Source: an uncultured Nitrososphaerales archaeon
Lineage (GTDB): Archaea; Thermoproteota; Nitrososphaeria; Nitrososphaerales; Nitrososphaeraceae
Reading direction: 5' to 3'
Assembly (NCBI GenBank): GCA_963695855.1
Contig: CAVOHZ010000010.1
Span: 640,001-704,000, forward strand
DNA length: 64,000 bases
Shown here in pieces: positions 1-64,000 of the stretch (the first letter of the stretch is position 1; the number at the start of each line of letters is the position of its first letter). Below the pieces are notes generated by a model. It saw nothing but the letters and a program-made list of their open reading frames with translations. It ran no database searches and was not told the origin of the DNA. The position numbers were made by a program, and so were the translations under genes.

Positions 1-624
1 GTAAATCTTTCCATCATCATTTATTAAATCCATTTCAAAACTGTTTTTTAAGTTCACCAAAAAAGAATAAGGAAAGGTTACCAATCCTTTTGCTAGCCAG
101 GTTTGAATTAATTTAATAGAGTTTCTATAATAGTCATTTGTTTTTATTTTGATATTTTCTTGATAATTCTTTAGATTTCTGGAGTATTCCTTTTCCATTA
201 CCTGAAATGAATTCATCAGATAATCTTTTGTGTCGAAAAAAATTTTACCTTCATTCGATTTCTCATTTAATGTTTGTAATACTTTCAAATGATGTGTGGA
301 ATAGAAATTATAAATAGATGATTCCATGGCCTTAGTAAAATCTGTAAATCTATTGTGTAAATCTTTCTGAAAGTTGTATGTATCTTCAATATGCTGATCT
401 AATTTTATAATTTTATCATGAATAACAAATATGTTATTAGAGATAGATATATAATCATTTAAAATGTTAATAAAATTTCTGTTTTCTTCAAATTCAGAAT
501 AATCACCATACAAATATCTACCTGTTGAGGATTCAGTCAAATCTGCATTAATGTTAGTAATATTAGTTTCTAGAATATTAGTATTTCCTTCTTTTTCAGA
601 AATATTTTCTTGATTAATATTCAT
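1..624 (-). CDS. Hypothetical protein, N-terminal part (runs off left edge)
   Basis: Open frame from ATG at 624 (MNINQENISEK...RYLYGDYSEFEENRNF...) with no stop down to position 1; absent from ORF track because incomplete. Confidence 0.75.
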   Translation of the reverse strand, partial: MNINQENISEKEGNTNILETNITNINADLTESSTGRYLYGDYSEFEENRNFINILNDYISISNNIFVIHDKIIKLDQHIEDTYNFQKDLHNRFTDFTKAMESSIYNFYSTHHLKVLQTLNEKSNEGKIFFDTKDYLMNSFQVMEKEYSRNLKNYQENIKIKTNDYYRNSIKLIQTWLAKGLVTFPYSFLVNLKNSFEMDLINDDGKIY

Positions 625-839
625 ATTGTGTATTAGTTATATGAGGTTTAAATTGCTTATTAGTAAATTTATTTCAACAAATAATTAATGCAAATTAATA
701 CTTTTATATTAATCATTTTCTTTTTTTATAGATGTCACTAGGTTTATCGTTTTTTGCAAATCGATATATTGAATTTCATGACTGTTAGATTGTCTTCCTA
801 CAATAAATTAAAATTGAGATGTATTAATTTTTAATTAAA

Positions 840-930
840 GGGCTCGTAGCGCAGACTTTCATAGGCGTAAAATGGATAGCGCGGACGCCTCCTAAGCGTC
901 AGGTCGAGGGTTCAAATCCCTCCGGGCCCG
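840..930 (+). tRNA. tRNA-Arg(CCT) with 16-nt intron at position 15/16 (855-870)
   Basis: Acceptor GGGCTCG/CGGGCCC, anticodon arm GACGC-CT-CCT-AA-GCGTC, T arm GAGGG-TTCAAAT-CCCTC; extra 16 nt in D-loop form a bulge-helix-bulge; spliced length 75 nt. Confidence 0.93.
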
Positions 931-1100
931 AACCAAATTTATACACTTGTATACGGTGAAGATGATGATTGTAATTCTCCTAGTATTTCTGCTAATGGGT
1001 CTGGTAAGTGATCTTTTAACCCTAATTCATTTGAACTTTCAAGGAGAGGGTTGGCTATATCATTTGATTTTATTTGTCCTTCTTCTTCTTGTCGTTGTTA

Positions 1101-1313
1101 CTAAAATATTTTTTCCCATTTTTTATTTACAGCTTGAAAATCTTTACTGAGTTTCTCAAGTTTAGACTTATCATCATCTACTTGTGCTACCGCTTTGAAC
1201 GCAAAGGAGTTATTTATGTGAATAAATAAATCAAAAGAGAAAGCAGAACTTATTAAAATAAACATAAACATACATAATGAAGATAAAATAAATAAACTCA
1301 GATTGTTTTCCAA
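1101..1313 (-). pseudogene. Probable fragment of a secreted protein (signal-peptide-like N-terminus)
   Basis: Hydrophobic N-terminus followed by AFKAVAQ; short, lies in decayed island. Confidence 0.35.
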
Positions 1314-2312
1314 ATTTTATACTTGCACTAAATAAAATAATAATAAAGTTATTATGTTCAAATAAACAAATCAGATAAATCATATAATTTTTTAGTTCTA
1401 TTTTACAGTATCTTAAAATTAAATATTAACAAGAAAGCTTGCTCAGAATGATGCTCTGAATATTGATTGGAATATAAAGATCGCTTAATTTTCAAATTGT
1501 TACTGTCAGCTCTTTTACTTTATTATGGAGCTCTTGGATTGGTTCATTTTCTTATGAATTTATCTCAAATGAATTCCCATTAAGTTTTCTAAATAGTGAT
1601 TATACAAATTTGCGTGCACCTAATCTTTTTGTATCATAGGACATATAAAACGTGTCACACTCTGAAAAGTTTTTGTGCCCAGACGGACATTATTTTTTTA
1701 TTATTTTATCTGATAATGAACTAAAATGCTATAAATCAATGGATTCTATAAAATTAAAATGTTGAATTTATGGAAATGAGTATTATTTTTTATCAGTCTC
1801 TGGAGGTAAATTTTCTTTCAGCATGTAACAGTTTTAGTGTGACAATGTCACACATAGAATAAAGTTTAAACGCAGAGAGAAGGATATTTTTAGTTTACAC
1901 CGTCAATGTGTTAATTTATTCTTTTTTCTAGAGTGTCGAAAGCTAATAATTACTTTGATCTGTAATACCATTCAAACTGTGTATCAAATAGGCTTACAAA
2001 TAAAATCAATGCCTCAACCTAAGTTTACCAAAATTTTGATATTATAACAGTATTTCTAATACGTTTACATAAAGTATATTAGAAACAGAACCCGCTCGAT
2101 TTGTCCTAGCTACCACTTTAATAATTCTTGTATAAGACCATAATTATTGAACTTCAACATATGATAGTCATTACATAATAAAGCAATATTACAGAAGTAG
2201 GTCCTATACCAAATACCATAAACTTGGAAGATATGAGAGAGAATACAAACAAACTACTTTAACTCTTGTCATTTCATCCTGCTTTAGCAAAATGATTCAT
2301 AACCTTCTATCA

Positions 2313-2591
2313 TCAAGTTAAACAATCAAACTCTGATACTTCTATACCCAGTTCCCTTTGTAATTTTTGTATTACTTTTGCATAATACTCTTCTCTATCA
2401 TATTCAAATTTGTCTTTGGCTATCCAATATCCTACCCATGCTTTATGTAGAGCACCCCATGTCTGGTTTTCATAATATCCTGATGGAAGGATATTGTGAT
2501 ATCTGTATCCGTACTTGAAGCCCTTATACGGGTCCCACTTTTTTAGCTTTAAGAATTTGTCGAAACTGTAACGATATTTATGAGATCTCAT
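2313..2591 (-). CDS. Hypothetical protein (92 aa)
   Basis: Intact ATG ORF; C-terminal WGALHKAWVGYWIAK...YYAKVIQKLQRELG resembles a small thaumarchaeal protein family (recalled, not searched). Confidence 0.65.
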   Translation of the reverse strand: MRSHKYRYSFDKFLKLKKWDPYKGFKYGYRYHNILPSGYYENQTWGALHKAWVGYWIAKDKFEYDREEYYAKVIQKLQRELGIEVSEFDCLT

Positions 2592-2852
2592 CCATTAATT
2601 TATCTTCACGAAATTATTTAAAAGAATTCATTTCTTTCAACAAATGATATTTCTATCGATATAATTTTTTATAATCATGTGGTTTGATATTTCTCAAAAT
2701 AATCATTACTAAAAAATTTTCGTAGAAGAAATTTCTGTTATTAGTTCCTCATGGAATTTTTTTATTTTTAAATTTTTCCCAACAAATAATATTCTGAAAA
2801 ATGTATCGACAATTAGGCACTATCGAAATATTGTAATAATCAAACATTGTTA

Positions 2853-2885
2853 TCCATGGTGTCCACAGTGTCCACGGTGTCCACA
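2853..2885. repeat. Tandem 9-bp repeat TCCA(C/T)(A/G)GTG, about 3.7 copies
   Basis: tccatggtg tccacagtg tccacggtg tccaca. Confidence 0.85.
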
Positions 2886-3068
2886 TCTTAACTGTCTGAA
2901 AAAATAAAATTTTTATCTCTTCTTGACCTTTACAATTGTAAAGGTTTTTCATAAATTTCGATTAAAAAATCTCAGACTGAATATAGATATGGCCAGTGTG
3001 GCAAGTGTGAACAGCAAGAAATGACTAAGATAGTTAAATTATCTATATACGAGGTCGCTAGTTAGTAA

Positions 3069-3260
3069 TTGGGAAAATTCAGGCATAAACAAAACGAGAT
3101 TTTAACGGTATTAGTAACCGATTGTGTTAACTATGGTTTTACAGAGAAAGAAGCAGTATCTTATATCAAAACAAGGTTAGGAGGTAAAGAGACATCACCA
3201 GAAACATAATATCTTCGTAAGAAAAATATTGACTCTGGAAATTATTTAAATGAGAATGGA
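3069..3260 (+). pseudogene. Remnant of MGE hypothetical gene, copy 1
   Basis: LGKFRHKQNEILTVLVTDCVNYGFTEKEAVSYIKTRLGG...SPET*YLRKKNIDSG; internal stop; homologous to 3519-3805. Confidence 0.65.
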
Positions 3261-3518
3261 GGAAAAGATATGGCGGTTGCAATATATAAAATTGTTAATT
3301 TTAGTTAGTGTGTTAGTATGGAAGGAAAAAGAGCAAAATAACAAAAGTAATTGCAGCAAGTGTTGATAAAATTACAAGAGTAGTTGACTTCATAATATTA
3401 TATTATACATTGTATTATTTTTGTTTTTTTATATTAAAGTTTTTGTATGATGATGACGAATAAGAATTACAGAGAGAAGAGAGTAAAAGAGTCTATACAT
3501 TTGATGAATAGGTAGTAA

Positions 3519-3805
3519 GTGGAAAATTTTACAGATAAAGAAAATCAGGTATTAATGCCGTTAGTTGCACATTTTGTTAATTATGGATTTACAGAGAAAG
3601 AAGTATAGCATACATCAAGGCAAGACTAGGCAGGGATCTTTCTCCGAATGCTTACTATATGCACAAAAGGAAAGTAGATGGCGGCCACTATGGAAAAGAA
3701 TGGTTAAACTATTTTACCCTTATTGGTTTTGTTGTAAAGCATAAACAGATAATTGAGATTGTGGGAATGCTCAACAAGGATAGTATAAGAGACTATCTCA
3801 TATAA
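3519..3805 (+). pseudogene. Remnant of MGE hypothetical gene, copy 2
   Basis: VENFTDKENQVLMPLVAHFVNYGFTEKEV(frameshift)AYIKARLGRDLSPNAYYMHKRKVDGG...WLNYFTLIGFVVKHKQ. Confidence 0.65.
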
Positions 3806-4074
3806 CAGGCAAAACTTGGCTGTTCATGGAATTTACAAAAATTAGTGTATTCACCATATACGTCGTTCTTTGTCTCGTATTCGTCCGGGTCCTCTGTTCT
3901 CATTATGGCGTCGTCCAAAAATGCGCCAATTCCTATTTCTCATTCTTTCTTTGCAAGTATTACAATTATAGCAACTCATATAATTAAAATATAAGTTTCT
4001 AATATTAAAAGCTAAATATATGTTAGTTCTATCTCGCTAATCGACTCTTATTTTTGTACCGCTATCGGTGTTAC

Positions 4075-4090
4075 TCCCTCCGGGGCCCGA
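4075..4090 (+). repeat. attR-like degenerate copy of tRNA-Arg 3' end
   Basis: Matches 917-931 with one extra G; GC-rich in an otherwise AT-rich region. Confidence 0.75.
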
Positions 4091-4456
4091 TTGTATCAGT
4101 CTTCAAATAAAAGTTATTTAATAGGAAAGATGTCTATTACTCTAGTGATATTGTTAGTCTCACGTCTTGCTGCCATACCCAATAGCGACGAAGAAAGCGA
4201 AACCTTATTTTCCCACCTATCTTCTGTTCAGCATGCTTTAGATTGAGCAGACTATTGATATATTGCAATACCTAACAGAATTTTGATTATTCTCATTCCA
4301 ACTAATAGACTAAAATTTTTTTTATTTTTAAGATATTTAGACTAATTAATATTCGTATAATCTTGTTATCACGCCAGATTGTGCAGATTTTTATCTCACT
4401 CAAATTAACTATGAATCAAGTGATAAAAATTGGTAGAACTAGAAAATAATAAATAT

Positions 4457-4894
4457 TTATTCAGGACAAAGCCAACCGATAACATTTAATATATTTTCAC
4501 TTGTAATTGATATTTTAATTGGTCCCAATGGCGATTCTTCCTCATTATCAACTAAGACTATTATCCCTTGGGTAGCTGCCTGTTTATTAATATAAAACCA
4601 AGTTACGTTTTCTTGTAGATGAGATAACAATAATCTTCGAAGTACCGATGTAACTAATCTATTTCTGACTTGTTCGTATATGGAATTTAGAACTTTATAG
4701 TTATTGGATTTTCCTATTACCAAATTGTTTCCATATTTCCTATACTCAATGCCAACTTCACCAGTTATTAAATTAATGACATCCAACACTTTAGAAGGAT
4801 CTTCTGTTGCATTTATTGAAGATGAAATCTGTATTTCTAATTTGAGATTGGAGGGAAATTTGCTTATCTTTTCAGATGACGGCATTTTTAACAT
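4457..4894 (-). CDS. UPF0201/DUF54 family putative RNA-binding protein
   Basis: INATEDPSKV, YINKQAA..G, EESPLGPI motifs; overlaps upstream kinase gene as usual in archaea. Confidence 0.85.
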   Translation of the reverse strand: MLKMPSSEKISKFPSNLKLEIQISSSINATEDPSKVLDVINLITGEVGIEYRKYGNNLVIGKSNNYKVLNSIYEQVRNRLVTSVLRRLLLSHLQENVTWFYINKQAATQGIIVLVDNEEESPLGPIKISITSENILNVIGWLCPE

Positions 4895-5463
4895 CTAATT
4901 GATAGTAACCAATTTCGCGATATTTGTTTTGCTTGTTCTTTTAATTGATGTAAGGAAATTTCATTATTTGAGATAATTTCATCTGCAAACGCTATTGCCT
5001 CACTCAGTCCAACAGATAGCTCCCGTTTGTCTCTTATTAAACATTCTTGTAGAGTAGAGGGAGCATCACTTCTAGAACGATCTTTTAAGTGTCTGATTCT
5101 GGTGTCAATAGATCCATGAATTGATAGGATCTTCACTACACCTATTTTTTTTAACAAATCTATTTCATGAACGCTTCTTATACCATCTATTACAAATTTG
5201 TAATGCAATTCATCATTGTATTTTTCCGATATCTGACTAATAATTAAAGTAGCAATAGCTCTCGGACCTAATTCCCTTCTTAATTTTAGCATAAGGTAGC
5301 CCAAATTTTCATCGGTAGGTTCCAATTTTCTTTTTTTTGCTTCCATTCTAACACAATCGCCCATATTTAGGAGAGTAAAACCCTCTTCCTCCAATGCTTT
5401 TGCTACCGTAGTTTTTCCAGCTCCTGGCATTCCAGTTAAACAAATGATAAATTTCCTTTTAAT
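4888..5463 (-). CDS. UPF0200 P-loop nucleotide kinase (dephospho-CoA kinase-like); probable ATT start
   Basis: IICLTGMPGAGKTT P-loop, VIDGIRS..E, RD.REL..G motifs; the track start (5430) lies inside the P-loop. Confidence 0.85.
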   Translation of the reverse strand: MKRKFIICLTGMPGAGKTTVAKALEEEGFTLLNMGDCVRMEAKKRKLEPTDENLGYLMLKLRRELGPRAIATLIISQISEKYNDELHYKFVIDGIRSVHEIDLLKKIGVVKILSIHGSIDTRIRHLKDRSRSDAPSTLQECLIRDKRELSVGLSEAIAFADEIISNNEISLHQLKEQAKQISRNWLLSIRC

Positions 5464-5549
5464 TTGATAGTCACCACAATTGATTAGAATAAAACCAGAT
5501 CTGTTATCAACGTTATGCTATAAATGGAAAAAAGTTTTTCAAAAATCAA

Positions 5550-5810
5550 TTGAGCAAATCATTTGTAGAGGTATTAAATACGGATAATATCAAGTTCCGG
5601 ATAATAATATTAAAGAAGAGATAGTCATTTTAGAATCCTAGTTATTCTTATGAAATCAGTTATCTCATATTTGGTTATGCCGCGATAGATATAAATGGTG
5701 TCGAATATTCAATTAGGCCTTTGAAAATAATTATGATCCCAAAAAATGTTTGGTACAAATTCGCTACTAAATGTCATTAGATAGTAGTATTATACGTTAA
5801 TGCCAAATAG
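5550..5810 (+). pseudogene. Cupin-domain pseudogene
   Basis: Single frame FVEVLNTDNIKFRIIIL...YEISYLIFGYAAIDINGVEYSIRPLKIIMIPKNVWYKF with three internal TAG (5622, 5631, 5778). Confidence 0.55.
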
Positions 5811-5932
5811 TGATACAAGAAAATTGAAATCATAGAATGACTGAATTTATATTATTCTCTACGTGATTTCTTGAATATTAACTAGAAATAAAAGAAAAAT
5901 ACAAATACTCAAACCTTCAATGTGTTTACATC

Positions 5933-6100
5933 ATGCCAATAACCGATGCCATAAAAAAGCAAATAGCCCAAAAAAGAAGATTATTTTATAAAATATGTTT
6001 TAAATGCGGTGGTAGAAATCCTATTTCATCTGGCAGATGTCGAAAATGCCATAGCCAACATATGAGATTAAAGAATAGAAATGTAGGAGCTAAAAAATAA
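5933..6100 (+). CDS. rpl40e: 50S ribosomal protein eL40 (55 aa)
   Basis: MPITDAIKKQIAQKRRLFYKICFKCGGRNPISSGRCRKCHSQHMRLK; C4 zinc motif; below ORF-track cutoff. Confidence 0.95.
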   Translation: MPITDAIKKQIAQKRRLFYKICFKCGGRNPISSGRCRKCHSQHMRLKNRNVGAKK

Positions 6101-6157
6101 ATAAGATTTACTAGTGACATTACTATTGGATACTAGATCGAATTATTAAACTATAAT

Positions 6158-6189
6158 TATACAGATCGAATGTTATACAGATCGAATGT
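6158..6189. repeat. 16-bp tandem duplication TATACAGATCGAATGT
   Basis: Two exact adjacent copies between convergent genes. Confidence 0.8.
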
Positions 6190-6209
6190 AAATAGGAAAT
6201 AAGAAAAAA

Positions 6210-7937
6210 CTACCAGTAATTCGCTTTTATTTTTTCTATTGCTCTTTCGTGGTCTGGACCTTGTTTTCTTGCAAACTTTTCCATAGATGACAAAGGAATA
6301 CCTCCTAATGTTTTAGCTAATCCCGAGAAGAAGGTGTTTTTAATTGGATTCTCACGTCCTACCTTTGACATGAACTTCTGAATTCCATGACTGAAATTAT
6401 GTTGCCATGTTTTATACATAACTCCAAGTTTCCCGGCATCCATTGTATTTCCAATATCAAAAAAATCTGATTTTTCAAGTAACCCAATAGGAACAAAAGT
6501 TAATGGTGTAACAGTAAACTTTGAGTCAGGTTGCTCTTGCTCTAGTTCGTGAATTAATCGAATGGTCTCCCAACTGTCATCCATAGTTTCATTATTATCT
6601 AGTCCCATTATGAGTGTAAAAGCAGGAATCCAATAATGCTCATTCAGAGTTTTTACCCCTTCTTTAACTACCCAATGCCATTCTGATGGTTTGAAAGGAG
6701 CTAATTTTCTATCCGCATATTTTCCAATTAACCTAATACTGCCAGTTTCAAATCCACATTGGATTCCGATGAAGTTATCTGGCCCAGACTTTATTATTCT
6801 GGAAATATTTGGGACCAGTCTCTCATCTGCAATCGCACCGGCCAAAGTTCCATGAGTTGGATTGGTGTGTTCAATTCCTGTATCCATAATTCCTTTGAAT
6901 AATTCCTCTATAGCTTCTCTATTTGGTTGCATGTTCTTCGTGGTTCTTGGATTTAATCCATACACGAAAATATCATCGCTTTGTATCCAAGCATTCTTCA
7001 AACCACCATATTTCATATTAATTTCGATTTCTTGTTGTACTTTTTCCACAGGATAATATCGAAGAGGACGTAAAGTAACATCACAAAATTTGCATCCCCT
7101 ACCACAGCCTCGCATCACTTCAATCATCCCATGCATACTAGGATGAACAATGTTAGGAATTTCATCAACAGAAGGTTCATCAGAATAATGGATAAATCTA
7201 CCATGATATTTTCTATCATTTTTTGAAAATTCTTTTATTTCAACCTTAAACTTGTTCCTTTTAAATGGGTTTGCTGTTTCTAAGTCTCCATTTATCAAAG
7301 CATCAAAAAAACTGCCACCTGCCCCATCTATTTCAGGGCCAATACCACCCAAATCGCCCTCTACTATTCCATATATCCCATATTCTTCGATCTTTGCTGG
7401 ATCATAATTATATTGCCAGGTTCCAGAAGCACCAATAACTACCTTCGCTTTACTTCCATTCTTAGCCTTGGCAGAATTTATTTTCATATGTAACTCTCTA
7501 TTATATAATTCGTCATAGGACATCATTGTTTTTCGACCAAATGTAAATGTCATCGTCACAGGCCCCATTCCAAGAGGATCCATTTCATAAGTACCTACTA
7601 CTTCTGTTTCTGGTCCAATAAATTTATCAATATGATCAGGATGTGCAACTACCACATCTTCAGGTTTGTATCCATCTCGAAGAAGAGACGCTTCAACTTT
7701 ACGTAGCCCATAAGGAGCATAGTTTGCGATTCCATTATTATGTCCTATTGGATTACAGATGAAATCAAATAATACTCTTGGAGTCACCTGATTTTTAAGA
7801 ATATAATACCAGAAAGAATCCTTCCTTCTACTATTATCTATAGCTGGGGCACAACCAAAAAATGAAGCTAAAGAGATTCCTCTATAAGGGGACATTAGCG
7901 TACGGTCCGCAGATAAAACTACTTTCGGATATTTCAT
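6210..7937 (-). CDS. Radical SAM protein with N-terminal B12-binding-like region, function unknown
   Basis: EVMRGCGRGCKFC (CxxxCxxC), APYGLRKVEA, GFETGS motifs. Confidence 0.88.
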   Translation of the reverse strand: MKYPKVVLSADRTLMSPYRGISLASFFGCAPAIDNSRRKDSFWYYILKNQVTPRVLFDFICNPIGHNNGIANYAPYGLRKVEASLLRDGYKPEDVVVAHPDHIDKFIGPETEVVGTYEMDPLGMGPVTMTFTFGRKTMMSYDELYNRELHMKINSAKAKNGSKAKVVIGASGTWQYNYDPAKIEEYGIYGIVEGDLGGIGPEIDGAGGSFFDALINGDLETANPFKRNKFKVEIKEFSKNDRKYHGRFIHYSDEPSVDEIPNIVHPSMHGMIEVMRGCGRGCKFCDVTLRPLRYYPVEKVQQEIEINMKYGGLKNAWIQSDDIFVYGLNPRTTKNMQPNREAIEELFKGIMDTGIEHTNPTHGTLAGAIADERLVPNISRIIKSGPDNFIGIQCGFETGSIRLIGKYADRKLAPFKPSEWHWVVKEGVKTLNEHYWIPAFTLIMGLDNNETMDDSWETIRLIHELEQEQPDSKFTVTPLTFVPIGLLEKSDFFDIGNTMDAGKLGVMYKTWQHNFSHGIQKFMSKVGRENPIKNTFFSGLAKTLGGIPLSSMEKFARKQGPDHERAIEKIKANYW

Positions 7938-8093
7938 TCTAAATCTTGATCCTAATTATAAAAGGTGAAAATTGCGTAGATTTTAACTTTTCCCAACGTT
8001 ACCGGTGATTTCTTAATGGAATTTTTATTTTGAGTAATTAATGATGTAAAAAGTGGAAGCAGGTATTAAATAGGATTATAATAAGTCTAGTTT

Positions 8094-8270
8094 ATGGAGA
8101 ATAAAGTTAATTGTAATATTTGCAATAAATTAATTGTAGAAAACAATTTAGAAGAACATGTTTCTTCTAAAGAACACATTAATAATAAAAATACTCTAAT
8201 AAAAGAACTAAATTTTAACAAAGATAATCAAGATTTTCTAGAATCATCAGTATCTAAATGGCAAAATTAA
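8094..8270 (+). CDS. Small C2H2-type zinc finger protein (58 aa)
   Basis: MENKVNCNICNKLIVENNLEEHVSSKEH... = C-x2-C-x11-H-x5-H; fills the intergenic gap. Confidence 0.7.
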   Translation: MENKVNCNICNKLIVENNLEEHVSSKEHINNKNTLIKELNFNKDNQDFLESSVSKWQN

Positions 8271-8280
8271 GTATGTAGGT

Positions 8281-9045
8281 TCATGCAAGCGATAACACTA
8301 AACTACAAGCGACAACTATCAATGCTATTGAGAAAATTTTTCTCAGCAAGTCTTCTTTGAAAGAATGAAGGTACTTTGACCCAACCTGCGCCCCCAAAAA
8401 AGATCCCGATGCCAATGCAATCCCCAAAAAATATTCGGGGTGCTCCAAGATAATATGAGTTCCCAGTCCGGTAGCTGAGCTTAACAATAATGTAAATTGA
8501 GAAGTAGGACTAGCATTTATCATTTTCATCTCAAAAATAATTACCAAAATTGGTACAAAAATTATACCTCCTCCTACACCAAAAAAACTTGAAATAATGC
8601 CAGCCGTAAATGTTCCGATTACAAATAGTGGGTAAAACATGTATTTAGGAATATGAAAATTAGCAGTATAGATCATTCTATCTTTAAATAATATATAGAT
8701 ACCAACTATTATCAGTAGAACCGCAAAATAGATCTTGAATGAATCTAACGACGCATCTTTTGATAAGAAGCTTCCTATTATTGATCCAGGGATCGCCGGT
8801 ATAGCTAATTTCAATCCCAAAGAATAGTTAATATATTTTTTTTTAATGTAGGTTATGGTTGATGATAAACTGGTTGCTGTCACCGCTAAAAGACTGGAAC
8901 TAGCAATAACATAAGGAGGAAATCCTAGAAACGCAAGAGCAGGGGTCATAATAATACCTCCTCCTACACCTATTAGCGCTCCTAAAAGACCAGCCCCAAA
9001 TCCAATGGTAATTAATAGAATAAAAATAAACTCCAACAAATTCAT
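8281..9045 (-). CDS. TauE/SafE family sulfite exporter
   Basis: Two GVGGG..P repeats, multiple TM helices. Confidence 0.9.
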   Translation of the reverse strand: MNLLEFIFILLITIGFGAGLLGALIGVGGGIIMTPALAFLGFPPYVIASSSLLAVTATSLSSTITYIKKKYINYSLGLKLAIPAIPGSIIGSFLSKDASLDSFKIYFAVLLIIVGIYILFKDRMIYTANFHIPKYMFYPLFVIGTFTAGIISSFFGVGGGIIFVPILVIIFEMKMINASPTSQFTLLLSSATGLGTHIILEHPEYFLGIALASGSFLGAQVGSKYLHSFKEDLLRKIFSIALIVVACSLVLSLA

Positions 9046-9275
9046 ACACTAATCCACAATATTTTTCAGTTTGGAAAGCATTGATAACAAAATATTCGTC
9101 AATTCCAAAATATTAAAATCATGTATGTTATTTAATTTTGTTGAAGGAAAAAATATAGTTTTCGATAATAAAACTCATGAGATCATTTTATGGTTAATAT
9201 AATTAGAATATTGTTAGATGATCGGATTATTATAAAATATAAGTATATTATAATTTAGAATAATACTATTCAGCA

Positions 9276-10289
9276 ATGAGAATTATATTAATTGGATACG
9301 GAGTTATAGGTCAAAGTTTTACAAAACTCCTTCTTTCTAAATCAGTCGATTTATACAATCTATACGGAATGAAACCAAGGATAGTTGCTTGCGTGGATAG
9401 TAAAGGATCCGCAGTAGACCAATCTGGACTCGATCTTCAGAGATTGTTAGAAGTTAAGAAAAATACCGGAACTGTAGGAGGATTTGATAACAAGTTAAAG
9501 GCCGTCGATCCTTTACAAATTATAGAATCTGTTGATGCAGAAGTAGTCGTGGAATTGACTCCTACAAATCTAAACAATGGAGAACCAGGCTTATCCCACA
9601 TAATATCGGCAATGAAATGTGGAAAAAATGTCATAACAGTAAATAAAGGTCCGTTATCGGTGGCTTTCCCTTCTTTAATAGAATTGGCAAATTTTAATGG
9701 AATATTGTTCAGATTTAGCGGAACTGTCGGAGGAGCAACACCAATACTAGAATTTGCAAAAAAGTGTCTAAAAGGAGATAGAATTGTATCTTTCAAGGGT
9801 ATATTAAATGGAACAACAAATTATATTTTAACCAAAATGCAAGAAAAGTTGACATTTACTGAAGCCTTAAATGATGCACAAATAAAAGGATATGCAGAAA
9901 CTGTGCCCTCATTAGATGTCGATGGTTTTGATGCTGCTGCAAAATTGGTAATTATGTCGAATTGGTTGATGGATATGAAAGTAACCTTAAATGATGTAGA
10001 GAGAACTGGTGTTACTAAAGTGCAAACATATGAAGTAATAGAAGCAGAAAAAAGGGGGAATTCGATAAAATTGATAGCTAGTTGTGAGAACAAAAGATTA
10101 TCCGTAAAACCAATGGAAGTATCAAAATTGGATCCCATCTGTGTAAGTGGAACATTAAATGCTGTTACGTTTACACTAGAATATGCTGGCGATCAAACGA
10201 TAATTGGGAGAGGGGCTGGAGGAATAGAGACAGCCAGTGCAGTATTAAGAGACATTATAGAAATAAGGGATAATATAATAAATGTATAA
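9276..10289 (+). CDS. hom: Homoserine dehydrogenase
   Basis: GYGVIG Rossmann motif, TVNKGP, GILNGTTNYIL, D.DG.DAAAK, GRGAGGIETA. Confidence 0.95.
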   Translation: MRIILIGYGVIGQSFTKLLLSKSVDLYNLYGMKPRIVACVDSKGSAVDQSGLDLQRLLEVKKNTGTVGGFDNKLKAVDPLQIIESVDAEVVVELTPTNLNNGEPGLSHIISAMKCGKNVITVNKGPLSVAFPSLIELANFNGILFRFSGTVGGATPILEFAKKCLKGDRIVSFKGILNGTTNYILTKMQEKLTFTEALNDAQIKGYAETVPSLDVDGFDAAAKLVIMSNWLMDMKVTLNDVERTGVTKVQTYEVIEAEKRGNSIKLIASCENKRLSVKPMEVSKLDPICVSGTLNAVTFTLEYAGDQTIIGRGAGGIETASAVLRDIIEIRDNIINV

Positions 10290-10381
10290 AACTTAAAATT
10301 AAATACCTCAAATGTAGACAAAATTGTTTTTTGGTGTCAATGTCAAAAGGATTATTAGCCAGAATTAGACTCCTTAGATAA

Positions 10382-11026
10382 ATGTACAGCGGAGAAATGG
10401 AAGTTCAAGCTAAGAGAAAAGCACTGGCAGTTTTATATGATGAAATTAACAAAATATTAAATTCTGCTAGGGAGTTATCGAATTTGACTGCATCATTAAT
10501 TAACGAAGAAAATGATGATATCAAGACAAGTTTAGAAAGAATTAGAGATACAGAGGATGAAGTAGAAAATATAAGAAAAATTATCCGAGTAGCTGAAATT
10601 GATAGCTTGATGGGATACAGAGAAGATGTTCTTAGATCAGCATACATAATAGCTGATATTGCGGATTATATTAGTGGAATTGCTTTTAGATTGTCTAAAA
10701 TGAACATGTGTGTACTTAAAAAATCAAACTTTGATAAAGATATTAAAACATTAATAGATAAAGCAGTTGATTCTATTTTTAAACTGAATGAAATGGCGCG
10801 TGCATTGAGCATCAATCCTGTAAATACCATTGAATTAGCTCAAGTACAAAAACTAGAGATAGAAGTAGATGCGAAATATAGAAATATGATCATAAAAACA
10901 TTTAACGAAACAGAACATACAAAAGAATTATTACATTTGAAAGACACCGTAGAGGGAATAGAAGGAATGGCTGATAAATGTCAGGAAGCCTCTGATTCCT
11001 TTACAATACTAGCATTAAGCCTATAA
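10382..11026 (+). CDS. DUF47 / PhoU-like phosphate transport regulator
   Basis: All-helical, repeated E...D motifs (EDEVE, EIEVD, EGMADKCQEASD). Confidence 0.8.
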   Translation: MYSGEMEVQAKRKALAVLYDEINKILNSARELSNLTASLINEENDDIKTSLERIRDTEDEVENIRKIIRVAEIDSLMGYREDVLRSAYIIADIADYISGIAFRLSKMNMCVLKKSNFDKDIKTLIDKAVDSIFKLNEMARALSINPVNTIELAQVQKLEIEVDAKYRNMIIKTFNETEHTKELLHLKDTVEGIEGMADKCQEASDSFTILALSL

Positions 11027-11030
11027 GGTA

Positions 11031-11585
11031 ATGAAAGATAAAAAAATTATAGGAGAATTAATAGAAAACAGAGTTATAGTTTGGAACATTTTAGAATCTA
11101 GGGATCTGTTTGGTAATGGGTATTTTGGGAAACCTCTGGGAGTTCCCAAACCAAAAGGAATTAATTTTGACTCTCCATTGATACTTGATTTAGTAGAAAG
11201 TTACTATTTGATACAGAAAGGAAAACTTAAAGTTATTTCAAATGACAAGTTATTATCTTTACGCGATTATAAGGAAATATGTAGAAAGCAATATGATAAA
11301 TTCGATTTAAAATATACAGTATTTCAGAATTTGAGAGACAGAGGATATGTAGTATCACCTGGAATAAAATTCGGATGTGATTTTGCAGTATATGAACATG
11401 GTCCGGGAATAGATCATGCACCATTTTTAGTGCAGGTATTAAATGCGGAAGAAGTGATTACGGCTACTAACATTATTTTATCAGGAAGACTTGCTACTAC
11501 AGTTAAAAAACAATTCATAATTGCAATTCCTAAAATGAAGGATAAGAGTGTACAGTTTATAGCGTTTGATTGGTGGAGGGCCTGA
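11031..11585 (+). CDS. endA: tRNA-intron endonuclease, catalytic subunit
   Basis: GIKFGCDFAVY..GPGIDHAPF and RLATTVKK catalytic Y/H/K; crenarchaeal-type loop GYFGKPLGVPKPK. Confidence 0.93.
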   Translation: MKDKKIIGELIENRVIVWNILESRDLFGNGYFGKPLGVPKPKGINFDSPLILDLVESYYLIQKGKLKVISNDKLLSLRDYKEICRKQYDKFDLKYTVFQNLRDRGYVVSPGIKFGCDFAVYEHGPGIDHAPFLVQVLNAEEVITATNIILSGRLATTVKKQFIIAIPKMKDKSVQFIAFDWWRA

Positions 11586-12084
11586 TATAGCAGTATAATA
11601 ACATCAAGATGTTGGTTTATTCTATGAAAAAAATTTCTTCCAATAAAATTTAATAAAATTCTGACCATTTCCTTGAAATAATTTTCACCAAGAGATTGGA
11701 ATTATGTCATGTCGAATAAAGAATAACGAAACTAATTGATAAATAACAATTATTATTTGGTTATGTTATTTTAACTGTATCATTATTCAAGTTTAAACCA
11801 GCCTTTTACGGTTGTAGCATTATTTTGCGAGTATTAATAAATCTAAATAGTGTGCAACCTAATTAGATTCATCTACGGAAATTTTTTTTTCTAGACTTCT
11901 AAATTCTCTCTAATCATCGCTGATAGTTTTTTATAAATATTATTAATGATAAAATTTATAACACAATTAAAAAGAGGAAAATATCAGAGTAATAAGATGG
12001 TACAGAGTCTAATTTTGACTGAAGAAACCTTATCGTCTTAATCACAAAGATAAAATAAGTCAAATTTCGCATAATACTAAATAC

Positions 12085-12303
12085 ATGAACCGGATAAAGA
12101 GATTATCTAATGAACTTTTAGAGAGGTATCATGACAAATTTACTATTAACTTTGATGAAAATAAAAAAAGTATTTCTGATTTAGCTACAATTCGATCCAA
12201 GATTTTGAGGAACCAGATAGCTGGATACATTACGTCAAAATTAAAAAGGGATGCGGATCAGGAAAAGACTGAATATACTGAAGATCAAACAGAAGGGAAC
12301 TAA
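12085..12303 (+). CDS. rps17e: 30S ribosomal protein eS17
   Basis: FDENKK...SKILRNQIAGYIT. Confidence 0.95.
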   Translation: MNRIKRLSNELLERYHDKFTINFDENKKSISDLATIRSKILRNQIAGYITSKLKRDADQEKTEYTEDQTEGN

Positions 12304-12311
12304 ATCTTATC

Positions 12312-12563
12312 TTGATCACCTTGAATCTTATGGGAGGATTGATATATGCTATTGGTCAAAATACATTAACTATAGATAAATCACAATCATCTATAAAAGA
12401 GATTTTAGACATTTTAAAAAACAAATCAAAAGATAAAAAAATAGTCGATAATAATATCATGATATCTATTAATGGTATAGATTCCAATGTATTGGGTGGT
12501 AGGAATGCCTCAGTTTCTGAGCAAGATAAGATTGTGGCAGTAACAATTGTACATGGGGGTTAA
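12312..12563 (+). CDS. MoaD/ThiS-family ubiquitin-like protein (SAMP/Urm1-like)
   Basis: ISINGID...D.I..VHGG with C-terminal diglycine. Confidence 0.88.
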   Translation: MITLNLMGGLIYAIGQNTLTIDKSQSSIKEILDILKNKSKDKKIVDNNIMISINGIDSNVLGGRNASVSEQDKIVAVTIVHGG

Positions 12564-13110
12564 AAACACCCTTCACACGAGTTTGATCTTAAAAAAAATT
12601 AATGAAAAATATATTTATTGTCATACTTCTTTCGTAAAAAAAGATAGTGATTATCTAAAAATAATAGAAAGAATAAAAGAAGAATGTCCTAAATCAAATA
12701 TCCAAATCATTAACACAAACTTGATTTATAATTTCGAACACATATCTGAGGTTTTAAAAATCTCTCTTTCTGCCAAAGAGAGAGACATTTTGGTTGCTAG
12801 AAAAATTGAGATGGATTTTTTAATGCGGATTATAGGAACCAGTCAAATTTCTGATGCAATAAAAATTGGAGGAATAAAATATGATCAATACAATACACTT
12901 GTTGCTCTAAGTGATGATAAATTGGAAGCAAAAAAAATAAGAGAAAAGTTATATTTATTGTTTGGTCATTCATATGATAAATTATTATTAGACAGCAAAG
13001 AACAGGCAATAAAATTAAATTATTTTAAAAAAGAATTTCAGAATCATCTTCTAAATGAAGGAATAATAATAGATGTGTTAAGAGAAAAAGCTATTTTGGT
13101 TACTTTATAA
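12547..13110 (+). CDS. cgi121: KEOPS complex subunit Cgi121 (start uncertain)
   Basis: ARKIEMDFLMRIIGTSQISDAIKIGGIK; C-terminal REKAIL. Confidence 0.85.
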   Translation: MYMGVKNTLHTSLILKKINEKYIYCHTSFVKKDSDYLKIIERIKEECPKSNIQIINTNLIYNFEHISEVLKISLSAKERDILVARKIEMDFLMRIIGTSQISDAIKIGGIKYDQYNTLVALSDDKLEAKKIREKLYLLFGHSYDKLLLDSKEQAIKLNYFKKEFQNHLLNEGIIIDVLREKAILVTL

Positions 13111-13164
13111 TAATTGCAATATTTATTTTTGGATGAATAAATTCAACACTGCTCTTTCGGATCC

Positions 13165-14441
13165 TCAATTTATTTTATGAATAATAATTGAAGGATTTTT
13201 AGAAATAGCTTCATTAAAAGTATACTCATATGCAAAACCCCCAAATGGAGATTTTAGTTTTTCTGTATGAATGATTTTATTTTCATCAGTTATTAAAAAA
13301 TCAAAACTAGAATACCTTAACAGATCTTTATTAGTAGGATGTTGTAGATTCATTACGAAGTTAATTGGAGTCAGAGGAGTGATTATGGGAGGATTCCAAG
13401 AAATTTGAAACAAATATTTTTCATTAGTAGTCAAAATGTCCAAAGGAAATTTTGGCTTTTCCATAGCAAAAATTTTGAAGGGCGTGAGTATTTGATTATT
13501 ATCGTTATTAATTATGTTCTTTAAGTATATTTGCCTTGATAATTGATCTAATTGGTCTTTATTGAGAACCATATAAACAACGTGAATTTGGATCAGTGAA
13601 ATCATCCACAACGATCGACCTTGTTGAAAGATTCTTATCGAAAATTAAACCATTATAATTATTATTTTTTGAAAGATCTAATTTTTTGGGTATTACGAAT
13701 TCTAGATGTAAGAAACGGATTTGTTGAATGTATATTGGGTCCAAATAAACGGCATAAAAAATGATAATGTTTTATTTTCTATATCATAATCAATATTTTT
13801 TATAGAATCATAATAACTCTTTATTATTAATTTTTCCTTTTCCTTATCGTAGTTTATTACATCCAAAAAATAATTCTTTCCAATGCTTATGAATAAGTCG
13901 ATTTTTATGTCGTTATCGAGTTGTAATTCTTTACTAGTTTTTTTCAAAATAACACTAATGTGAAATAAACAGTCGTCTGAAAGAACTTTACTTCTTATTT
14001 TAAAAATATTATCTGGTTTTATATCTATAAGACAACTTCCAGGGTTTAATATGTCCTGAGTTGGTATATTTATAATAGGTTGAAGTTTTTTCTCTGGTAC
14101 GAGGTGAAAGACAAAGAACCCATTACTTGAATTAATACACAAGTTCAAAAGAGATTCTGGGCCAGACTAAATCTTGATATCGTAATCAATATTGGAGATA
14201 GTTTGATTAATTAGTTTATCGAAAATTCTAAGTAAAAACTTTGTATTTGAAAAATCCACAGGATCTTCAATAAATGCCGGAGTTAATGTTGTCTCAACAA
14301 CTATACTTTTACCAGAAATGTCAACATGAACAGAGCTGTCTGTACTTAGGCCATGTCCATAAATATGAATCAAAGAGTTTTGTAAAAGTAGAACGGTGAA
14401 AATGGAGATAACAAAATTATAAAAAAATTTTTATTTCTCAC
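13165..14441 (-). pseudogene. Fragmented large secreted protein resembling thaumarchaeal PEFG-CTERM-type surface proteins
   Basis: Collinear fragments 14167-14373, 13702-14148, 13559-13744, 13165-13611 separated by stops and frameshifts; broken signal peptide from GTG 14441; HGL.., SYYD.I.N..YD..NK..SF.MPF.W motifs. Confidence 0.7.
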
Positions 14442-14507
14442 CTGATATTTTAGGTTGATAAAAGATATTATTAACTTTCTAAAAATTTAAATTCTTTCTA
14501 CAATTTA

Positions 14508-15535
14508 GAGTCTATCCCAAAATTATCATTCTGTAAACAATATGGTACTAGCTATACTGGCTAACTTAATTGCGTGTATTCTGTGATATTGGAAAATATC
14601 AATTTCAAGTGTAATAAACATTTTTTATCCAAAGAATTTGTAAATGAATTTTTGTTAGCCAGTATAGCTGCACAAGACCAAGATAGTTCGCTTTTTTCTT
14701 TTTATACCTTGTAAATAATTTCCTTAATCTATTATGTCATGAATTTGTTTTTTCTGAAACCCATCTTGTTGCTGGATGTGGCTTATCAATTTTCTTTTCC
14801 TTTCTCCTATGTCTTATGTGGGTTATGTATCCTCACTTAATGATTTCTTGTTCTACTTCTTAGGAATGATATGCCTTATCAAGACATAAATTCTGTTTTT
14901 TCTTTTGTGTATTCTTGTCTTTAGATATTTCCTTTGATGGTGGTTGTCTGTAACAGCCAAGCTATCAACTATATTTATTGGAGCAGTAAAATTATGAGTA
15001 CTGGCAGATGCTATAATAGCTGATAGCGCAATTACATTTTTATCCGTTAAAATATGTTTTTGTTCCTAAGTGGCGTCTATCACTACTATTTTGACATGTA
15101 TTCGTCTTCCCAAAAAATATTTTATAGATATACTGACAAGTGACTGCCATTTCCATTTAACTCCTCTCTCGTCATCATATATTTTTAGTAATCTTGTGCA
15201 TAATTTGACAAATGTACCTAATTGTATATACTCTTGAAATATTCTATTCCATATAGAACATGAACCATATTTTCTTGGTAACATTTTCCACTGACACCAA
15301 GTTCTCGAGACAAACATTATTCAATATAGTACTTTTCTATAGGGAACAATGGAACGACTGATTTTGTTCTCTGGCTTTTCATCTGGTAAAATATTTTTAA
15401 TTCCATTTCACAGATAATCTAGATTACGTGCAATTGTTCTAACATATCATTTTGTCTTATTGATTTTCTTCAATTATTGCTATTATGATAATGAAACCAA
15501 ACTAGCTGGATTCCTATATATTTTTGGGGTAGCTC
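14508..15535 (-). mobile_element. Degraded IS5-family element
   Basis: RTWCQWKMLPRKYGS...W.WQS transposase fragment, LCLDKAY and PATRWV remnants, many stops; imperfect TIRs GAGTCTATCCCAAAA (14508) / TTTTGGGGTAGCTC (15535). Confidence 0.85.
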
Positions 15536-15586
15536 GAGTTTGAAGCTTTAAGAATATAACGGGGGGAATATAGATGAATAGTAACA

Positions 15587-16246
15587 ATGAAAGGCTTACT
15601 TATTATTTTAGTAATCCTATGTTTTTGTTATTTTAATTTAGAATCTGTTTTTGCTCATGAAGAAATCAAATTAGGAAATATTACTGTGGAAGCTGGATGG
15701 ACGAAGGAACCTCCGTTGTTAAACACCTTGAATCAAATTGTTATATCAATATCTGAGAACGATAATCCGGTGAGAAATGCTTTGAAGGATATGACGGTAT
15801 CTATTCAATATGGAGGAATCTCAAAGCAACTGAGTTTCCTGCCTTCTGATGAATCCCCAGGAATTTACGTGGCAGAAATAATCCCTTCAAAAACAGGTAC
15901 TTATTATATTTATATGAACGGTCAATTAAAAGATCAAAAAATTAAAACAGAATTACAAATTGAGGATGTGGAGGATACAAAACAAATCTCTTTTCCTCCA
16001 GCTATCCAAGATACTTCTGAATCTACAGCAATCATTGGCAACCAAATCAAACCAATAATAAGTGATGTGATTAATCAAATAGATAATTTAAAGAAGGAAT
16101 TAAATTTTACAAATTCATTGTTGCAGGAAGCTTTGAATAAATACGAATCAATTCAGCAAAACATGGATAAAATTAATTTCATTAGCTATATAGCAGTTGG
16201 TTTAGGAACAGTTGGAATTTTGCTCTTTATTTTAAGGAAGAAATAA
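15587..16246 (+). CDS. Secreted, C-terminally membrane-anchored hypothetical protein
   Basis: Signal peptide ending VFA/H, Ig-like beta region (PGIYVAEIIPSKTGTYYI), coiled coil, C-terminal TM + RKK. Confidence 0.85.
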   Translation: MKGLLIILVILCFCYFNLESVFAHEEIKLGNITVEAGWTKEPPLLNTLNQIVISISENDNPVRNALKDMTVSIQYGGISKQLSFLPSDESPGIYVAEIIPSKTGTYYIYMNGQLKDQKIKTELQIEDVEDTKQISFPPAIQDTSESTAIIGNQIKPIISDVINQIDNLKKELNFTNSLLQEALNKYESIQQNMDKINFISYIAVGLGTVGILLFILRKK

Positions 16247-16266
16247 TTTATACCGAATAGTTAATA

Positions 16267-17142
16267 TCATTTTTCTTTGTTGTTTAATATATTCATAACT
16301 TTATACATTTTCTCATATGAATCTTTGATATCATGATATTTTTGGAGAGAAGATTTAATATTTGTTATATTTTGAAATAATTTCAATTCATTTTTGTCAT
16401 TGATTAATTCATTATATTTTTGGTTAATTTTGAAATAATTCAATAATTCTTTTTTAAAGAAATGATTATCAAAAAAAAGTGAATTAATTAAGTCAGGTTC
16501 ATCATTCAAAATGCTCTCAGAAAGAATACACTGAATTTTAAAAGTAGTTCCTCCAAAAGTCAATAAATCATAATAATTCTTCTCGTGCAAAACATCAGCA
16601 AATAAAATATTTACATAATGAGTAAGCCCCAATACAACTGCCATCATCTGATCATGTAGACTTACATTTTTAACCTCTAAAATATTTGATTTAGGAAACA
16701 TATTCTTAACTACCTTAATTTCATTTTCCCGATTTCTTATCGGAATAAATAAAATCTTTAAATCCTTTTCTCTAGACGCTCCTGGACCAAACATTGGATG
16801 TATACAAATAGGAACGATAAAATCTGAGATAATTCTTAACTCTCTAAAGGATTTATTTTTTATAGATGAAATCTCGACAAGCTTAGATGAAGGTTTCATT
16901 AATTTAGAACATGTTTTTATCATTTTGGGGATGACTCTCAAAGGAACGCAAAGAATCACAAGGTCAGAAGTTTCAACACATTGTTGAAGATTATTTTCAA
17001 TTATAATGTTCCGTGCACTTAGTAACGCATTAGTTCTTATATCATATGCTTTTAGTATTACATCTTTTCTATGAAGAAAATATTTTATGAACCAAGATCC
17101 CATTTTTCCGCTAGCGCCGATAATCGATATCTCTGTTTTCAT
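16267..17142 (-). CDS. tyrA: Prephenate/arogenate dehydrogenase
   Basis: IIGASGKMG, EISSIK, IHPMFGP, HDQMMAVVLGLTH. Confidence 0.93.
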   Translation of the reverse strand: MKTEISIIGASGKMGSWFIKYFLHRKDVILKAYDIRTNALLSARNIIIENNLQQCVETSDLVILCVPLRVIPKMIKTCSKLMKPSSKLVEISSIKNKSFRELRIISDFIVPICIHPMFGPGASREKDLKILFIPIRNRENEIKVVKNMFPKSNILEVKNVSLHDQMMAVVLGLTHYVNILFADVLHEKNYYDLLTFGGTTFKIQCILSESILNDEPDLINSLFFDNHFFKKELLNYFKINQKYNELINDKNELKLFQNITNIKSSLQKYHDIKDSYEKMYKVMNILNNKEK

Positions 17143-17148
17143 TAAATG

Positions 17149-18534
17149 TTAACCTTGAGTAAGAATTCTCTCCATTATATCTAATCCCTCATTTAATACG
17201 GTTTCTGGTTGACATGCGGATATTCGTATAAAGTGTTTATAAAAGCTACCAAATCCACTTCCGGGAGCAATAGCTACTCCATTTTCTAATAATTTTTCTA
17301 CTAAAGCCATATCTGATTTATAGACATCTGAGAGAATTTTGGGATATACGTACATTGCACCATCAGGATATACAAATTCCGTCCTCATTTTTCTTACTCG
17401 TTTGGTGATCAAATCAATACGGGATTTAACTAAATCTACATTATCTTGGATACTGCTTTCTAAAGCGCTCAATGCACAATATTGCATTGGTTCTGCCACC
17501 GAAGTAATAGAAGTAGCTTGTACTCCGCTCATCTTTCTAATTATTTCTTTATCAGATATCGCGTATCCCACCCTGAATCCAGTCATACCAAAAGTTTTGG
17601 AAAAAGATGAGATCGTTATTTTTTTGCTACATTCATACTCTAACAGACTAGTAAAATCTATGAAAGAATAAGCCGAATAGACTTCATCACTAAGTAAAAA
17701 TAAGTTATAATCTTTTGAAATAGATACAATTTTGTCAAGAATGTTTTTTGGAAGTATTTTTCCCGTTGGATTGTTCGGATAATTTAATATTATCATTTTT
17801 GTGTTAGCATTGAGCAGATTTTCAAGTTTTGAAACATTTGGAATCCATTTATCTTCTAATGATGTTTTTAATGATTTTATTTTTACCCCAATAAAGTCTG
17901 CACATTCTTTATACGCAGGCCAAGATGGTTCAATATTTATCAATTCGTCGCCTGGTTTTAAAAGAGATGTAATAGCGCTAAATACTGCAAATCTACCACC
18001 AGGGGTAACCAATACTTGTTCAGAATTCGTACCAAATCCTATTCTTTCCGCTATCGCATTTCGAAGTCTTGGTATTCCAGAAATTTCTGTATAATGATAT
18101 TTTTTATCATCATATATTTTTAATAGTTCGTTTCTCACGGATAACGGAGGAGCATAATCAGGTTCGCCTACTTCCAAGTGGAAAATATTCTGACCAAGTT
18201 TTTCCATTTCCTTAGCTTTCATGAAAACTGCCATATGTGGAGATATTTTGTGACTGTCAGATTTGCGATTTTGAACTTTCACTGACTCTAGTAATAGAAT
18301 ATTTAATAATTTACCGGAAAATTCTAAATCTATTCTAAGTTCTTTAGCAAGTTTAATTATTGATTCCTTTATATCATTCTCTACTTGTTCATCTTCTACA
18401 TCAATAGAGAGCTCTTGTTTTATATTACCAATTCTTTTGGCAATCTCCATTCTATTATGAACTAATCTAATTATTTCGCTAGTAACTTCCTTAATTTGAT
18501 TCCGCAAACCACTTAGTTCTTCTGAATTACTCAT
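17149..18534 (-). CDS. Chorismate mutase (AroQ) fused to class I/II PLP aminotransferase
   Basis: N-terminal LSGLRNQI...R...A..IG.IK; NYPNNPTG, SDEVY, SFSKTFGMTGFRVG. Confidence 0.9.
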   Translation of the reverse strand: MSNSEELSGLRNQIKEVTSEIIRLVHNRMEIAKRIGNIKQELSIDVEDEQVENDIKESIIKLAKELRIDLEFSGKLLNILLLESVKVQNRKSDSHKISPHMAVFMKAKEMEKLGQNIFHLEVGEPDYAPPLSVRNELLKIYDDKKYHYTEISGIPRLRNAIAERIGFGTNSEQVLVTPGGRFAVFSAITSLLKPGDELINIEPSWPAYKECADFIGVKIKSLKTSLEDKWIPNVSKLENLLNANTKMIILNYPNNPTGKILPKNILDKIVSISKDYNLFLLSDEVYSAYSFIDFTSLLEYECSKKITISSFSKTFGMTGFRVGYAISDKEIIRKMSGVQATSITSVAEPMQYCALSALESSIQDNVDLVKSRIDLITKRVRKMRTEFVYPDGAMYVYPKILSDVYKSDMALVEKLLENGVAIAPGSGFGSFYKHFIRISACQPETVLNEGLDIMERILTQG

Positions 18535-19638
18535 TTAAACACCTCGTAACACGTTTGGAATAAATCCACATTTAATAGCATGATCTCCCAATGTAAGTGA
18601 TACTATACTCTCAACAACAGGTGGAGCTCTCGGAACAACACAAGGATCGTGTCTTCCCGGTACCTGCAAATCCACAAGAGATTTTGTAGCAAAATCAAAT
18701 GTTTTCTGTGTCTTTGCTATAGAAGCTGCAGGCTTAAATCCTATCCTTATAATTAATGGCATTCCAGTAGATAAACCTCCCAAAATACCTCCAGAATTGT
18801 TAGTAAGGGTGATTATTTTACCTTTCTCGCTAACGAATAAATCATTATTTTCTGAACCTAATTTTCTAGTAGCTCCGAAACCGGAGCCAAATTCGACTGC
18901 CTTAACAGCAGGTATGCTGAATAACGCTTTGCTTAAATCAGATTCCAACGACGAAAAGACTGGTTCTCCTAGACCCACAGGGATACTCTTGCTAACACAT
19001 TCTATAATACCGCCAATTGAATTTCCTGATTGTCTCGAAGTAAGAATAGCTTGTCTCATTTTTTCGGCTGTTTTCAGATCTGGACAACGAACTTCATTTG
19101 TATATCTATTCTTTTTAGCCAATTCAAAAGAAACGTCAGGAGATTTTATACCACCTATTTCAATGGTATAAGCTATGGTTTCTATTCCTAAAGTTTTTTT
19201 TAGCAATTTTTTAGCTATAACCCCTGCCATAACATAACTGGCGGTAAGTCTTCCTGAAAATCTTCCACTCCCCCTATAGTCACCATACCCACCGTATTTT
19301 ACCATAGCAGGAAAATCCGAATGACCTGGTCTGGGTATATTTTTTATTATATCATAAGGACGAGAATCGGAATCCTTATTCCAAATAATCATACATACAG
19401 GAGCACCGGTAGTATACCCATTAAAAGTTCCTGAAAGAATCTCGACTTTGTCATCTTCTTTTCTCTGAGTTGTGATTGCTGATTGTCCAGGTTTTCTTAG
19501 ATCTAGATCCGGCTGGATATCAGATTCAGAAATTTCTAGTCCTGCAGGACATCCATCGAGTATCGCTCCAACACATTTTCCATGACTCTCACCAAAACTA
19601 GTAACAACAAGTCTTTCTCCTAGACTATTTCCTACCAT
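18535..19638 (-). CDS. aroC: Chorismate synthase
   Basis: FGESHG, PRPGHSD, GRFSGR, GRHDPCVVPRA. Confidence 0.96.
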   Translation of the reverse strand: MVGNSLGERLVVTSFGESHGKCVGAILDGCPAGLEISESDIQPDLDLRKPGQSAITTQRKEDDKVEILSGTFNGYTTGAPVCMIIWNKDSDSRPYDIIKNIPRPGHSDFPAMVKYGGYGDYRGSGRFSGRLTASYVMAGVIAKKLLKKTLGIETIAYTIEIGGIKSPDVSFELAKKNRYTNEVRCPDLKTAEKMRQAILTSRQSGNSIGGIIECVSKSIPVGLGEPVFSSLESDLSKALFSIPAVKAVEFGSGFGATRKLGSENNDLFVSEKGKIITLTNNSGGILGGLSTGMPLIIRIGFKPAASIAKTQKTFDFATKSLVDLQVPGRHDPCVVPRAPPVVESIVSLTLGDHAIKCGFIPNVLRGV

Positions 19639-19730
19639 GATATCAAAGCATAAATTACTAAACACCTTATATATTGACTTTTAATAGATTGAAATCCTGA
19701 TTTGAATCGTGACTGGATAATTATGAATAA

Positions 19731-21029
19731 TCAATCGAGTGTATTCACATTTGCTCCTAACCTTTTTAACTCGCTAATAAAAGCAGGATATGACACATCA
19801 ACAGATTCAGCGTCTGTTACGATAGATTTTTCGGTAAGAAGGGAGGCAATGGTAAACGCCATGAATAACCTATGATCATTATGAGAATCGAGTTTAGCAT
19901 TTTTTATTTTTTTTGTGGGTTGAATTGTTATTTCGGTCTGTTTTTCAGAGACATTTACTCCCAACTTTCTTAATTCAGAAACAATGTTAGATACTCTATC
20001 TGTCTCTTTTAATCTAGCGTGAGATATACCATATATCCTCATACGTGATTTTGCTTTTAGAGAAAGGATAGAAACAACCGGCAAGAGATCTGGTGTGTTT
20101 GTTAAATCACATTCGATTCCATCTAATTCATTTGAACCACAGACCACTAAGTTTCCCTTTTCTTTATCTACTATGATATTTCCACCCATTTTTTCAACTA
20201 CATCAATAATTTTTTCATCGCCTTGAGTCAATCCAAAATTTAAACCCTGAATGATAATTTTTTTTCCACACAATATACCTGCCGCGATTAGAAGAGATGC
20301 TGATGAAAAATCTCCAGGTACTGTAAAACTAGTACTTTTGTAATTAGTTTTGGGTATTATATATTTTGAATAGCTAGAATCATATTCTATTTTAACTCCA
20401 AATTTTCTCATTGTTTCTATAGTTGAGTCAATATAAGGGGCAGAGACTTGCTTGCCCTCAATTTTTAACGTTACTTCGGATTTAGCATAAATACATGAAA
20501 TTAATAATGAGGAGATAAATTGACTAGAAATTTTACCATTGATAATGACGGTCCCTCCCTGTATACCTCCACCTTTGATGACTAGAGGGGGAGTTCCGAG
20601 ATTATTAGTTGCAAAACATTCAACTCCAAGTTGATTCAAGGCAGAAATTAATGGCCTCATAGGTCTTTTTCTTAGGCTCTCATCTCCCGTTAATACTGTA
20701 TAGCCATTTTTTACTAGCGCACACATAGAAGCTAATATTCTAATAGTTGTTCCTGAATTTTCTGTATTGATTACATCCTTTGGTACATCGAATTCATGTT
20801 GTCCACGAATAGATATTGAATTAATTTTGTCGGACTGTTCAATTTCCACTCCAAGCATTTTGCAACCATGAATAGTTGCTAGTGTATCTCTACTTACTAA
20901 AGGATTTTTTATAATAGATTTGTTATCTGCTAATGAAGCTATCGCAATGGCTCTATGAGTATAACTTTTACTAGATGGGCATTTTATTTTACCATTAAGA
21001 ATTGATCTTTCTACTTTAATATTAACCAA
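19731..21029 (-). CDS. aroA: EPSP synthase
   Basis: SKSYTHRA, NSGTTIR, SSQFISSLL, KETDR, DHRLFMA. Confidence 0.96.
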   Translation of the reverse strand: MVNIKVERSILNGKIKCPSSKSYTHRAIAIASLADNKSIIKNPLVSRDTLATIHGCKMLGVEIEQSDKINSISIRGQHEFDVPKDVINTENSGTTIRILASMCALVKNGYTVLTGDESLRKRPMRPLISALNQLGVECFATNNLGTPPLVIKGGGIQGGTVIINGKISSQFISSLLISCIYAKSEVTLKIEGKQVSAPYIDSTIETMRKFGVKIEYDSSYSKYIIPKTNYKSTSFTVPGDFSSASLLIAAGILCGKKIIIQGLNFGLTQGDEKIIDVVEKMGGNIIVDKEKGNLVVCGSNELDGIECDLTNTPDLLPVVSILSLKAKSRMRIYGISHARLKETDRVSNIVSELRKLGVNVSEKQTEITIQPTKKIKNAKLDSHNDHRLFMAFTIASLLTEKSIVTDAESVDVSYPAFISELKRLGANVNTLD

Positions 21030-21876
21030 ATATTTTTTCTACCGTTGCTTTTCTATTATTAACTTTACAAATGAAAGTTCTTCCATATCTTTCTAGATTG
21101 GCTTTCACATTATCAATATTTTTTTCTTTAACAATGGCGGCGACAGAGGGACCATTCCCTGAAATAGAAGCAGATAAAGCCCCACTTTCAATAGATGTAA
21201 TTATCGGTTCATAATCATATGACATGATTGAGGATACTAATGCTCCATTTAACTTCATTGCTGTCCAATAGTCAAATTGCTCTGCTAACTCAAATGCTTT
21301 GTTGAAAAGATCTGGGAAAGATTTTAATTTTAAAACATTTTTTCTGTGTACGTTATTTGGGATCAATATAACAACTGAAAGTTCCTCTGGACCATTTTCC
21401 CTACGTATTAAAGTATTAGAATAATTATCAGTCAAAACAATCCCTCCAAAGTAACAAGCAGTAGAATCATCGAAAGCTCCGGTCATTGTTACCTTCGCCA
21501 AACGACATGACTCAACAGCAGTGTTTAGTATCTTAAGGTCATTTAACTCATCATTTAAAAGCCCATAACACGCCAAGGATACTGCGGAAGAAACAGCACT
21601 AGAACTTTTAAGACCGAATCCTATAGGTATTTCAGAATAAATTGACAAGTGTATATCATTGTCTTTTCTAATTTGTTTTGGTATTACTTTATCAATAATG
21701 TAAGTAAAAAGGTCGTTATTTCTTCTCTGGAATATTATTTTTCCTTCTCCTTTCATCAAACTAATTTTTGCAGTAGTTTTGAGGGAAATTCCTAAAGCAG
21801 AACCTTTTCCCGTTGCGATCGCATTTACGATGGAAATTGCGCCGTGAACTGTGGCCTGACAAGATAATGGAATCAT
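21022..21876 (-). CDS. aroK: Archaeal (GHMP-type) shikimate kinase
   Basis: GAISIVNAIATGKG, IPIGFGLKSSSA, TGAFDD, SGNGPS; start taken at MIPLSC, overlapping the aroE stop (ATGA). Confidence 0.93.
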   Translation of the reverse strand: MIPLSCQATVHGAISIVNAIATGKGSALGISLKTTAKISLMKGEGKIIFQRRNNDLFTYIIDKVIPKQIRKDNDIHLSIYSEIPIGFGLKSSSAVSSAVSLACYGLLNDELNDLKILNTAVESCRLAKVTMTGAFDDSTACYFGGIVLTDNYSNTLIRRENGPEELSVVILIPNNVHRKNVLKLKSFPDLFNKAFELAEQFDYWTAMKLNGALVSSIMSYDYEPIITSIESGALSASISGNGPSVAAIVKEKNIDNVKANLERYGRTFICKVNNRKATVEKIFG

Positions 21877-22718
21877 GGTGGTTCTCCAAAAACTCCTAGT
21901 AAGGATTTTTTCATGACATCCAGGGGAGCATCTAAACCAGTCCATATCTTGAATGCTTGGGAGCCTTGTTCCAACAGCATTTCATAGCCATATATTACAG
22001 TCGCACCGGCTTTTCTTGCATTTTTTATTAAACTAGTGTAAATAGGGCTGTAAACGATGTCATAAACAATGGTATTTTTACCGATATATTTTGAAGAGAC
22101 AGGACTTTCCTCATAATTTAGTCCCAAGGACGTAGCATTAATTATGAGATTAGAACCAGATGCTACATTTTGTAAGCTATCAAGTTCCTGAAAATCACAA
22201 TTCAACCCTAATTTATAAGCATGTTTTAAGAGTTTTAAGGCATTTAATTTTGAACGGTTAATAACAGTCACCCTCAATATCCCATTTTCTCGTGACAAAG
22301 CTGTAATGATGGCATAGGCGGCCCCCCCTGCCCCCAAAATTAACACTTTCATGCCATTAAATTTGATATTACGGTTATGAAGCGGTCTTACAAAACCGTA
22401 TACATCTGTGTTGTATCCTATGAATGTGCTACGAGTATTTTTAACCGTGTTTACAGCACCAGATTGAGAGGAGGATTCATCTAGTTCATCCATGTATTTT
22501 ATCATATCAATTTTATGTGGAATTGTGACATTAAATCCAGATATATCGATAGATCTTAAAGATTCGACGGCGCTTTTTAATTCAGATTTGGGAACTCGAT
22601 AAGAGATATAGGAACTATTGATCCCAAGCGCTTTAAAGGCTGAATTATGCATAATAGGAGATAGAGAGTGATCAATTGGATCACCTATTACACAATACAT
22701 TTTAAATTTAGAGGACAT
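21873..22718 (-). CDS. aroE: Shikimate dehydrogenase
   Basis: GDPIDHSLSP.MHN, NVTIPHK, GAVNT, GYNTD, GAGGAA. Confidence 0.95.
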   Translation of the reverse strand: MSSKFKMYCVIGDPIDHSLSPIMHNSAFKALGINSSYISYRVPKSELKSAVESLRSIDISGFNVTIPHKIDMIKYMDELDESSSQSGAVNTVKNTRSTFIGYNTDVYGFVRPLHNRNIKFNGMKVLILGAGGAAYAIITALSRENGILRVTVINRSKLNALKLLKHAYKLGLNCDFQELDSLQNVASGSNLIINATSLGLNYEESPVSSKYIGKNTIVYDIVYSPIYTSLIKNARKAGATVIYGYEMLLEQGSQAFKIWTGLDAPLDVMKKSLLGVFGEPP

Positions 22719-23400
22719 GACGTGAGAAATGTCTTTCGATCCTTTCATAAATTTGTCGCATCTCTTTTACTGAAAGTTGACCAGGAGCTATGGGTTTTTG
22801 CAATGAAGCATAAGAAAAAGGAGAATTTCCTACCAATGTGCATAAAATTCGAGATAGTATTCCTAAATCACCCATTGCAAAGGAAATTAATTTGATATCA
22901 GGATATTTATTATAAAGATCCAATAAACGAAGTGCATCGCGCGCGCTATTGGCCATTGTGACTATCTTGAGAATGTTACTATAAGATTTCATTTTTTCCA
23001 TTTTTGCTTCAAGTTCAGAGTCCGGAGGTGTGTATTCAAAATTGTGCCATGAAACCAACAAACGACTTGAATTATTATGTAAATATTCGTAAAGAGATGG
23101 ATTGCTATCCAATGTAGAAATCTCAACATCTATAAATAAAGGATGAGAATCAGAAAGAAACTTTATTAGATCAATTCTTTCCTTTTCGTTACCAGAAAAT
23201 TTTCCTTGTTCCTCATTTGAACGAATGGTAAATATCGATTTGGATTTAAAAGGATAAACTATTTTTATAGCTTTCGCAATTTCTGATTTATCTAAAAAAT
23301 CAAAACGGATTTCAAAAAAATCAGCCAAGTATGCTTTTTCGAGAAGATCTTTTAATTGCTGTAGCGAAGTTGCTGCTATTGAAACACATATTTTTGTCAA
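22708..23400 (-). CDS. aroD: Type I 3-dehydroquinate dehydratase
   Basis: EIRFD, FTIR...QG, SWHNF..TP, MG..G..SRI, APGQ. Confidence 0.93.
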   Translation of the reverse strand: MTKICVSIAATSLQQLKDLLEKAYLADFFEIRFDFLDKSEIAKAIKIVYPFKSKSIFTIRSNEEQGKFSGNEKERIDLIKFLSDSHPLFIDVEISTLDSNPSLYEYLHNNSSRLLVSWHNFEYTPPDSELEAKMEKMKSYSNILKIVTMANSARDALRLLDLYNKYPDIKLISFAMGDLGILSRILCTLVGNSPFSYASLQKPIAPGQLSVKEMRQIYERIERHFSRHVL

Positions 23401-23585
23401 TGATGATTTTCAATCATATTTCTTATTTAGAGATTTACTGGTTTTCGAAAATATTTCACTTTATCCAAGAAAGACCATTGCTAGAAAGACAGTAAAACCA
23501 ATGATTTCGTTCAAATATGTTGGATTATTAGAATAGGAAACTAAAAAAATTGGCTTTTTGTGAATCACAAATAATATAAATAAAA

Positions 23586-24452
23586 CTATATGTTATGGTG
23601 TGAACGAACCTTTTTCCAATTGGCTATCAATGCTTCTGATCTAATATGTATAGGTTCACTCAAGCGTGAGCGAGCTAACTTGACGTAGTCATTTATAATA
23701 TCTACTCCAATAAAGTGACGTTGTAAATGAAAGGCTACTTTTGTGGTCTGACCGCTTCCGTTAAATGGATCCAAAATTAGATCCCCTTCATAAGAATATA
23801 ATTTCATGAGCCTATAGGGAATTTCTTCTGGAAAAGGACATGGGTGGTCTATATATCCTGGGGGGATAGGTGCGATATGCCATACAGAATTAGCTATCTC
23901 CTTTGTCCATTCTTCATGAGTTGCAGGTAGAGTTTCCTTCCTTTCTGTTCTTCCACTATTCACGTTACCCTTACGAAGGACTAAAATAAATTCATGCATT
24001 ATGTTTGCCCTATAATATTTTGGATAAGGATTGATTACAAACGATCCATAACGGTTAGTACCTCCAGTAACTTTATGCCAAATAATTTCTTCATGGAGAT
24101 TCCACTTACCAAATGGCTCAACTAGCTGAGACAAAACCATATGAGGAAGGGCTAACAGAGTGCCATTTACTACTTCATTAGCTATTACTATACAACAATA
24201 ACCACCTTCTTTAGTGCCATTAAAAATTTTATCATTAAAAAGAGATATCATTTCTTTTAGATATTCTTGAGTATCTATGGTGCTTTTTCCTCTATAGTAT
24301 GAACCATTTTTTGAAGCATGGGCGTTATAATCTATGGCATTCCTATACGGTGGCGAAGTAATAGTTAATTGTACTGAATTAGAAGGAAGTTTAGATATAA
24401 TTTCCTTACAATCTCCTGATAAAATTTTATCGACATAATTCTTAATACGCAT
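23586..24452 (-). CDS. Solitary beta-class N4-cytosine/N6-adenine DNA methyltransferase
   Basis: TSPPY (motif IV) N-terminal; HPCPFP and LDPFNGSGQT (motif I) C-terminal. Confidence 0.92.
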   Translation of the reverse strand: MRIKNYVDKILSGDCKEIISKLPSNSVQLTITSPPYRNAIDYNAHASKNGSYYRGKSTIDTQEYLKEMISLFNDKIFNGTKEGGYCCIVIANEVVNGTLLALPHMVLSQLVEPFGKWNLHEEIIWHKVTGGTNRYGSFVINPYPKYYRANIMHEFILVLRKGNVNSGRTERKETLPATHEEWTKEIANSVWHIAPIPPGYIDHPCPFPEEIPYRLMKLYSYEGDLILDPFNGSGQTTKVAFHLQRHFIGVDIINDYVKLARSRLSEPIHIRSEALIANWKKVRSHHNI

Positions 24453-24617
24453 AATAAAAAATGTAATTACCCTCAATATTCAGAATACTTTAAAATTATC
24501 GACCAGAAGATTAATAATTTTTATCTTTAAATCCAGATGTTCTTTTATTATAAAGGGAATCATTCCTAATATTATCACTATCCAATAAAAAGATAATTTT
24601 GTTAAACAATAAATAAA

Positions 24618-25688
24618 CTATTTTTCTAATATGAATTCATCCACTTCCATGCCAAAATGTCTACCGGTTGCTTGCTTTAAGAAACCCAATACTTTGTCAC
24701 CTTTCTTAACAGAAGTCACTGGAAGCAGATCGCCATTTTCACGTATAAATTGAATAGTTTCTGCATTTTGTACAATAACAGTACCTTCTATACCATCAGC
24801 ATTAGCTTTAATTAATTTTAATGGTCTTGTTTCTATTTTACATCTACCTACAGATACTACCCTCGAATTACCTTCTCTATTAACTATAAGAATTTCCGTG
24901 CCCGATTCTAATTCAGAGAGATATTTAGTTGTGCCGTTTGGAAGAACCGTATAACAATATACTGCGCCGGCATTTACTCTGAAAGGTCGTGGTGATGTAA
25001 ATGATGATCCTGAGGATTCATTATGTAATAGGAACATAAAGTTTGACTTACTACCAACTAACATTCCTTCTCCCTTTTCTAGTATAGAAACAGTATCGAC
25101 ACAAACCCTCTCTCCAACTCCAACATCCTTAACTTCGATGATTTCACATGACTTTATAGCAACGTTCTTCTTTTCCAGGTATCTTTTAGATTCCTTTATT
25201 TCCTCCAAATTTCCAGTTGAGAGTATAACCCCATCTACCCCCAATTCCAATACAGAAAACATTGTCCTTACTTCATCAGAATTTTTTGCCATAGTGATTA
25301 TCTTGGTGTTTGTATTTTGAAGATTTGCTATAATATTTTCTAATGGAATGATCTTCCAATCAGCTGTGTCAATGATAACATAATTCGCACCCAATGATTC
25401 TGCAGTCTGAATATCTACGATATCATTATTGGAAAGAACTTTCTTATAGTATGCTAGAAATTTACCTGACTCTTTATTCCTTTGCAAGAGAGCATGCGTT
25501 TGACATATTATAATATCAGCAGCGTTAGATTCATAAATCGTCTTAAAATTTTGACTTGGATTTAATAATGGATCGATATAGAACAAGTTTATACCATTCA
25601 TACTAATTATATCTTCTAGGAAGTTCTTAAGATCTGAATCATTTACTGTAGGTTTGATAATCAATTCTTTACCTTTTGTTTTTTCCAA
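24618..25688 (-). CDS. aroB': 3-dehydroquinate synthase II (archaeal aroB')
   Basis: WKIIPLEN, GERVCVDT, RPFRVNAG, QNAETI, RHFGM. Confidence 0.95.
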   Translation of the reverse strand: MEKTKGKELIIKPTVNDSDLKNFLEDIISMNGINLFYIDPLLNPSQNFKTIYESNAADIIICQTHALLQRNKESGKFLAYYKKVLSNNDIVDIQTAESLGANYVIIDTADWKIIPLENIIANLQNTNTKIITMAKNSDEVRTMFSVLELGVDGVILSTGNLEEIKESKRYLEKKNVAIKSCEIIEVKDVGVGERVCVDTVSILEKGEGMLVGSKSNFMFLLHNESSGSSFTSPRPFRVNAGAVYCYTVLPNGTTKYLSELESGTEILIVNREGNSRVVSVGRCKIETRPLKLIKANADGIEGTVIVQNAETIQFIRENGDLLPVTSVKKGDKVLGFLKQATGRHFGMEVDEFILEK

Positions 25689-26478
25689 GATTTCTTAATA
25701 CCTCTGTAGGATTTTTCTCTTTAATAATAATTTCATGTAATGCTCTAACTATTGATGGAGGATCTCTGTGCTGAAAAATATTTCTGCCAAAAGTTACACC
25801 CATTGCACCTGCTTTAATTGCACTTGAACACATTTCAAGAATGTCTAAATCAGTTTTTGCTTTTGGACCACCAGCAATCACCACAGGTACTGGACAACTT
25901 TTTATGACAGATTTAAATGAATCAAAGTCTCCCGTGTATACGGACTTGACTATATCAGCTCCTGCTTCTGCTCCTATTCTAGTAACATGAGCAACGACGT
26001 TTGGATCATAAGGGTTTTTTACGTTTTCACCTCTTGGGTACATCATAGCTAACAATGGAACATTCCACAATTGGCACTCATCTGAAATCATTCCAAGGAT
26101 TTCCAGCATTTCTGGTTCCTCCTTTGCACCTATGTTTATATGAACAGAGACCGCATCAGAACCTAAACGTATCGCCTCTTCAACACTTCCCATCAAAACT
26201 TTCTTATTTGGAGAGGGACCTAAAGAAGTACTAGCCGAAAGATGGGTAATTAAACCGATATTTACAGGTCTTGCCATGGATTTGAGGATTCCTTTATTAA
26301 TAATTACTGAAGTTATTCCAGAATTCTCACATTGGTAAATCATACGATGAGCATCTTCCAAACCCTCTATTGGGCCATCAGTTATTCCATGATCCATAGG
26401 AATACATAACATTTTTCCATCTTTTGTAATTCGGTTTATGCGAATGTCTCTTCCAGAGACCATAGGATTGAAGGACAT
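25669..26478 (-). CDS. aroA': 2-amino-3,7-dideoxy-D-threo-hept-6-ulosonate synthase (DhnA-type aldolase, aroA')
   Basis: PMDHG, MMYPRG, GADIVK, AGGPK, GRNIFQH; adjacent to aroB'. Confidence 0.92.
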   Translation of the reverse strand: MSFNPMVSGRDIRINRITKDGKMLCIPMDHGITDGPIEGLEDAHRMIYQCENSGITSVIINKGILKSMARPVNIGLITHLSASTSLGPSPNKKVLMGSVEEAIRLGSDAVSVHINIGAKEEPEMLEILGMISDECQLWNVPLLAMMYPRGENVKNPYDPNVVAHVTRIGAEAGADIVKSVYTGDFDSFKSVIKSCPVPVVIAGGPKAKTDLDILEMCSSAIKAGAMGVTFGRNIFQHRDPPSIVRALHEIIIKEKNPTEVLRNLGKNKR

Positions 26479-26574
26479 AATTGAGCTACTTAAAGTAATC
26501 TACTAATTTCTTAAATTAGAAAATCTTCAATATTAAGTATCTTTTAACACATTATAAAATAATTTAATGAACCA

Positions 26575-27357
26575 TTATTTTAATAAACAGATTTTTGGTA
26601 GATTTCTCTTATGATGTGTTTTTGAAATTAAATTCTGAATAAATAACAAATCTTCAATATCGAATCCTATTTCTGGTGGAAGATCATGATTGTACTTGTT
26701 TCTTGATATGTCCATCATGTTTTCTTTTTCAAGGAATTTCAAAATCTTATCGATTTTAGAATATTTCATTCCAATCTCTTCCTCTGCTGACTGACCTTTC
26801 CACAAAGCTGGACTACTTTTTTTATTTAGAATAGAAGACGGAATATTTAAATGACTTGCCAATTCACGCACTTCAGTTTTATAAAGATCGCCTAATGGAA
26901 GTATATCAGCTGCACCGTCACCAAACTTAGTAAAATATCCTATCCGTAGCTCACTTTTATCAGAAGAACCGATTACTAGTAAGTTATTCAGATTTGCATA
27001 ATAATAAATTAAATTCATACGAATTCGTGCCGCTAGATTTCCAATCGATAGTTGATTTTCTGGTAAAAGTTTAGTATAATTTTGTTTCAGATCAGTTATA
27101 TCTATTAAATGGTAACGTATATTTAGTATTCTTGATATAGATAAAGCATCTTCAATATCTTCTTGAGATGTAACATCTGTATCCGGAATAATTAAGCCTA
27201 TAATATCCTTAGTGTCTATAGATCTAGTCACTAAATAAACAGCAACACTGGAATCAATTCCTCCACTTAATCCTAAAACAACGCCCTTAGTATTTGAGCT
27301 TTTTACTTCTTCTTTAATAAATTGAGAAATTCTAATAACAATCTCTTCAAAGTCCAA
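26575..27357 (-). CDS. nadE: NH3-dependent NAD+ synthetase
   Basis: GLSGGIDS, NLAARIRM, GYFTKFGDG. Confidence 0.95.
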   Translation of the reverse strand: MDFEEIVIRISQFIKEEVKSSNTKGVVLGLSGGIDSSVAVYLVTRSIDTKDIIGLIIPDTDVTSQEDIEDALSISRILNIRYHLIDITDLKQNYTKLLPENQLSIGNLAARIRMNLIYYYANLNNLLVIGSSDKSELRIGYFTKFGDGAADILPLGDLYKTEVRELASHLNIPSSILNKKSSPALWKGQSAEEEIGMKYSKIDKILKFLEKENMMDISRNKYNHDLPPEIGFDIEDLLFIQNLISKTHHKRNLPKICLLK

Positions 27358-27561
27358 CGTTATTGAAATAGGAATAATGACATCATTATTAAACAGATCT
27401 AATTTTACTTAAATCTGTTTAAATGTAATAAAAAGAACCCTCTAACAAGAAATAAAGTATAATCAAAATCTCAATAACTTGAAATTAATAATTGAACCTC
27501 TTATCAACCGAAGGTAAAAATAAAAAATTTTAATTAGTAATAGAAAATAAGTATAATATCT

Positions 27562-28626
27562 TTGGCCAAGGCATTTATTAATTCGTATACTAAGGCAGGT
27601 GTGAACGTAAAAAAGATACGTTCGGCACAAGAAAACATAGGAAAAATGATTACAGAATCAAATTCTTACCAAAATATTGGGAAAATATTATTTGGATTTG
27701 GTCATTATTCTGGATTAATTAAACTTGGAAATAATGTAATAGCGCTCCATACCGATGGAGTAGGTACCAAAGTACTCATATGCCAAAAAATGAATTGTTT
27801 TGACACAATAGGAATAGATTGTATTGCAATGAATGTTAATGATATTATTTGTACAGGAGCTGAACCATTTGCATTTGTTGACTACATTGCACTAAAATCT
27901 GCAAACGAAAAATTAATCAAAAAACTACTAAAAGGATTAGTTAGCGGAGCTAAGGTTTCAAGAGTTGCGATCGTGGGGGGTGAAACTGCAGTAGTTCCAG
28001 AGTTATTATCTGGAGAATCAAAGGACGCATTTGACCTTGCTGGAACTGCTATAGGATTAACTGCTCCGGACAGATTAATTTTAGGCAATAAGATACGAAC
28101 TGGAGATGTGATATTAGGCATAGAAAGCAATGGATTACATTCAAATGGTTTTACACTGGCAAGGAAAGTATTATCAAAATATTCGATAGGTGATATTCCA
28201 AGATTTTTAACAAAACCAATTGGAGAAGAATTGCTTTCTCCAACTAGAATTTATGTTAGACCTATAATGGAATTGATAAGAGATAAAAATATATCTGTCC
28301 ACGGTCTTGCACACATAACAGGAGGATCCTTTACAAAATTAAAAAGATTAAATAACAAAGTAAGATTTAACCTTTCAAAACTTCCGAAGATTGATGGAAT
28401 TTTTAAACAGATTCAAAGTGATGGAAAAATTGATGTGAAAGAAATGTATAGAACTTTCAATATGGGGATAGGATTCTGTTTGATTATGCCCAAGAATTCT
28501 GTAGATAAGACGACAAGCATAGTTGAAAAACACAAGATGAGGGTATTTGATATTGGAGAAATCGATTCTAGTGGAATAGGTAATGTAGTTGGAAAGATAA
28601 ATGGAAAGAAATATATCTTCGCATAG
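27562..28626 (+). CDS. purM: Phosphoribosylformylglycinamidine cyclo-ligase (AIR synthetase)
   Basis: TDGVGTK, MNVND, GGETA, SNGLHSNG, HITGG, TFNMGIG. Confidence 0.96.
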   Translation: MAKAFINSYTKAGVNVKKIRSAQENIGKMITESNSYQNIGKILFGFGHYSGLIKLGNNVIALHTDGVGTKVLICQKMNCFDTIGIDCIAMNVNDIICTGAEPFAFVDYIALKSANEKLIKKLLKGLVSGAKVSRVAIVGGETAVVPELLSGESKDAFDLAGTAIGLTAPDRLILGNKIRTGDVILGIESNGLHSNGFTLARKVLSKYSIGDIPRFLTKPIGEELLSPTRIYVRPIMELIRDKNISVHGLAHITGGSFTKLKRLNNKVRFNLSKLPKIDGIFKQIQSDGKIDVKEMYRTFNMGIGFCLIMPKNSVDKTTSIVEKHKMRVFDIGEIDSSGIGNVVGKINGKKYIFA

Positions 28627-28743
28627 GTTTACGTTCCTAATAATTAAACACATTACATTAATCAACCACGCCAATTTATTCTTAAAAATCATAAAGATAT
28701 AGCTAAAAATATATAGATATATTATAACGGGTATTTGACAATA

Positions 28744-30351
28744 TCAAATATATTTTTCTATAATTTCACACGTCCTATCCAATCCCAAATCAACAAGATA
28801 ATTTCCTAGTTTGGGACCTCGATCGGAATTTATCAACATCCGATATAGTAACTTAAAGAAAACACGTGGTTCAATCGCATGCTTTTTTGATATCTCAAAA
28901 ATGATGGTTTGTATGTCATTTGACAGATTTTCGCTTTCTTTTCCGATTAAATTCTTAAATCTGTTAACTAATTCCATTACAGCATTCTTTTCTTTTTGTT
29001 CGATCGAAATTTCGAAAGCGTTTTCTGAAATCAAGTCATCAGCCCAATTTGAGGCAAGACTTATTTTATTTATTACATCGTCTGTTTTTTCTTCTACTAG
29101 TCCATATTTTTTAAGCCTTGAAAAGATATTATCAGATCGTCCTTCATCGCTAAAAAGAGATGCCTGCTGTACTAATATACTGTACGGAATATGTTTAAGA
29201 CTATTATAAGGAGGATTAAGCTTATTAACATATTCATAGATTCCTTTTAATTTAATCTTTTTAGAATTATTATTTTCCTTAATTTTGTCAAAATAAATAT
29301 CCTCATAATAATCATATTCGTCCATTAGTGTTGGAATATCATCTAATCCAATATGTCTAGTTCCTGAAATCCTCTTAAATAATAATAATAAAATAGACGC
29401 CGGCGTACCATATTTCAACCACGTTTGAGGAGTTAAAACATTACCAGCTGATTTACTAATTTTTTTACCTCCCTTATCCAAAAACATCTCATATTTTACG
29501 TGCAGTGGATGTGGAAAATTCAATAGGGAAGTAGATACCCAGTCATTTACCCGTACCGAATCCATAATATCCTTACCGTACGCCTCAAATCGTATATCCA
29601 ATGCTTTCCATCTTGCTGCAAATTCAACTTTCCAAGCTAGTTTTCCTTCGCCTTTAGAAATATCAGACTCTCCTTTATGCCCACATCCAGATATTTCTTT
29701 TGTTCCAATTTTACTACCAGAACAAGAATAAAGTACTTTGTGTTCATTGGACAAATATTTTTCAGCACGTGTAACATACAATCTCCCACAATTATCACAT
29801 ACTGGAAAATAAGGTAACACGTCAATATATTTATCTTGACCTACAAGATTGGATATTTTTTTTCCCAGTAGTTCATTGTTACTGAGAATACAATCAATTT
29901 CTCTAGAAAGAATACCACTTTTATACACATCTGAGGCGCTTTTATAATTAAATTTGATACCTACTTTATCTAGACTTTCTAAAAGAAGACTACTCATGTG
30001 TTCACCATATGACTTATGACAATTTCCAAACGGATCAGGAATTGTTGAAACTGGTTTTGCAATATAATCATGAAGCCAAAGTGGGAAACCGGTCGGAATC
30101 TTTCTTAATCCATCCATATCATCTGAATATGTTATTAATTCAGATTTAAAACCAAGATTGTTTAATGCCAAACCGATCCCGTAGGCACGTACTGCGTCAC
30201 CCATACTTCCAATATGGGGTATTCCGGATGCCCCAAGTCCACTTTCTACTTTTATTAGATCCAAACTTCTTCCCAATTTTTTTTCTCTAATAATTAGCGA
30301 TTTAGCTACCTTGTCTAACCACGTTCCTTTTCCTATAATTTTATCTTTCAT
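28744..30351 (-). CDS. lysS: Lysine-tRNA ligase, class I
   Basis: ASGIPHIG, KLAWKVEFAARW, KISKSAGN, GPKLG. Confidence 0.96.
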   Translation of the reverse strand: MKDKIIGKGTWLDKVAKSLIIREKKLGRSLDLIKVESGLGASGIPHIGSMGDAVRAYGIGLALNNLGFKSELITYSDDMDGLRKIPTGFPLWLHDYIAKPVSTIPDPFGNCHKSYGEHMSSLLLESLDKVGIKFNYKSASDVYKSGILSREIDCILSNNELLGKKISNLVGQDKYIDVLPYFPVCDNCGRLYVTRAEKYLSNEHKVLYSCSGSKIGTKEISGCGHKGESDISKGEGKLAWKVEFAARWKALDIRFEAYGKDIMDSVRVNDWVSTSLLNFPHPLHVKYEMFLDKGGKKISKSAGNVLTPQTWLKYGTPASILLLLFKRISGTRHIGLDDIPTLMDEYDYYEDIYFDKIKENNNSKKIKLKGIYEYVNKLNPPYNSLKHIPYSILVQQASLFSDEGRSDNIFSRLKKYGLVEEKTDDVINKISLASNWADDLISENAFEISIEQKEKNAVMELVNRFKNLIGKESENLSNDIQTIIFEISKKHAIEPRVFFKLLYRMLINSDRGPKLGNYLVDLGLDRTCEIIEKYI

Positions 30352-30757
30352 TTATAACGCCTCCATACAAAGTCTATGCGATATACAACATGCAAGTAAT
30401 TTTTATATTAACACTATAGTAATTATTTAAATTCTGCATTAATTTCATAGTATAGTAAAGAGTATAAAGTTGTTTTTCAAACTAATAGCACATCGTTAAG
30501 TTAAATTAAAAAGATCGATTGCTATTTATGTTCTATTCTAATTTATGGTAATAATTACATTTAAAAGAACCAGAAGTTTCACCGTCGTCTAAATGTATTC
30601 TATATGTTTATATTTTTTCAGATTTATCCCAAGGAAGTGCAAATTCGAGGAGTACATAACAATACATCGTTTAATTAACAAGTACGATAAAAAATGTGAT
30701 TATTTCTTTATTAGAAACTGTTTATTAAACTCTGTTAGTATAACAAATAGAAATAGT

Positions 30758-32356
30758 TTACACCAAAATTTTGGTAACATATGGACCATTTTGAATATAG
30801 CCTATTTTTTTATAATATTCTCTTGTTCCTACTGCACTTATAACTGAGATTTTATTTACGCAAAATTCTTCTTTTGATATTTTTTCAGCTTCTTCCATTA
30901 ATCTCAAACCTAAACCCTTGTGTTGATAATATCCATTATCATTTTTCTGACCAATATCTATTAACTTCCCATAAACATGTAATTCTCTTACTATAGCAGT
31001 GCCTTTCAATGGAAGAGAATTATCCTGCAATTCTTTCCTTCTCGGATTAAGTATATTTCTTAGTCGCAAAAAACCAAAAATTATTTTATTATCTTTACTT
31101 TCCATAGATAAGAATACCTCTTTTCCTCCTGAAGCAAAAAAGTCTATTCTACTCAATTTAATATCTTGATAAGATTCGAACATATTTCTTGTCATCATTG
31201 GTTCTCTACATCTTATACATTTACAAAATATACCCTCGTCTTTTAATTTTTTAAGAACAATTTGACGAATATTTCCCCTTCTAGTACCATTTACAATATC
31301 TGCAGGTTCTATTTCCCTTTGAATTCTCATAATTCGAACCCATGGAGGAATAATCTTCTTGACTTCCATCAAGATATTTACAATATCATCTTCAGAATAT
31401 GGAGAATATTTTCCGCTTTTATATAACTTATATAATCCGGTTCCTTGAAGAACAAGAGTGGGATAAATTTTTAACATGTCGGGTTTAAAATCAGGATTCT
31501 CAAATAGCATCTTAATATTATCTATATCTTTTTCAGGGGTTGAACCAGGTAATCCTGGCATCATATGACCTACGATTTTATATCCAGCGTCTCTCGATAA
31601 TTTAAAAGATTCTCTGACATCTAAAAGAGTATGGCCTCTATTTACTAATCGATAGACATTATCATCTAAAGCCTGAATTCCTATTTCAACTCTAGTTATT
31701 CCCATTTCTAACATTAAATCTATTTGTTTCTCTTTGCAATAATCAGGTTTAGTTTCAACAGTAAATCCTACACATCGATTTTTGGCATGTTCATTTGTCT
31801 TTAATGCATTTTCTAATGTAGATGACGGACAATCGTTTAGAGCATCGTAACATGATTTAACAAAATCCTTTTGATAACTTTCTGGCATAAATGGAAATGT
31901 TCCACCAACTATAACCAATTCAATTTTGCTAATATTGTGACCACGTCTACGAAGTTGTTCTAATTTTGATTTGACTTGGAAATATGGATCAAAATCTACG
32001 GATTGTGCAATTCGTGTTGCTGGTTCTGTCCCAACATAACTCATGGGAGTATTATAATCTACTCCACCAGGACAATATATACATCTGCCATGTGGACAAT
32101 CATATGGTTTAGGCATTACTGTAATTACTGCTATACCTGATGCAGTTTTAGTAGGTTTAACAAGTAGAATATCCCTATAAGGGTCGTTTGTAGATAAATA
32201 AGATAGTATATCTTCATTCTTTGGAATGATTGAAAGCTTAAATTTAGATGAAGCTGATTTGATTATTTTAAAAATATCTTTTGGAGATAGATCTTTTCTA
32301 AGTTGCAACTCTCGTGCTATATGCTGACAAGCTTCAAGATAATTATCATAGTTCAA
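30758..32356 (-). CDS. elp3: Elp3 tRNA uridine(34) acetyltransferase (radical SAM + GNAT)
   Basis: CPHGRCIYCPGG, LKIYPTLV, RELHVYG, QHKGLG, SAVGTREYY. Confidence 0.96.
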   Translation of the reverse strand: MNYDNYLEACQHIARELQLRKDLSPKDIFKIIKSASSKFKLSIIPKNEDILSYLSTNDPYRDILLVKPTKTASGIAVITVMPKPYDCPHGRCIYCPGGVDYNTPMSYVGTEPATRIAQSVDFDPYFQVKSKLEQLRRRGHNISKIELVIVGGTFPFMPESYQKDFVKSCYDALNDCPSSTLENALKTNEHAKNRCVGFTVETKPDYCKEKQIDLMLEMGITRVEIGIQALDDNVYRLVNRGHTLLDVRESFKLSRDAGYKIVGHMMPGLPGSTPEKDIDNIKMLFENPDFKPDMLKIYPTLVLQGTGLYKLYKSGKYSPYSEDDIVNILMEVKKIIPPWVRIMRIQREIEPADIVNGTRRGNIRQIVLKKLKDEGIFCKCIRCREPMMTRNMFESYQDIKLSRIDFFASGGKEVFLSMESKDNKIIFGFLRLRNILNPRRKELQDNSLPLKGTAIVRELHVYGKLIDIGQKNDNGYYQHKGLGLRLMEEAEKISKEEFCVNKISVISAVGTREYYKKIGYIQNGPYVTKILV

Positions 32357-32587
32357 TATTAATATTCATCACATACTACAAATCGATAATAAGATGCTTA
32401 TGTTGCCCGCATAAAATAAACATTAGAAAACATGAATTGTAAAGAGGAACAATAGTTATTCTATTAATCATATCAGAATAAAAATAGAAATAATATATAT
32501 TTTAAACGTAATAAAGTGTGTTTAAAGTATTAATAAAAAGATTCTTTGAAATGAATACTTATAAGAAATATGATAGGAGAAGGTATT

Positions 32588-33535
32588 ATGAAGGTTACCA
32601 TATTTTCTCATGGATCCGATCTGGATGGAATAATCTCCGCATCAATTGGGATGATCCGCTATCCACAGGCAAAAATCATCTTTATGGATTATACCAGAGA
32701 AAGTTTCATGAAAATGATCAAGATAATCGATTTTTCAAACAATTCAAGTGAAAACAATCTATATATTATTTCGGATCTTGGTCTTAATGATAATTTAATT
32801 AATTCATTAAGGGATATTTTTGAACGGGTTAGAACTAGAGAAAATAAAATAATATGGGTTGATCATCATCCTTGGTCAGCAAATGCTATAAATGAACTGA
32901 AAGAAATCATTGAACTGGTTTTAAACAGTTCGGGTAACACATGTGCTGCCGAATTAATGTATGAACGATTCTTACAAGGAAATGAGAATGCAGAGAAATT
33001 GGCAAGTATAGCACATACCATGGATTTCTTTACGAAAGACCAATATCTTACTCCAATATCAGAACTAATCAAATATTATCTAAGTTTTAATGATTCACAC
33101 ATAAGATTAGGTGAATTGAGTACCAAAATCTCGAAGGGAATATTGTGGGATCTAGATATGGATAAAGATTACAAAAAATACATACCTCTATATGAGAAGG
33201 AAAAAGAATATGCATTAACAGAACTAATAAGAAAAGACGTTATGGATTTAGATGTAGCATTTGTAAAATCATCTCCTTATTTACAAACCAGCCTATTTGC
33301 TCAAGAAATTTTTGATATTACTGGAGCTGACCTAGCTATATTTTACGATAAAAATGGAAAAATAAGTATTAGACGAAGTAATGAAAAAATTGCATGTAAT
33401 GAAATAGCAGAAAATCTAATTGATGGTGGTGGACATAAATTTGCTGCAGGTGGAAATATCAAATCCAAACTATCAAATACGGAAGATCTGATTTCTGAGG
33501 TAGAAAAAGCTATAATAAAAACATTGGTTAAATAG
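32588..33535 (+). CDS. DHH/DHHA1 phosphoesterase
   Basis: SHGSDLDG, WVDHH, GGGHKFAAG. Confidence 0.9.
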   Translation: MKVTIFSHGSDLDGIISASIGMIRYPQAKIIFMDYTRESFMKMIKIIDFSNNSSENNLYIISDLGLNDNLINSLRDIFERVRTRENKIIWVDHHPWSANAINELKEIIELVLNSSGNTCAAELMYERFLQGNENAEKLASIAHTMDFFTKDQYLTPISELIKYYLSFNDSHIRLGELSTKISKGILWDLDMDKDYKKYIPLYEKEKEYALTELIRKDVMDLDVAFVKSSPYLQTSLFAQEIFDITGADLAIFYDKNGKISIRRSNEKIACNEIAENLIDGGGHKFAAGGNIKSKLSNTEDLISEVEKAIIKTLVK

Positions 33536-33573
33536 TAATAACAATGACCGAAAAATGGTGTAAATTTTAAAAT

Positions 33574-34206
33574 TTGTTGATATTTGAGTGTAATAATAAA
33601 AAGGATATAACTACATGTATTTCAATCATCAAACAAGGCGCGGTAGTGGTTTTTCCCACCGATACAGTTTATGGGATTGGATGTGATCCATTTAACGAAG
33701 AGGCAATTGAAAGGATATTTAGGATTAAGAAAAGAAGTAAAACCAAACCCTTTCCTGTCTTGACTCATAATATAAAATCAGTAAAAAAAATAATCAAACT
33801 GGATAAAATTGGGAGTAAGTTGGCTAAAGCATTCTGGCCAGGACCATTAACCATTATAGGACATTTAATAGATGATAATATTCCAAAAATTGTTAATGGT
33901 GGAAAGAAATCTTTGGGAGTAAGAATTCCAAACAATTTATGTACTCTTGAACTTCTCAAAGGTTGTAATTTTCTTTTAGGAACTAGTGCAAATATATCTA
34001 ACACAGATTCGAACGTTACCGCTCAACAAATCTTGGAATCCGACCTGAAAGGATATGATGCGATTCTAATTGGAGACAATAATATATTGAAAAGGAATGT
34101 TTTAAGCTCTACAATAGTCGATATTACTGAAAATTCCCTTCAAATTATAAGAGAAGGACCAGTTAAATCGGAAGATATTTACGAAATCATATCTAGACCA
34201 AAGTAG
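33574..34206 (+). CDS. sua5: L-threonylcarbamoyladenylate synthase (Sua5/TsaC, YrdC domain only)
   Basis: PTDTVYG, K.R...KP, FWPGPLT, TSANIS, SSTIVD. Confidence 0.93.
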   Translation: MLIFECNNKKDITTCISIIKQGAVVVFPTDTVYGIGCDPFNEEAIERIFRIKKRSKTKPFPVLTHNIKSVKKIIKLDKIGSKLAKAFWPGPLTIIGHLIDDNIPKIVNGGKKSLGVRIPNNLCTLELLKGCNFLLGTSANISNTDSNVTAQQILESDLKGYDAILIGDNNILKRNVLSSTIVDITENSLQIIREGPVKSEDIYEIISRPK

Positions 34207-34745
34207 TGGATTTCAACCTAATCATCACAACATATAGACATAAAGAAGAAGAAGCTATTGAAGAAGCGATAATATTATTTGAAAGAGCTGGTGATAGGAA
34301 TGTTGATTTTGTTATAAGTAAAATCTCTGGGATTGTTTTAGGGTATACAAATCTTGATCAATTTGAAATAATGTCCAAATTTAGGAAGATATTGATGGAT
34401 GAGCCCTGGCAATTCAGATATATTCTAAGAATTATACCAATAGAAAGATCTACTAAAACAGATCTAAAAATAATTCAAAGAGAGGTTCAAAATTTAGTGC
34501 AGAAAAAAATATCGTTTAATGATACGTACAGAATTACAGTGGAAAAAAGACACACGGAGTTAAGTACAAATCAAATAATAAATTATATTGCAAATAAATT
34601 GCAGTTTAGGGTTTCCCTAGATAATCCTGATTGGATTATTTTAATACAAGTGATTGGTAATCTAACAGGTATTTCAATAATCAAAAAAAATCAAATTTTT
34701 AATTCAGTGATAGAAAAAAGGAACATAGGATCAGAATTTGAGTAA
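34206..34745 (+). CDS. Stand-alone THUMP-domain protein (Tan1-like)
   Basis: ILRIIPIE, YRITVEKR, VSLDNPD.IILIQV. Confidence 0.88.
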   Translation: MDFNLIITTYRHKEEEAIEEAIILFERAGDRNVDFVISKISGIVLGYTNLDQFEIMSKFRKILMDEPWQFRYILRIIPIERSTKTDLKIIQREVQNLVQKKISFNDTYRITVEKRHTELSTNQIINYIANKLQFRVSLDNPDWIILIQVIGNLTGISIIKKNQIFNSVIEKRNIGSEFE

Positions 34746-35057
34746 TACAATTTTTCTTGTCTTTTTTAAACGTTGATGAATATTTTTAATAAATTGTGAG
34801 TAAAAAAATAATTATAGATCTTTGATAATTTGTTTATCAGTTCATTTATAATTTTATTTCATCAATTTTATTCTTTAGTATCTCAAAAGATGTGCAAGTT
34901 GATTTTGCCAATCATGCAGATTTAAAAGTATATTGAATCTATTCCTTTTGAATTATTGTATCTTCAAAATGCTGTAGACAGTGTATATAAAAATCTGTTA
35001 ATAAAGTAATGAAATACATATTTATTGAATTGTCTATTTATTTTATATTGTCAATTT

Positions 35058-35996
35058 ATGACTAGGAAAAATCATTTTTTTGGAAAAGATATTGTATCAA
35101 TCAAAGATTTTTCTAGGGAAGATCTGGAATTTATTTTTCAAGCGACTGACATAATTAATAAATCAGATCCTGATGAAAAAACCGAATTAGGTAAAGGTAG
35201 AACTTTAGGTTACATTTTTTATGAACCCAGTACTAGAACAAGGATGAGTTTTGAAGCAGCGATGGCATCCCTTGGCGGTAGCTCGATTGGGATTTTTGAT
35301 TCTAAATTTTCATCTATTGAAAAAGGTGAAAGTCTAGCTGATACTGTAAGAATAATGGATTTATATTCAGATATAATAATTTTAAGACATCCTAGAGACG
35401 GTTCAAGCAGATATGCAGCGGAGCTTTCTAATAATCCCATAATCAATGCCGGAAGTGGAAGCGAAGAACATCCAACACAGGCAATGCTTGATTTATACAC
35501 CATAAAAAAAGAAAAAGGAAAGATAGATGATCTAACTATTGGAATAGTAGGTGACTTGAAATACGGCAGAACAGTATACTCGTTGTTATATGGATTACAA
35601 AATTATAGAGTAAATATTTACCTTGTCTCGCCTCCAACACTGAACATAAGAAATGAATCAATTTATGAAATTCAGAACAAGATAAAAATAAAACAAGAAA
35701 ATTATTTAAATGACGTGATTACTAAACTGGATGTTTTATATGTTACTAGAATACAGAAAGAAAGGTTTCCAGATGTTCAAGAATATGAAAAAGTTAAGGG
35801 CACTTATAGAATTGATGAAAAAATCTTGAATACCACAAAGGCAGATTTGTGCATAATGCATCCATTGCCAAGATTCGATGAAATATCTCATTCGATCGAT
35901 GTGTCTCCAAAAGCAATCTATTTCAAACAGGCTGCATATGGTAAAGAGTTAAGAGCAGCGTTGTTAGCAGTCATATTAAATGAAAATCCCTTTTAG
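35058..35996 (+). CDS. pyrB: Aspartate carbamoyltransferase catalytic subunit
   Basis: FYEPSTRTRMSFE, HPTQAMLD, GDLKYGRT, TRIQKERF, MHPLPR. Confidence 0.96.
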   Translation: MTRKNHFFGKDIVSIKDFSREDLEFIFQATDIINKSDPDEKTELGKGRTLGYIFYEPSTRTRMSFEAAMASLGGSSIGIFDSKFSSIEKGESLADTVRIMDLYSDIIILRHPRDGSSRYAAELSNNPIINAGSGSEEHPTQAMLDLYTIKKEKGKIDDLTIGIVGDLKYGRTVYSLLYGLQNYRVNIYLVSPPTLNIRNESIYEIQNKIKIKQENYLNDVITKLDVLYVTRIQKERFPDVQEYEKVKGTYRIDEKILNTTKADLCIMHPLPRFDEISHSIDVSPKAIYFKQAAYGKELRAALLAVILNENPF

Positions 35997-36089
35997 AATT
36001 AGATTATACCAATTACGATAGGTATTCTGACATTATTTTACTGTTAGGTAATATATTTGGTCACAATAGCTATTAGCTGATATCATTAA

Positions 36090-37200
36090 CATGATGGATC
36101 AAATTGACTACTATTTGCACTATATCAAAAACAAAATTTGAAAAAATATACAGATCTGAACACGATACTAATGTAAAGGAAAGAACTCCACTTGTTGTAA
36201 AATATGATAAATAGATTCCTGCAGAGGTAAGTATGAGATCTTCACAGAAGTATAACATGGTTCTTATTGTTTGAAAAGATGCCATGAAGAAGGTATAGAA
36301 GAATGATTAAAATTTATGTAAAAGTGTGGCAGACTAGCAGAATTACGTGAAATGATTATCCAAGATAAAAATTGAAAATCCTCTAGCCAACATGTTACAA
36401 ATCTAATTGTCAAAACGAGGTAAATTAGATATCCTCGCATATACCGTTTGTTTCACAGTTTGGGATTTGAACAGAAGTGCCAAAAAAAGTACTTCAAACA
36501 CTGCATCTAAAAAAAGAGAACGAATGTTTTATAAAATAAGATAAAGATATACAGCAATAATATCCAAAACTGATTCATATTAGTATCTATTGATGAATCG
36601 TTAATCTTCATTATCTTTCTTGTAAGAAGAATCTGATAAAATATGATAAACAACTAATTGTAAGAGATACTTGGTCCCATCAAAAGTCAGTCTTATCGTA
36701 TACCAACAGTTTGAAAGGAGACCAGCTGTTTAGACAATACAACTAGTTTGATGTCAACACCTTTTTAGATTATCTAAAACAGATTCAGAGGAAATTTCCA
36801 AAATGTTATCTCTTTTTGGATAAAACAAAACAACATCGTTACAGATCAAAAAAGGACTGAAATATTTTGATAAACATTCAAAGATTTTGATTCATATAAG
36901 TCAGGCCGTCATCATGAATATCATCACATCATCTTTCCAAACTTTATGTCTAGATATTCAAACATCTAGTTATTTTAGTAGAATGATACGACATCAACAA
37001 GACATCTGACTTATAAGCCAACAGCGTCTCCTGAATTCACTATACTCGAGGTAACGCGAAATACATAAAAAATGGTGTTCCTGTTTTAAATTATTACTGA
37101 TTCTTTATAGGTTTTAATAGTAAAATATCCAAATATTTCAGAACAAAAAGATTTAGCCTGCATATGATAAACTACCCGTTTCAAGATCCAGATAACATAT
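36090..37200 (+). mobile_element. Degraded IS630-family element
   Basis: Remnants IYRSEHDTNVKER (HTH), QLFRQY...FLDYLKQIQRKFPKCYLFLDK, PTASPEF, KISKYFRTKRF with many stops and frameshifts; boundaries approximate. Confidence 0.8.
36895..37015. mobile_element. MITE-like insertion nested in the IS630 remnant
   Basis: Perfect terminal inverted repeats TATAAGTCAG...CTGACTTATA, including a probable TA duplication; removal restores KILIHKPTASPEF. Confidence 0.75.
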
Positions 37201-37286
37201 ATTAAGCGGTATAGTTTATAGAATGAAACAATTTTATGATTTTTTAATTATAATACATAAAAATTTGGAAAATGAGTAATTGTGTG

Positions 37287-39986
37287 TTATCCAGATACGC
37301 AACTGCTAAATCCGCATTCTATGCACACATTACATCCCTCAGTGATAATGAGTTTTGATTTACAAGATGGACATAGCTCACTTTCGTCTATTTCCATCAT
37401 TGTTTTTTGAATTAATTCCACATTCTTGTTAAAATTTGAAGTTATCAAAACATCTCGTTCTTCTTTTTTCACGTTATCAAATATTTTACTTAGATATTGA
37501 ACTATATATGGCTCTTTTATATGGGAATGAATATAATTAGTAACATAATCACTTGGTTTTACAATGAAAGATTTTTCAAATGTATTTGTTCCTGGAATAT
37601 GTAAAACCTGTTCATTTCGTGAGCCATCTCTATATACAGTAACACCCTTTAATCCCAATTCATGAGAAAGTAGATATGAAGATTTTACATCTTCCACTGT
37701 GACGTCTCCAGGCATATTTATTGTTTTTGCAATAGCATTACTTATCCATTTTTGCCATATTGACTGTGCCATGATATGATCTGTCCAATGAATATCTATT
37801 GCTGTTGTAAATATAGATTGTATCCATTTAGGAATTTCATCAAGACCTCTAACAGAGCCATAATTATTTGCTATTTTTGTTAATATTTCATCATTATAAA
37901 GACCATTTTCTTTTAATATATTTTCAAATATTTTATTAGTATAGAAAAATCTTCCAACAGTAACACGTTTTTCAAAAACCAATGCAAAAACAGGTTCAAC
38001 ACCGTTAGAACAATCTGCTATCATGGATAATGTACCGGTTGGAGCGATTGTAGTAGTCCAAGAATTACGTATTCCAAATTTTCGGATTTTCTCGGTTAAA
38101 GATTCCCAATCATAAGCGTGTTGTTCTTTTGGTATTTCATAACACCCGGATACAGGTATTTTTCCATTCACATAACCAGTTTCTTTGAACAATGGAAAAG
38201 GTCCTCTAGATTTAGCAACAGCAACACTTTCTTCCATGCTATAATAGGTTAATGTTTCAGCTAGTTTATTCATAAATTCATAACCTTCTGTCGATGTGTA
38301 CGGAATACGTAACAAAAACAATAGATTTGCTATTCCCATTATTCCCAATCCTATTCTTCTCGTAAGTTTAGTATTGTAATCGATTTCTTCTATTGGATAT
38401 TTGTTCACATCTATAACATTATCAAGAAGTCGCGATGACAAACGTATGGCTTGCTCATATCTATGCCAATCAAATTCATACATACCATCTGCCTTTCTTT
38501 TAACAAAATTTGCGAGATTTATAGATCCTAAATTACAGGATTCGTAAGGATATAAAGATTGTTCGCCACATGGATTGGTAGCCCTCAATGGACCATTTTT
38601 AGCTTTGAGGCATGGATTGTATTTATTAATATTGTCAAAAAATATTACACCGGGTTCGGCACTTTTCCATGCACTTAAAGATATAAGATCTATCAATTGA
38701 TGCGAATCTATCTGTTTTACGGGTTCGTGAGTCCTTGGATTTTTGAGTGTAAATTTATTGTTATTTTTATTTATCAAAGAATTCCAGAAATCATCCCATA
38801 GTCCTACACTTACATTAAAGTTTTCAAATACACCTGATTTCGTCTTAGCAGTAATGAATTTTTCAATATCAGGATGCCAAGCTTCCAATATCCCCATGTT
38901 TGCACCCCGTCTTTTACCTCCCTGCTTTACAACATCAGTAATGGTATCAATGATTCTCATAAATGATGCAGGTCCTGATGCAACCCCCGATGTAGATGCA
39001 ACTATGTCACCTTCAGGCCTAAGATCCGAATAATTTATTCCCACTCCACCTCCAGATTTAAAAATCATGGCTGCATCAGAAGATGTTTTCATGATCAGAC
39101 CCATATCATCAGGTATATCCAGGACAAAGCATGCTGAAAGTTGACCTAATCTTGCTCCAGCATTCATTAATGTAGGTGTGTTGGGAAGAAAATCTTTTGA
39201 CACCATTAATTCAAAATATTCTTTGATTTTGTCTTCAAAATATCTAAATTTCCCTTGTACAATTAATTTTAATATTTCCTTAAATGATAATTTCATTTGC
39301 CCTCTGGAGGATAATTGAACAAACAAACGTATCAGAGATTCAAAATGAAATTTATTAAGATAATATTCACCTATTTTCAATTTCAGATCGAACTCGTTTA
39401 TTTTATCATAGTAATTGGTTGCTTCTTCAACATCCTGATTGTATCCTCCAGCCAAATTGAAAATAAGAGGATCATGTAATATATCAGCAATAGAGACAAG
39501 AATCGCAACTCTTTCGAACATCTTCTTGGGTCCTTCAATAATCTCATTATTATCATCACGCAATAGATAACGAGATGATAAAACACGTAAAGAATTGATA
39601 TCAAAAGACTTGTCAACTTCATCCAAATCCTTTTTATTAAGAATTTTTATTTTATCTTCTCTTAGTTTTCTTCTTTCATGCCTATAGAGAATATAAGACT
39701 TCGCAGTATCTGCAAGACCATCTTCTATTAGAATTGATTCAACTATATCCTGAACATCTTCAACGCTTGGGATTAAGCCCTTTTCAAATGAATTCCTAGT
39801 GATCTTTTCTAATACCTTATGACTCAATGTTTCAGCTAGTTTAAATTCTGGTTTACCAGTTGCAACTAATGCCTTGTAAATAGCATGTGATATTTTTGCT
39901 TCATCAAAATTAACAACTCTACCATCTCGTTTTTTTATTTGAAAAATAGAATTATTTTTTGGTTTGTCTACTTCAGATACTCCCAT
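37287..39986 (-). CDS. nrdJ: Class II (adenosylcobalamin-dependent) ribonucleotide reductase with ATP cone and C-terminal Zn ribbon
   Basis: IKKRDGRVVNFD ATP cone, PNTPTLMNAG, LSACFV, TNPCGEQ, CNLGSINL, IAPTGT, KGVTVYRDGSR, CPSC/EGC..C..CG.S.C. Confidence 0.96.
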   Translation of the reverse strand: MGVSEVDKPKNNSIFQIKKRDGRVVNFDEAKISHAIYKALVATGKPEFKLAETLSHKVLEKITRNSFEKGLIPSVEDVQDIVESILIEDGLADTAKSYILYRHERRKLREDKIKILNKKDLDEVDKSFDINSLRVLSSRYLLRDDNNEIIEGPKKMFERVAILVSIADILHDPLIFNLAGGYNQDVEEATNYYDKINEFDLKLKIGEYYLNKFHFESLIRLFVQLSSRGQMKLSFKEILKLIVQGKFRYFEDKIKEYFELMVSKDFLPNTPTLMNAGARLGQLSACFVLDIPDDMGLIMKTSSDAAMIFKSGGGVGINYSDLRPEGDIVASTSGVASGPASFMRIIDTITDVVKQGGKRRGANMGILEAWHPDIEKFITAKTKSGVFENFNVSVGLWDDFWNSLINKNNNKFTLKNPRTHEPVKQIDSHQLIDLISLSAWKSAEPGVIFFDNINKYNPCLKAKNGPLRATNPCGEQSLYPYESCNLGSINLANFVKRKADGMYEFDWHRYEQAIRLSSRLLDNVIDVNKYPIEEIDYNTKLTRRIGLGIMGIANLLFLLRIPYTSTEGYEFMNKLAETLTYYSMEESVAVAKSRGPFPLFKETGYVNGKIPVSGCYEIPKEQHAYDWESLTEKIRKFGIRNSWTTTIAPTGTLSMIADCSNGVEPVFALVFEKRVTVGRFFYTNKIFENILKENGLYNDEILTKIANNYGSVRGLDEIPKWIQSIFTTAIDIHWTDHIMAQSIWQKWISNAIAKTINMPGDVTVEDVKSSYLLSHELGLKGVTVYRDGSRNEQVLHIPGTNTFEKSFIVKPSDYVTNYIHSHIKEPYIVQYLSKIFDNVKKEERDVLITSNFNKNVELIQKTMMEIDESELCPSCKSKLIITEGCNVCIECGFSSCVSG

Positions 39987-40110
39987 ACAGCTCGCCTTCC
40001 AATTTTTTAACAATCATCATTATTTATAAGAATTGTGAATTGAAAATACCAATAAAAATATTATATCATGGGGTTAGATACAATTTTTAAATGCTAGATT
40101 TTGGGTTATT

Positions 40111-40137
40111 TATCGATCTAAATCATATAGGTCGATA
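40111..40137. promoter_or_regulatory. Inverted repeat in the nrdJ upstream region (10-7-10, one mismatch)
   Basis: TATCGATCTA-aatcata-TAGGTCGATA; operator or terminator, function not established. Confidence 0.4.
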
Positions 40138-40161
40138 GCTAGATTCTACAGTTATTTGTTA

Positions 40162-42303
40162 TTATATAGATATTAATGAAATTTTATGAGAACCACAATA
40201 TTCACAAATTCTATTATTAGTACATGGGGATCGTTTTCCACAAATATTGCATATGGTCAACCTAAAGGTCATCCGAACAAAAGGGAGATCGAGTGATGAT
40301 TCAATTAACGTTCTAACCTCTTTATCGGTAGAAATATTTTCAATATCGAGATCAATAGAAAGATTTCCTTTCAGAATATTTTCTACAGCACAGTAATGAT
40401 CACATACTGATTTCAAAGAAAGATTATTTGATAGGACATCTGTACCTTTAACTTGAAAACCTTGTGAATAAAGCTCATGTTTATCGTTAAATGAATTGTC
40501 GGAAATTGCAATAGATTTACCGTATTTCTCATTGTCTAGACTCTTGAATCGATTTGAACTTTCATCTTTTAATATAGCTATCCCTAGACTTGAATTTGAT
40601 GATTCTTTAGCCTGTTCACTTATTATATCTACAGCCGTCTGTAGAACTTTACAAACAATATTTTCACATTCGTTTCCAGATTTGTAACCTAAAATGTTAT
40701 AAATTGATTCATTAATTCCAACTAAATTTATCATAGCATCTATCTTACCGAGTTGGAGATTTGAAGTAATTTTTGCTAGGAGTGGTGTAGTTCCCTTTTG
40801 TATATGCTCGGATATATTACTCACACGCTGATAGATGACAGATATTAAAGGTTTAAGCAATAACGCAAGTCTTGCTCTAAAATATGTCTCATCTCTATTT
40901 GATTGATATGCTATTCGTGGGAGATTTATTGACAACGATTGAAGTGTTACTACCGTAGTTTTTACGGAAGGATGAACTGGTTTGCAAAGGCCGTACCTTC
41001 CCCGTATTTTTTGTTGAGAAAATGAGATAATTCCACCAAGTCTAGAAATCTTTGCAATTTTATCAGTGTATTTGTAAATGGTGTTTCGGTCTTCACAGAC
41101 AAGAGACAAACCAATATTGGGGATAGGAGTATTTACTGTGTACCTGTAGTATCCATCAATTACGATATCTATCAGGAAGGAATTAGAGTCATCTAGATTG
41201 ATAGGCAATGTGATGTGAGGGGAAAATGAGGAAACAGATGATATCGAAGATGAAAGAAAAAGGATTTTAGAAAATTTATTAACAAGGTTTTCGTCAGTCT
41301 GAGCATATTTCGCAAGAAACTCGATGAGTCCTTCTAAAACCACTTCACGAGAAACCTCTCTAGTTAAAAGAGAGAGTAACAAAGGAATAATTGAATCATA
41401 ATCATGTGCATTACATAAGGAGGTTATCTTTGAAATCCCTAGATACTTCCCTTTAATATCAGAAAGACTATCTACTACAGAATTTAGATTGATGAAAATT
41501 GTATCAGGAAGTAAATTCCAGAATCCGCTCTTTCCAATATTAATTTCACCCATCAAATGCATGTCTACGATATCTTTTGGGAGAGAATTATTAAGCAGAT
41601 ATTCAGTAAAAATTGAAGATGACGTTTTTATGAAAAGATCAGGAATTTCTACATTGGACCTTGTATCATTAATAATATTTATCAAATCTATTGGGGGTAT
41701 TCCTAATCTTGCAAGTTTATTCCTATATTCATCATATCCATGATCTACTAGCACTGAATTGGTAGTTTCCCTTATTAGTGATGATGTAAGATAAGAGGTT
41801 TGAATTTTGTAGATCTTATTCTCCACTTCCTCCGTAATCTTATTTGCAAGTTCCAAAGGCATATTGGCCTCACGTACTAAAGACTGAATGATTTTATTAG
41901 AATCAAATTCTTCTATCGAAGGTTTGGTAGTCCTAACATACAACTTGCCGCTTTCTATTATCGATCTTTCCTCTATTTGACGAGCGAGACTTAAAACTAA
42001 TTTACCTAGATTAGTTATAGTATATCTCCTTTCTGCCTTGTTAAGAGACACTAAAGATTGTCTGAGTAATTTTCTTAGATGATAAGCAAATTTCCCAGAT
42101 TCTTTCTTTGATTTAAATCCTGCTAATGATTTTAATTCAGAATAGGTTAATGGTCCCTTAGAATTTAAAATTCTGAGAATATCAATACGATTGGGACTAG
42201 CCATGACTGAAAAAATCATTCTTACACGTCTTGAAGCTGACTCTAAAATTCCACCACGTTTCAAACTAGTCCTATTTGTGGTTTGGTATTGTACTCGCTC
42301 CAT
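40162..42303 (-). CDS. Winged-HTH + ATP-cone + degenerate class III RNR (NrdD-like) fusion lacking the glycyl-radical motif
   Basis: ASPNRIDILRIL...AYHLRKL...YTITNLG (ArsR-type wHTH); EEFDSNKIIQSLVREA cone; SINLPRIA, LVGINE, ESSNRFKSLD.EKYG, CNICG...CEYCG then stop; no RxxGY. Confidence 0.85.
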   Translation of the reverse strand: MERVQYQTTNRTSLKRGGILESASRRVRMIFSVMASPNRIDILRILNSKGPLTYSELKSLAGFKSKKESGKFAYHLRKLLRQSLVSLNKAERRYTITNLGKLVLSLARQIEERSIIESGKLYVRTTKPSIEEFDSNKIIQSLVREANMPLELANKITEEVENKIYKIQTSYLTSSLIRETTNSVLVDHGYDEYRNKLARLGIPPIDLINIINDTRSNVEIPDLFIKTSSSIFTEYLLNNSLPKDIVDMHLMGEINIGKSGFWNLLPDTIFINLNSVVDSLSDIKGKYLGISKITSLCNAHDYDSIIPLLLSLLTREVSREVVLEGLIEFLAKYAQTDENLVNKFSKILFLSSSISSVSSFSPHITLPINLDDSNSFLIDIVIDGYYRYTVNTPIPNIGLSLVCEDRNTIYKYTDKIAKISRLGGIISFSQQKIRGRYGLCKPVHPSVKTTVVTLQSLSINLPRIAYQSNRDETYFRARLALLLKPLISVIYQRVSNISEHIQKGTTPLLAKITSNLQLGKIDAMINLVGINESIYNILGYKSGNECENIVCKVLQTAVDIISEQAKESSNSSLGIAILKDESSNRFKSLDNEKYGKSIAISDNSFNDKHELYSQGFQVKGTDVLSNNLSLKSVCDHYCAVENILKGNLSIDLDIENISTDKEVRTLIESSLDLPFVRMTFRLTICNICGKRSPCTNNRICEYCGSHKISLISI

Positions 42304-42338
42304 TGCACCCGTTATAATTAACAAGTAATTAAAACTAC

Positions 42339-42360
42339 TTTGTAAAGTTTTTTTTACAAA
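42339..42360. promoter_or_regulatory. Perfect 8-6-8 inverted repeat upstream of the HTH-NrdD-like gene
   Basis: TTTGTAAA-gttttt-TTTACAAA, 36-57 bp upstream of ATG 42303. Confidence 0.5.
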
Positions 42361-42410
42361 TAATATAATGTATTGTAATTAACCAATTGAACAAATAAAA
42401 TTAATAATTG

Positions 42411-43019
42411 TTATATCAGAACTGGTTGACCTTCATGGAACTCATTTTCTTGTGCCTTGTAAATTCGTTTCTTATGTATATGACTAGGTACTTCCGGAAG
42501 CTTGTTTTTGGTATCCTCTTCCATTAAGGATTGTACTTCATTAAGAATGTCCAATGCCTCAGAGTTTACAGGAAAGTGAATAGTATCTGACTGTAAGTTT
42601 AGGCTGGTATTAACCAAAACATCATCAGTTAACGATGACATTTCTGAGAAAAGTAGTTTTGCTTGTGGAACTGTATCAGCTATATCTATCTGAACTTCTT
42701 TTATTGTATTAATCATTGGATTTATTGTATCTAAAATTCCAGCAAATTCGGAAATAGTAGAAAATCTAATAACTGTTCCCTCCAGTGCTATTGACAATTT
42801 TTGTGTTATATTTTTTATTTTCCTAATATTTACCAATTCGCGAGCAATGACTTTAGCGTTACTAGTATCACCGTTCTTTACTTTAATTGCAACTTTAACA
42901 GATAATTCCCTATCAAGCGAGGCGAACCTTTTCTCAAGTATCCTCAGTTTAGCAAGCTGTGTATTAACAACGACGGTTGCATGAGCAAGTCTGTTTTGAA
43001 GCTGGGGATACTTTTCCAC
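42411..43019 (-). CDS. CdvB / ESCRT-III (Snf7) family paralog
   Basis: Coiled-coil Snf7 core (AKVIARELVNIRK...LEGTVIRFSTI), EALDILNE, LPEVP MIM-like tail; no C-terminal wH domain. Confidence 0.85.
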   Translation of the reverse strand: MEKYPQLQNRLAHATVVVNTQLAKLRILEKRFASLDRELSVKVAIKVKNGDTSNAKVIARELVNIRKIKNITQKLSIALEGTVIRFSTISEFAGILDTINPMINTIKEVQIDIADTVPQAKLLFSEMSSLTDDVLVNTSLNLQSDTIHFPVNSEALDILNEVQSLMEEDTKNKLPEVPSHIHKKRIYKAQENEFHEGQPVLI

Positions 43020-43116
43020 AACATCGTATTAATTTTCAGGATGTTAACTTTAATGTTAACCAATGTAGACAAATTGATAAAGCATTATAAATTAACAAAA
43101 CAGCACATAGTTTAAT

Positions 43117-43503
43117 TCAGATTTTTTTAATTACTAGACCATGTTTTTCATCGAATCCAACTACCTTTACTTTTGAACCTATTGGTAAATCTGATGGAGA
43201 TTTAATCCCAGGAAGAAAACCAGACACTCTAATAGGAGCACTTTCAAGGGAGAATACTACCCAAGCATAACTCTCTACGTCGTCAAATCCTTCGGGAGGG
43301 ACTGCATGGATCGTGAAAGTAATTACTTTACCAATACCATCCAACTCTACTACATCAAACTTATTATTTTGACATTTAGTACAATAGACCATCGTTTCTA
43401 AAATAAGTGTATTACAATTTCTACAACTTCTAACTAAAATCTTGGAATTTTTTGCAGAAGATATGAATTTCTCTCTTAATGCAGAATTCAGTACATCTTT
43501 CAC
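43117..43503 (-). CDS. DUF35 Zn-ribbon/OB-fold protein (thiolase partner)
   Basis: CRNC...CTKC, GKVITFT, PPEGF, IGSKV; directly follows the thiolase. Confidence 0.9.
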   Translation of the reverse strand: MKDVLNSALREKFISSAKNSKILVRSCRNCNTLILETMVYCTKCQNNKFDVVELDGIGKVITFTIHAVPPEGFDDVESYAWVVFSLESAPIRVSGFLPGIKSPSDLPIGSKVKVVGFDEKHGLVIKKI

Positions 43504-43512
43504 TTTACGCGC

Positions 43513-44667
43513 TTACACCTTTTTAAAAATATGAACTGCTGCACTAGCACCTGTAGCTCCAAAATTATGAGTAAGAGCTATTTTGGCATTCTTAATCGTT
43601 CTCTCTCCTGCCTTACCACTAAATTGGTCATATACTTCAACTATTTGTCCTATACCCGTTGCTCCAATTGGATGACCTTTGGACTTTAAACCCCCAGATG
43701 GGTTAATTGGAATTCTTCCTTGTCTTGATGTAGCACCATCCCTGATTTCTTTTACAGCTTTTCCCTTTTGAAAAAATCCTAAATCTTCAACATCTATTAT
43801 TTCCGCTATAGTAAAACAGTCATGAACTTCTGCAAAATCCACATCCGTGGGCGAAATATTTGCCATCTTGTATGCCTGATTTGCAGCAGCAACGGTACTT
43901 GGAATAGTGGTTATTTCTTCTCGTCCTTGGACTGCTGCTGGTGAACCTCCGCGACCAGATCCTATCACTTCTATATATTCTCTGCCACTTTTTTTTGCGA
44001 AATCTTCACTACAAACAATAACTGCTGATGCACCATCAGAAAAAGGACAGCAATCATAAAGTTTCAAGGGAGAAGCTACAACTGGAGAATTTAATACATC
44101 ATCTACTGTTATTCGCTTACGCATATGTGCCTTTGGATTCAATAATCCATTTTCATGATTTTTAACAGCCACAAGTGCCAGATCCTCTTCATTTGCTTTA
44201 AATTTAGTCATATAGGCTCTAGCAATGGACGCAAAAAGTCCAGGAAAGGAAGCACCATTGCCACCTTCATAAAAGAAATCAGAACAGTAAGAAAAGAGTG
44301 TCGTACTCTCTGTCGTTCCGGTGTGAGTAATTTTTTCCACTCCCAGAGCTAAAACACAATCATAAAAGCCAGCGGCAACATTGGCATATGCTTCTCTAAA
44401 CATCACAGACCCAGAACCACATGCAGATTCTATTGTAAGACCAGGAACATGAGATATACCAAGATTACTCATTATGACAGGAGCCATATGTACTTGTTTA
44501 TCAACAACACCGAAAACGTTGGAGATATACCCAGCCTCGATATCTTTTGGAGTAATTCCTGCTGATTCTATTGCATCTACTGAAGCGTTTAATGCTATTT
44601 CAATAATACTTTCATCTAATTTACCATATTTTGTACTACCTGCTCCTAAAATGCAGACTTTATTCAC
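43513..44667 (-). CDS. Archaeal thiolase (acetoacetyl-CoA thiolase type)
   Basis: ESACGSG, DCCPFSDGA, AEVHDCF, NPSGGLKSKGHPIGATG. Confidence 0.93.
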   Translation of the reverse strand: MNKVCILGAGSTKYGKLDESIIEIALNASVDAIESAGITPKDIEAGYISNVFGVVDKQVHMAPVIMSNLGISHVPGLTIESACGSGSVMFREAYANVAAGFYDCVLALGVEKITHTGTTESTTLFSYCSDFFYEGGNGASFPGLFASIARAYMTKFKANEEDLALVAVKNHENGLLNPKAHMRKRITVDDVLNSPVVASPLKLYDCCPFSDGASAVIVCSEDFAKKSGREYIEVIGSGRGGSPAAVQGREEITTIPSTVAAANQAYKMANISPTDVDFAEVHDCFTIAEIIDVEDLGFFQKGKAVKEIRDGATSRQGRIPINPSGGLKSKGHPIGATGIGQIVEVYDQFSGKAGERTIKNAKIALTHNFGATGASAAVHIFKKV

Positions 44668-44820
44668 TTTAGTGATTTATTATGTGTATTATAAAAATGT
44701 TAGACTTTATCTATATTGAAAAATAATATTTGTATATAATTTTATCAATCAATGATTAAAGCAAAAAAATAACTTTTTTTATTTTCTACATTTTTATGGA
44801 TCTATTACTTTACTAAAAGG

Positions 44821-44925
44821 ATGTCAAAAGATAACCGTAAAACTTATGCATACAGTGAGAAGAGATCTAGAAGTAAAAAGATTGGAAAATTAGAACGCAG
44901 AATCAGAAAAAAACCAAAGGCGTGA
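44821..44925 (+). CDS. Small highly basic protein (34 aa)
   Basis: MSKDNRKTYAYSEKRSRSKKIGKLERRIRKKPKA; ATG-TGA ORF with coding-like composition amid AT-rich flanks. Confidence 0.6.
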   Translation: MSKDNRKTYAYSEKRSRSKKIGKLERRIRKKPKA

Positions 44926-44986
44926 TTTCTGATAAAAATATATTTCCAACCTAAAATTTATAAATATTTTTTTTTATTGAAAATTA

Positions 44987-45100
44987 TTGAAAAATAGTAA
45001 TTCAAATGCAAAGAAAACTACAAAAAAAGGGATAGTAATAACAGCAATAATTGTTGTTACGATAATAGCTACTAGTTTTTTAGTGTATTTCATTCCTTAA
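44987..45100 (+). CDS. Small single-TM protein (37 aa)
   Basis: TTG start, ...KKTTKKGIVITAIIVVTIIATSFLVYFIP; TTTATAAATA box at 44957-44966. Confidence 0.55.
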   Translation: MKNSNSNAKKTTKKGIVITAIIVVTIIATSFLVYFIP

Positions 45101-45199
45101 ATCAAAATGACAAAAACACAATATTCATTGTAATAATTTTTTTTATCTAGGGAAGCAGAAAGAGAATAGAAATACTAAACAGTTTCCAATAAATTATTC

Positions 45200-46212
45200 G
45201 ATCTTCTCCGAAGGTACTTATATTTTTTTATTTCGTAAGAATTACATTTAAAAGATCGTAAATTTGATGATAGCAATTAAAAATTCGATCTTTACATTTC
45301 TATACCAACTATATGTCTACTTTTTTACTCGGAAGTCAGTATAGACGATATGGATCAAATTATCCAAAATACGTGATAAAACGTTTGTCTAAACAAAAGA
45401 GAACAAGCTCGATAGGTGCAGCTACAAATTTCAAACATTTAGTAGAAGATAGATTTCTAAAGCTTCTTGTATATAACGAATTATATAACCAACTTCACTA
45501 TCATGATTTTTGATTGACGTAGATCAAAGCAACATATATAGAGATATACAATATGGAACCTCTAGTAAAAAGTTGTATTCCTCTACTTCGAAAATTATAC
45601 CATCGTACACGAACATTAAGAACTGCAGATAGAAGAGGCAGAGAATACTTCCCAGGGTTTAAAGTGTTTGTAGACACAATCTAACAAGAGATACAAACAA
45701 AAAGATAACAAGTAGATAAAAAAATGTTATTCTGGTAAGAAAAGACCTACTGTAAAGACACAAGTGATGGTAAATTCTCATGGAAAGATACTCCGTAATT
45801 CAAAATACAAGAAAGGAAATAAGCATGATTATTCTGTTTACAAACAAGAATAATGATACAATAACACCAACAAATCTAGAAAATTATTATGATCTTGGCT
45901 ATAAAGGGTTAGAAAATGACTTGCCAAATATCAAAATAGTATTACCACTAATAAAGAAGAAACGTATTGGTGAATTCACGAGACAAGTAAAGGGATGCGA
46001 CAAAACATGTTCTAGACAGAAAGTAATTGTTGAACATCTCATATGTAAAGAAATTTGATATTATGGGAAACCGATACAGAGAGATTGAAGTGGTATGCTG
46101 TAATCCTGATATTGTTTCTGGTCTGGTCAATTATCGAATAAAATACTAGCAGATAATCGTAATTTATTTCAATTTTAATTAAGTGTGGATTTATCTAATT
46201 ACGCAAAAGATC
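45200..46212 (+). mobile_element. Degraded IS5-family (ISL2-like, DDE_Tnp_4) element
   Basis: DRFLKLLVY, DQSNIYRDI, YFPGFKVFVD, YSGKK, DLGYKGLE, KVIVEHLIC, DIVSGLVNYRI remnants; imperfect TIRs GATCTTCTCCGAAG / TTACGCAAAAGATC. Confidence 0.85.
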
Positions 46213-46214
46213 TA

Positions 46215-46560
46215 ACCAGTAAGAACGAGTAAAAAATTATCTGCCTAAAATTATAAGAACCTATTCCGTCATGTTTTGGATCTTTGCTTAAATATTTTTA
46301 GACCGGTAAGATAAGATATAATGTCATTTTGCATCATGTTGCCAAAGTATTTGTCAGAATGAAAATTTCACAACCATGCAAGAACTTCCAATTTTCCTTC
46401 TTTTGTAGTTTCTTTGTCAAAGTTCTATATCATCATTCTGCATGTAAGCAGGAATTAATTTTGCACTGTCTGGATTTTATAACGTGACATTTTCTTTAGT
46501 GCAGAGTTAATATACGGTCTGTGGAATCTAGGTAAAGACCACATTAGTTGTTAAATTGAA
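46215..46560 (-). pseudogene. Second tyrosine-integrase N-terminal remnant, truncated by the IS
   Basis: RPYINSALKKM..NPDSAKLI...TTKEGKLEVL...NDIISYLTGL...IGSYNFRQIIFYSF aligns by eye with the N-terminus of the 48330-49192 integrase. Confidence 0.75.
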
Positions 46561-46692
46561 GCATTTCCATCATCATATAATCTTGTTGTATCCTTGCACG
46601 TGATTTCAATTTACTGCTATTCCTTTTTAGGAATTACAACCAATAAAACCCCGTTTATATTATTGATTATTGCTAAGATCGTGTAAGTATCA

Positions 46693-46713
46693 CACCGACA
46701 GAGGGATTTGAAC
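46693..46713 (-). repeat. att-like degenerate copy of tRNA-Ser 3' end
   Basis: caccgacAGAGGGATTTGAAC vs cgccgggAGAGGGATTTGAAC (49256-49276): 14-bp exact core, 18/21 overall. Confidence 0.75.
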
Positions 46714-46879
46714 AATAGTCACGATCATGGGTTTATATCTAAAAATTGCTAGAGAAATCATAGACTAATTAAATTAATTAATACATTACTCTAGTGATAT
46801 TGATTTATTATTGTGATAACAACATCTGCAATAGTCTAGAACAAGTCTTTCCATGAATACAATGAATTAGTCCTATCAT

Positions 46880-47002
46880 GTATTTTCCTTTTTTTTGTCA
46901 CTTGTTTTGTTTATATCTACTTACTCATTTTCAATGGTATTTTCCTTTTTTTTGTCACTTGTTTTGTTTATATCTACTTACTCATTTTCAATGGTATTTT
47001 CC
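46880..47002. repeat. Perfect 57-bp tandem duplication (about 2.2 copies)
   Basis: Units start at 46880, 46937, 46994. Confidence 0.92.
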
Positions 47003-47815
47003 ATCAAACACCAATTAAAAACCGTATATATATACCAAAAGCTCTACCCTTCAATCACATTACCATAGTTACCAAGATATTTAGAATCACAGGTTGGTGA
47101 TTACTCTGGATTTTCTAGATAAAAACATTGAATGTATGTTATTCTCAAATTTGCTTTCAAGAAAAAATAATAAAATCTTACGTAGCGGTTGAATCAATCT
47201 TATTAAAAGAAACAGTGAGAAATTCAGAGTCTGTGTCTTGTATTGATTCATCAATTGATTACTAGCCAAGGAACTTAAGATATTACCGAGAGACTGAAAT
47301 TGAATGTTTCTTATTTATTATTAGCGATACTGTTGGAATATTACTATTTTCTTCATTACTATCAGTTACTTTGAATGTAGATTTATCTACTCCAGTCAAC
47401 TTTTTATCATCTCGCGTACAAGTGAGAGTACATATTGGTCAAAATTACTTGCAGTATAATTGCATTTATCTTGGAGGAAAAGATAAAGGAAATTTATAAG
47501 TCAAGTGTCTTGTTAGTTATCATATCATTTAACTAAAATAACTAAATTTTTGAATGTCTATACAGAAAACTAAAAGATGGTGTGATGACATCCATGATGA
47601 CACTCACTTGGACATATGGGTGACTATGTCTTGTTTTATTATTATTTTAATGATATCAACGAATCATATCAATTATATACAAAACGCTAATTGAAATAGA
47701 TGTTGATGTCTTCTGTACTAGTTTGTTGGCTCGGATGTTGTTTCACCAAAAAATCATGCGTCAATAGACTATCTTTATTTGTTATGAAAATGGAATAATT
47801 TTGACCCATCTTCAA

Positions 47816-48043
47816 TTAATTAAAATAATCTTCGACTAGATAACCGCAATCACGGCACTCTAACCAATCAAAAGAGTTGTATGGTAATTCACCATCAATT
47901 AATTCCTCCTTTTTGTAAAGACGTGGACCCAATTGGACAGTAATTCCTTCTTGTTGGCAAAGAGGACACCATTTTGTAGTAAAGGTATGTCTTTTCTCAT
48001 CAGTTCTTTGCAAGTTCTTATATTTCAAATGTATTATCTTCAT
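47816..48043 (-). CDS. Small Zn-ribbon-like protein (75 aa) of integrated element
   Basis: WCPLC...LGPRLY...WLECRDCG. Confidence 0.65.
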   Translation of the reverse strand: MKIIHLKYKNLQRTDEKRHTFTTKWCPLCQQEGITVQLGPRLYKKEELIDGELPYNSFDWLECRDCGYLVEDYFN

Positions 48044-48329
48044 CGTGTATCTTACTTCCGCGTTTATCTCACATTAACAGATATCCCAAGAGTAATAAAA
48101 TTATATATTTATAAAAATATATTTTCACCTTTCAATTATATTTTAACATTAGATAGATAGAAACTCGAGACTCTTACTCTTACTCTTACTCCAAAGTAGG
48201 AGTACTAGAATCCAAATATATATAATTCAAGACACTAACAAACTTATTTTATAATATAGAATAAATAAAAAATCTGTACTTGTAAAATAATAGATTAATT
48301 AATTAAAATAAAGTAAATTTTAAATCCTA

Positions 48330-49192
48330 AAATTAATTTTGGAAAAAATTTTTTTGTAATAATCCTGATAATGACTAGCTGATCCATCATACGTCATTTT
48401 CAAACTATGTGTATTTTTTGATTAAGATACAAAAAGCCATGAATCCAGATTTTGGCCCTGCAGATGGCCGTTCTGAGGCCAGTCTTTTACATACGGTAAA
48501 CTATCAATAAGAGACAAATTCCTGGACCCTGATTTCCCTTGCTTTATCTCGATTTCTGCGTACTGTTCACCATCTTCAGTGCTTTAAATAGAATATCTTT
48601 TATCTTTAGATTCAAAAGTTCGTGCGCCCTCTCTGCGGTATCTATGGTCATAGCATGATAACAGCGATCTTGTTTTCAGGGAAAGTATTTCAAAAATATG
48701 GAATGTTCTCTTACGTGCAAGAAATCTGAATGGTTGTGTCTTGCCACCTCTTTTTTATTGATGCTCTTGGTTACCTTCACATAGCCGGGAACGATTCTCT
48801 TTTTTGGGTCCTTTTCATGTTGATTATACAAGCACTTAAAGAATGAGTAGAAGATTAACTGTCTGATATTGTGAGATCTTATCCAGTTCTGTTTCTGACC
48901 TTCTGATACCGGTTATTTAAACTATTCAGATAAGATAGAATACCGTCCTTTGTCATATTTGTAAAAGATTTAACAGAATCAAAATGATTAGATATTCAGA
49001 TCAGAACCTTACTTTTTCCATCTTTAGTAAACTCATTGATATTGTATCCTATTTGAGAGTTAGTGATTTAATAGCAGATCAATCTTGCATTTTCTGGATT
49101 TCCCGCGCAAGTTTTCTAGATGCGGTCCTAATGTAAGTCCTTTGCAATGCACTCAAAGATTCGATTCTTCGCTGTATTGTGATGTTATCCAT
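48330..49192 (-). pseudogene. Tyrosine integrase pseudogene (thaumarchaeal tRNA-targeting type)
   Basis: EHSIFLKYFP*KQDRCYHAM..DTAERAHELLNLKIKDI, GKSGSR...LIDSLPYVKDW; stops and frameshifts; HxxR/Y C-terminus not found. Confidence 0.88.
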
Positions 49193-49252
49193 TGCAATTA
49201 CCTTTGAAAAACCAATCTTATCTTATTAAACCGCCGTATGAACCCCGAAGAA

Positions 49253-49351
49253 TGGCGCCGGGAGAGGGATTTGAACCCTCGGGACCATGCGGTCACAGGC
49301 TTTCTTGATGACTTTCCAGGCTTGCGCCCTTCCAGGCTAGGCGACCCCGGC
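49253..49351 (-). tRNA. tRNA-Ser(GGA) with 12-nt intron at 37/38 (49302-49313), CCA encoded
   Basis: GCCGGGG acceptor, CT-GGA-A^intron^A loop, long variable arm GACC-GCAT-GGTC, GAGGG-TTCAAAT-CCCTC, 3' GCCA. Confidence 0.92.
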
Positions 49352-49530
49352 ACTAAAATATGCAATAACCTTGAACCAATTTATTTATCCTTCGAAAATA
49401 TAATCTATTGGATGATTGACTGATTTTATTTTTTCGAAAAGTTAAATTTTGGACTGAAGTCAATAAAGTATTTGTATAGATTTTCTCGAGATAAAATAAA
49501 AATATGGCATAAGATGAAAAATAACGGAGA

Positions 49531-49689
49531 ATGACAGGTTTAGAAATATCAGAAAACTGTAAGAAGAATAAACATGTTGATTGTAATGAATGTATGTGTA
49601 ATTGTCACATACCAGGAACAATGGAAAATTTAGCAAAAAAAATTGCTAAATTAGATAAAACTATCCCGGGGATAGGCGAGACCATATAA
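49531..49689 (+). CDS. Small Cys/His-rich putative metal-binding protein (52 aa)
   Basis: MTGLEISENCKKNKHVDCNECMCNCHIPG...; GGAGA just upstream. Confidence 0.65.
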   Translation: MTGLEISENCKKNKHVDCNECMCNCHIPGTMENLAKKIAKLDKTIPGIGETI

Positions 49690-49765
49690 AATCAACTTGT
49701 TTTACTGGGTAGGAAATCGGTATCTTATAGATCACTATTAATGGTAATGATTCAAATAACAAAGA

Positions 49766-50764
49766 TCAAGAATTCCAACCTTTAGGATATGTATTGGGTT
49801 TCATTATTATCCTTTTCATCTTAAATGCAATTCCATTTTTACTTACGGCTATTTGGGGAACAGACATCAGAGATTCTGCTAAACCTACTATTTCTCCTTT
49901 CAAAGTGTACACACCCACCAAGTCTCCAGTATCAAGTTTTTTTGATATTTGTGATATTCCTGGAATTGCCAGTTGTGCACCATGACATAATGCATCTACT
50001 GCGGTATCTCTAATAACCACACAAGGAATTTCAGTTAGACATACCTCTATAGGACTTATTATAATTCGTAATTTTTCTTCATCCTTCTTCTCCTTGTAAG
50101 ACAAATATGCAGAATTCAAATCATGTAGTTTGATCAATCCATTTTTCTCAAAAAAATTACTTACTCTGGTGCGTCGAAGCTCCACCATTGTGGCTCCTGA
50201 ACCTAATACTTCACCGATATCATATATCAATTTTCTTATATAAGTTCCAGCTTGACACAAGATTCTCAAGAGGATAATTCTGTCACCAGATTCCATAAAT
50301 TCTAGTTCATAGATTTTTCTTATTCTAGTCATTCTCTTAACGGAGGAACGTTGTGGAGGTCGTTGGTAAATATCGTCATGAAATTCTCTTAGAACAGACT
50401 CTATCCTTTCTTTTTGTAAGTCAGAATGAATTCTTGCTAATGAATAATATTCTTTCGGACCCAGTAATAAAACAGATAATGCCTTTGTACCTTCTCCTAG
50501 CCCCATTGGTAACAATCCAGTTGCAGCTGGATCTAGCGTTCCGCTATGTCCAGTTTTTTGAATATTCAACATTCTTTTTACCCATGATGCCACCTCATGA
50601 CTGGTTGGTCCGGAAGGTTTATCAATTAATATAATACCATAATCTAGTAATTTATCAAGTGGTCTTTCGAAAGGACTATAGCCATATCTGTCATCGGTGA
50701 CGTTATCACTTAATGTAATCAAATCTTGAAATTGATATAGATTCCTAAATTTCTTTTCAGTCAT
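49766..50764 (-). CDS. cbf5: H/ACA RNP pseudouridine synthase Cbf5
   Basis: DKPSGPTSHEV, GHSGTLDP, QRPPQRSSVKR, GTYIRKL, PUA domain. Confidence 0.96.
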   Translation of the reverse strand: MTEKKFRNLYQFQDLITLSDNVTDDRYGYSPFERPLDKLLDYGIILIDKPSGPTSHEVASWVKRMLNIQKTGHSGTLDPAATGLLPMGLGEGTKALSVLLLGPKEYYSLARIHSDLQKERIESVLREFHDDIYQRPPQRSSVKRMTRIRKIYELEFMESGDRIILLRILCQAGTYIRKLIYDIGEVLGSGATMVELRRTRVSNFFEKNGLIKLHDLNSAYLSYKEKKDEEKLRIIISPIEVCLTEIPCVVIRDTAVDALCHGAQLAIPGISQISKKLDTGDLVGVYTLKGEIVGLAESLMSVPQIAVSKNGIAFKMKRIIMKPNTYPKGWNS

Positions 50765-50851
50765 TTTCAGTGGTATTTTAAACCTCCCATAATTAATTAT
50801 TTATTGAGTTATTTATTGAGTATTCAGATTATTCAAAATAGTAAATCAAAA

Positions 50852-51445
50852 TTAAATTTTCAGATTTTTGACAATATATTTTGATATAGAAATTAGAGAA
50901 TTGAGATCTAAAAGGTCCGTATCCAATACAAAATCAAAAACTGTCAAATCTTTTCCGAATTCATAACCATAGAGATTATGATATATTCTTACATTATTTT
51001 CATCACGGTGTAATATTATTTCTTTTGCTTGTTTAACATTGAGATCATCTCTTTTAGCCATTCTTCTAATTCTATTACTTCGAGATCCCTTTAACCATAT
51101 TTTTATCGATTCCGGGACAAGCCATGGAAGTGTATAACTTGTAACTATTACAGCTCCATGTCTAACTATTTCAACGAGTTTCCTATCAACCTCTATATCA
51201 AAATATGAATTTGACTCTCTTTCTTCCATGAAGTTTTTTGCTTCATCTGTATCCCACCAATCATTCCCAGATACGGAATATCCTTTTTCTGATGCAAGCA
51301 ACTTGAGAACATCGCCTCCGTTATATTGTCTATATCCCAGTTCTTTTGCCAAAGCAGTAGCAAGGGTTGTCTTCCCTACAGCAGGCCAACCCGAAATTAC
51401 TATACTATTTAGTTTTTTGTTTTCATAGGAAATATAATCATGCAT
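50852..51445 (-). CDS. cmk: Cytidylate kinase (archaeal)
   Basis: ISGWPAVGKTT P-loop, D..VD, LYG; canonical position between DUF106 and cbf5. Confidence 0.9.
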   Translation of the reverse strand: MHDYISYENKKLNSIVISGWPAVGKTTLATALAKELGYRQYNGGDVLKLLASEKGYSVSGNDWWDTDEAKNFMEERESNSYFDIEVDRKLVEIVRHGAVIVTSYTLPWLVPESIKIWLKGSRSNRIRRMAKRDDLNVKQAKEIILHRDENNVRIYHNLYGYEFGKDLTVFDFVLDTDLLDLNSLISISKYIVKNLKI

Positions 51446-51446
51446 T

Positions 51447-52055
51447 TCACGTCATACTTGGAAGAGAAGTTTTAGTAAGTTTGGCCACCATACCACTAGT
51501 TCCCAGTGAAGTAATCAGAAACCATCCCCATAAAAAAACTTCTCCTGGAATCGTACAAGCACCTTTTGGTTGCCCTTTATCATCTAGGACAGTATCTATA
51601 GCAACATTGTCAGACGTGCACATTATCCATGGAACATGAAGTGGCGAAAGAGCAACAGTAGAGCCAAAAACTGTAGGGAATACCAAGATCCATAACATGA
51701 ATGAAGGAATCATGTATAATAGCATAGGACGCATCTGTTGTTGTTGCATTTCCATTCCCATTTTTGTCATATATGCTTGCTTTTTCTTTAGTTCACCCAT
51801 CCTTTGTTTATCTTGTTTTTTGATTGCATCCCTATACTCCTTATTGAAGTTTTTTTGTTCCTGCATGACTTTTGTCAGTCTATCAATATCTGTTGTTTTT
51901 TTTCGCAATAGAGCAAATGCAAAATTCAAACCTATAGAAATAAGAGTCGCAATAATCATAGAAGATACCAAATCTGGAAAAATTGGATGCTTTGTATAGG
52001 CGGGTGCCAACCCAGGCATTTGTAAAATTAGATCGCTAATATCCATATCAATCAC
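51447..52055 (-). CDS. EMC3/TMCO1 (DUF106) Oxa1-superfamily membrane protein
   Basis: TM + coiled coil + RPML..IP + WGWFLITS; conserved position after adk. Confidence 0.88.
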   Translation of the reverse strand: MIDMDISDLILQMPGLAPAYTKHPIFPDLVSSMIIATLISIGLNFAFALLRKKTTDIDRLTKVMQEQKNFNKEYRDAIKKQDKQRMGELKKKQAYMTKMGMEMQQQQMRPMLLYMIPSFMLWILVFPTVFGSTVALSPLHVPWIMCTSDNVAIDTVLDDKGQPKGACTIPGEVFLWGWFLITSLGTSGMVAKLTKTSLPSMT

Positions 52056-52645
52056 TCTGACGAATTACTAATTATTAAATTAACTAATTTCTTAGTACAA
52101 TGTTCCAAATGATTCTCATTATTGTGAACAATTTTAAAAGGAGCACCAGATATTACTGAACAACTTGAAATAAGCATCTTCGACACATCTATTTCGTTTT
52201 GAATTGACTCGATTGATATTATATCCCTATCTCTTGAAGAATCATTTTGCCGCCTATGATATATTTCTTCAGGCTTAGCGATAATCAAAACCAAGTTTGA
52301 AGGTTTAAGTAGATTTAGTAGATCCAATGGTAACCCAGGGTAATATCCTTCAAATGTGGTGATAAACAAATGGGTATCGATTATTACAATCTCAGATATT
52401 ATTTCAGAGATTCTAGTTGCAGCTAATTTTTGAAGATTTTTTTGATCCTCAATCTGAAGTCTACGAATTTCATCTCTATTTTTTATATTAACTCTTTTGG
52501 CTTCCTCAAGCATTATCTTTCCGAATTCTGCCAAAGATGTTTTTATCCCGAGTTCTTCTAAAGACTTTTTTACTTCAGATACAATAGTAGTTTTTCCCAC
52601 TCCGGGGATTCCAACTACAATAATTCGTTTATTCTTTTCTACCAA
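52052..52645 (-). CDS. adkA: Adenylate kinase (archaeal)
   Basis: VGIPGVGKTT, RDEIRRL, IIDTH, GYYPGLP, RR..D..R.RD. Confidence 0.93.
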   Translation of the reverse strand: MVEKNKRIIVVGIPGVGKTTIVSEVKKSLEELGIKTSLAEFGKIMLEEAKRVNIKNRDEIRRLQIEDQKNLQKLAATRISEIISEIVIIDTHLFITTFEGYYPGLPLDLLNLLKPSNLVLIIAKPEEIYHRRQNDSSRDRDIISIESIQNEIDVSKMLISSCSVISGAPFKIVHNNENHLEHCTKKLVNLIISNSSE

Positions 52646-54062
52646 TTAAAGCCGCCAGTTTGGGCATATTAGTATCTACTTTTTCTCTTATTAGGAGATT
52701 ATAGTAATTCACAAGAATATCTACCATTAACAGCAATCCAATACCCCCACCAAATAACCCCAAAACGTCTGACACCGATGCCAATAAACCTATCGCTACT
52801 CCACCAATAATAGTTACTGAGGGGATATACTTATCTAGAACATTCTGAACAGAATTTTGAGATCTTCTAAACCCTGGTATTTGTACATCAGCATCAAGGA
52901 GGTTTTTAGCAGCAGATTTAGCAGAGAGTCCCCCTAATTCAACCCATAATCTACCAAAAACAGTAACGATTGACGTAATAAAGATGATATTAACTACAGC
53001 TCTAATTGGGTCCTGAGCAGCGACATCGAGTCCTCTAGGGGTGGTGATATAATACAATAAACCACCAATAGGAGATTGTTGCTGTGCAGGATCAAACTGT
53101 GCTATCCAATTAAAAAAAGGATTATCGTTTTCTGGATTGTAATTTGCCCAAAGCATTTGGCCCATAAATATTGCATTAGCTATCAAGGCAGTGGACAAAA
53201 TTACAGGTATATTAGATACGTATAGCATTTTTATTGGATAAACCGCAGTAAATCCTCTATACTTAGTTGACACTATAGGAATATCAATGTGAATGCCCTG
53301 AGTATACACCAGAAGAGCGAGTACACCACCAGTTAGGATGAACGTGAACACACTTGGTAATTGACCACTCCTAAAGAAAACATCAGAAAGATCGCCATGT
53401 ACTGCGGAGTCAATAACGAATGGTATTATGCCAACAGGTCCATCTGGACCCGCAACAGGGGTAAACACACTCCACAAGATGGTTTGCGCGACTCCAGCCG
53501 CAATAAAAAGACTAATACCAGAACCCAATCCCCAGCCTTTTTGGATTAATTCATCCAACAACATTACAATTAGACTAGTAAATATCAATTGAGCAATGAG
53601 AACATAGGTATAAGCAGGAGAGGCTACCAACTGGCCGTAAACACTAGCACCATATAGAGTTCCCTCAGCGCAAATAACCATAATAGTAACTAACTTAGTT
53701 GCAGAAGTAAAAAGTGCTCTATCATCAGGATTTTTGAAATTTAATTTTAGAATATCAGAGCCTTTAAGTAATTGCATTAGAAGCCCTGCCGTAACAATAG
53801 GTCCAATACCAAGTTCGAGAATAGTTCCTTGCTGTGCAGCAAATATAACTCGAGCAAATGCTAGGAAGTCAAATTGAGGTTCATCAGTGACACCATAAAG
53901 GGGTACTTGACCCATAACAAGATATGCAAATACTGCTATACCACACCAAACAAATTTCTCTGTAAGAGTTATTTTCTTCTTTGGCTTTTCTACTTGAGGA
54001 ATATAACGGGATATAGTTTTAATAGACTTGCGTATAAAACCCTCATTCTGAACTGTACTCAT
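52629..54062 (-). CDS. secY: Preprotein translocase SecY
   Basis: ELGIGPIVTA, KGWGLGSGISLFI, YVSNIPVIL, IPGFR. Confidence 0.97.
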   Translation of the reverse strand: MSTVQNEGFIRKSIKTISRYIPQVEKPKKKITLTEKFVWCGIAVFAYLVMGQVPLYGVTDEPQFDFLAFARVIFAAQQGTILELGIGPIVTAGLLMQLLKGSDILKLNFKNPDDRALFTSATKLVTIMVICAEGTLYGASVYGQLVASPAYTYVLIAQLIFTSLIVMLLDELIQKGWGLGSGISLFIAAGVAQTILWSVFTPVAGPDGPVGIIPFVIDSAVHGDLSDVFFRSGQLPSVFTFILTGGVLALLVYTQGIHIDIPIVSTKYRGFTAVYPIKMLYVSNIPVILSTALIANAIFMGQMLWANYNPENDNPFFNWIAQFDPAQQQSPIGGLLYYITTPRGLDVAAQDPIRAVVNIIFITSIVTVFGRLWVELGGLSAKSAAKNLLDADVQIPGFRRSQNSVQNVLDKYIPSVTIIGGVAIGLLASVSDVLGLFGGGIGLLLMVDILVNYYNLLIREKVDTNMPKLAALIGRKE

Positions 54063-54477
54063 TGTAAATTACGTTCCCCCCAACTGCCTGAATTTTTTCC
54101 AAGGCTTTTTTTGAAATTCTGGCGATTTTGATAGTTAATTTTGTATTTATTTTACCTGCGCCTAATAACTTGTCATATCCAAGAGAAGATAAATCAAAAA
54201 AATTCTGATGCTTTGTGTTATCTTTATTTTTACTATATAAAGAATCAAGGTCCCTTAAATTCAACCATTTTTTCACATAATTTTTATGATGAGAATTACT
54301 TTGAGGGTGACCAAAGTGATCTGGTTCCTCGATAACAGTTCTTATCCAGAAATGTTTATGCTTTCCAGCTTGTCCAACACCACCTCTAGATCCAGATTGA
54401 CGGTGTTGTCCTATCTGACCCCAACCGCAATACCTACTTCCTCTTTGTTTCCTGCTTTTTCTTAATCTAGTGGCCAT
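54043..54477 (-). CDS. rpl15: 50S ribosomal protein uL15
   Basis: RKQRGSR..GWG...HR..GSRGG.G.AG, KLLG.G, EKI...GG. Confidence 0.95.
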   Translation of the reverse strand: MATRLRKSRKQRGSRYCGWGQIGQHRQSGSRGGVGQAGKHKHFWIRTVIEEPDHFGHPQSNSHHKNYVKKWLNLRDLDSLYSKNKDNTKHQNFFDLSSLGYDKLLGAGKINTKLTIKIARISKKALEKIQAVGGNVIYNEYSSE

Positions 54478-54561
54478 AACCTATATCCTCAAACATATTG
54501 AATTATTAAAAACAGTTAGCGTAATCATTCTTATTCTTTGATAAATAAAATTTTGCGGTAT

Positions 54562-55020
54562 TTATATCATTCTCCTAATAAGTTCAATAAGTTCATCATT
54601 TTCACCAAGTATTCCTTTTTGCGAGTACTGAGTTTTTGTTTTCCTTTTAAAACCACCTTTTGGAGAATTTAGCGAGAACCAAGGTTTAACCTCTTTAATA
54701 TCGGATAAACTAAGATTATTTTCGAATATAGATTTTGCTAATTCATCTAGTGACTTGAATGTAGAAGGGAGATTACCAATAGTGAGGTTTCTTAATCCAC
54801 TAACTTTTCCTCTTCGCTCTAATAATTCTTGGATTATAGAACCATCTACAGATTTCCAAGCCACCATGTCTTTAACCTTCCTTAACATCCCCAAGGTCTG
54901 AGAATCCTCTTTAATAATAGTAGCGTTGAATTTTCTCCTTAGATTAAGATTCTCTAATGTTTTTTCAGCCCAAATTGGAGCATTTACCAATCCACGGATT
55001 CTTATTACTAAATAAACCAT
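54562..55020 (-). CDS. rpl30: 50S ribosomal protein uL30
   Basis: VIRIRG, GMLRKVKD, F.L..PKGGFK, LIRRMI. Confidence 0.95.
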   Translation of the reverse strand: MVYLVIRIRGLVNAPIWAEKTLENLNLRRKFNATIIKEDSQTLGMLRKVKDMVAWKSVDGSIIQELLERRGKVSGLRNLTIGNLPSTFKSLDELAKSIFENNLSLSDIKEVKPWFSLNSPKGGFKRKTKTQYSQKGILGENDELIELIRRMI

Positions 55021-55028
55021 CTTATTTA

Positions 55029-55673
55029 TCAACCCGCTGCATACGTACTTCTTAAAGCATCAAAGATAGCCTTTGTAGTAGAGGCCATTGTACTTGTCGC
55101 CCCGAAGGATTTTGTCCAAGCATCATTTAATCCAGCCAACTTGAGTAATGATCTAATGTTTTCACCAGCAACTAGACCCAGACCTCGAGGACCGGGCAAT
55201 ATTTCAATTGTGACACTGCCACCTCTGCCTGATACCTTAAAAGGTATTGAATGAAGTTGATTACATCTACACTCCCAACTTCCACATCCAAGTTTAATTG
55301 GAATAACATTTAAATATGCAGAATTAATTGCCTTATCAATAGCATTTCGCATTTGCGCTGCTTTCCCCTTCCCTATTCCAAACCATCCATTTTCATTACC
55401 CACGGCCACTAATGCATTGAACCTTGTCATCTCACCTGCGTCAGTTTGTTTTTGCACTATTCCTACATGCACTACCTGGCTTTTAATATCTGGAAGAAGA
55501 TGTTTAACTATTTCCGATTCTTGAATCCTCATTCCATTTTCAAACACTTGCTCCATTGAACTGATCTTCCCACCAGCAACCATTATCCCTAAGGTTGTCC
55601 TTGGTTTCCATTCTACTTGTTTTTCGTCCCTACTTCTTGTATATTGTGAATTTTTCGAAAATTGTTGAATCAT
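55029..55673 (-). CDS. rps5: 30S ribosomal protein uS5
   Basis: WKPRT.LG, QKQTDAGE, GCGSWEC, PGPRGLG. Confidence 0.96.
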   Translation of the reverse strand: MIQQFSKNSQYTRSRDEKQVEWKPRTTLGIMVAGGKISSMEQVFENGMRIQESEIVKHLLPDIKSQVVHVGIVQKQTDAGEMTRFNALVAVGNENGWFGIGKGKAAQMRNAIDKAINSAYLNVIPIKLGCGSWECRCNQLHSIPFKVSGRGGSVTIEILPGPRGLGLVAGENIRSLLKLAGLNDAWTKSFGATSTMASTTKAIFDALRSTYAAG

Positions 55674-55718
55674 TTATTAAATATCTCCATTATTAATACA
55701 AGTTTCATCTTCTTTCCA

Positions 55719-56342
55719 TTACGAATTGTTATCTGCTATTTTATCTTTATTGTTAGAGGACATTTCCAAATCTGTTGTACTTAAATTAGATATTTTGTTT
55801 TTAATTTCTTCAAAATGTCTTTTATAATCTTCAGGTTCTAATCCTTTTTTTATTATACTGGAAAACCTCATCATGTACTGATCCTTATTTTGCTTCAATG
55901 AAAAAGCGTAAGTTGATATATGTTCCCCGTTAAGTCTATCTTCTGCCGGAATTGACTTTTCGGATGAAGGTACCTTGATGCCACCATCGATAATTCCTTT
56001 GAGACAGGCAGCAATTCTTTGAGTAAATGTATCTCTTCCAGTATACAGTACTGCATTTTTAACGCCTTTGAAAGAGCCTTTTTTCCCTAATAACAAGCCA
56101 GTAAGATAGCAAGCTGGAAGAGAATTATTGGAACCCTTCCATCCAAAAGATTCCAAGTTTGTAGAATGAGCAAAGGCAATTACCTTATCTCCGACGATAT
56201 TAGGTTCAAGCAACTGCGTAAGAATATTTTGATTACTTAATTTTACTGTTATAAATTGTTGGTTACTTTGCAATAACGAAGAACGCTTATGATAATTAGT
56301 TTTTTTCTCTCTTATTCGCTTTAACGTGTGAACATACGTCAA
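55719..56342 (-). CDS. rpl18: 50S ribosomal protein uL18
   Basis: KTNYHKR, PACYLTG, KG..DGG..VP, R..GEHI. Confidence 0.95.
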   Translation of the reverse strand: MTYVHTLKRIREKKTNYHKRSSLLQSNQQFITVKLSNQNILTQLLEPNIVGDKVIAFAHSTNLESFGWKGSNNSLPACYLTGLLLGKKGSFKGVKNAVLYTGRDTFTQRIAACLKGIIDGGIKVPSSEKSIPAEDRLNGEHISTYAFSLKQNKDQYMMRFSSIIKKGLEPEDYKRHFEEIKNKISNLSTTDLEMSSNNKDKIADNNS

Positions 56343-56420
56343 TACATATCATCTCCAATTTGTTGAATATTAGATGCAGATTATCAAAATCACTTATAAA
56401 CGTTTTATTAAAACAATTAA

Positions 56421-57206
56421 CTAAACAGTCTTAGAACTTATTCTATTGGCGATTAAAGATGCAAATGCTCCTGCACCAATTCCATTATCTATATTTACCA
56501 CAGTGAGTCCCAAAGCACAGCTTTGAAGCATCGTGGAAAGGGCCGCAATACCATTGGAGCCAAAACCATATCCAATAGAAGTAGGTACTCCTATAACGGG
56601 TATGTCTACACATGATGATACTATTGAAGCTAAAGCTCCTTCCATTCCTGCGACTACAACAATTGCATGCACGTTATCAGATATCATTTTTTTGAGAGAG
56701 GGAAAAATTCGATGAATACCTGCTATACCTACGTCATATGAAACAATTGCATCACATCCCATTGCTTTAGATACTAGTCGAGCTTCTTCTGCAATGCCCA
56801 CATCTGATGTACCAGCAGAAAAAATACCGATTTTGGAATTCGGATTAGTTTTCATTACTAGATCTTTCGATAACAGAATTGTAGAACTATTTTTACCAAT
56901 TTCAAAAAATAGATTATTTTTTCTAGAAAATTCTCGTATCTTCTTGATGTATTCCTTTGGTGTTCTACTGATAATTACCTTTTCATTTTTTTTTATGATC
57001 CGCTTAAGAATAACAAGAATGTCTAAATATGATTTTCTTTCTCCATAAATAATCTCTGGAATACCTCTTCTTATTTCTCTATGTATATCCAAGTTTGCGA
57101 TGTTATTTCCAATATTTTCTACATAATTATATGAAATTATTTTTTTAAAGTCCTCTAGAGAAATCTTTCCAGTATTGTATTCTTTTAGAAGAACATCTAA
57201 ATCCAT
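56421..57206 (-). CDS. larB: Nickel-pincer cofactor biosynthesis protein LarB
   Basis: D..R..RRG.PEIIYG..K, AGTSD, DVGIAGIHR, AGMEGAL, PTSIGYG, VVNIDNG.GA. Confidence 0.93.
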   Translation of the reverse strand: MDLDVLLKEYNTGKISLEDFKKIISYNYVENIGNNIANLDIHREIRRGIPEIIYGERKSYLDILVILKRIIKKNEKVIISRTPKEYIKKIREFSRKNNLFFEIGKNSSTILLSKDLVMKTNPNSKIGIFSAGTSDVGIAEEARLVSKAMGCDAIVSYDVGIAGIHRIFPSLKKMISDNVHAIVVVAGMEGALASIVSSCVDIPVIGVPTSIGYGFGSNGIAALSTMLQSCALGLTVVNIDNGIGAGAFASLIANRISSKTV

Positions 57207-57214
57207 GGTTATAT

Positions 57215-58129
57215 TTACAATCCTAATGATTTTATCGCTTCTTTAACACTTTTTACTCCTAGATCAAATATGGACCTTTCAGATTTGTCTAGCTCAAGTT
57301 CGATTATTTTTTCTATTCCTTGAGATCCTAACACCACTGGAACTCCAATACACAATTCTGATATACCATATTCTCCTTCCACATATGCCGAGACAGGAAT
57401 AACCATCTTTTTGTCCTTTACAATACTTTCAATCATGGTTGCAACAGCATTCCCGGGAGCATATACAGTTGCACCCTTTAGAGAAATTACTTCAGCTGCC
57501 ACATTCTTAGTTTTTTCAAATATTTTGTTTGATTCTTCACCAGATAAAAGGTCTTTTAGCGGTATTCCACCAATAGAAGAAAATCTTATCAAAGGTAACA
57601 TATTTTCTCCGTGCTCCCCTATTACCATAGCCTGAATTGAATCCCTAGAATAGCCTTTAACATCATGAATAAAACTTTTGAATCTCGATAGATCGAGCAT
57701 ACCTCCCATCCCCATTACTTTGTTTTTCGGAAAATTGGTAGTTTTTAAAGCTAAATAGGTCATGGGATCCAATGGATTTGTTACTACGACCAAATTACTA
57801 TTTTTCGCATATAATGATATTTTATTAGAAACTTCTTTCACAACAGTAGCATTTCTATTCAAAAGATCCATTCGAGTCATTCCTGGTTTTCTTCCTATCC
57901 CAGCAACCAAGACGACAAAATTTGAATTCCTCATATCTTCATAATCATTCGAACCTTTGATTCTTGGATCAAATCCTCTTTCAGATAATTGATGATTAAT
58001 ATCCATAGCTTCTCCTTGGGGAAGTCCTTCGATTACATCTAACAATAAAACATCATCTAATTCTCTTAATGCACAATTTAATGCCACAGAAGCACCAACT
58101 CTTCCGGATCCTATTATTGTAATTGTCAT
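57215..58129 (-). CDS. mdh: Malate dehydrogenase (LDH-like)
   Basis: [32 protein letters not shown]. Confidence 0.93.
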
Positions 58130-58284
58130 TTTGATCGATTGTTCATTTAGACAAATTATAATCTTACTAAAATAGTTTCTAATTGAAATGGTCAGTTTGA
58201 GATAATAACTTCTTTATAGTATCTTAATAACTATATATAAGTATGATAATGTACTTCCGAAAATAATATTAAAAGGAGTACAAA

Positions 58285-59526
58285 ATGTCAAATATTACAA
58301 TAATTGACCCTCAGATCTCAGGGATTTCAGGCGACATGTTAATGTCTGCATTAGTGGATGCAGGCGCTGATAAAAAGAAAATTATTGATTCTATATATGA
58401 ATGTGAAAAATATATTACTGGAAGTAAAATAGTTGATGCGAAATTTGAAAAGATAAGTGTTCATGGTTTTAAGGCAACGAGATTTTTTTTTAAATATCAG
58501 GATAAAACTTTGAAAAGAAAAGCAATTGACATGTACAAGATTCTATCGAAGTGCGCTGAAAATTTAAATCTAGACCCCCGAGCGAATAGTTTTTTACTGA
58601 ACTCTTTAAAAACTTTAATAAATGCTGAAAGTAGAATTCATGGCAAACCAGTTGAAAAGATTCATTTGCATGAAGCTTCTAGTATAGACACATTTGTGGA
58701 TTTAATTGGATGTTCTATTGCACTGGAAAACTTAAAAATTTTTGACTCAAGAATAGTTACGACTCATATTTCAGTTGGTAGCGGACTAATAGAATTTTCT
58801 CATGGAACGGTTGCTAATCCTAGTAACGCAATTTTAGAAATATTCCGAGGTAGATCATTTGTTTTATCTGGCAACAATCTTGGAGAGATTACCACACCAA
58901 CTGGAGCATCCATGCTAGTAAATCTTACATCAGAATGTGTAGATTATTACCCTAAATTTGTTCCGATTAAGATTGGACTAGGTAATGGTCAAAAGGAATT
59001 TCTTACCTATCCGAACATTCTCAGAGTAATAATAGCGAAGGATCCTATTAATTCTAAAACAAATTACGAGGATGTAGTACTATTAGAAACTAATATTGAT
59101 GATTTATCTGGGGAAATATTAGGCAATTTGATTGAGGTAATTATGAAGGAAGGAGCAAAAGATGTCACAGTAATTCCTGGGATAACAAAGAAAAATAGAC
59201 CTGTTCACATATTAAGAATAATTACTGATAGATTGAAAATAAATGACATTGCTGAGAAAATATATATTGAATCTGGCACTTCAGGCATTAGAATTCAAGA
59301 CTTGAATAGAATAGCATTGTTTAGAAATATTATAACTATGCCGATATCCGTAAAAAATAAAACTTACAATGTAAGAGTAAAAATTGTAAAAGATCCATAT
59401 AATAAAATAATAAACGTAAAACCCGAATATGACGATCTGAAAAAGATAGCGGAGGCTAGTGGTATGTCATTAAGAAAAGTTATGAATTACGCTACATGTC
59501 AGACAATGGAAAAATTTGATGAGTGA
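58285..59526 (+). CDS. larC: Nickel-pincer cofactor biosynthesis protein LarC (single ORF)
   Basis: GISGDM..SALVD.G, AE..IHG....IHLHE, SHG, TPTGA, LETNIDD, KKNRP, KPEYDD. Confidence 0.93.
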   Translation: MSNITIIDPQISGISGDMLMSALVDAGADKKKIIDSIYECEKYITGSKIVDAKFEKISVHGFKATRFFFKYQDKTLKRKAIDMYKILSKCAENLNLDPRANSFLLNSLKTLINAESRIHGKPVEKIHLHEASSIDTFVDLIGCSIALENLKIFDSRIVTTHISVGSGLIEFSHGTVANPSNAILEIFRGRSFVLSGNNLGEITTPTGASMLVNLTSECVDYYPKFVPIKIGLGNGQKEFLTYPNILRVIIAKDPINSKTNYEDVVLLETNIDDLSGEILGNLIEVIMKEGAKDVTVIPGITKKNRPVHILRIITDRLKINDIAEKIYIESGTSGIRIQDLNRIALFRNIITMPISVKNKTYNVRVKIVKDPYNKIINVKPEYDDLKKIAEASGMSLRKVMNYATCQTMEKFDE

Positions 59527-60350
59527 TTGTTGACATGCGCGATTATGAAATCAGTTTCATTAGATTAAAAGAATGGTTTAGTGAAAATACAGATGGCAGG
59601 GTTGTGGTAGCGTTATCTGGAGGGGTAGATAGTGCAGTCGTTGCTCTGGCTGCAAAACATACACTACAAGATAATGCATTAGCTATCACAGCAAATTATA
59701 AGACCTTAGCTGAATCAGAAATGAATACTGCAATAAATATAGCTAAGGAAATAGGTATCAGACACATAATAATAGAATATAGTGAACTAGATGATCCGAA
59801 TTTCATAAGAAACGATAATTTGAGATGTTACTATTGTAGAAAATCTCTTTCAGAATATCTTTTATCGTATTCAAAATTATTCAATATTTCGTGTATTGTT
59901 GACGGTACTAATGTGGATGATCTGATGGATTATAGACCAGGAATAAAAGCCCTAAGAGAATACGGAATAAAAAGTCCGCTATTAGAGATCAAAATAGAGA
60001 AACATATGATAAGAAAAATTGCTAAAAATTATGGTCTATCCATTTCCAATAAGCCATCAAATTCATGTCTTGCATCAAGGATACCATATGGCAAAAAGAT
60101 CACACAAGAAAAGTTAACAAAAATAGAGAACGCAGAGAAGATAGTAAAAGAATTATTCAAAGTTGAACAAGTACGGGTAAGAGATCATGAGAAGATTGCA
60201 CGAATTGAGATAGGAACTGATGAATTTGGAAAAATGTTTGATTCCAATAAATTAAAAATATTGAATTCCAAATTAAGAGAGATTGGATTCCAATATGTTA
60301 CTTTAGATTTAGCAGGGTATAAATCTGGCAATTTGGTTGTGATAGAATAA
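59523..60350 (+). CDS. larE: ATP-dependent sulfur transferase LarE
   Basis: ALSGGVDS PP-loop, RCYYCR, DGTN.DD..DYRPG, SCLASRIPYG, QVRVR.H...ARIE. Confidence 0.93.
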   Translation: MIVDMRDYEISFIRLKEWFSENTDGRVVVALSGGVDSAVVALAAKHTLQDNALAITANYKTLAESEMNTAINIAKEIGIRHIIIEYSELDDPNFIRNDNLRCYYCRKSLSEYLLSYSKLFNISCIVDGTNVDDLMDYRPGIKALREYGIKSPLLEIKIEKHMIRKIAKNYGLSISNKPSNSCLASRIPYGKKITQEKLTKIENAEKIVKELFKVEQVRVRDHEKIARIEIGTDEFGKMFDSNKLKILNSKLREIGFQYVTLDLAGYKSGNLVVIE

Positions 60351-60353
60351 TTT

Positions 60354-61553
60354 TTGAACGAAGGAATGAGCGGTAAACAAATTATTTATTTGGATAATGC
60401 AGCTTCTACACCTGTTATCGAAGAAGTAATTGACGAAATGATTCCATATCTTGGTAATTTATTTGGAAATCCTTCTTCAGTTCATCAATTTGGTAGGAAA
60501 TCAAAACTGGCTATCCAAAGGTCTAGAAAAAAAGTTGCTGATTTAATAGGAGCGAAACCCAATGAGATCTTTTTTACTTCTGGAGGAACGGAATCTGACA
60601 ATCTTGCGCTTAAGGGTTTGAGCAAATTTTACAAAGATAAAGATAAAAATCATATCATCACCAGTGTCATAGAACATGATGCAATTTTAGAAACTTGCAG
60701 AGAGCTAGAAAGTGATGGTTTTGATGTTACGTATTTAGAAGTTGGTAGAGAAGGCATAGTCAATCCCGAAACTATCAAAAAATTCCTCAGTAAAAGAACA
60801 ATTTTAGTGAGCATAATGTTGGTAAATAATGAAGTTGGAACTATCCAACCAATTGGAAAATTAGCTGAAATAACTCATGAGTATAACAAAAACATTATTT
60901 TTCATACTGACGCGGTTCAGGGTGTAGGTAAAATTCCAATAGATATTAACAACCTAAATGTTGATTCTTTGTCGATATCTTCACACAAGATAAATGGACC
61001 TAAAGGAGTAGGTGCACTTTATGTCAGAAATGAGATAGGGTTTAAACCTTTGATACACGGAGGTGGGCAAGAATATGGATTACGATCTGGAACCGAAAAT
61101 GTACATGGAATAATAGGGTTTGGAAAAGCCTGTGAAATTAGTTTAAAAAATTTAAAAAAAAATTGTGATTTTCTAACAAATTTGAGAAACTATCTGATTG
61201 AGAAGATCCTCAGTGAGGTGTCAGGTTCCCGTTTAAATGGATCCGTTGACAAGAGAATCCCAAGCAATACGAATTTTACATTTTTTGGGATAAACGGAGA
61301 AGATCTAATAATAAAGTTAGATGAATATGGAATTTTAGCTTCAACTGGTTCTGCATGTTCTATAAATAAAAAGAAAGCATCTCATGTTCTGAAAGCAATG
61401 GGGCTAGATCATGAGGAGATTTCAGGTTCTGTAAGATTTTCAATTGGAATACAGAATACCAAAGAAGAATTAGATAAAACGATCGACATTTTAGTAAAAA
61501 GAGTAGAAGAATTGAGGGAGATATCTCCGTATAAATCAAAATATTCTTTATAG
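60354..61553 (+). CDS. iscS: Cysteine desulfurase (IscS/NifS type)
   Basis: YLDNAASTP, FTSGGTE, HTDAVQ, SSHKINGPKG, STGSACS. Confidence 0.93.
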   Translation: MNEGMSGKQIIYLDNAASTPVIEEVIDEMIPYLGNLFGNPSSVHQFGRKSKLAIQRSRKKVADLIGAKPNEIFFTSGGTESDNLALKGLSKFYKDKDKNHIITSVIEHDAILETCRELESDGFDVTYLEVGREGIVNPETIKKFLSKRTILVSIMLVNNEVGTIQPIGKLAEITHEYNKNIIFHTDAVQGVGKIPIDINNLNVDSLSISSHKINGPKGVGALYVRNEIGFKPLIHGGGQEYGLRSGTENVHGIIGFGKACEISLKNLKKNCDFLTNLRNYLIEKILSEVSGSRLNGSVDKRIPSNTNFTFFGINGEDLIIKLDEYGILASTGSACSINKKKASHVLKAMGLDHEEISGSVRFSIGIQNTKEELDKTIDILVKRVEELREISPYKSKYSL

Positions 61554-61594
61554 AAAAAATTTATTATTGGGATTGTTAAAATATTTATAACAAT

Positions 61595-62068
61595 ATGGAA
61601 CATCACATAAGTTTGAAATTAGGGGATATCGCTCCAGATTTTGAGATACCAGATATAAATTTGAAGAATATGAGATTGAGTGATATTAAAGACAAGAAAG
61701 TAATACTTGCATTCTTTCCAGCAGCTGAATCCCCAGTGTGTACTGCAGAGATGTGTAATTTCAGAGACTCTCTGAGTGAATTCAATAATAAAAATGTTCA
61801 AGTGATTGGAATCTCTGTAGACGGACCATTTGCAAACAAATCCTTTACTGAAAATCGTCATTTGAATTTTCCTGTATTAAGTGACTATAAAAGAGAAGTA
61901 ATAAAGAATTATGGCGTAGTTATGAAGGATTTGGCTGTATTAAAAGACTACAATGCTGCAAAAAGGGCAATCTTTATTTTAGATAAAGATAAAAAAATAT
62001 CGTATAAATGGATTTCTGATAATCCTTTGATAGAACCAAACTATGATGAGATAATGCAAAATTTATAA
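61595..62068 (+). CDS. Peroxiredoxin (AhpC/TSA family)
   Basis: APDF, FFPAAESPVCTAEMC, GISVD, LSD. Confidence 0.9.
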   Translation: MEHHISLKLGDIAPDFEIPDINLKNMRLSDIKDKKVILAFFPAAESPVCTAEMCNFRDSLSEFNNKNVQVIGISVDGPFANKSFTENRHLNFPVLSDYKREVIKNYGVVMKDLAVLKDYNAAKRAIFILDKDKKISYKWISDNPLIEPNYDEIMQNL

Positions 62069-62494
62069 AAATTTTTATATTATTTTTGCTAGTTCTTTGA
62101 GATTCTGAGAAATTTTTAATAGTCTAACATAAAATAGATAACTATTTTGTTTAGATAATATCAGGGTTTTTAAAATTTCATTGAAATTACAAACATTTTG
62201 TATTACGCTGAGTTTTGAATGATGTTGTCAATATATATTATGAGAAAACGAAATAAGATATAAATGCTCGAGATTTTTGGACGCACATTATTTACTTGTT
62301 AAAGAAATTTTAACATTGAAAAGTTATAATTTTCAACTACATGAAATTTTTCTTTTATAATTGTAATTGATCAAATGAAAATACTATGTTATTCCTTTCT
62401 CCAAATATTGTATTTTTTATTGATTGTTTTGAATTAGTCATAATCATAAATGGAGGTTTTAAAAATAATATGAAAATAATATCATATTTGTCTA

Positions 62495-63010
62495 TTATTC
62501 TATTATTGCAACAACTTCATACCTTGATACTGTTGACCCTTCACTAACTTTTATTTCCTTTAAAAGACCGTCTTTATGGGCTTTTATAGCAACTTGCATT
62601 TTCATTGATTCTAGAATCACTATTGGATCTCCCTCCTTTATTGGTTCTCCCGTGGTACCGGAAATTTTGACCACACGACCAGGAATTTGACTTTTAACAA
62701 TATTTGCTTGACTTATAGAACCTTTTGATTTAAGAGACTTTTCAATAATTTCTGTTAACAATTTTGAATGTTTCTTGATTTCTATGTTGACCCCATCCAC
62801 ATAAACCTTATATTTTGGTCCATCAGAGTGTAAAATTTTTACATTATGAAAGGTATTTCCTAAAATAAATTCAAAATCGGATGTACTTGATTTCAAGAGT
62901 TTTAGTTCATAATCTTTATCATTTATTCTAAACACCATTTCTCCAGAACCTTTATTACGTATTACTTCTGCCTTGATAAGACCAGATTCGCCCTCAAGTT
63001 GGAATTCCAC
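62495..63010 (-). CDS. accB: Biotin carboxyl carrier protein of acetyl-/propionyl-CoA carboxylase
   Basis: SQIPGRV...ILESMKMQ biotinylation motif. Confidence 0.92.
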   Translation of the reverse strand: MEFQLEGESGLIKAEVIRNKGSGEMVFRINDKDYELKLLKSSTSDFEFILGNTFHNVKILHSDGPKYKVYVDGVNIEIKKHSKLLTEIIEKSLKSKGSISQANIVKSQIPGRVVKISGTTGEPIKEGDPIVILESMKMQVAIKAHKDGLLKEIKVSEGSTVSRYEVVAIIE

Positions 63011-64000
63011 TAGACAATACCTCCACTAGAATTCTGTATGATTTTGTCTTGATTTTGATCTGAATAATACTTTTTAACGTATTCTGATTGTAGTAATAAA
63101 GCTGACACAGCCGCATGGGATTTACTTTCGTATTCCCGACTCCTTCTCTGTAGCATTTTTTGCATTATGTCATATTTTTCAATATAATTTGTAGACATAT
63201 TTCCATTAATGAAATTTTCTTCTTCAATAATTGTCTTATGTATTGGAATAGTGGTATTAATTCCTTCAATATTAAATTCTGATAATGCATTTCTCATACG
63301 AAGCCGCGCTTCTTCAAAATCACTTCCGTATGTTATCAATTTCGCTACTAGCGAATCATAATATCCAGACACGTTACATCCTGGGTATAGATAAGTATCA
63401 ACCCGTACTCCTGGACCATATGGAATATTACAAGTTGGCACATATCCTACGGAGGGGCTAAAATCATCAAATGGGTCTTCTGAATTTATACGGCATTCTA
63501 TGGCACATCCTCTTAGTTCAAGATCTTCCTGCTTGAATTCTATATCTTCTCCTTCAGCAACTTTAATTTGTAATTTGACAAGATCTTTGCCTGTTACTAG
63601 TTCCGTTACAGGATGTTCTACCTGCAACCTAGCATTAATTTCAATAAAATAGAAATTTCCTGATGAATCGGATAAGAATTCTGCTGTCCCTGCATTTAAA
63701 TAATCCAATGCGGATGCCGCACGTACTGCAATCTCTCCAACTTTAGCACGGGTGTGTTTATCGACAACAGGAGATGGAGACATTTCTATTAATTTTTGGT
63801 GACGGCGTTGTATGGAACATTCTCTTTCAAACAAATGTCGACAGTTTCCACTAGAATCGCTTATTAGCTGATATTCGATGTGTCGAATATTCTCAAGGTA
63901 TTTCTCAACAAACAAAGCAGATTTCCCAAAAGCAGATTTAGATTCATTTGATGCCAATTCAAATTCTTGTCTTAACTCTTTTTCATTTGTAACTAATCGA
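63010..64000 (-). CDS. accC: Biotin carboxylase subunit, C-terminal part (runs off right edge)
   Basis: ERECSIQRRHQK, EINARLQVEHPVTE, RINSEDP, YYDSLVAKLI. Confidence 0.95.
   Translation of the reverse strand, partial: RLVTNEKELRQEFELASNESKSAFGKSALFVEKYLENIRHIEYQLISDSSGNCRHLFERECSIQRRHQKLIEMSPSPVVDKHTRAKVGEIAVRAASALDYLNAGTAEFLSDSSGNFYFIEINARLQVEHPVTELVTGKDLVKLQIKVAEGEDIEFKQEDLELRGCAIECRINSEDPFDDFSPSVGYVPTCNIPYGPGVRVDTYLYPGCNVSGYYDSLVAKLITYGSDFEEARLRMRNALSEFNIEGINTTIPIHKTIIEEENFINGNMSTNYIEKYDIMQKMLQRRSREYESKSHAAVSALLLQSEYVKKYYSDQNQDKIIQNSSGGIV

Follow-up and report, generated by a model that had tools for sequence, protein, structure and literature searches.

The window analyzed here, a 64,000-nucleotide stretch from an uncultured Nitrososphaerales archaeon, raises the question of what a protein resembling the class III ribonucleotide reductase (RNR) NrdD does beside an intact class II RNR gene. 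Ammonia-oxidizing archaea (AOA) are aerobes, and class III RNR is oxygen sensitive. The gene lies at 40162 to 42303 on the minus strand (stop codon 40162 to 40164), within an open frame spanning 40162 to 42324; the ATG at 42303 yields 713 amino acids, a start and a length identical to those of the nearest relatives. Pfam profiles place a winged helix-turn-helix (wHTH), an ATP-cone, and an NRDD domain in that order along the protein, which ends in a Zn ribbon. The initial annotation had described an ArsR-like wHTH, an ATP-cone-like domain, and NrdD motifs, and Pfam agrees: the coordinates fit, and the motifs are present in the barrel (SINLPRIA, residues 458 to 465; LVGINE, 527 to 532; RFKSLDNEKYG, 585 to 595) and in the Zn ribbon (CNICG, 685 to 689; CEYCG, 700 to 704). 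The NRDD match covers residues 451 to 709, corresponding to profile positions 276 to 534 of 562 (59.9 bits; E = 2.5e-16; cutoff, 26.2). That score is weak, and the barrel motifs are eroded.

The linker and barrel together occupy residues ~206 to 675 (40279 to 41688, minus strand). Compared with the PDB, the family profile retrieved NrdD structures only (five of five distinct sequences; E = 4.5e-38 to 1.1e-28). Foldseek searches with an AF2 model of the protein (pLDDT, 84.2; pTM, 0.72) returned class III RNRs at ranks 1 to 34 among the matches listed (best E = 1.3e-16), with target-normalized TM scores of 0.52 to 0.66 for the top matches. The profile and Foldseek thus both identify a ten-stranded α/β barrel with a finger loop. 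The protein shares with the NrdDs of T4, T. maritima, P. copri, and S. thermophilus the barrel fold, the finger loop, the NLPR, GLxE, and RxxxxD..YG motifs, the C-terminal Zn ribbon, the N-terminal ATP-cone, and, by prediction, a dimeric state. A barrel-only model of two copies of residues 215 to 713 reached an ipSAE of 0.58, against 0.00 for the best of three controls, with predicted contacts through the N-terminal barrel helices; at least 90% of contacts agreed between runs, and partner pLDDT was at least 79. Among proteins with solved structures, the ipSAE mark was attained by 20 of the 30 that are pairs of one chain and by 1 of the 23 that are single chains, counts that hold only roughly for the barrel model because it used a custom alignment. 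The dimer result may also reflect likeness to the NrdD dimers that have already been solved.

Proteins with this wHTH-cone-barrel architecture occur in AOA, in Bathyarchaeia, and in one Asgard genome, and at least 597 loci were confirmed in species-representative genomes. Of 301 genomes sampled across the phylum, 207 had a match to the N-terminal module, including all 43 of the Nitrosopumilaceae-type genomes. In a quick tree, 122 of 122 family rows fell in one group (SH-aLRT, 100), with four adjacent-type NrdDs beside it. An origin within AOA was not borne out: the family adjoins true nrdD in some anaerobic Thermoproteota and is older than AOA, not an invention of theirs.

The gene directly downstream on the same strand, after the 175-bp gap that the initial annotation had given, is nrdJ (37287 to 39986, minus strand), which encodes a class II, B12-dependent RNR with a canonical ATP-cone and scores 746.6 bits against TIGR02504 (cutoff, 399.95). 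The same arrangement was found in 61 of 80 AOA loci, or 61 of the 68 whose sequence extends 1.5 kb or more downstream (nrdJ did not follow in the other 7), although these synteny counts overstate the support because related genomes are not independent. A true nrdD takes the downstream position in five loci from some anaerobic relatives (L103, L104, L142, L143, and L144), and nrdJ takes it in L106 and L138. Among 36 loci from other families, chosen mostly regardless of adjacency (L106 to L141), an RNR-type gene directly followed the regulator gene in three (L106, L138, and L120). Synteny with nrdJ is deep. Outside AOA, the commonest neighbor in the sample is not an RNR gene but a convergent pyrB, which is directly adjacent in nine loci (L109, L115, L116, L121, L125, L129, L131, L134, and L141) and is some two genes away or closer in several others. 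The window also holds a pyrB-like aspartate carbamoyltransferase gene (35025 to 35996, plus strand; start codon uncertain), convergent with nrdJ, and its order of regulator, RNR, and pyrB is that of L103 with nrdJ replacing nrdD.

On balance, we lean toward the view that this protein arose from a duplicated NrdD and controls RNR expression as a dimeric DNA-binding regulator. The ancestor would have been a class III RNR bearing an ATP-cone, one duplicate of which acquired an N-terminal ArsR-like wHTH and shed its radical chemistry. The dead barrel would keep two wHTH heads paired, and the ATP-cone-like domain, perhaps with the old barrel pockets, would form the signal-sensing or oligomerizing part. 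Its output would be transcriptional control of the adjoining RNR gene (nrdJ here and nrdD in some anaerobic relatives) and probably of its own gene as well. We infer DNA binding by the protein, its target, its ligand, and the sign of regulation, and likewise a role like that of NrdR. More tentatively, this could be an ancient archaeal transcription factor, built from an RNR, that senses the nucleotide pool through its remodeled cone and barrel, that regulates RNR in Bathyarchaeia, AOA, and some Asgards as NrdR does in bacteria, and that stayed at the locus while oxygen-sensitive nrdD was exchanged for B12-dependent nrdJ in the AOA ancestor.

We consider it rather unlikely that the protein is instead a DNA-binding regulator of broader nucleotide metabolism or of the cell cycle (e.g., pyrBI, replication, or division), with its adjacency to nrdJ being merely inherited gene order. 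The frequency of pyrB outside AOA is consistent with such a role, as are a Snf7/ESCRT-III-like gene just upstream of the regulator gene in L032, same-strand open reading frames just upstream (206 to 213 amino acids in five of seven listed AOA loci and 202 amino acids in the window), and the existence of families that have a true NrdD and no match to the N-terminal module (e.g., 0 of 13 genomes in f4 and 0 of 8 in f27). However, convergent genes have no common promoter, so adjacency to pyrB tells little about control; moreover, two RNR classes fill the same-strand downstream slot in scattered branches of the family, and the protein is itself derived from an RNR.

Several candidate elements can be predicted in the flanking DNA on the minus strand. 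The intergenic stretch that separates the regulator gene from nrdJ (39987 to 40161) contains the TATA-like sequence TTATAAATAA at 40020 to 40029, an imperfect 13-1-13 palindrome at 40111 to 40137, and the direct repeat GCTAGATT at 40093 and 40138, and it matched no Rfam family. Since nrdJ has an apparent TATA-like box of its own, co-transcription of the two genes is not required. The palindrome at 40111 to 40137 is altered in the 95%-identical orthologue L018, in a manner that would also fit an RNA hairpin. Upstream of the regulator gene (42304 to 42410), a perfect 8-6-8 inverted repeat, TTTGTAAA/TTTACAAA, at 42339 to 42360, 35 nt before the ATG, is a further candidate. No operator could be defined within the window's own clade, nor any common to the whole family. 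In Nitrosopumilaceae, 13 of 19 intergenic regions carry the palindrome TATGAAnTTCATA, positioned at -94 to -110 relative to nrdJ; those loci contain no other copy, and five genomes have one to three sites each. CGATCAT reaches a density of 6.4 per kb in the intergenic regions versus 0.033 per kb elsewhere. These palindromes are candidate cis elements; the GATC-pair pattern was not genome-specific (5 to 17 matches per genome versus 3 to 7 for the control).

The putative DNA-binding head is an ArsR/SmtB-like wHTH at residues 30 to 104 (41992 to 42216, minus strand), matched by DUF7347 (40.2 bits; cutoff, 27.6) and HTH_20 (32 bits; cutoff, 27). The AF2 model shows a helix-helix-helix-hairpin-helix order, with a recognition helix, a β hairpin, and a long helix. 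Solved SmtB and ArsR structures matched weakly (E = 0.38), and the protein did not reach the cutoff of the ArsR metalloregulator subfamily NF033788 (23.7 bits; cutoff, 55). Nowhere is the protein more invariant than in the recognition helix, GKFAYHLRKL (42067 to 42096, minus strand): across 48 aligned members, G70, Y74, and H75 do not vary, and dN for the wHTH is 0 against the orthologue in L018.

Such invariance is expected of sequence-specific DNA reading, and it argues against a second alternative, which we regard as improbable, that the protein is no transcription factor. According to this alternative, the dead scaffold acts by protein contacts or nucleotide binding (e.g., dNTP buffering or sensing, or an effect on RNR or on replication proteins), with the wHTH used for dimerization or nonspecific DNA tethering. 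Purifying selection on the barrel (dN/dS of 0.13 to 0.20; 0.134 against L018) exceeds what a mere dimerization scaffold may need, which together with the lack of a definable operator speaks for this alternative; also, the nearest active relatives are adjacent-type NrdDs, so hetero-oligomers are conceivable in anaerobes. The conserved palindromes upstream of nrdJ in Nitrosopumilaceae speak against it, as does the fact that the only RNR of AOA is class II, unlike the partner that the ancestor would have had.

If the protein regulates RNR, its sensor may be the ATP-cone-like domain at residues 122 to 193 (41725 to 41940, minus strand), which matches PF03477 with 36.5 bits (cutoff, 25.8). Alignment of the family cone to 37 canonical cones by hhalign gave a probability of 99.15 (E = 3.8e-19). 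In this alignment, the canonical "iRKRDG" falls on "VRTS" in the family, so that the Lys-Arg dyad is replaced by Thr-Thr in the 713-aa protein and by Thr-Ser in the consensus of the family, which also lacks the segment corresponding to the canonical "akayil" stretch. The Arg of the cone's "YR" is kept (R194), and R199 is invariant in the family. The P. copri cone is reported to contact nucleotides through Lys7, Arg8, Tyr83, Arg87, and Arg91 (PMC11226230); when these numbers are put on the canonical consensus by motif spacing rather than by aligning the P. copri sequence, the canonical contact set appears not to be kept in the family cone. Two changes in the barrel point the same way: the substrate-phosphate motif HIHD reads NIGK, and loop 2 of P. 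copri NrdD is an insertion relative to the family profile, with no aligned counterpart. With the cone dyad and segment, the phosphate motif, and loop 2 all changed, nucleotide sensing is therefore unsupported by sequence, and the earlier suggestion of retained nucleotide-binding sites is weakened. The cone is nonetheless the best conserved part of the family (dN/dS of 0 against L018), and such strong conservation implies a retained, possibly altered, function. The degenerate second ATP-cone of P. aeruginosa NrdA, reported to be unable to bind ligands (bioRxiv 10.1101/2022.04.23.489257), likewise combines a cone fold with a sequence off the nucleotide-binding consensus, but the cone described here is not drifting.

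NrdR is described as sensing ATP and dATP and oligomerizing to control its binding at nrd promoters, and as rare in archaea (PMC9110341). The protein in the window resembles NrdR in combining a DNA-binding module with an ATP-cone-type domain and in being encoded at or near nrd genes. It differs in that its DNA-binding module is an ArsR-like wHTH rather than an N-terminal Zn ribbon, an entire dead NrdD barrel with a C-terminal Zn ribbon is attached, and its cone lacks the K-R dyad; the NrdR model TIGR00244 matched nowhere in the genome and was not among the NCBIfam matches of the protein. Any likeness to NrdR is one of functional analogy, not membership.

Enzyme-derived wHTH regulators include B. 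subtilis PurR, with a phosphoribosyltransferase fold, and NrtR, with a Nudix fold. The logic would be similar here, in that an inactive enzyme fold acting as sensor or scaffold is joined to a wHTH and encoded near the controlled pathway, but the scaffold is an RNR barrel, for which literature searches found no precedent as a regulator scaffold and no published description of a wHTH-cone-dead-NrdD protein. Little is known about the control of RNR transcription in archaea, and the family occurs in globally abundant nitrifiers as well as in Bathyarchaeia. If it does regulate RNR, it would give a testable way into how AOA manage dNTP homeostasis and the cell cycle, exemplify the recruitment of an entire RNR barrel for regulation, and preserve in the genome a record of the class III to class II switch in RNR that went with the move to aerobic life.

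The radical chemistry of NrdD has been lost. In P. copri NrdD, the catalytic residues are given as Gly711, Cys416, and Cys171 (PMC11226230), and we located their columns in an alignment of 270 family rows (200 short-tail and 70 long-tail) with 12 NrdD or NrdD-like rows. The C-terminal Zn ribbon (C685, C688, C700, and C703; 40195 to 40251, minus strand) is retained, with the first three Cys invariant and C703 at least 90% conserved; the ribbon Cys are kept in 165 to 166 of 200 short-tail rows and 69 to 70 of 70 long-tail rows. When aligned by profile with solved NrdDs, the protein stops 10 residues past the last of these Cys, just before the R of RxxGY. The initial annotation was right that the stop falls shortly after CEYCG, where RxxGY should start, but nine residues follow CEYCG, not seven. 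At the radical-Gly column, 185 of 200 short-tail rows have a gap, and just 14 of 70 long-tail rows have Gly. The β-1 Cys (P. copri Cys171) is present in 12 of 12 NrdD rows, in 1 of 200 short-tail rows, and in 0 of 70 long-tail rows; the window protein (P0001) has PDTIFIN at that place. At the finger-loop tip (GRYGLCKP, residues 435 to 442; 40978 to 41001, minus strand), the thiyl-radical Cys column aligns to L439, with C440 one residue off and a one-residue shift possible. It is thus not strictly true, as had been stated, that no MGCR/CCRL-type motif is visible, since Cys-Lys (C440-K441, in "RYGLCK") sits at or beside the tip in the window's clade. Such a C[RK] occurs in the finger-loop stretch of 58 of 200 short-tail rows, all in the window's close clade, and other AOA have V, A, or K at the position of C440. 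No row of 270 has the radical triad at the exact columns; the triad residue types occur within four columns on either side in one row (P0228), whose Cys lie off the catalytic positions. These results, with the NrdD-only profile and Foldseek matches, bear out the description of a radical-less class III RNR fold.

Searches of the whole genome (99.87% complete) agree. The sole RNR barrel found was that of nrdJ, with the single PF02867 match, and the single PF13597 match was the wHTH-cone-barrel gene; no class I RNR small subunit was found. The absence of the activase gene nrdG, first reported for the window, extends to the genome: several radical-SAM genes are present, but all score under the NrdG cutoffs (best, 47.3 versus 131.15 for TIGR02495 and 31.2 versus 126.1 for TIGR02491). 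A separate Gly-radical subunit, which could have restored RNR activity, was likewise not found, there being no match to PF01228 and none to an NrdD C terminus elsewhere in the genome, the latter in a search without a positive control. Unlike NrdD, then, the protein has no glycyl-radical loop, no β-1 Cys, no conserved thiyl Cys, and no activase in its genome; it carries an added N-terminal wHTH, and at 53.1 bits it does not reach the TIGR02487 equivalog cutoff of 326.35. A reading in which the protein remains an RNR or a radical enzyme of another kind, with its radical supplied by an unrecognized partner, could draw on C440, on the Gly of the 14 long-tail relatives, and on the radical-SAM genes, but we consider this highly improbable in view of the residues and partners missing from an aerobic organism.

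That the gene is a pseudogene in decay or a product of faulty annotation, as its weak NRDD score and eroded barrel motifs might hint, has a negligible likelihood and is contradicted by its open frame, by relatives of 710 to 719 amino acids at full coverage in all 120 close matches listed, by the number of confirmed loci, and by a dN/dS of 0.110 for the whole gene against the 95%-identical orthologue in L018. Because it is conserved and under purifying selection, the gene is not a truncated copy. Contigs from RNA libraries (four runs in three studies) cover parts of the frame at 95 to 99% identity, which is not proof of transcription.

Many family members among the listed matches carry the database name "anaerobic ribonucleoside-triphosphate reductase," the misannotation that the initial annotation had predicted. 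In metabolic reconstructions of AOA, this label would falsely imply anaerobic capacity.

The regulator gene occupies a single open frame on the (-) strand of the window (40162-42324) and encodes a 713-aa protein from the ATG at 42303, a start and length common to its closest relatives. Pfam places DUF7347 and HTH_20, each above its cut-off, at residues 30 to 104 (40.2 and 32 bits), an ATP-cone at residues 122 to 193 (36.5 bits versus a cut-off of 25.8), and NRDD at residues 451 to 709 (59.9 bits; profile positions 276 to 534 of 562). Against the NCBIfam NrdD equivalog, the regulator scores 53.1 bits versus a cut-off of 326.35. An intact class II nrdJ with a canonical ATP-cone (37287-39986; TIGR02504, 746.6 bits versus 399.95) lies on the same strand, 175 bp downstream. 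The coordinates and motifs that the initial annotation gave for the regulator were correct when checked on the sequence, apart from two details: the protein ends nine residues after CEYCG rather than seven, and a Cys-Lys is present at the finger loop, where no MGCR/CCRL-type motif had been seen.

As a single sequence, the whole regulator (P0001) matched nothing meaningful in the PDB (best E 0.21), and its N-terminal 205 aa gave only matches at E 0.38 (SmtB, ArsR). A profile from an alignment of 48 family members (A1) matched class III ribonucleotide reductase (RNR) structures exclusively, from S. thermophilus 9d3x (E 4.5e-38) to the weakest listed, T4 1h78 (E 1.1e-28), and including P. copri 8p23 and T. 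maritima 4coi and 4u3e, with alignments that span almost the entire barrel. The AlphaFold2 model built on A1 (pLDDT 84.2, pTM 0.72) has an N-terminal helix-helix-helix-hairpin-helix, the order found in ArsR-type winged helix-turn-helix (wHTH) domains. When this model was compared with the PDB by Foldseek, listed ranks 1 to 34 were all class III RNR (best E 1.3e-16; target-normalized TM 0.52 to 0.66), with class I enzymes next. The NrdD fold comparison that the initial annotation called for, by profile, model, and structure search, thus identifies the barrel as that of a class III RNR.

In the P. copri NrdD paper (PMC11226230), Gly711 is the radical site, Cys416 at the finger-loop tip is the initiator, Cys171 lies on the first strand, and Asn435 occupies the place of the third Cys of other NrdDs. 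In the profile-PDB alignment, where chain positions equal the numbering of that paper plus 4, the Gly711 column holds G, A, S, or N in the family, and P0001 terminates before it; Cys416 pairs with a family "l" (L439 in P0001); and Cys171 is an insertion between family "t" and "i" (PDTIFIN in P0001). We also used MAFFT to align 270 family proteins (227 from searches and 43 from fetched loci) with 12 references of the same phylum, all NrdD or NrdD-like and one of them, from locus L120, truncated; proteins counted as family members if, and only if, they matched the N-terminal HTH-plus-cone module. The family counts are not independent, many rows being close kin from ammonia-oxidizing archaea (AOA).

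Retention of RxxGY by homologs, which the initial annotation had named as evidence against its own reading, is not the pattern seen. The glycine column is a gap in 185 of 200 short-tail rows, and among the 70 long-tail rows it holds G in 14, A in 17, N in 11, T in 9, and other residues in 19, versus G in 11 of 12 NrdDs. The first-strand Cys is present in 1 of 200 short-tail rows, in none of the 70 long-tail rows, and in all 12 NrdDs; the Zn Cys residues are kept in 165 to 166 and in 69 to 70 of the short-tail and long-tail rows, respectively. Because the MAFFT column for the thiyl Cys is shifted by two positions from its place in the HMM alignment, finger-loop motifs were counted instead. Of the 70 long-tail rows, 5 have C[RK] in this stretch, as in the "TGCRF" of P0273, the regulator at locus L103; of the 200 short-tail rows, 58 do, the examples listed all reading "...YGLCK..." or "...FGLCK...". 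Other AOA have V, A, or K at the position of C440, which may be a vestige, or an offset neighbor, of the thiyl Cys. The catalytic triad is found at the exact columns in none of the 270 family rows, and a liberal window of 4 columns on each side brings all three residue types together in a single row, at wrong positions. We regard the proposal that the regulator is a catalytically dead pseudo-enzyme as very well supported.

Members of 545 to 603 aa without the C-terminal Zn ribbon occur at L108, L111, L112, L127, and L128 (families f11 and f17), and the ribbon region is gapped in 34 of 200 short-tail rows; the short f11 and f17 members are the same scaffold reduced further. At L120 (4889-6931, + strand; genome G150), the gene after the regulator encodes 680 aa with an ATP-cone and NRDD (406 bits, profile positions 1 to 517), and its product stops directly behind the first Zn-ribbon CxxC. 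The radical domain may have been lost here a second time and independently, or the GC-rich contig may pose a problem of assembly or ORF calling.

The assembly that contains the window (3.55 Mb, 99.87% complete) has one match to PF13597 (NRDD), which is the regulator gene, and one to PF02867 (RNR barrel), which is nrdJ. The lack of an nrdG activase, noted initially for the window, extends to the whole genome, where nothing scored above cut-off for NrdG (TIGR02495, TIGR02491). PF01228 (Gly_radical) likewise has no match in the genome, and the whole-genome searches found no NrdR (TIGR00244) and no class I small subunit (PF00268). The 67-aa C-terminus of a true NrdD, used as a query in a search without a positive control, had no match in the genome. 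Elsewhere in this genome (G000:C10), a 278-aa ORF (L015:1459-2295, + strand) combines an ATP-cone (34.8 bits, at about 894225-894434) with an Mrr_cat restriction-endonuclease domain and an AF1548-like C-terminal domain, and is a second non-RNR ATP-cone fusion.

Relatives of the regulator are numerous. A word-index search scored 8,000 candidates, with 3,924 at E ≤ 0.001; the 120 matches listed of these are all 710 to 719 aa long, with 62 to 96% identity and full-length coverage, and 119 of them contain all four Pfam families. In an exhaustive representative search, 882 clusters reached E ≤ 0.001, and 148 of these reached 1e-30. At least 597 loci were confirmed in a one-genome-per-species scan, the best 80 of which belong to Nitrososphaeraceae, Nitrosopolaris, Nitrososphaera, Nitrosopumilus, and Nitrosarchaeum. 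The relatives of about 740 to 800 aa retain a remnant of the radical domain, and their named sources are Bathyarchaeia and one Asgard genome (Atabeyarchaeum). As for conservation, a check proposed initially, a sample of 301 genomes from the whole phylum contains 207 that match the N-terminal module (query P0276), including 43 of 43 genomes of the sister family in the same order; several families have no match, among them f4 (0/13), f12 (0/20), and f27 (0/8). True NrdD above cut-off was found in 153 of the same 301 genomes; in the 43 same-order genomes, NrdD matches are weak and of the regulator type only (E 1e-12 to 1e-22).

Comparison with the 95% identical orthologue at L018 gave a dN/dS of 0.110 overall (dS 0.19), with the HTH and the cone both at 0, the barrel at 0.134, and the 38-codon Zn ribbon at 0.56; pairs at greater distance gave 0.125 to 0.171 overall, with dS saturated. 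Constraint is strongest in the N-terminal half and still clear in the barrel. Several Nitrosopumilus orthologues (L080-L083, L086-L088, L093, and L095) seem to have an acidic, Asp-Leu-rich N-terminal extension, which in a by-eye reading of the DNA is "...ELDLDADLDSDLD..." in L080 and is absent from P0001.

Synteny with nrdJ, a further check, held in AOA. In 61 of 80 AOA loci, nrdJ is the next gene downstream and lies on the same strand; of the remaining 19, 12 extend less than 600 bp past the regulator and 7 genuinely lack nrdJ, leaving 61 of 68 informative loci with the pair, at gaps of 84 to 1,334 bp. Outside AOA, ten genomes from three families have a true nrdD immediately after the regulator. 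At L103, the "TGCRF" regulator P0273 (DUF7347, ATP-cone, and NRDD at 316 bits; Gly replaced by Ala) is followed by an NrdD, P0274 (643 bits), with "MCCRL" and "SRVVGY," and then by a convergent pyrB. This order recurs in the window, where nrdJ takes the place of nrdD and a pyrB-like gene lies at 35025-35996. We also inspected 36 loci (L106 to L141, at least one per family code) taken from the search with the N-terminal module and chosen blind to the neighbor of the regulator, except that the adjacency in L120 was known beforehand; three of four extra loci came from genomes known as adjacent. An RNR-type gene follows the regulator in 3 of the 36 (nrdJ in L106 and L138 and the truncated NrdD-like gene in L120). 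Adjacency to an RNR gene is therefore strong in AOA and scattered elsewhere. A convergent pyrB directly follows the regulator in 9 of the 36 loci and is no more than about two genes away in several others; it is the most widely kept neighbor and has no promoter in common with the regulator.

In blastp comparisons, the regulator-adjacent NrdDs resemble P0273 (245 to 344 bits, cone included) more than P0274 does (147 bits). A quick barrel tree was built with IQ-TREE (LG+G4, SH-aLRT only) from 11 NrdDs and 122 family rows, each with less than 62% identity to any kept row and at least 380 barrel residues; L120 was excluded. All 122 family rows form one group (support 100) in this tree, whose root is arbitrary and whose NrdDs come from one phylum only, and four adjacent-type NrdDs neighbor the group when the tree is rooted on seven NrdDs of the P0274 type. 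Nested within the group is a clade made up of the 34 AOA rows (support 100), which has a long stem, and the short C-terminus label requires at least 10 changes.

Two copies of residues 215 to 713, predicted from A1, gave ipSAE values of 0.58, 0.58, and 0.59, versus 0.00 for three controls. The mark is reached by 20 of 30 proteins solved as one-chain pairs and 1 of 23 solved as single chains, a calibration that is only roughly valid for a run supplied with its own alignment. Contacts agreed by at least 90% between runs, partner pLDDT was at least 79, and the predicted interface comprises residues 218 to 232, 288 to 316, and 342 to 357. This result may reflect likeness, because NrdD dimers are solved. 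On balance, architecture, conservation, and gene order lead us to lean toward a dimeric wHTH regulator of RNR expression that arose from a duplicated NrdD. It is akin to two known kinds of regulator, those with an enzyme-derived sensor domain fused to a wHTH and the ATP-cone regulators of nrd genes.

The initial annotation further held that the scaffold retains its nucleotide-binding sites and acts as an analogue of NrdR, which is described as rare in archaea (PMC9110341). When 116 non-redundant family cones were aligned with 37 canonical cones (NrdJ, NrdD) by hhalign (probability 99.15, E 3.8e-19), canonical "iRKRDG" fell on family "VRTS" ("VRTT" in P0001). The basic pair Lys7 and Arg8, which contacts phosphates in the P. 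copri cone (PMC11226230), is thus Thr-Ser or Thr-Thr throughout the family. A 7-residue stretch given as "akayil" is absent from the family cone and, judging from motif spacing, would hold the Tyr83 equivalent; "YR" (R194, the Arg87 equivalent) and an invariant R199 are kept. In the barrel, the substrate-phosphate motif HIHD (residues 157 to 160) is NIGK in P0001, and loop 2 of P. copri NrdD is an insertion relative to the family profile. Because these cone and barrel contact motifs are changed or lost, and canonical ATP/dATP contacts are not kept, the sequence does not support the claim of retained sites. The cone is strictly conserved and therefore does something, and we view a nucleotide-sensing analogue of NrdR as a possible but rather doubtful role for the regulator.

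The nrdJ-proximal intergenic region contains a TATA-like box (40020-40029) and a candidate imperfect 13-1-13 palindrome (40111-40137) flanked by the direct repeat GCTAGATT; the changes to this palindrome in L018 would also fit an RNA hairpin. A perfect 8-6-8 inverted repeat (42339-42360) is a candidate in the upstream region of the regulator gene. The picture is clearer in Nitrosopumilaceae, where the perfect palindrome TATGAAnTTCATA, with a variable central base, occurs in 13 of 19 intergenic regions, 94 to 110 nt before nrdJ, with no further copies in about 240 kb of flanking loci; each of five genomes has only 1 to 3 copies. The Nitrosopumilaceae intergenic regions contain 25 copies of CGATCAT (6.4 per kb) versus 8 elsewhere (0.033 per kb), and CGATC upstream of the regulator reaches 2.70 per kb versus a background of 0.73 per kb (17 loci). 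In many 14-kb loci, the two GATC-densest 200-bp windows are both promoter regions flanking the regulator gene, in counts that are inflated in part by coding Asp-Leu repeats. We consider the TATGAAnTTCATA, CGATCAT, and CGATC sites of these related genomes to be candidate operators. Upstream of 43 regulators, the search for an operator common to all lineages recovered only the TATA-like "TTTTTTAAA," and k-mer counts over 62 intergenic regions revealed no shared operator. The pattern TGATCN{5,10}AGATCWT was rejected as regulon defining because it is too unspecific (5 to 17 per genome versus 3 to 7 for the control in five genomes). No regulon emerged from second genomic TATGAAnTTCATA sites (L146 to L149): those in L146 and L148 lie between convergent genes, and that in L149 is surrounded by small ORFs, a DUF6659 ORF and a Fur-family gene among them. 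The site in L147 (G303:C1:643500-647500, site at about 2005) is not independent, because it belongs to a 315-nt duplication (79% identity) of the nrdJ promoter and 5' cone-coding part, about 66 kb from the real nrdJ and upstream of a 331-aa ORF without a Pfam match. A sigma-70 promoter and terminator scan, a model inapplicable to archaea, performed at chance level.

Contigs from four metatranscriptome-labeled runs (three studies) map to the regulator ORF, one over 40580-41226 (10 differences in 647) and one over 41715-42125 (5 in 411); they document coverage of the ORF rather than transcription, strand, or transcript ends, and RNA libraries may contain DNA. A full-text literature search, largely outside subscription journals, found no published description of the family, and "DUF7347" did not occur in the texts searched. 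Widespread in archaea of ecological importance, the family has either no annotation or a wrong one, and it is amenable to experiment.

Several smaller features were observed around the gene pair. Directly upstream of the regulator, on the same strand, lies a 202-aa ORF (42411-43019, - strand), and ORFs of 206 to 213 aa occupy this place in L032, L033, L039, L052, and L070; the one at L032:5207-5833 matches Snf7/ESCRT-III (36.9 bits), and the window ORF had no match to Snf7 at E ≤ 0.001. Farther upstream (43117-44667, - strand) are a 384-aa ORF, thiolase-like by a by-eye reading of its translation, and, after it, a 128-aa ORF with a ChsH2-type OB fold (32 bits). Rfam models applied to 36000-43500 detected no riboswitch or leader in either intergenic region and one sub-threshold C/D-box match elsewhere. 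This weak match, to the SNORD34 model (25.2 bits versus a gathering score of 38; E 0.24), lies between two (-) strand ORFs at 43029-43095 (- strand) and could be an archaeal C/D sRNA or a chance match. In three Nitrososphaera loci (L040, L042, and L064), the match to nrdJ is broken up and extends over about 3.8 kb instead of 2.7 kb, with a lower best-segment score, which suggests an intein-sized insertion.
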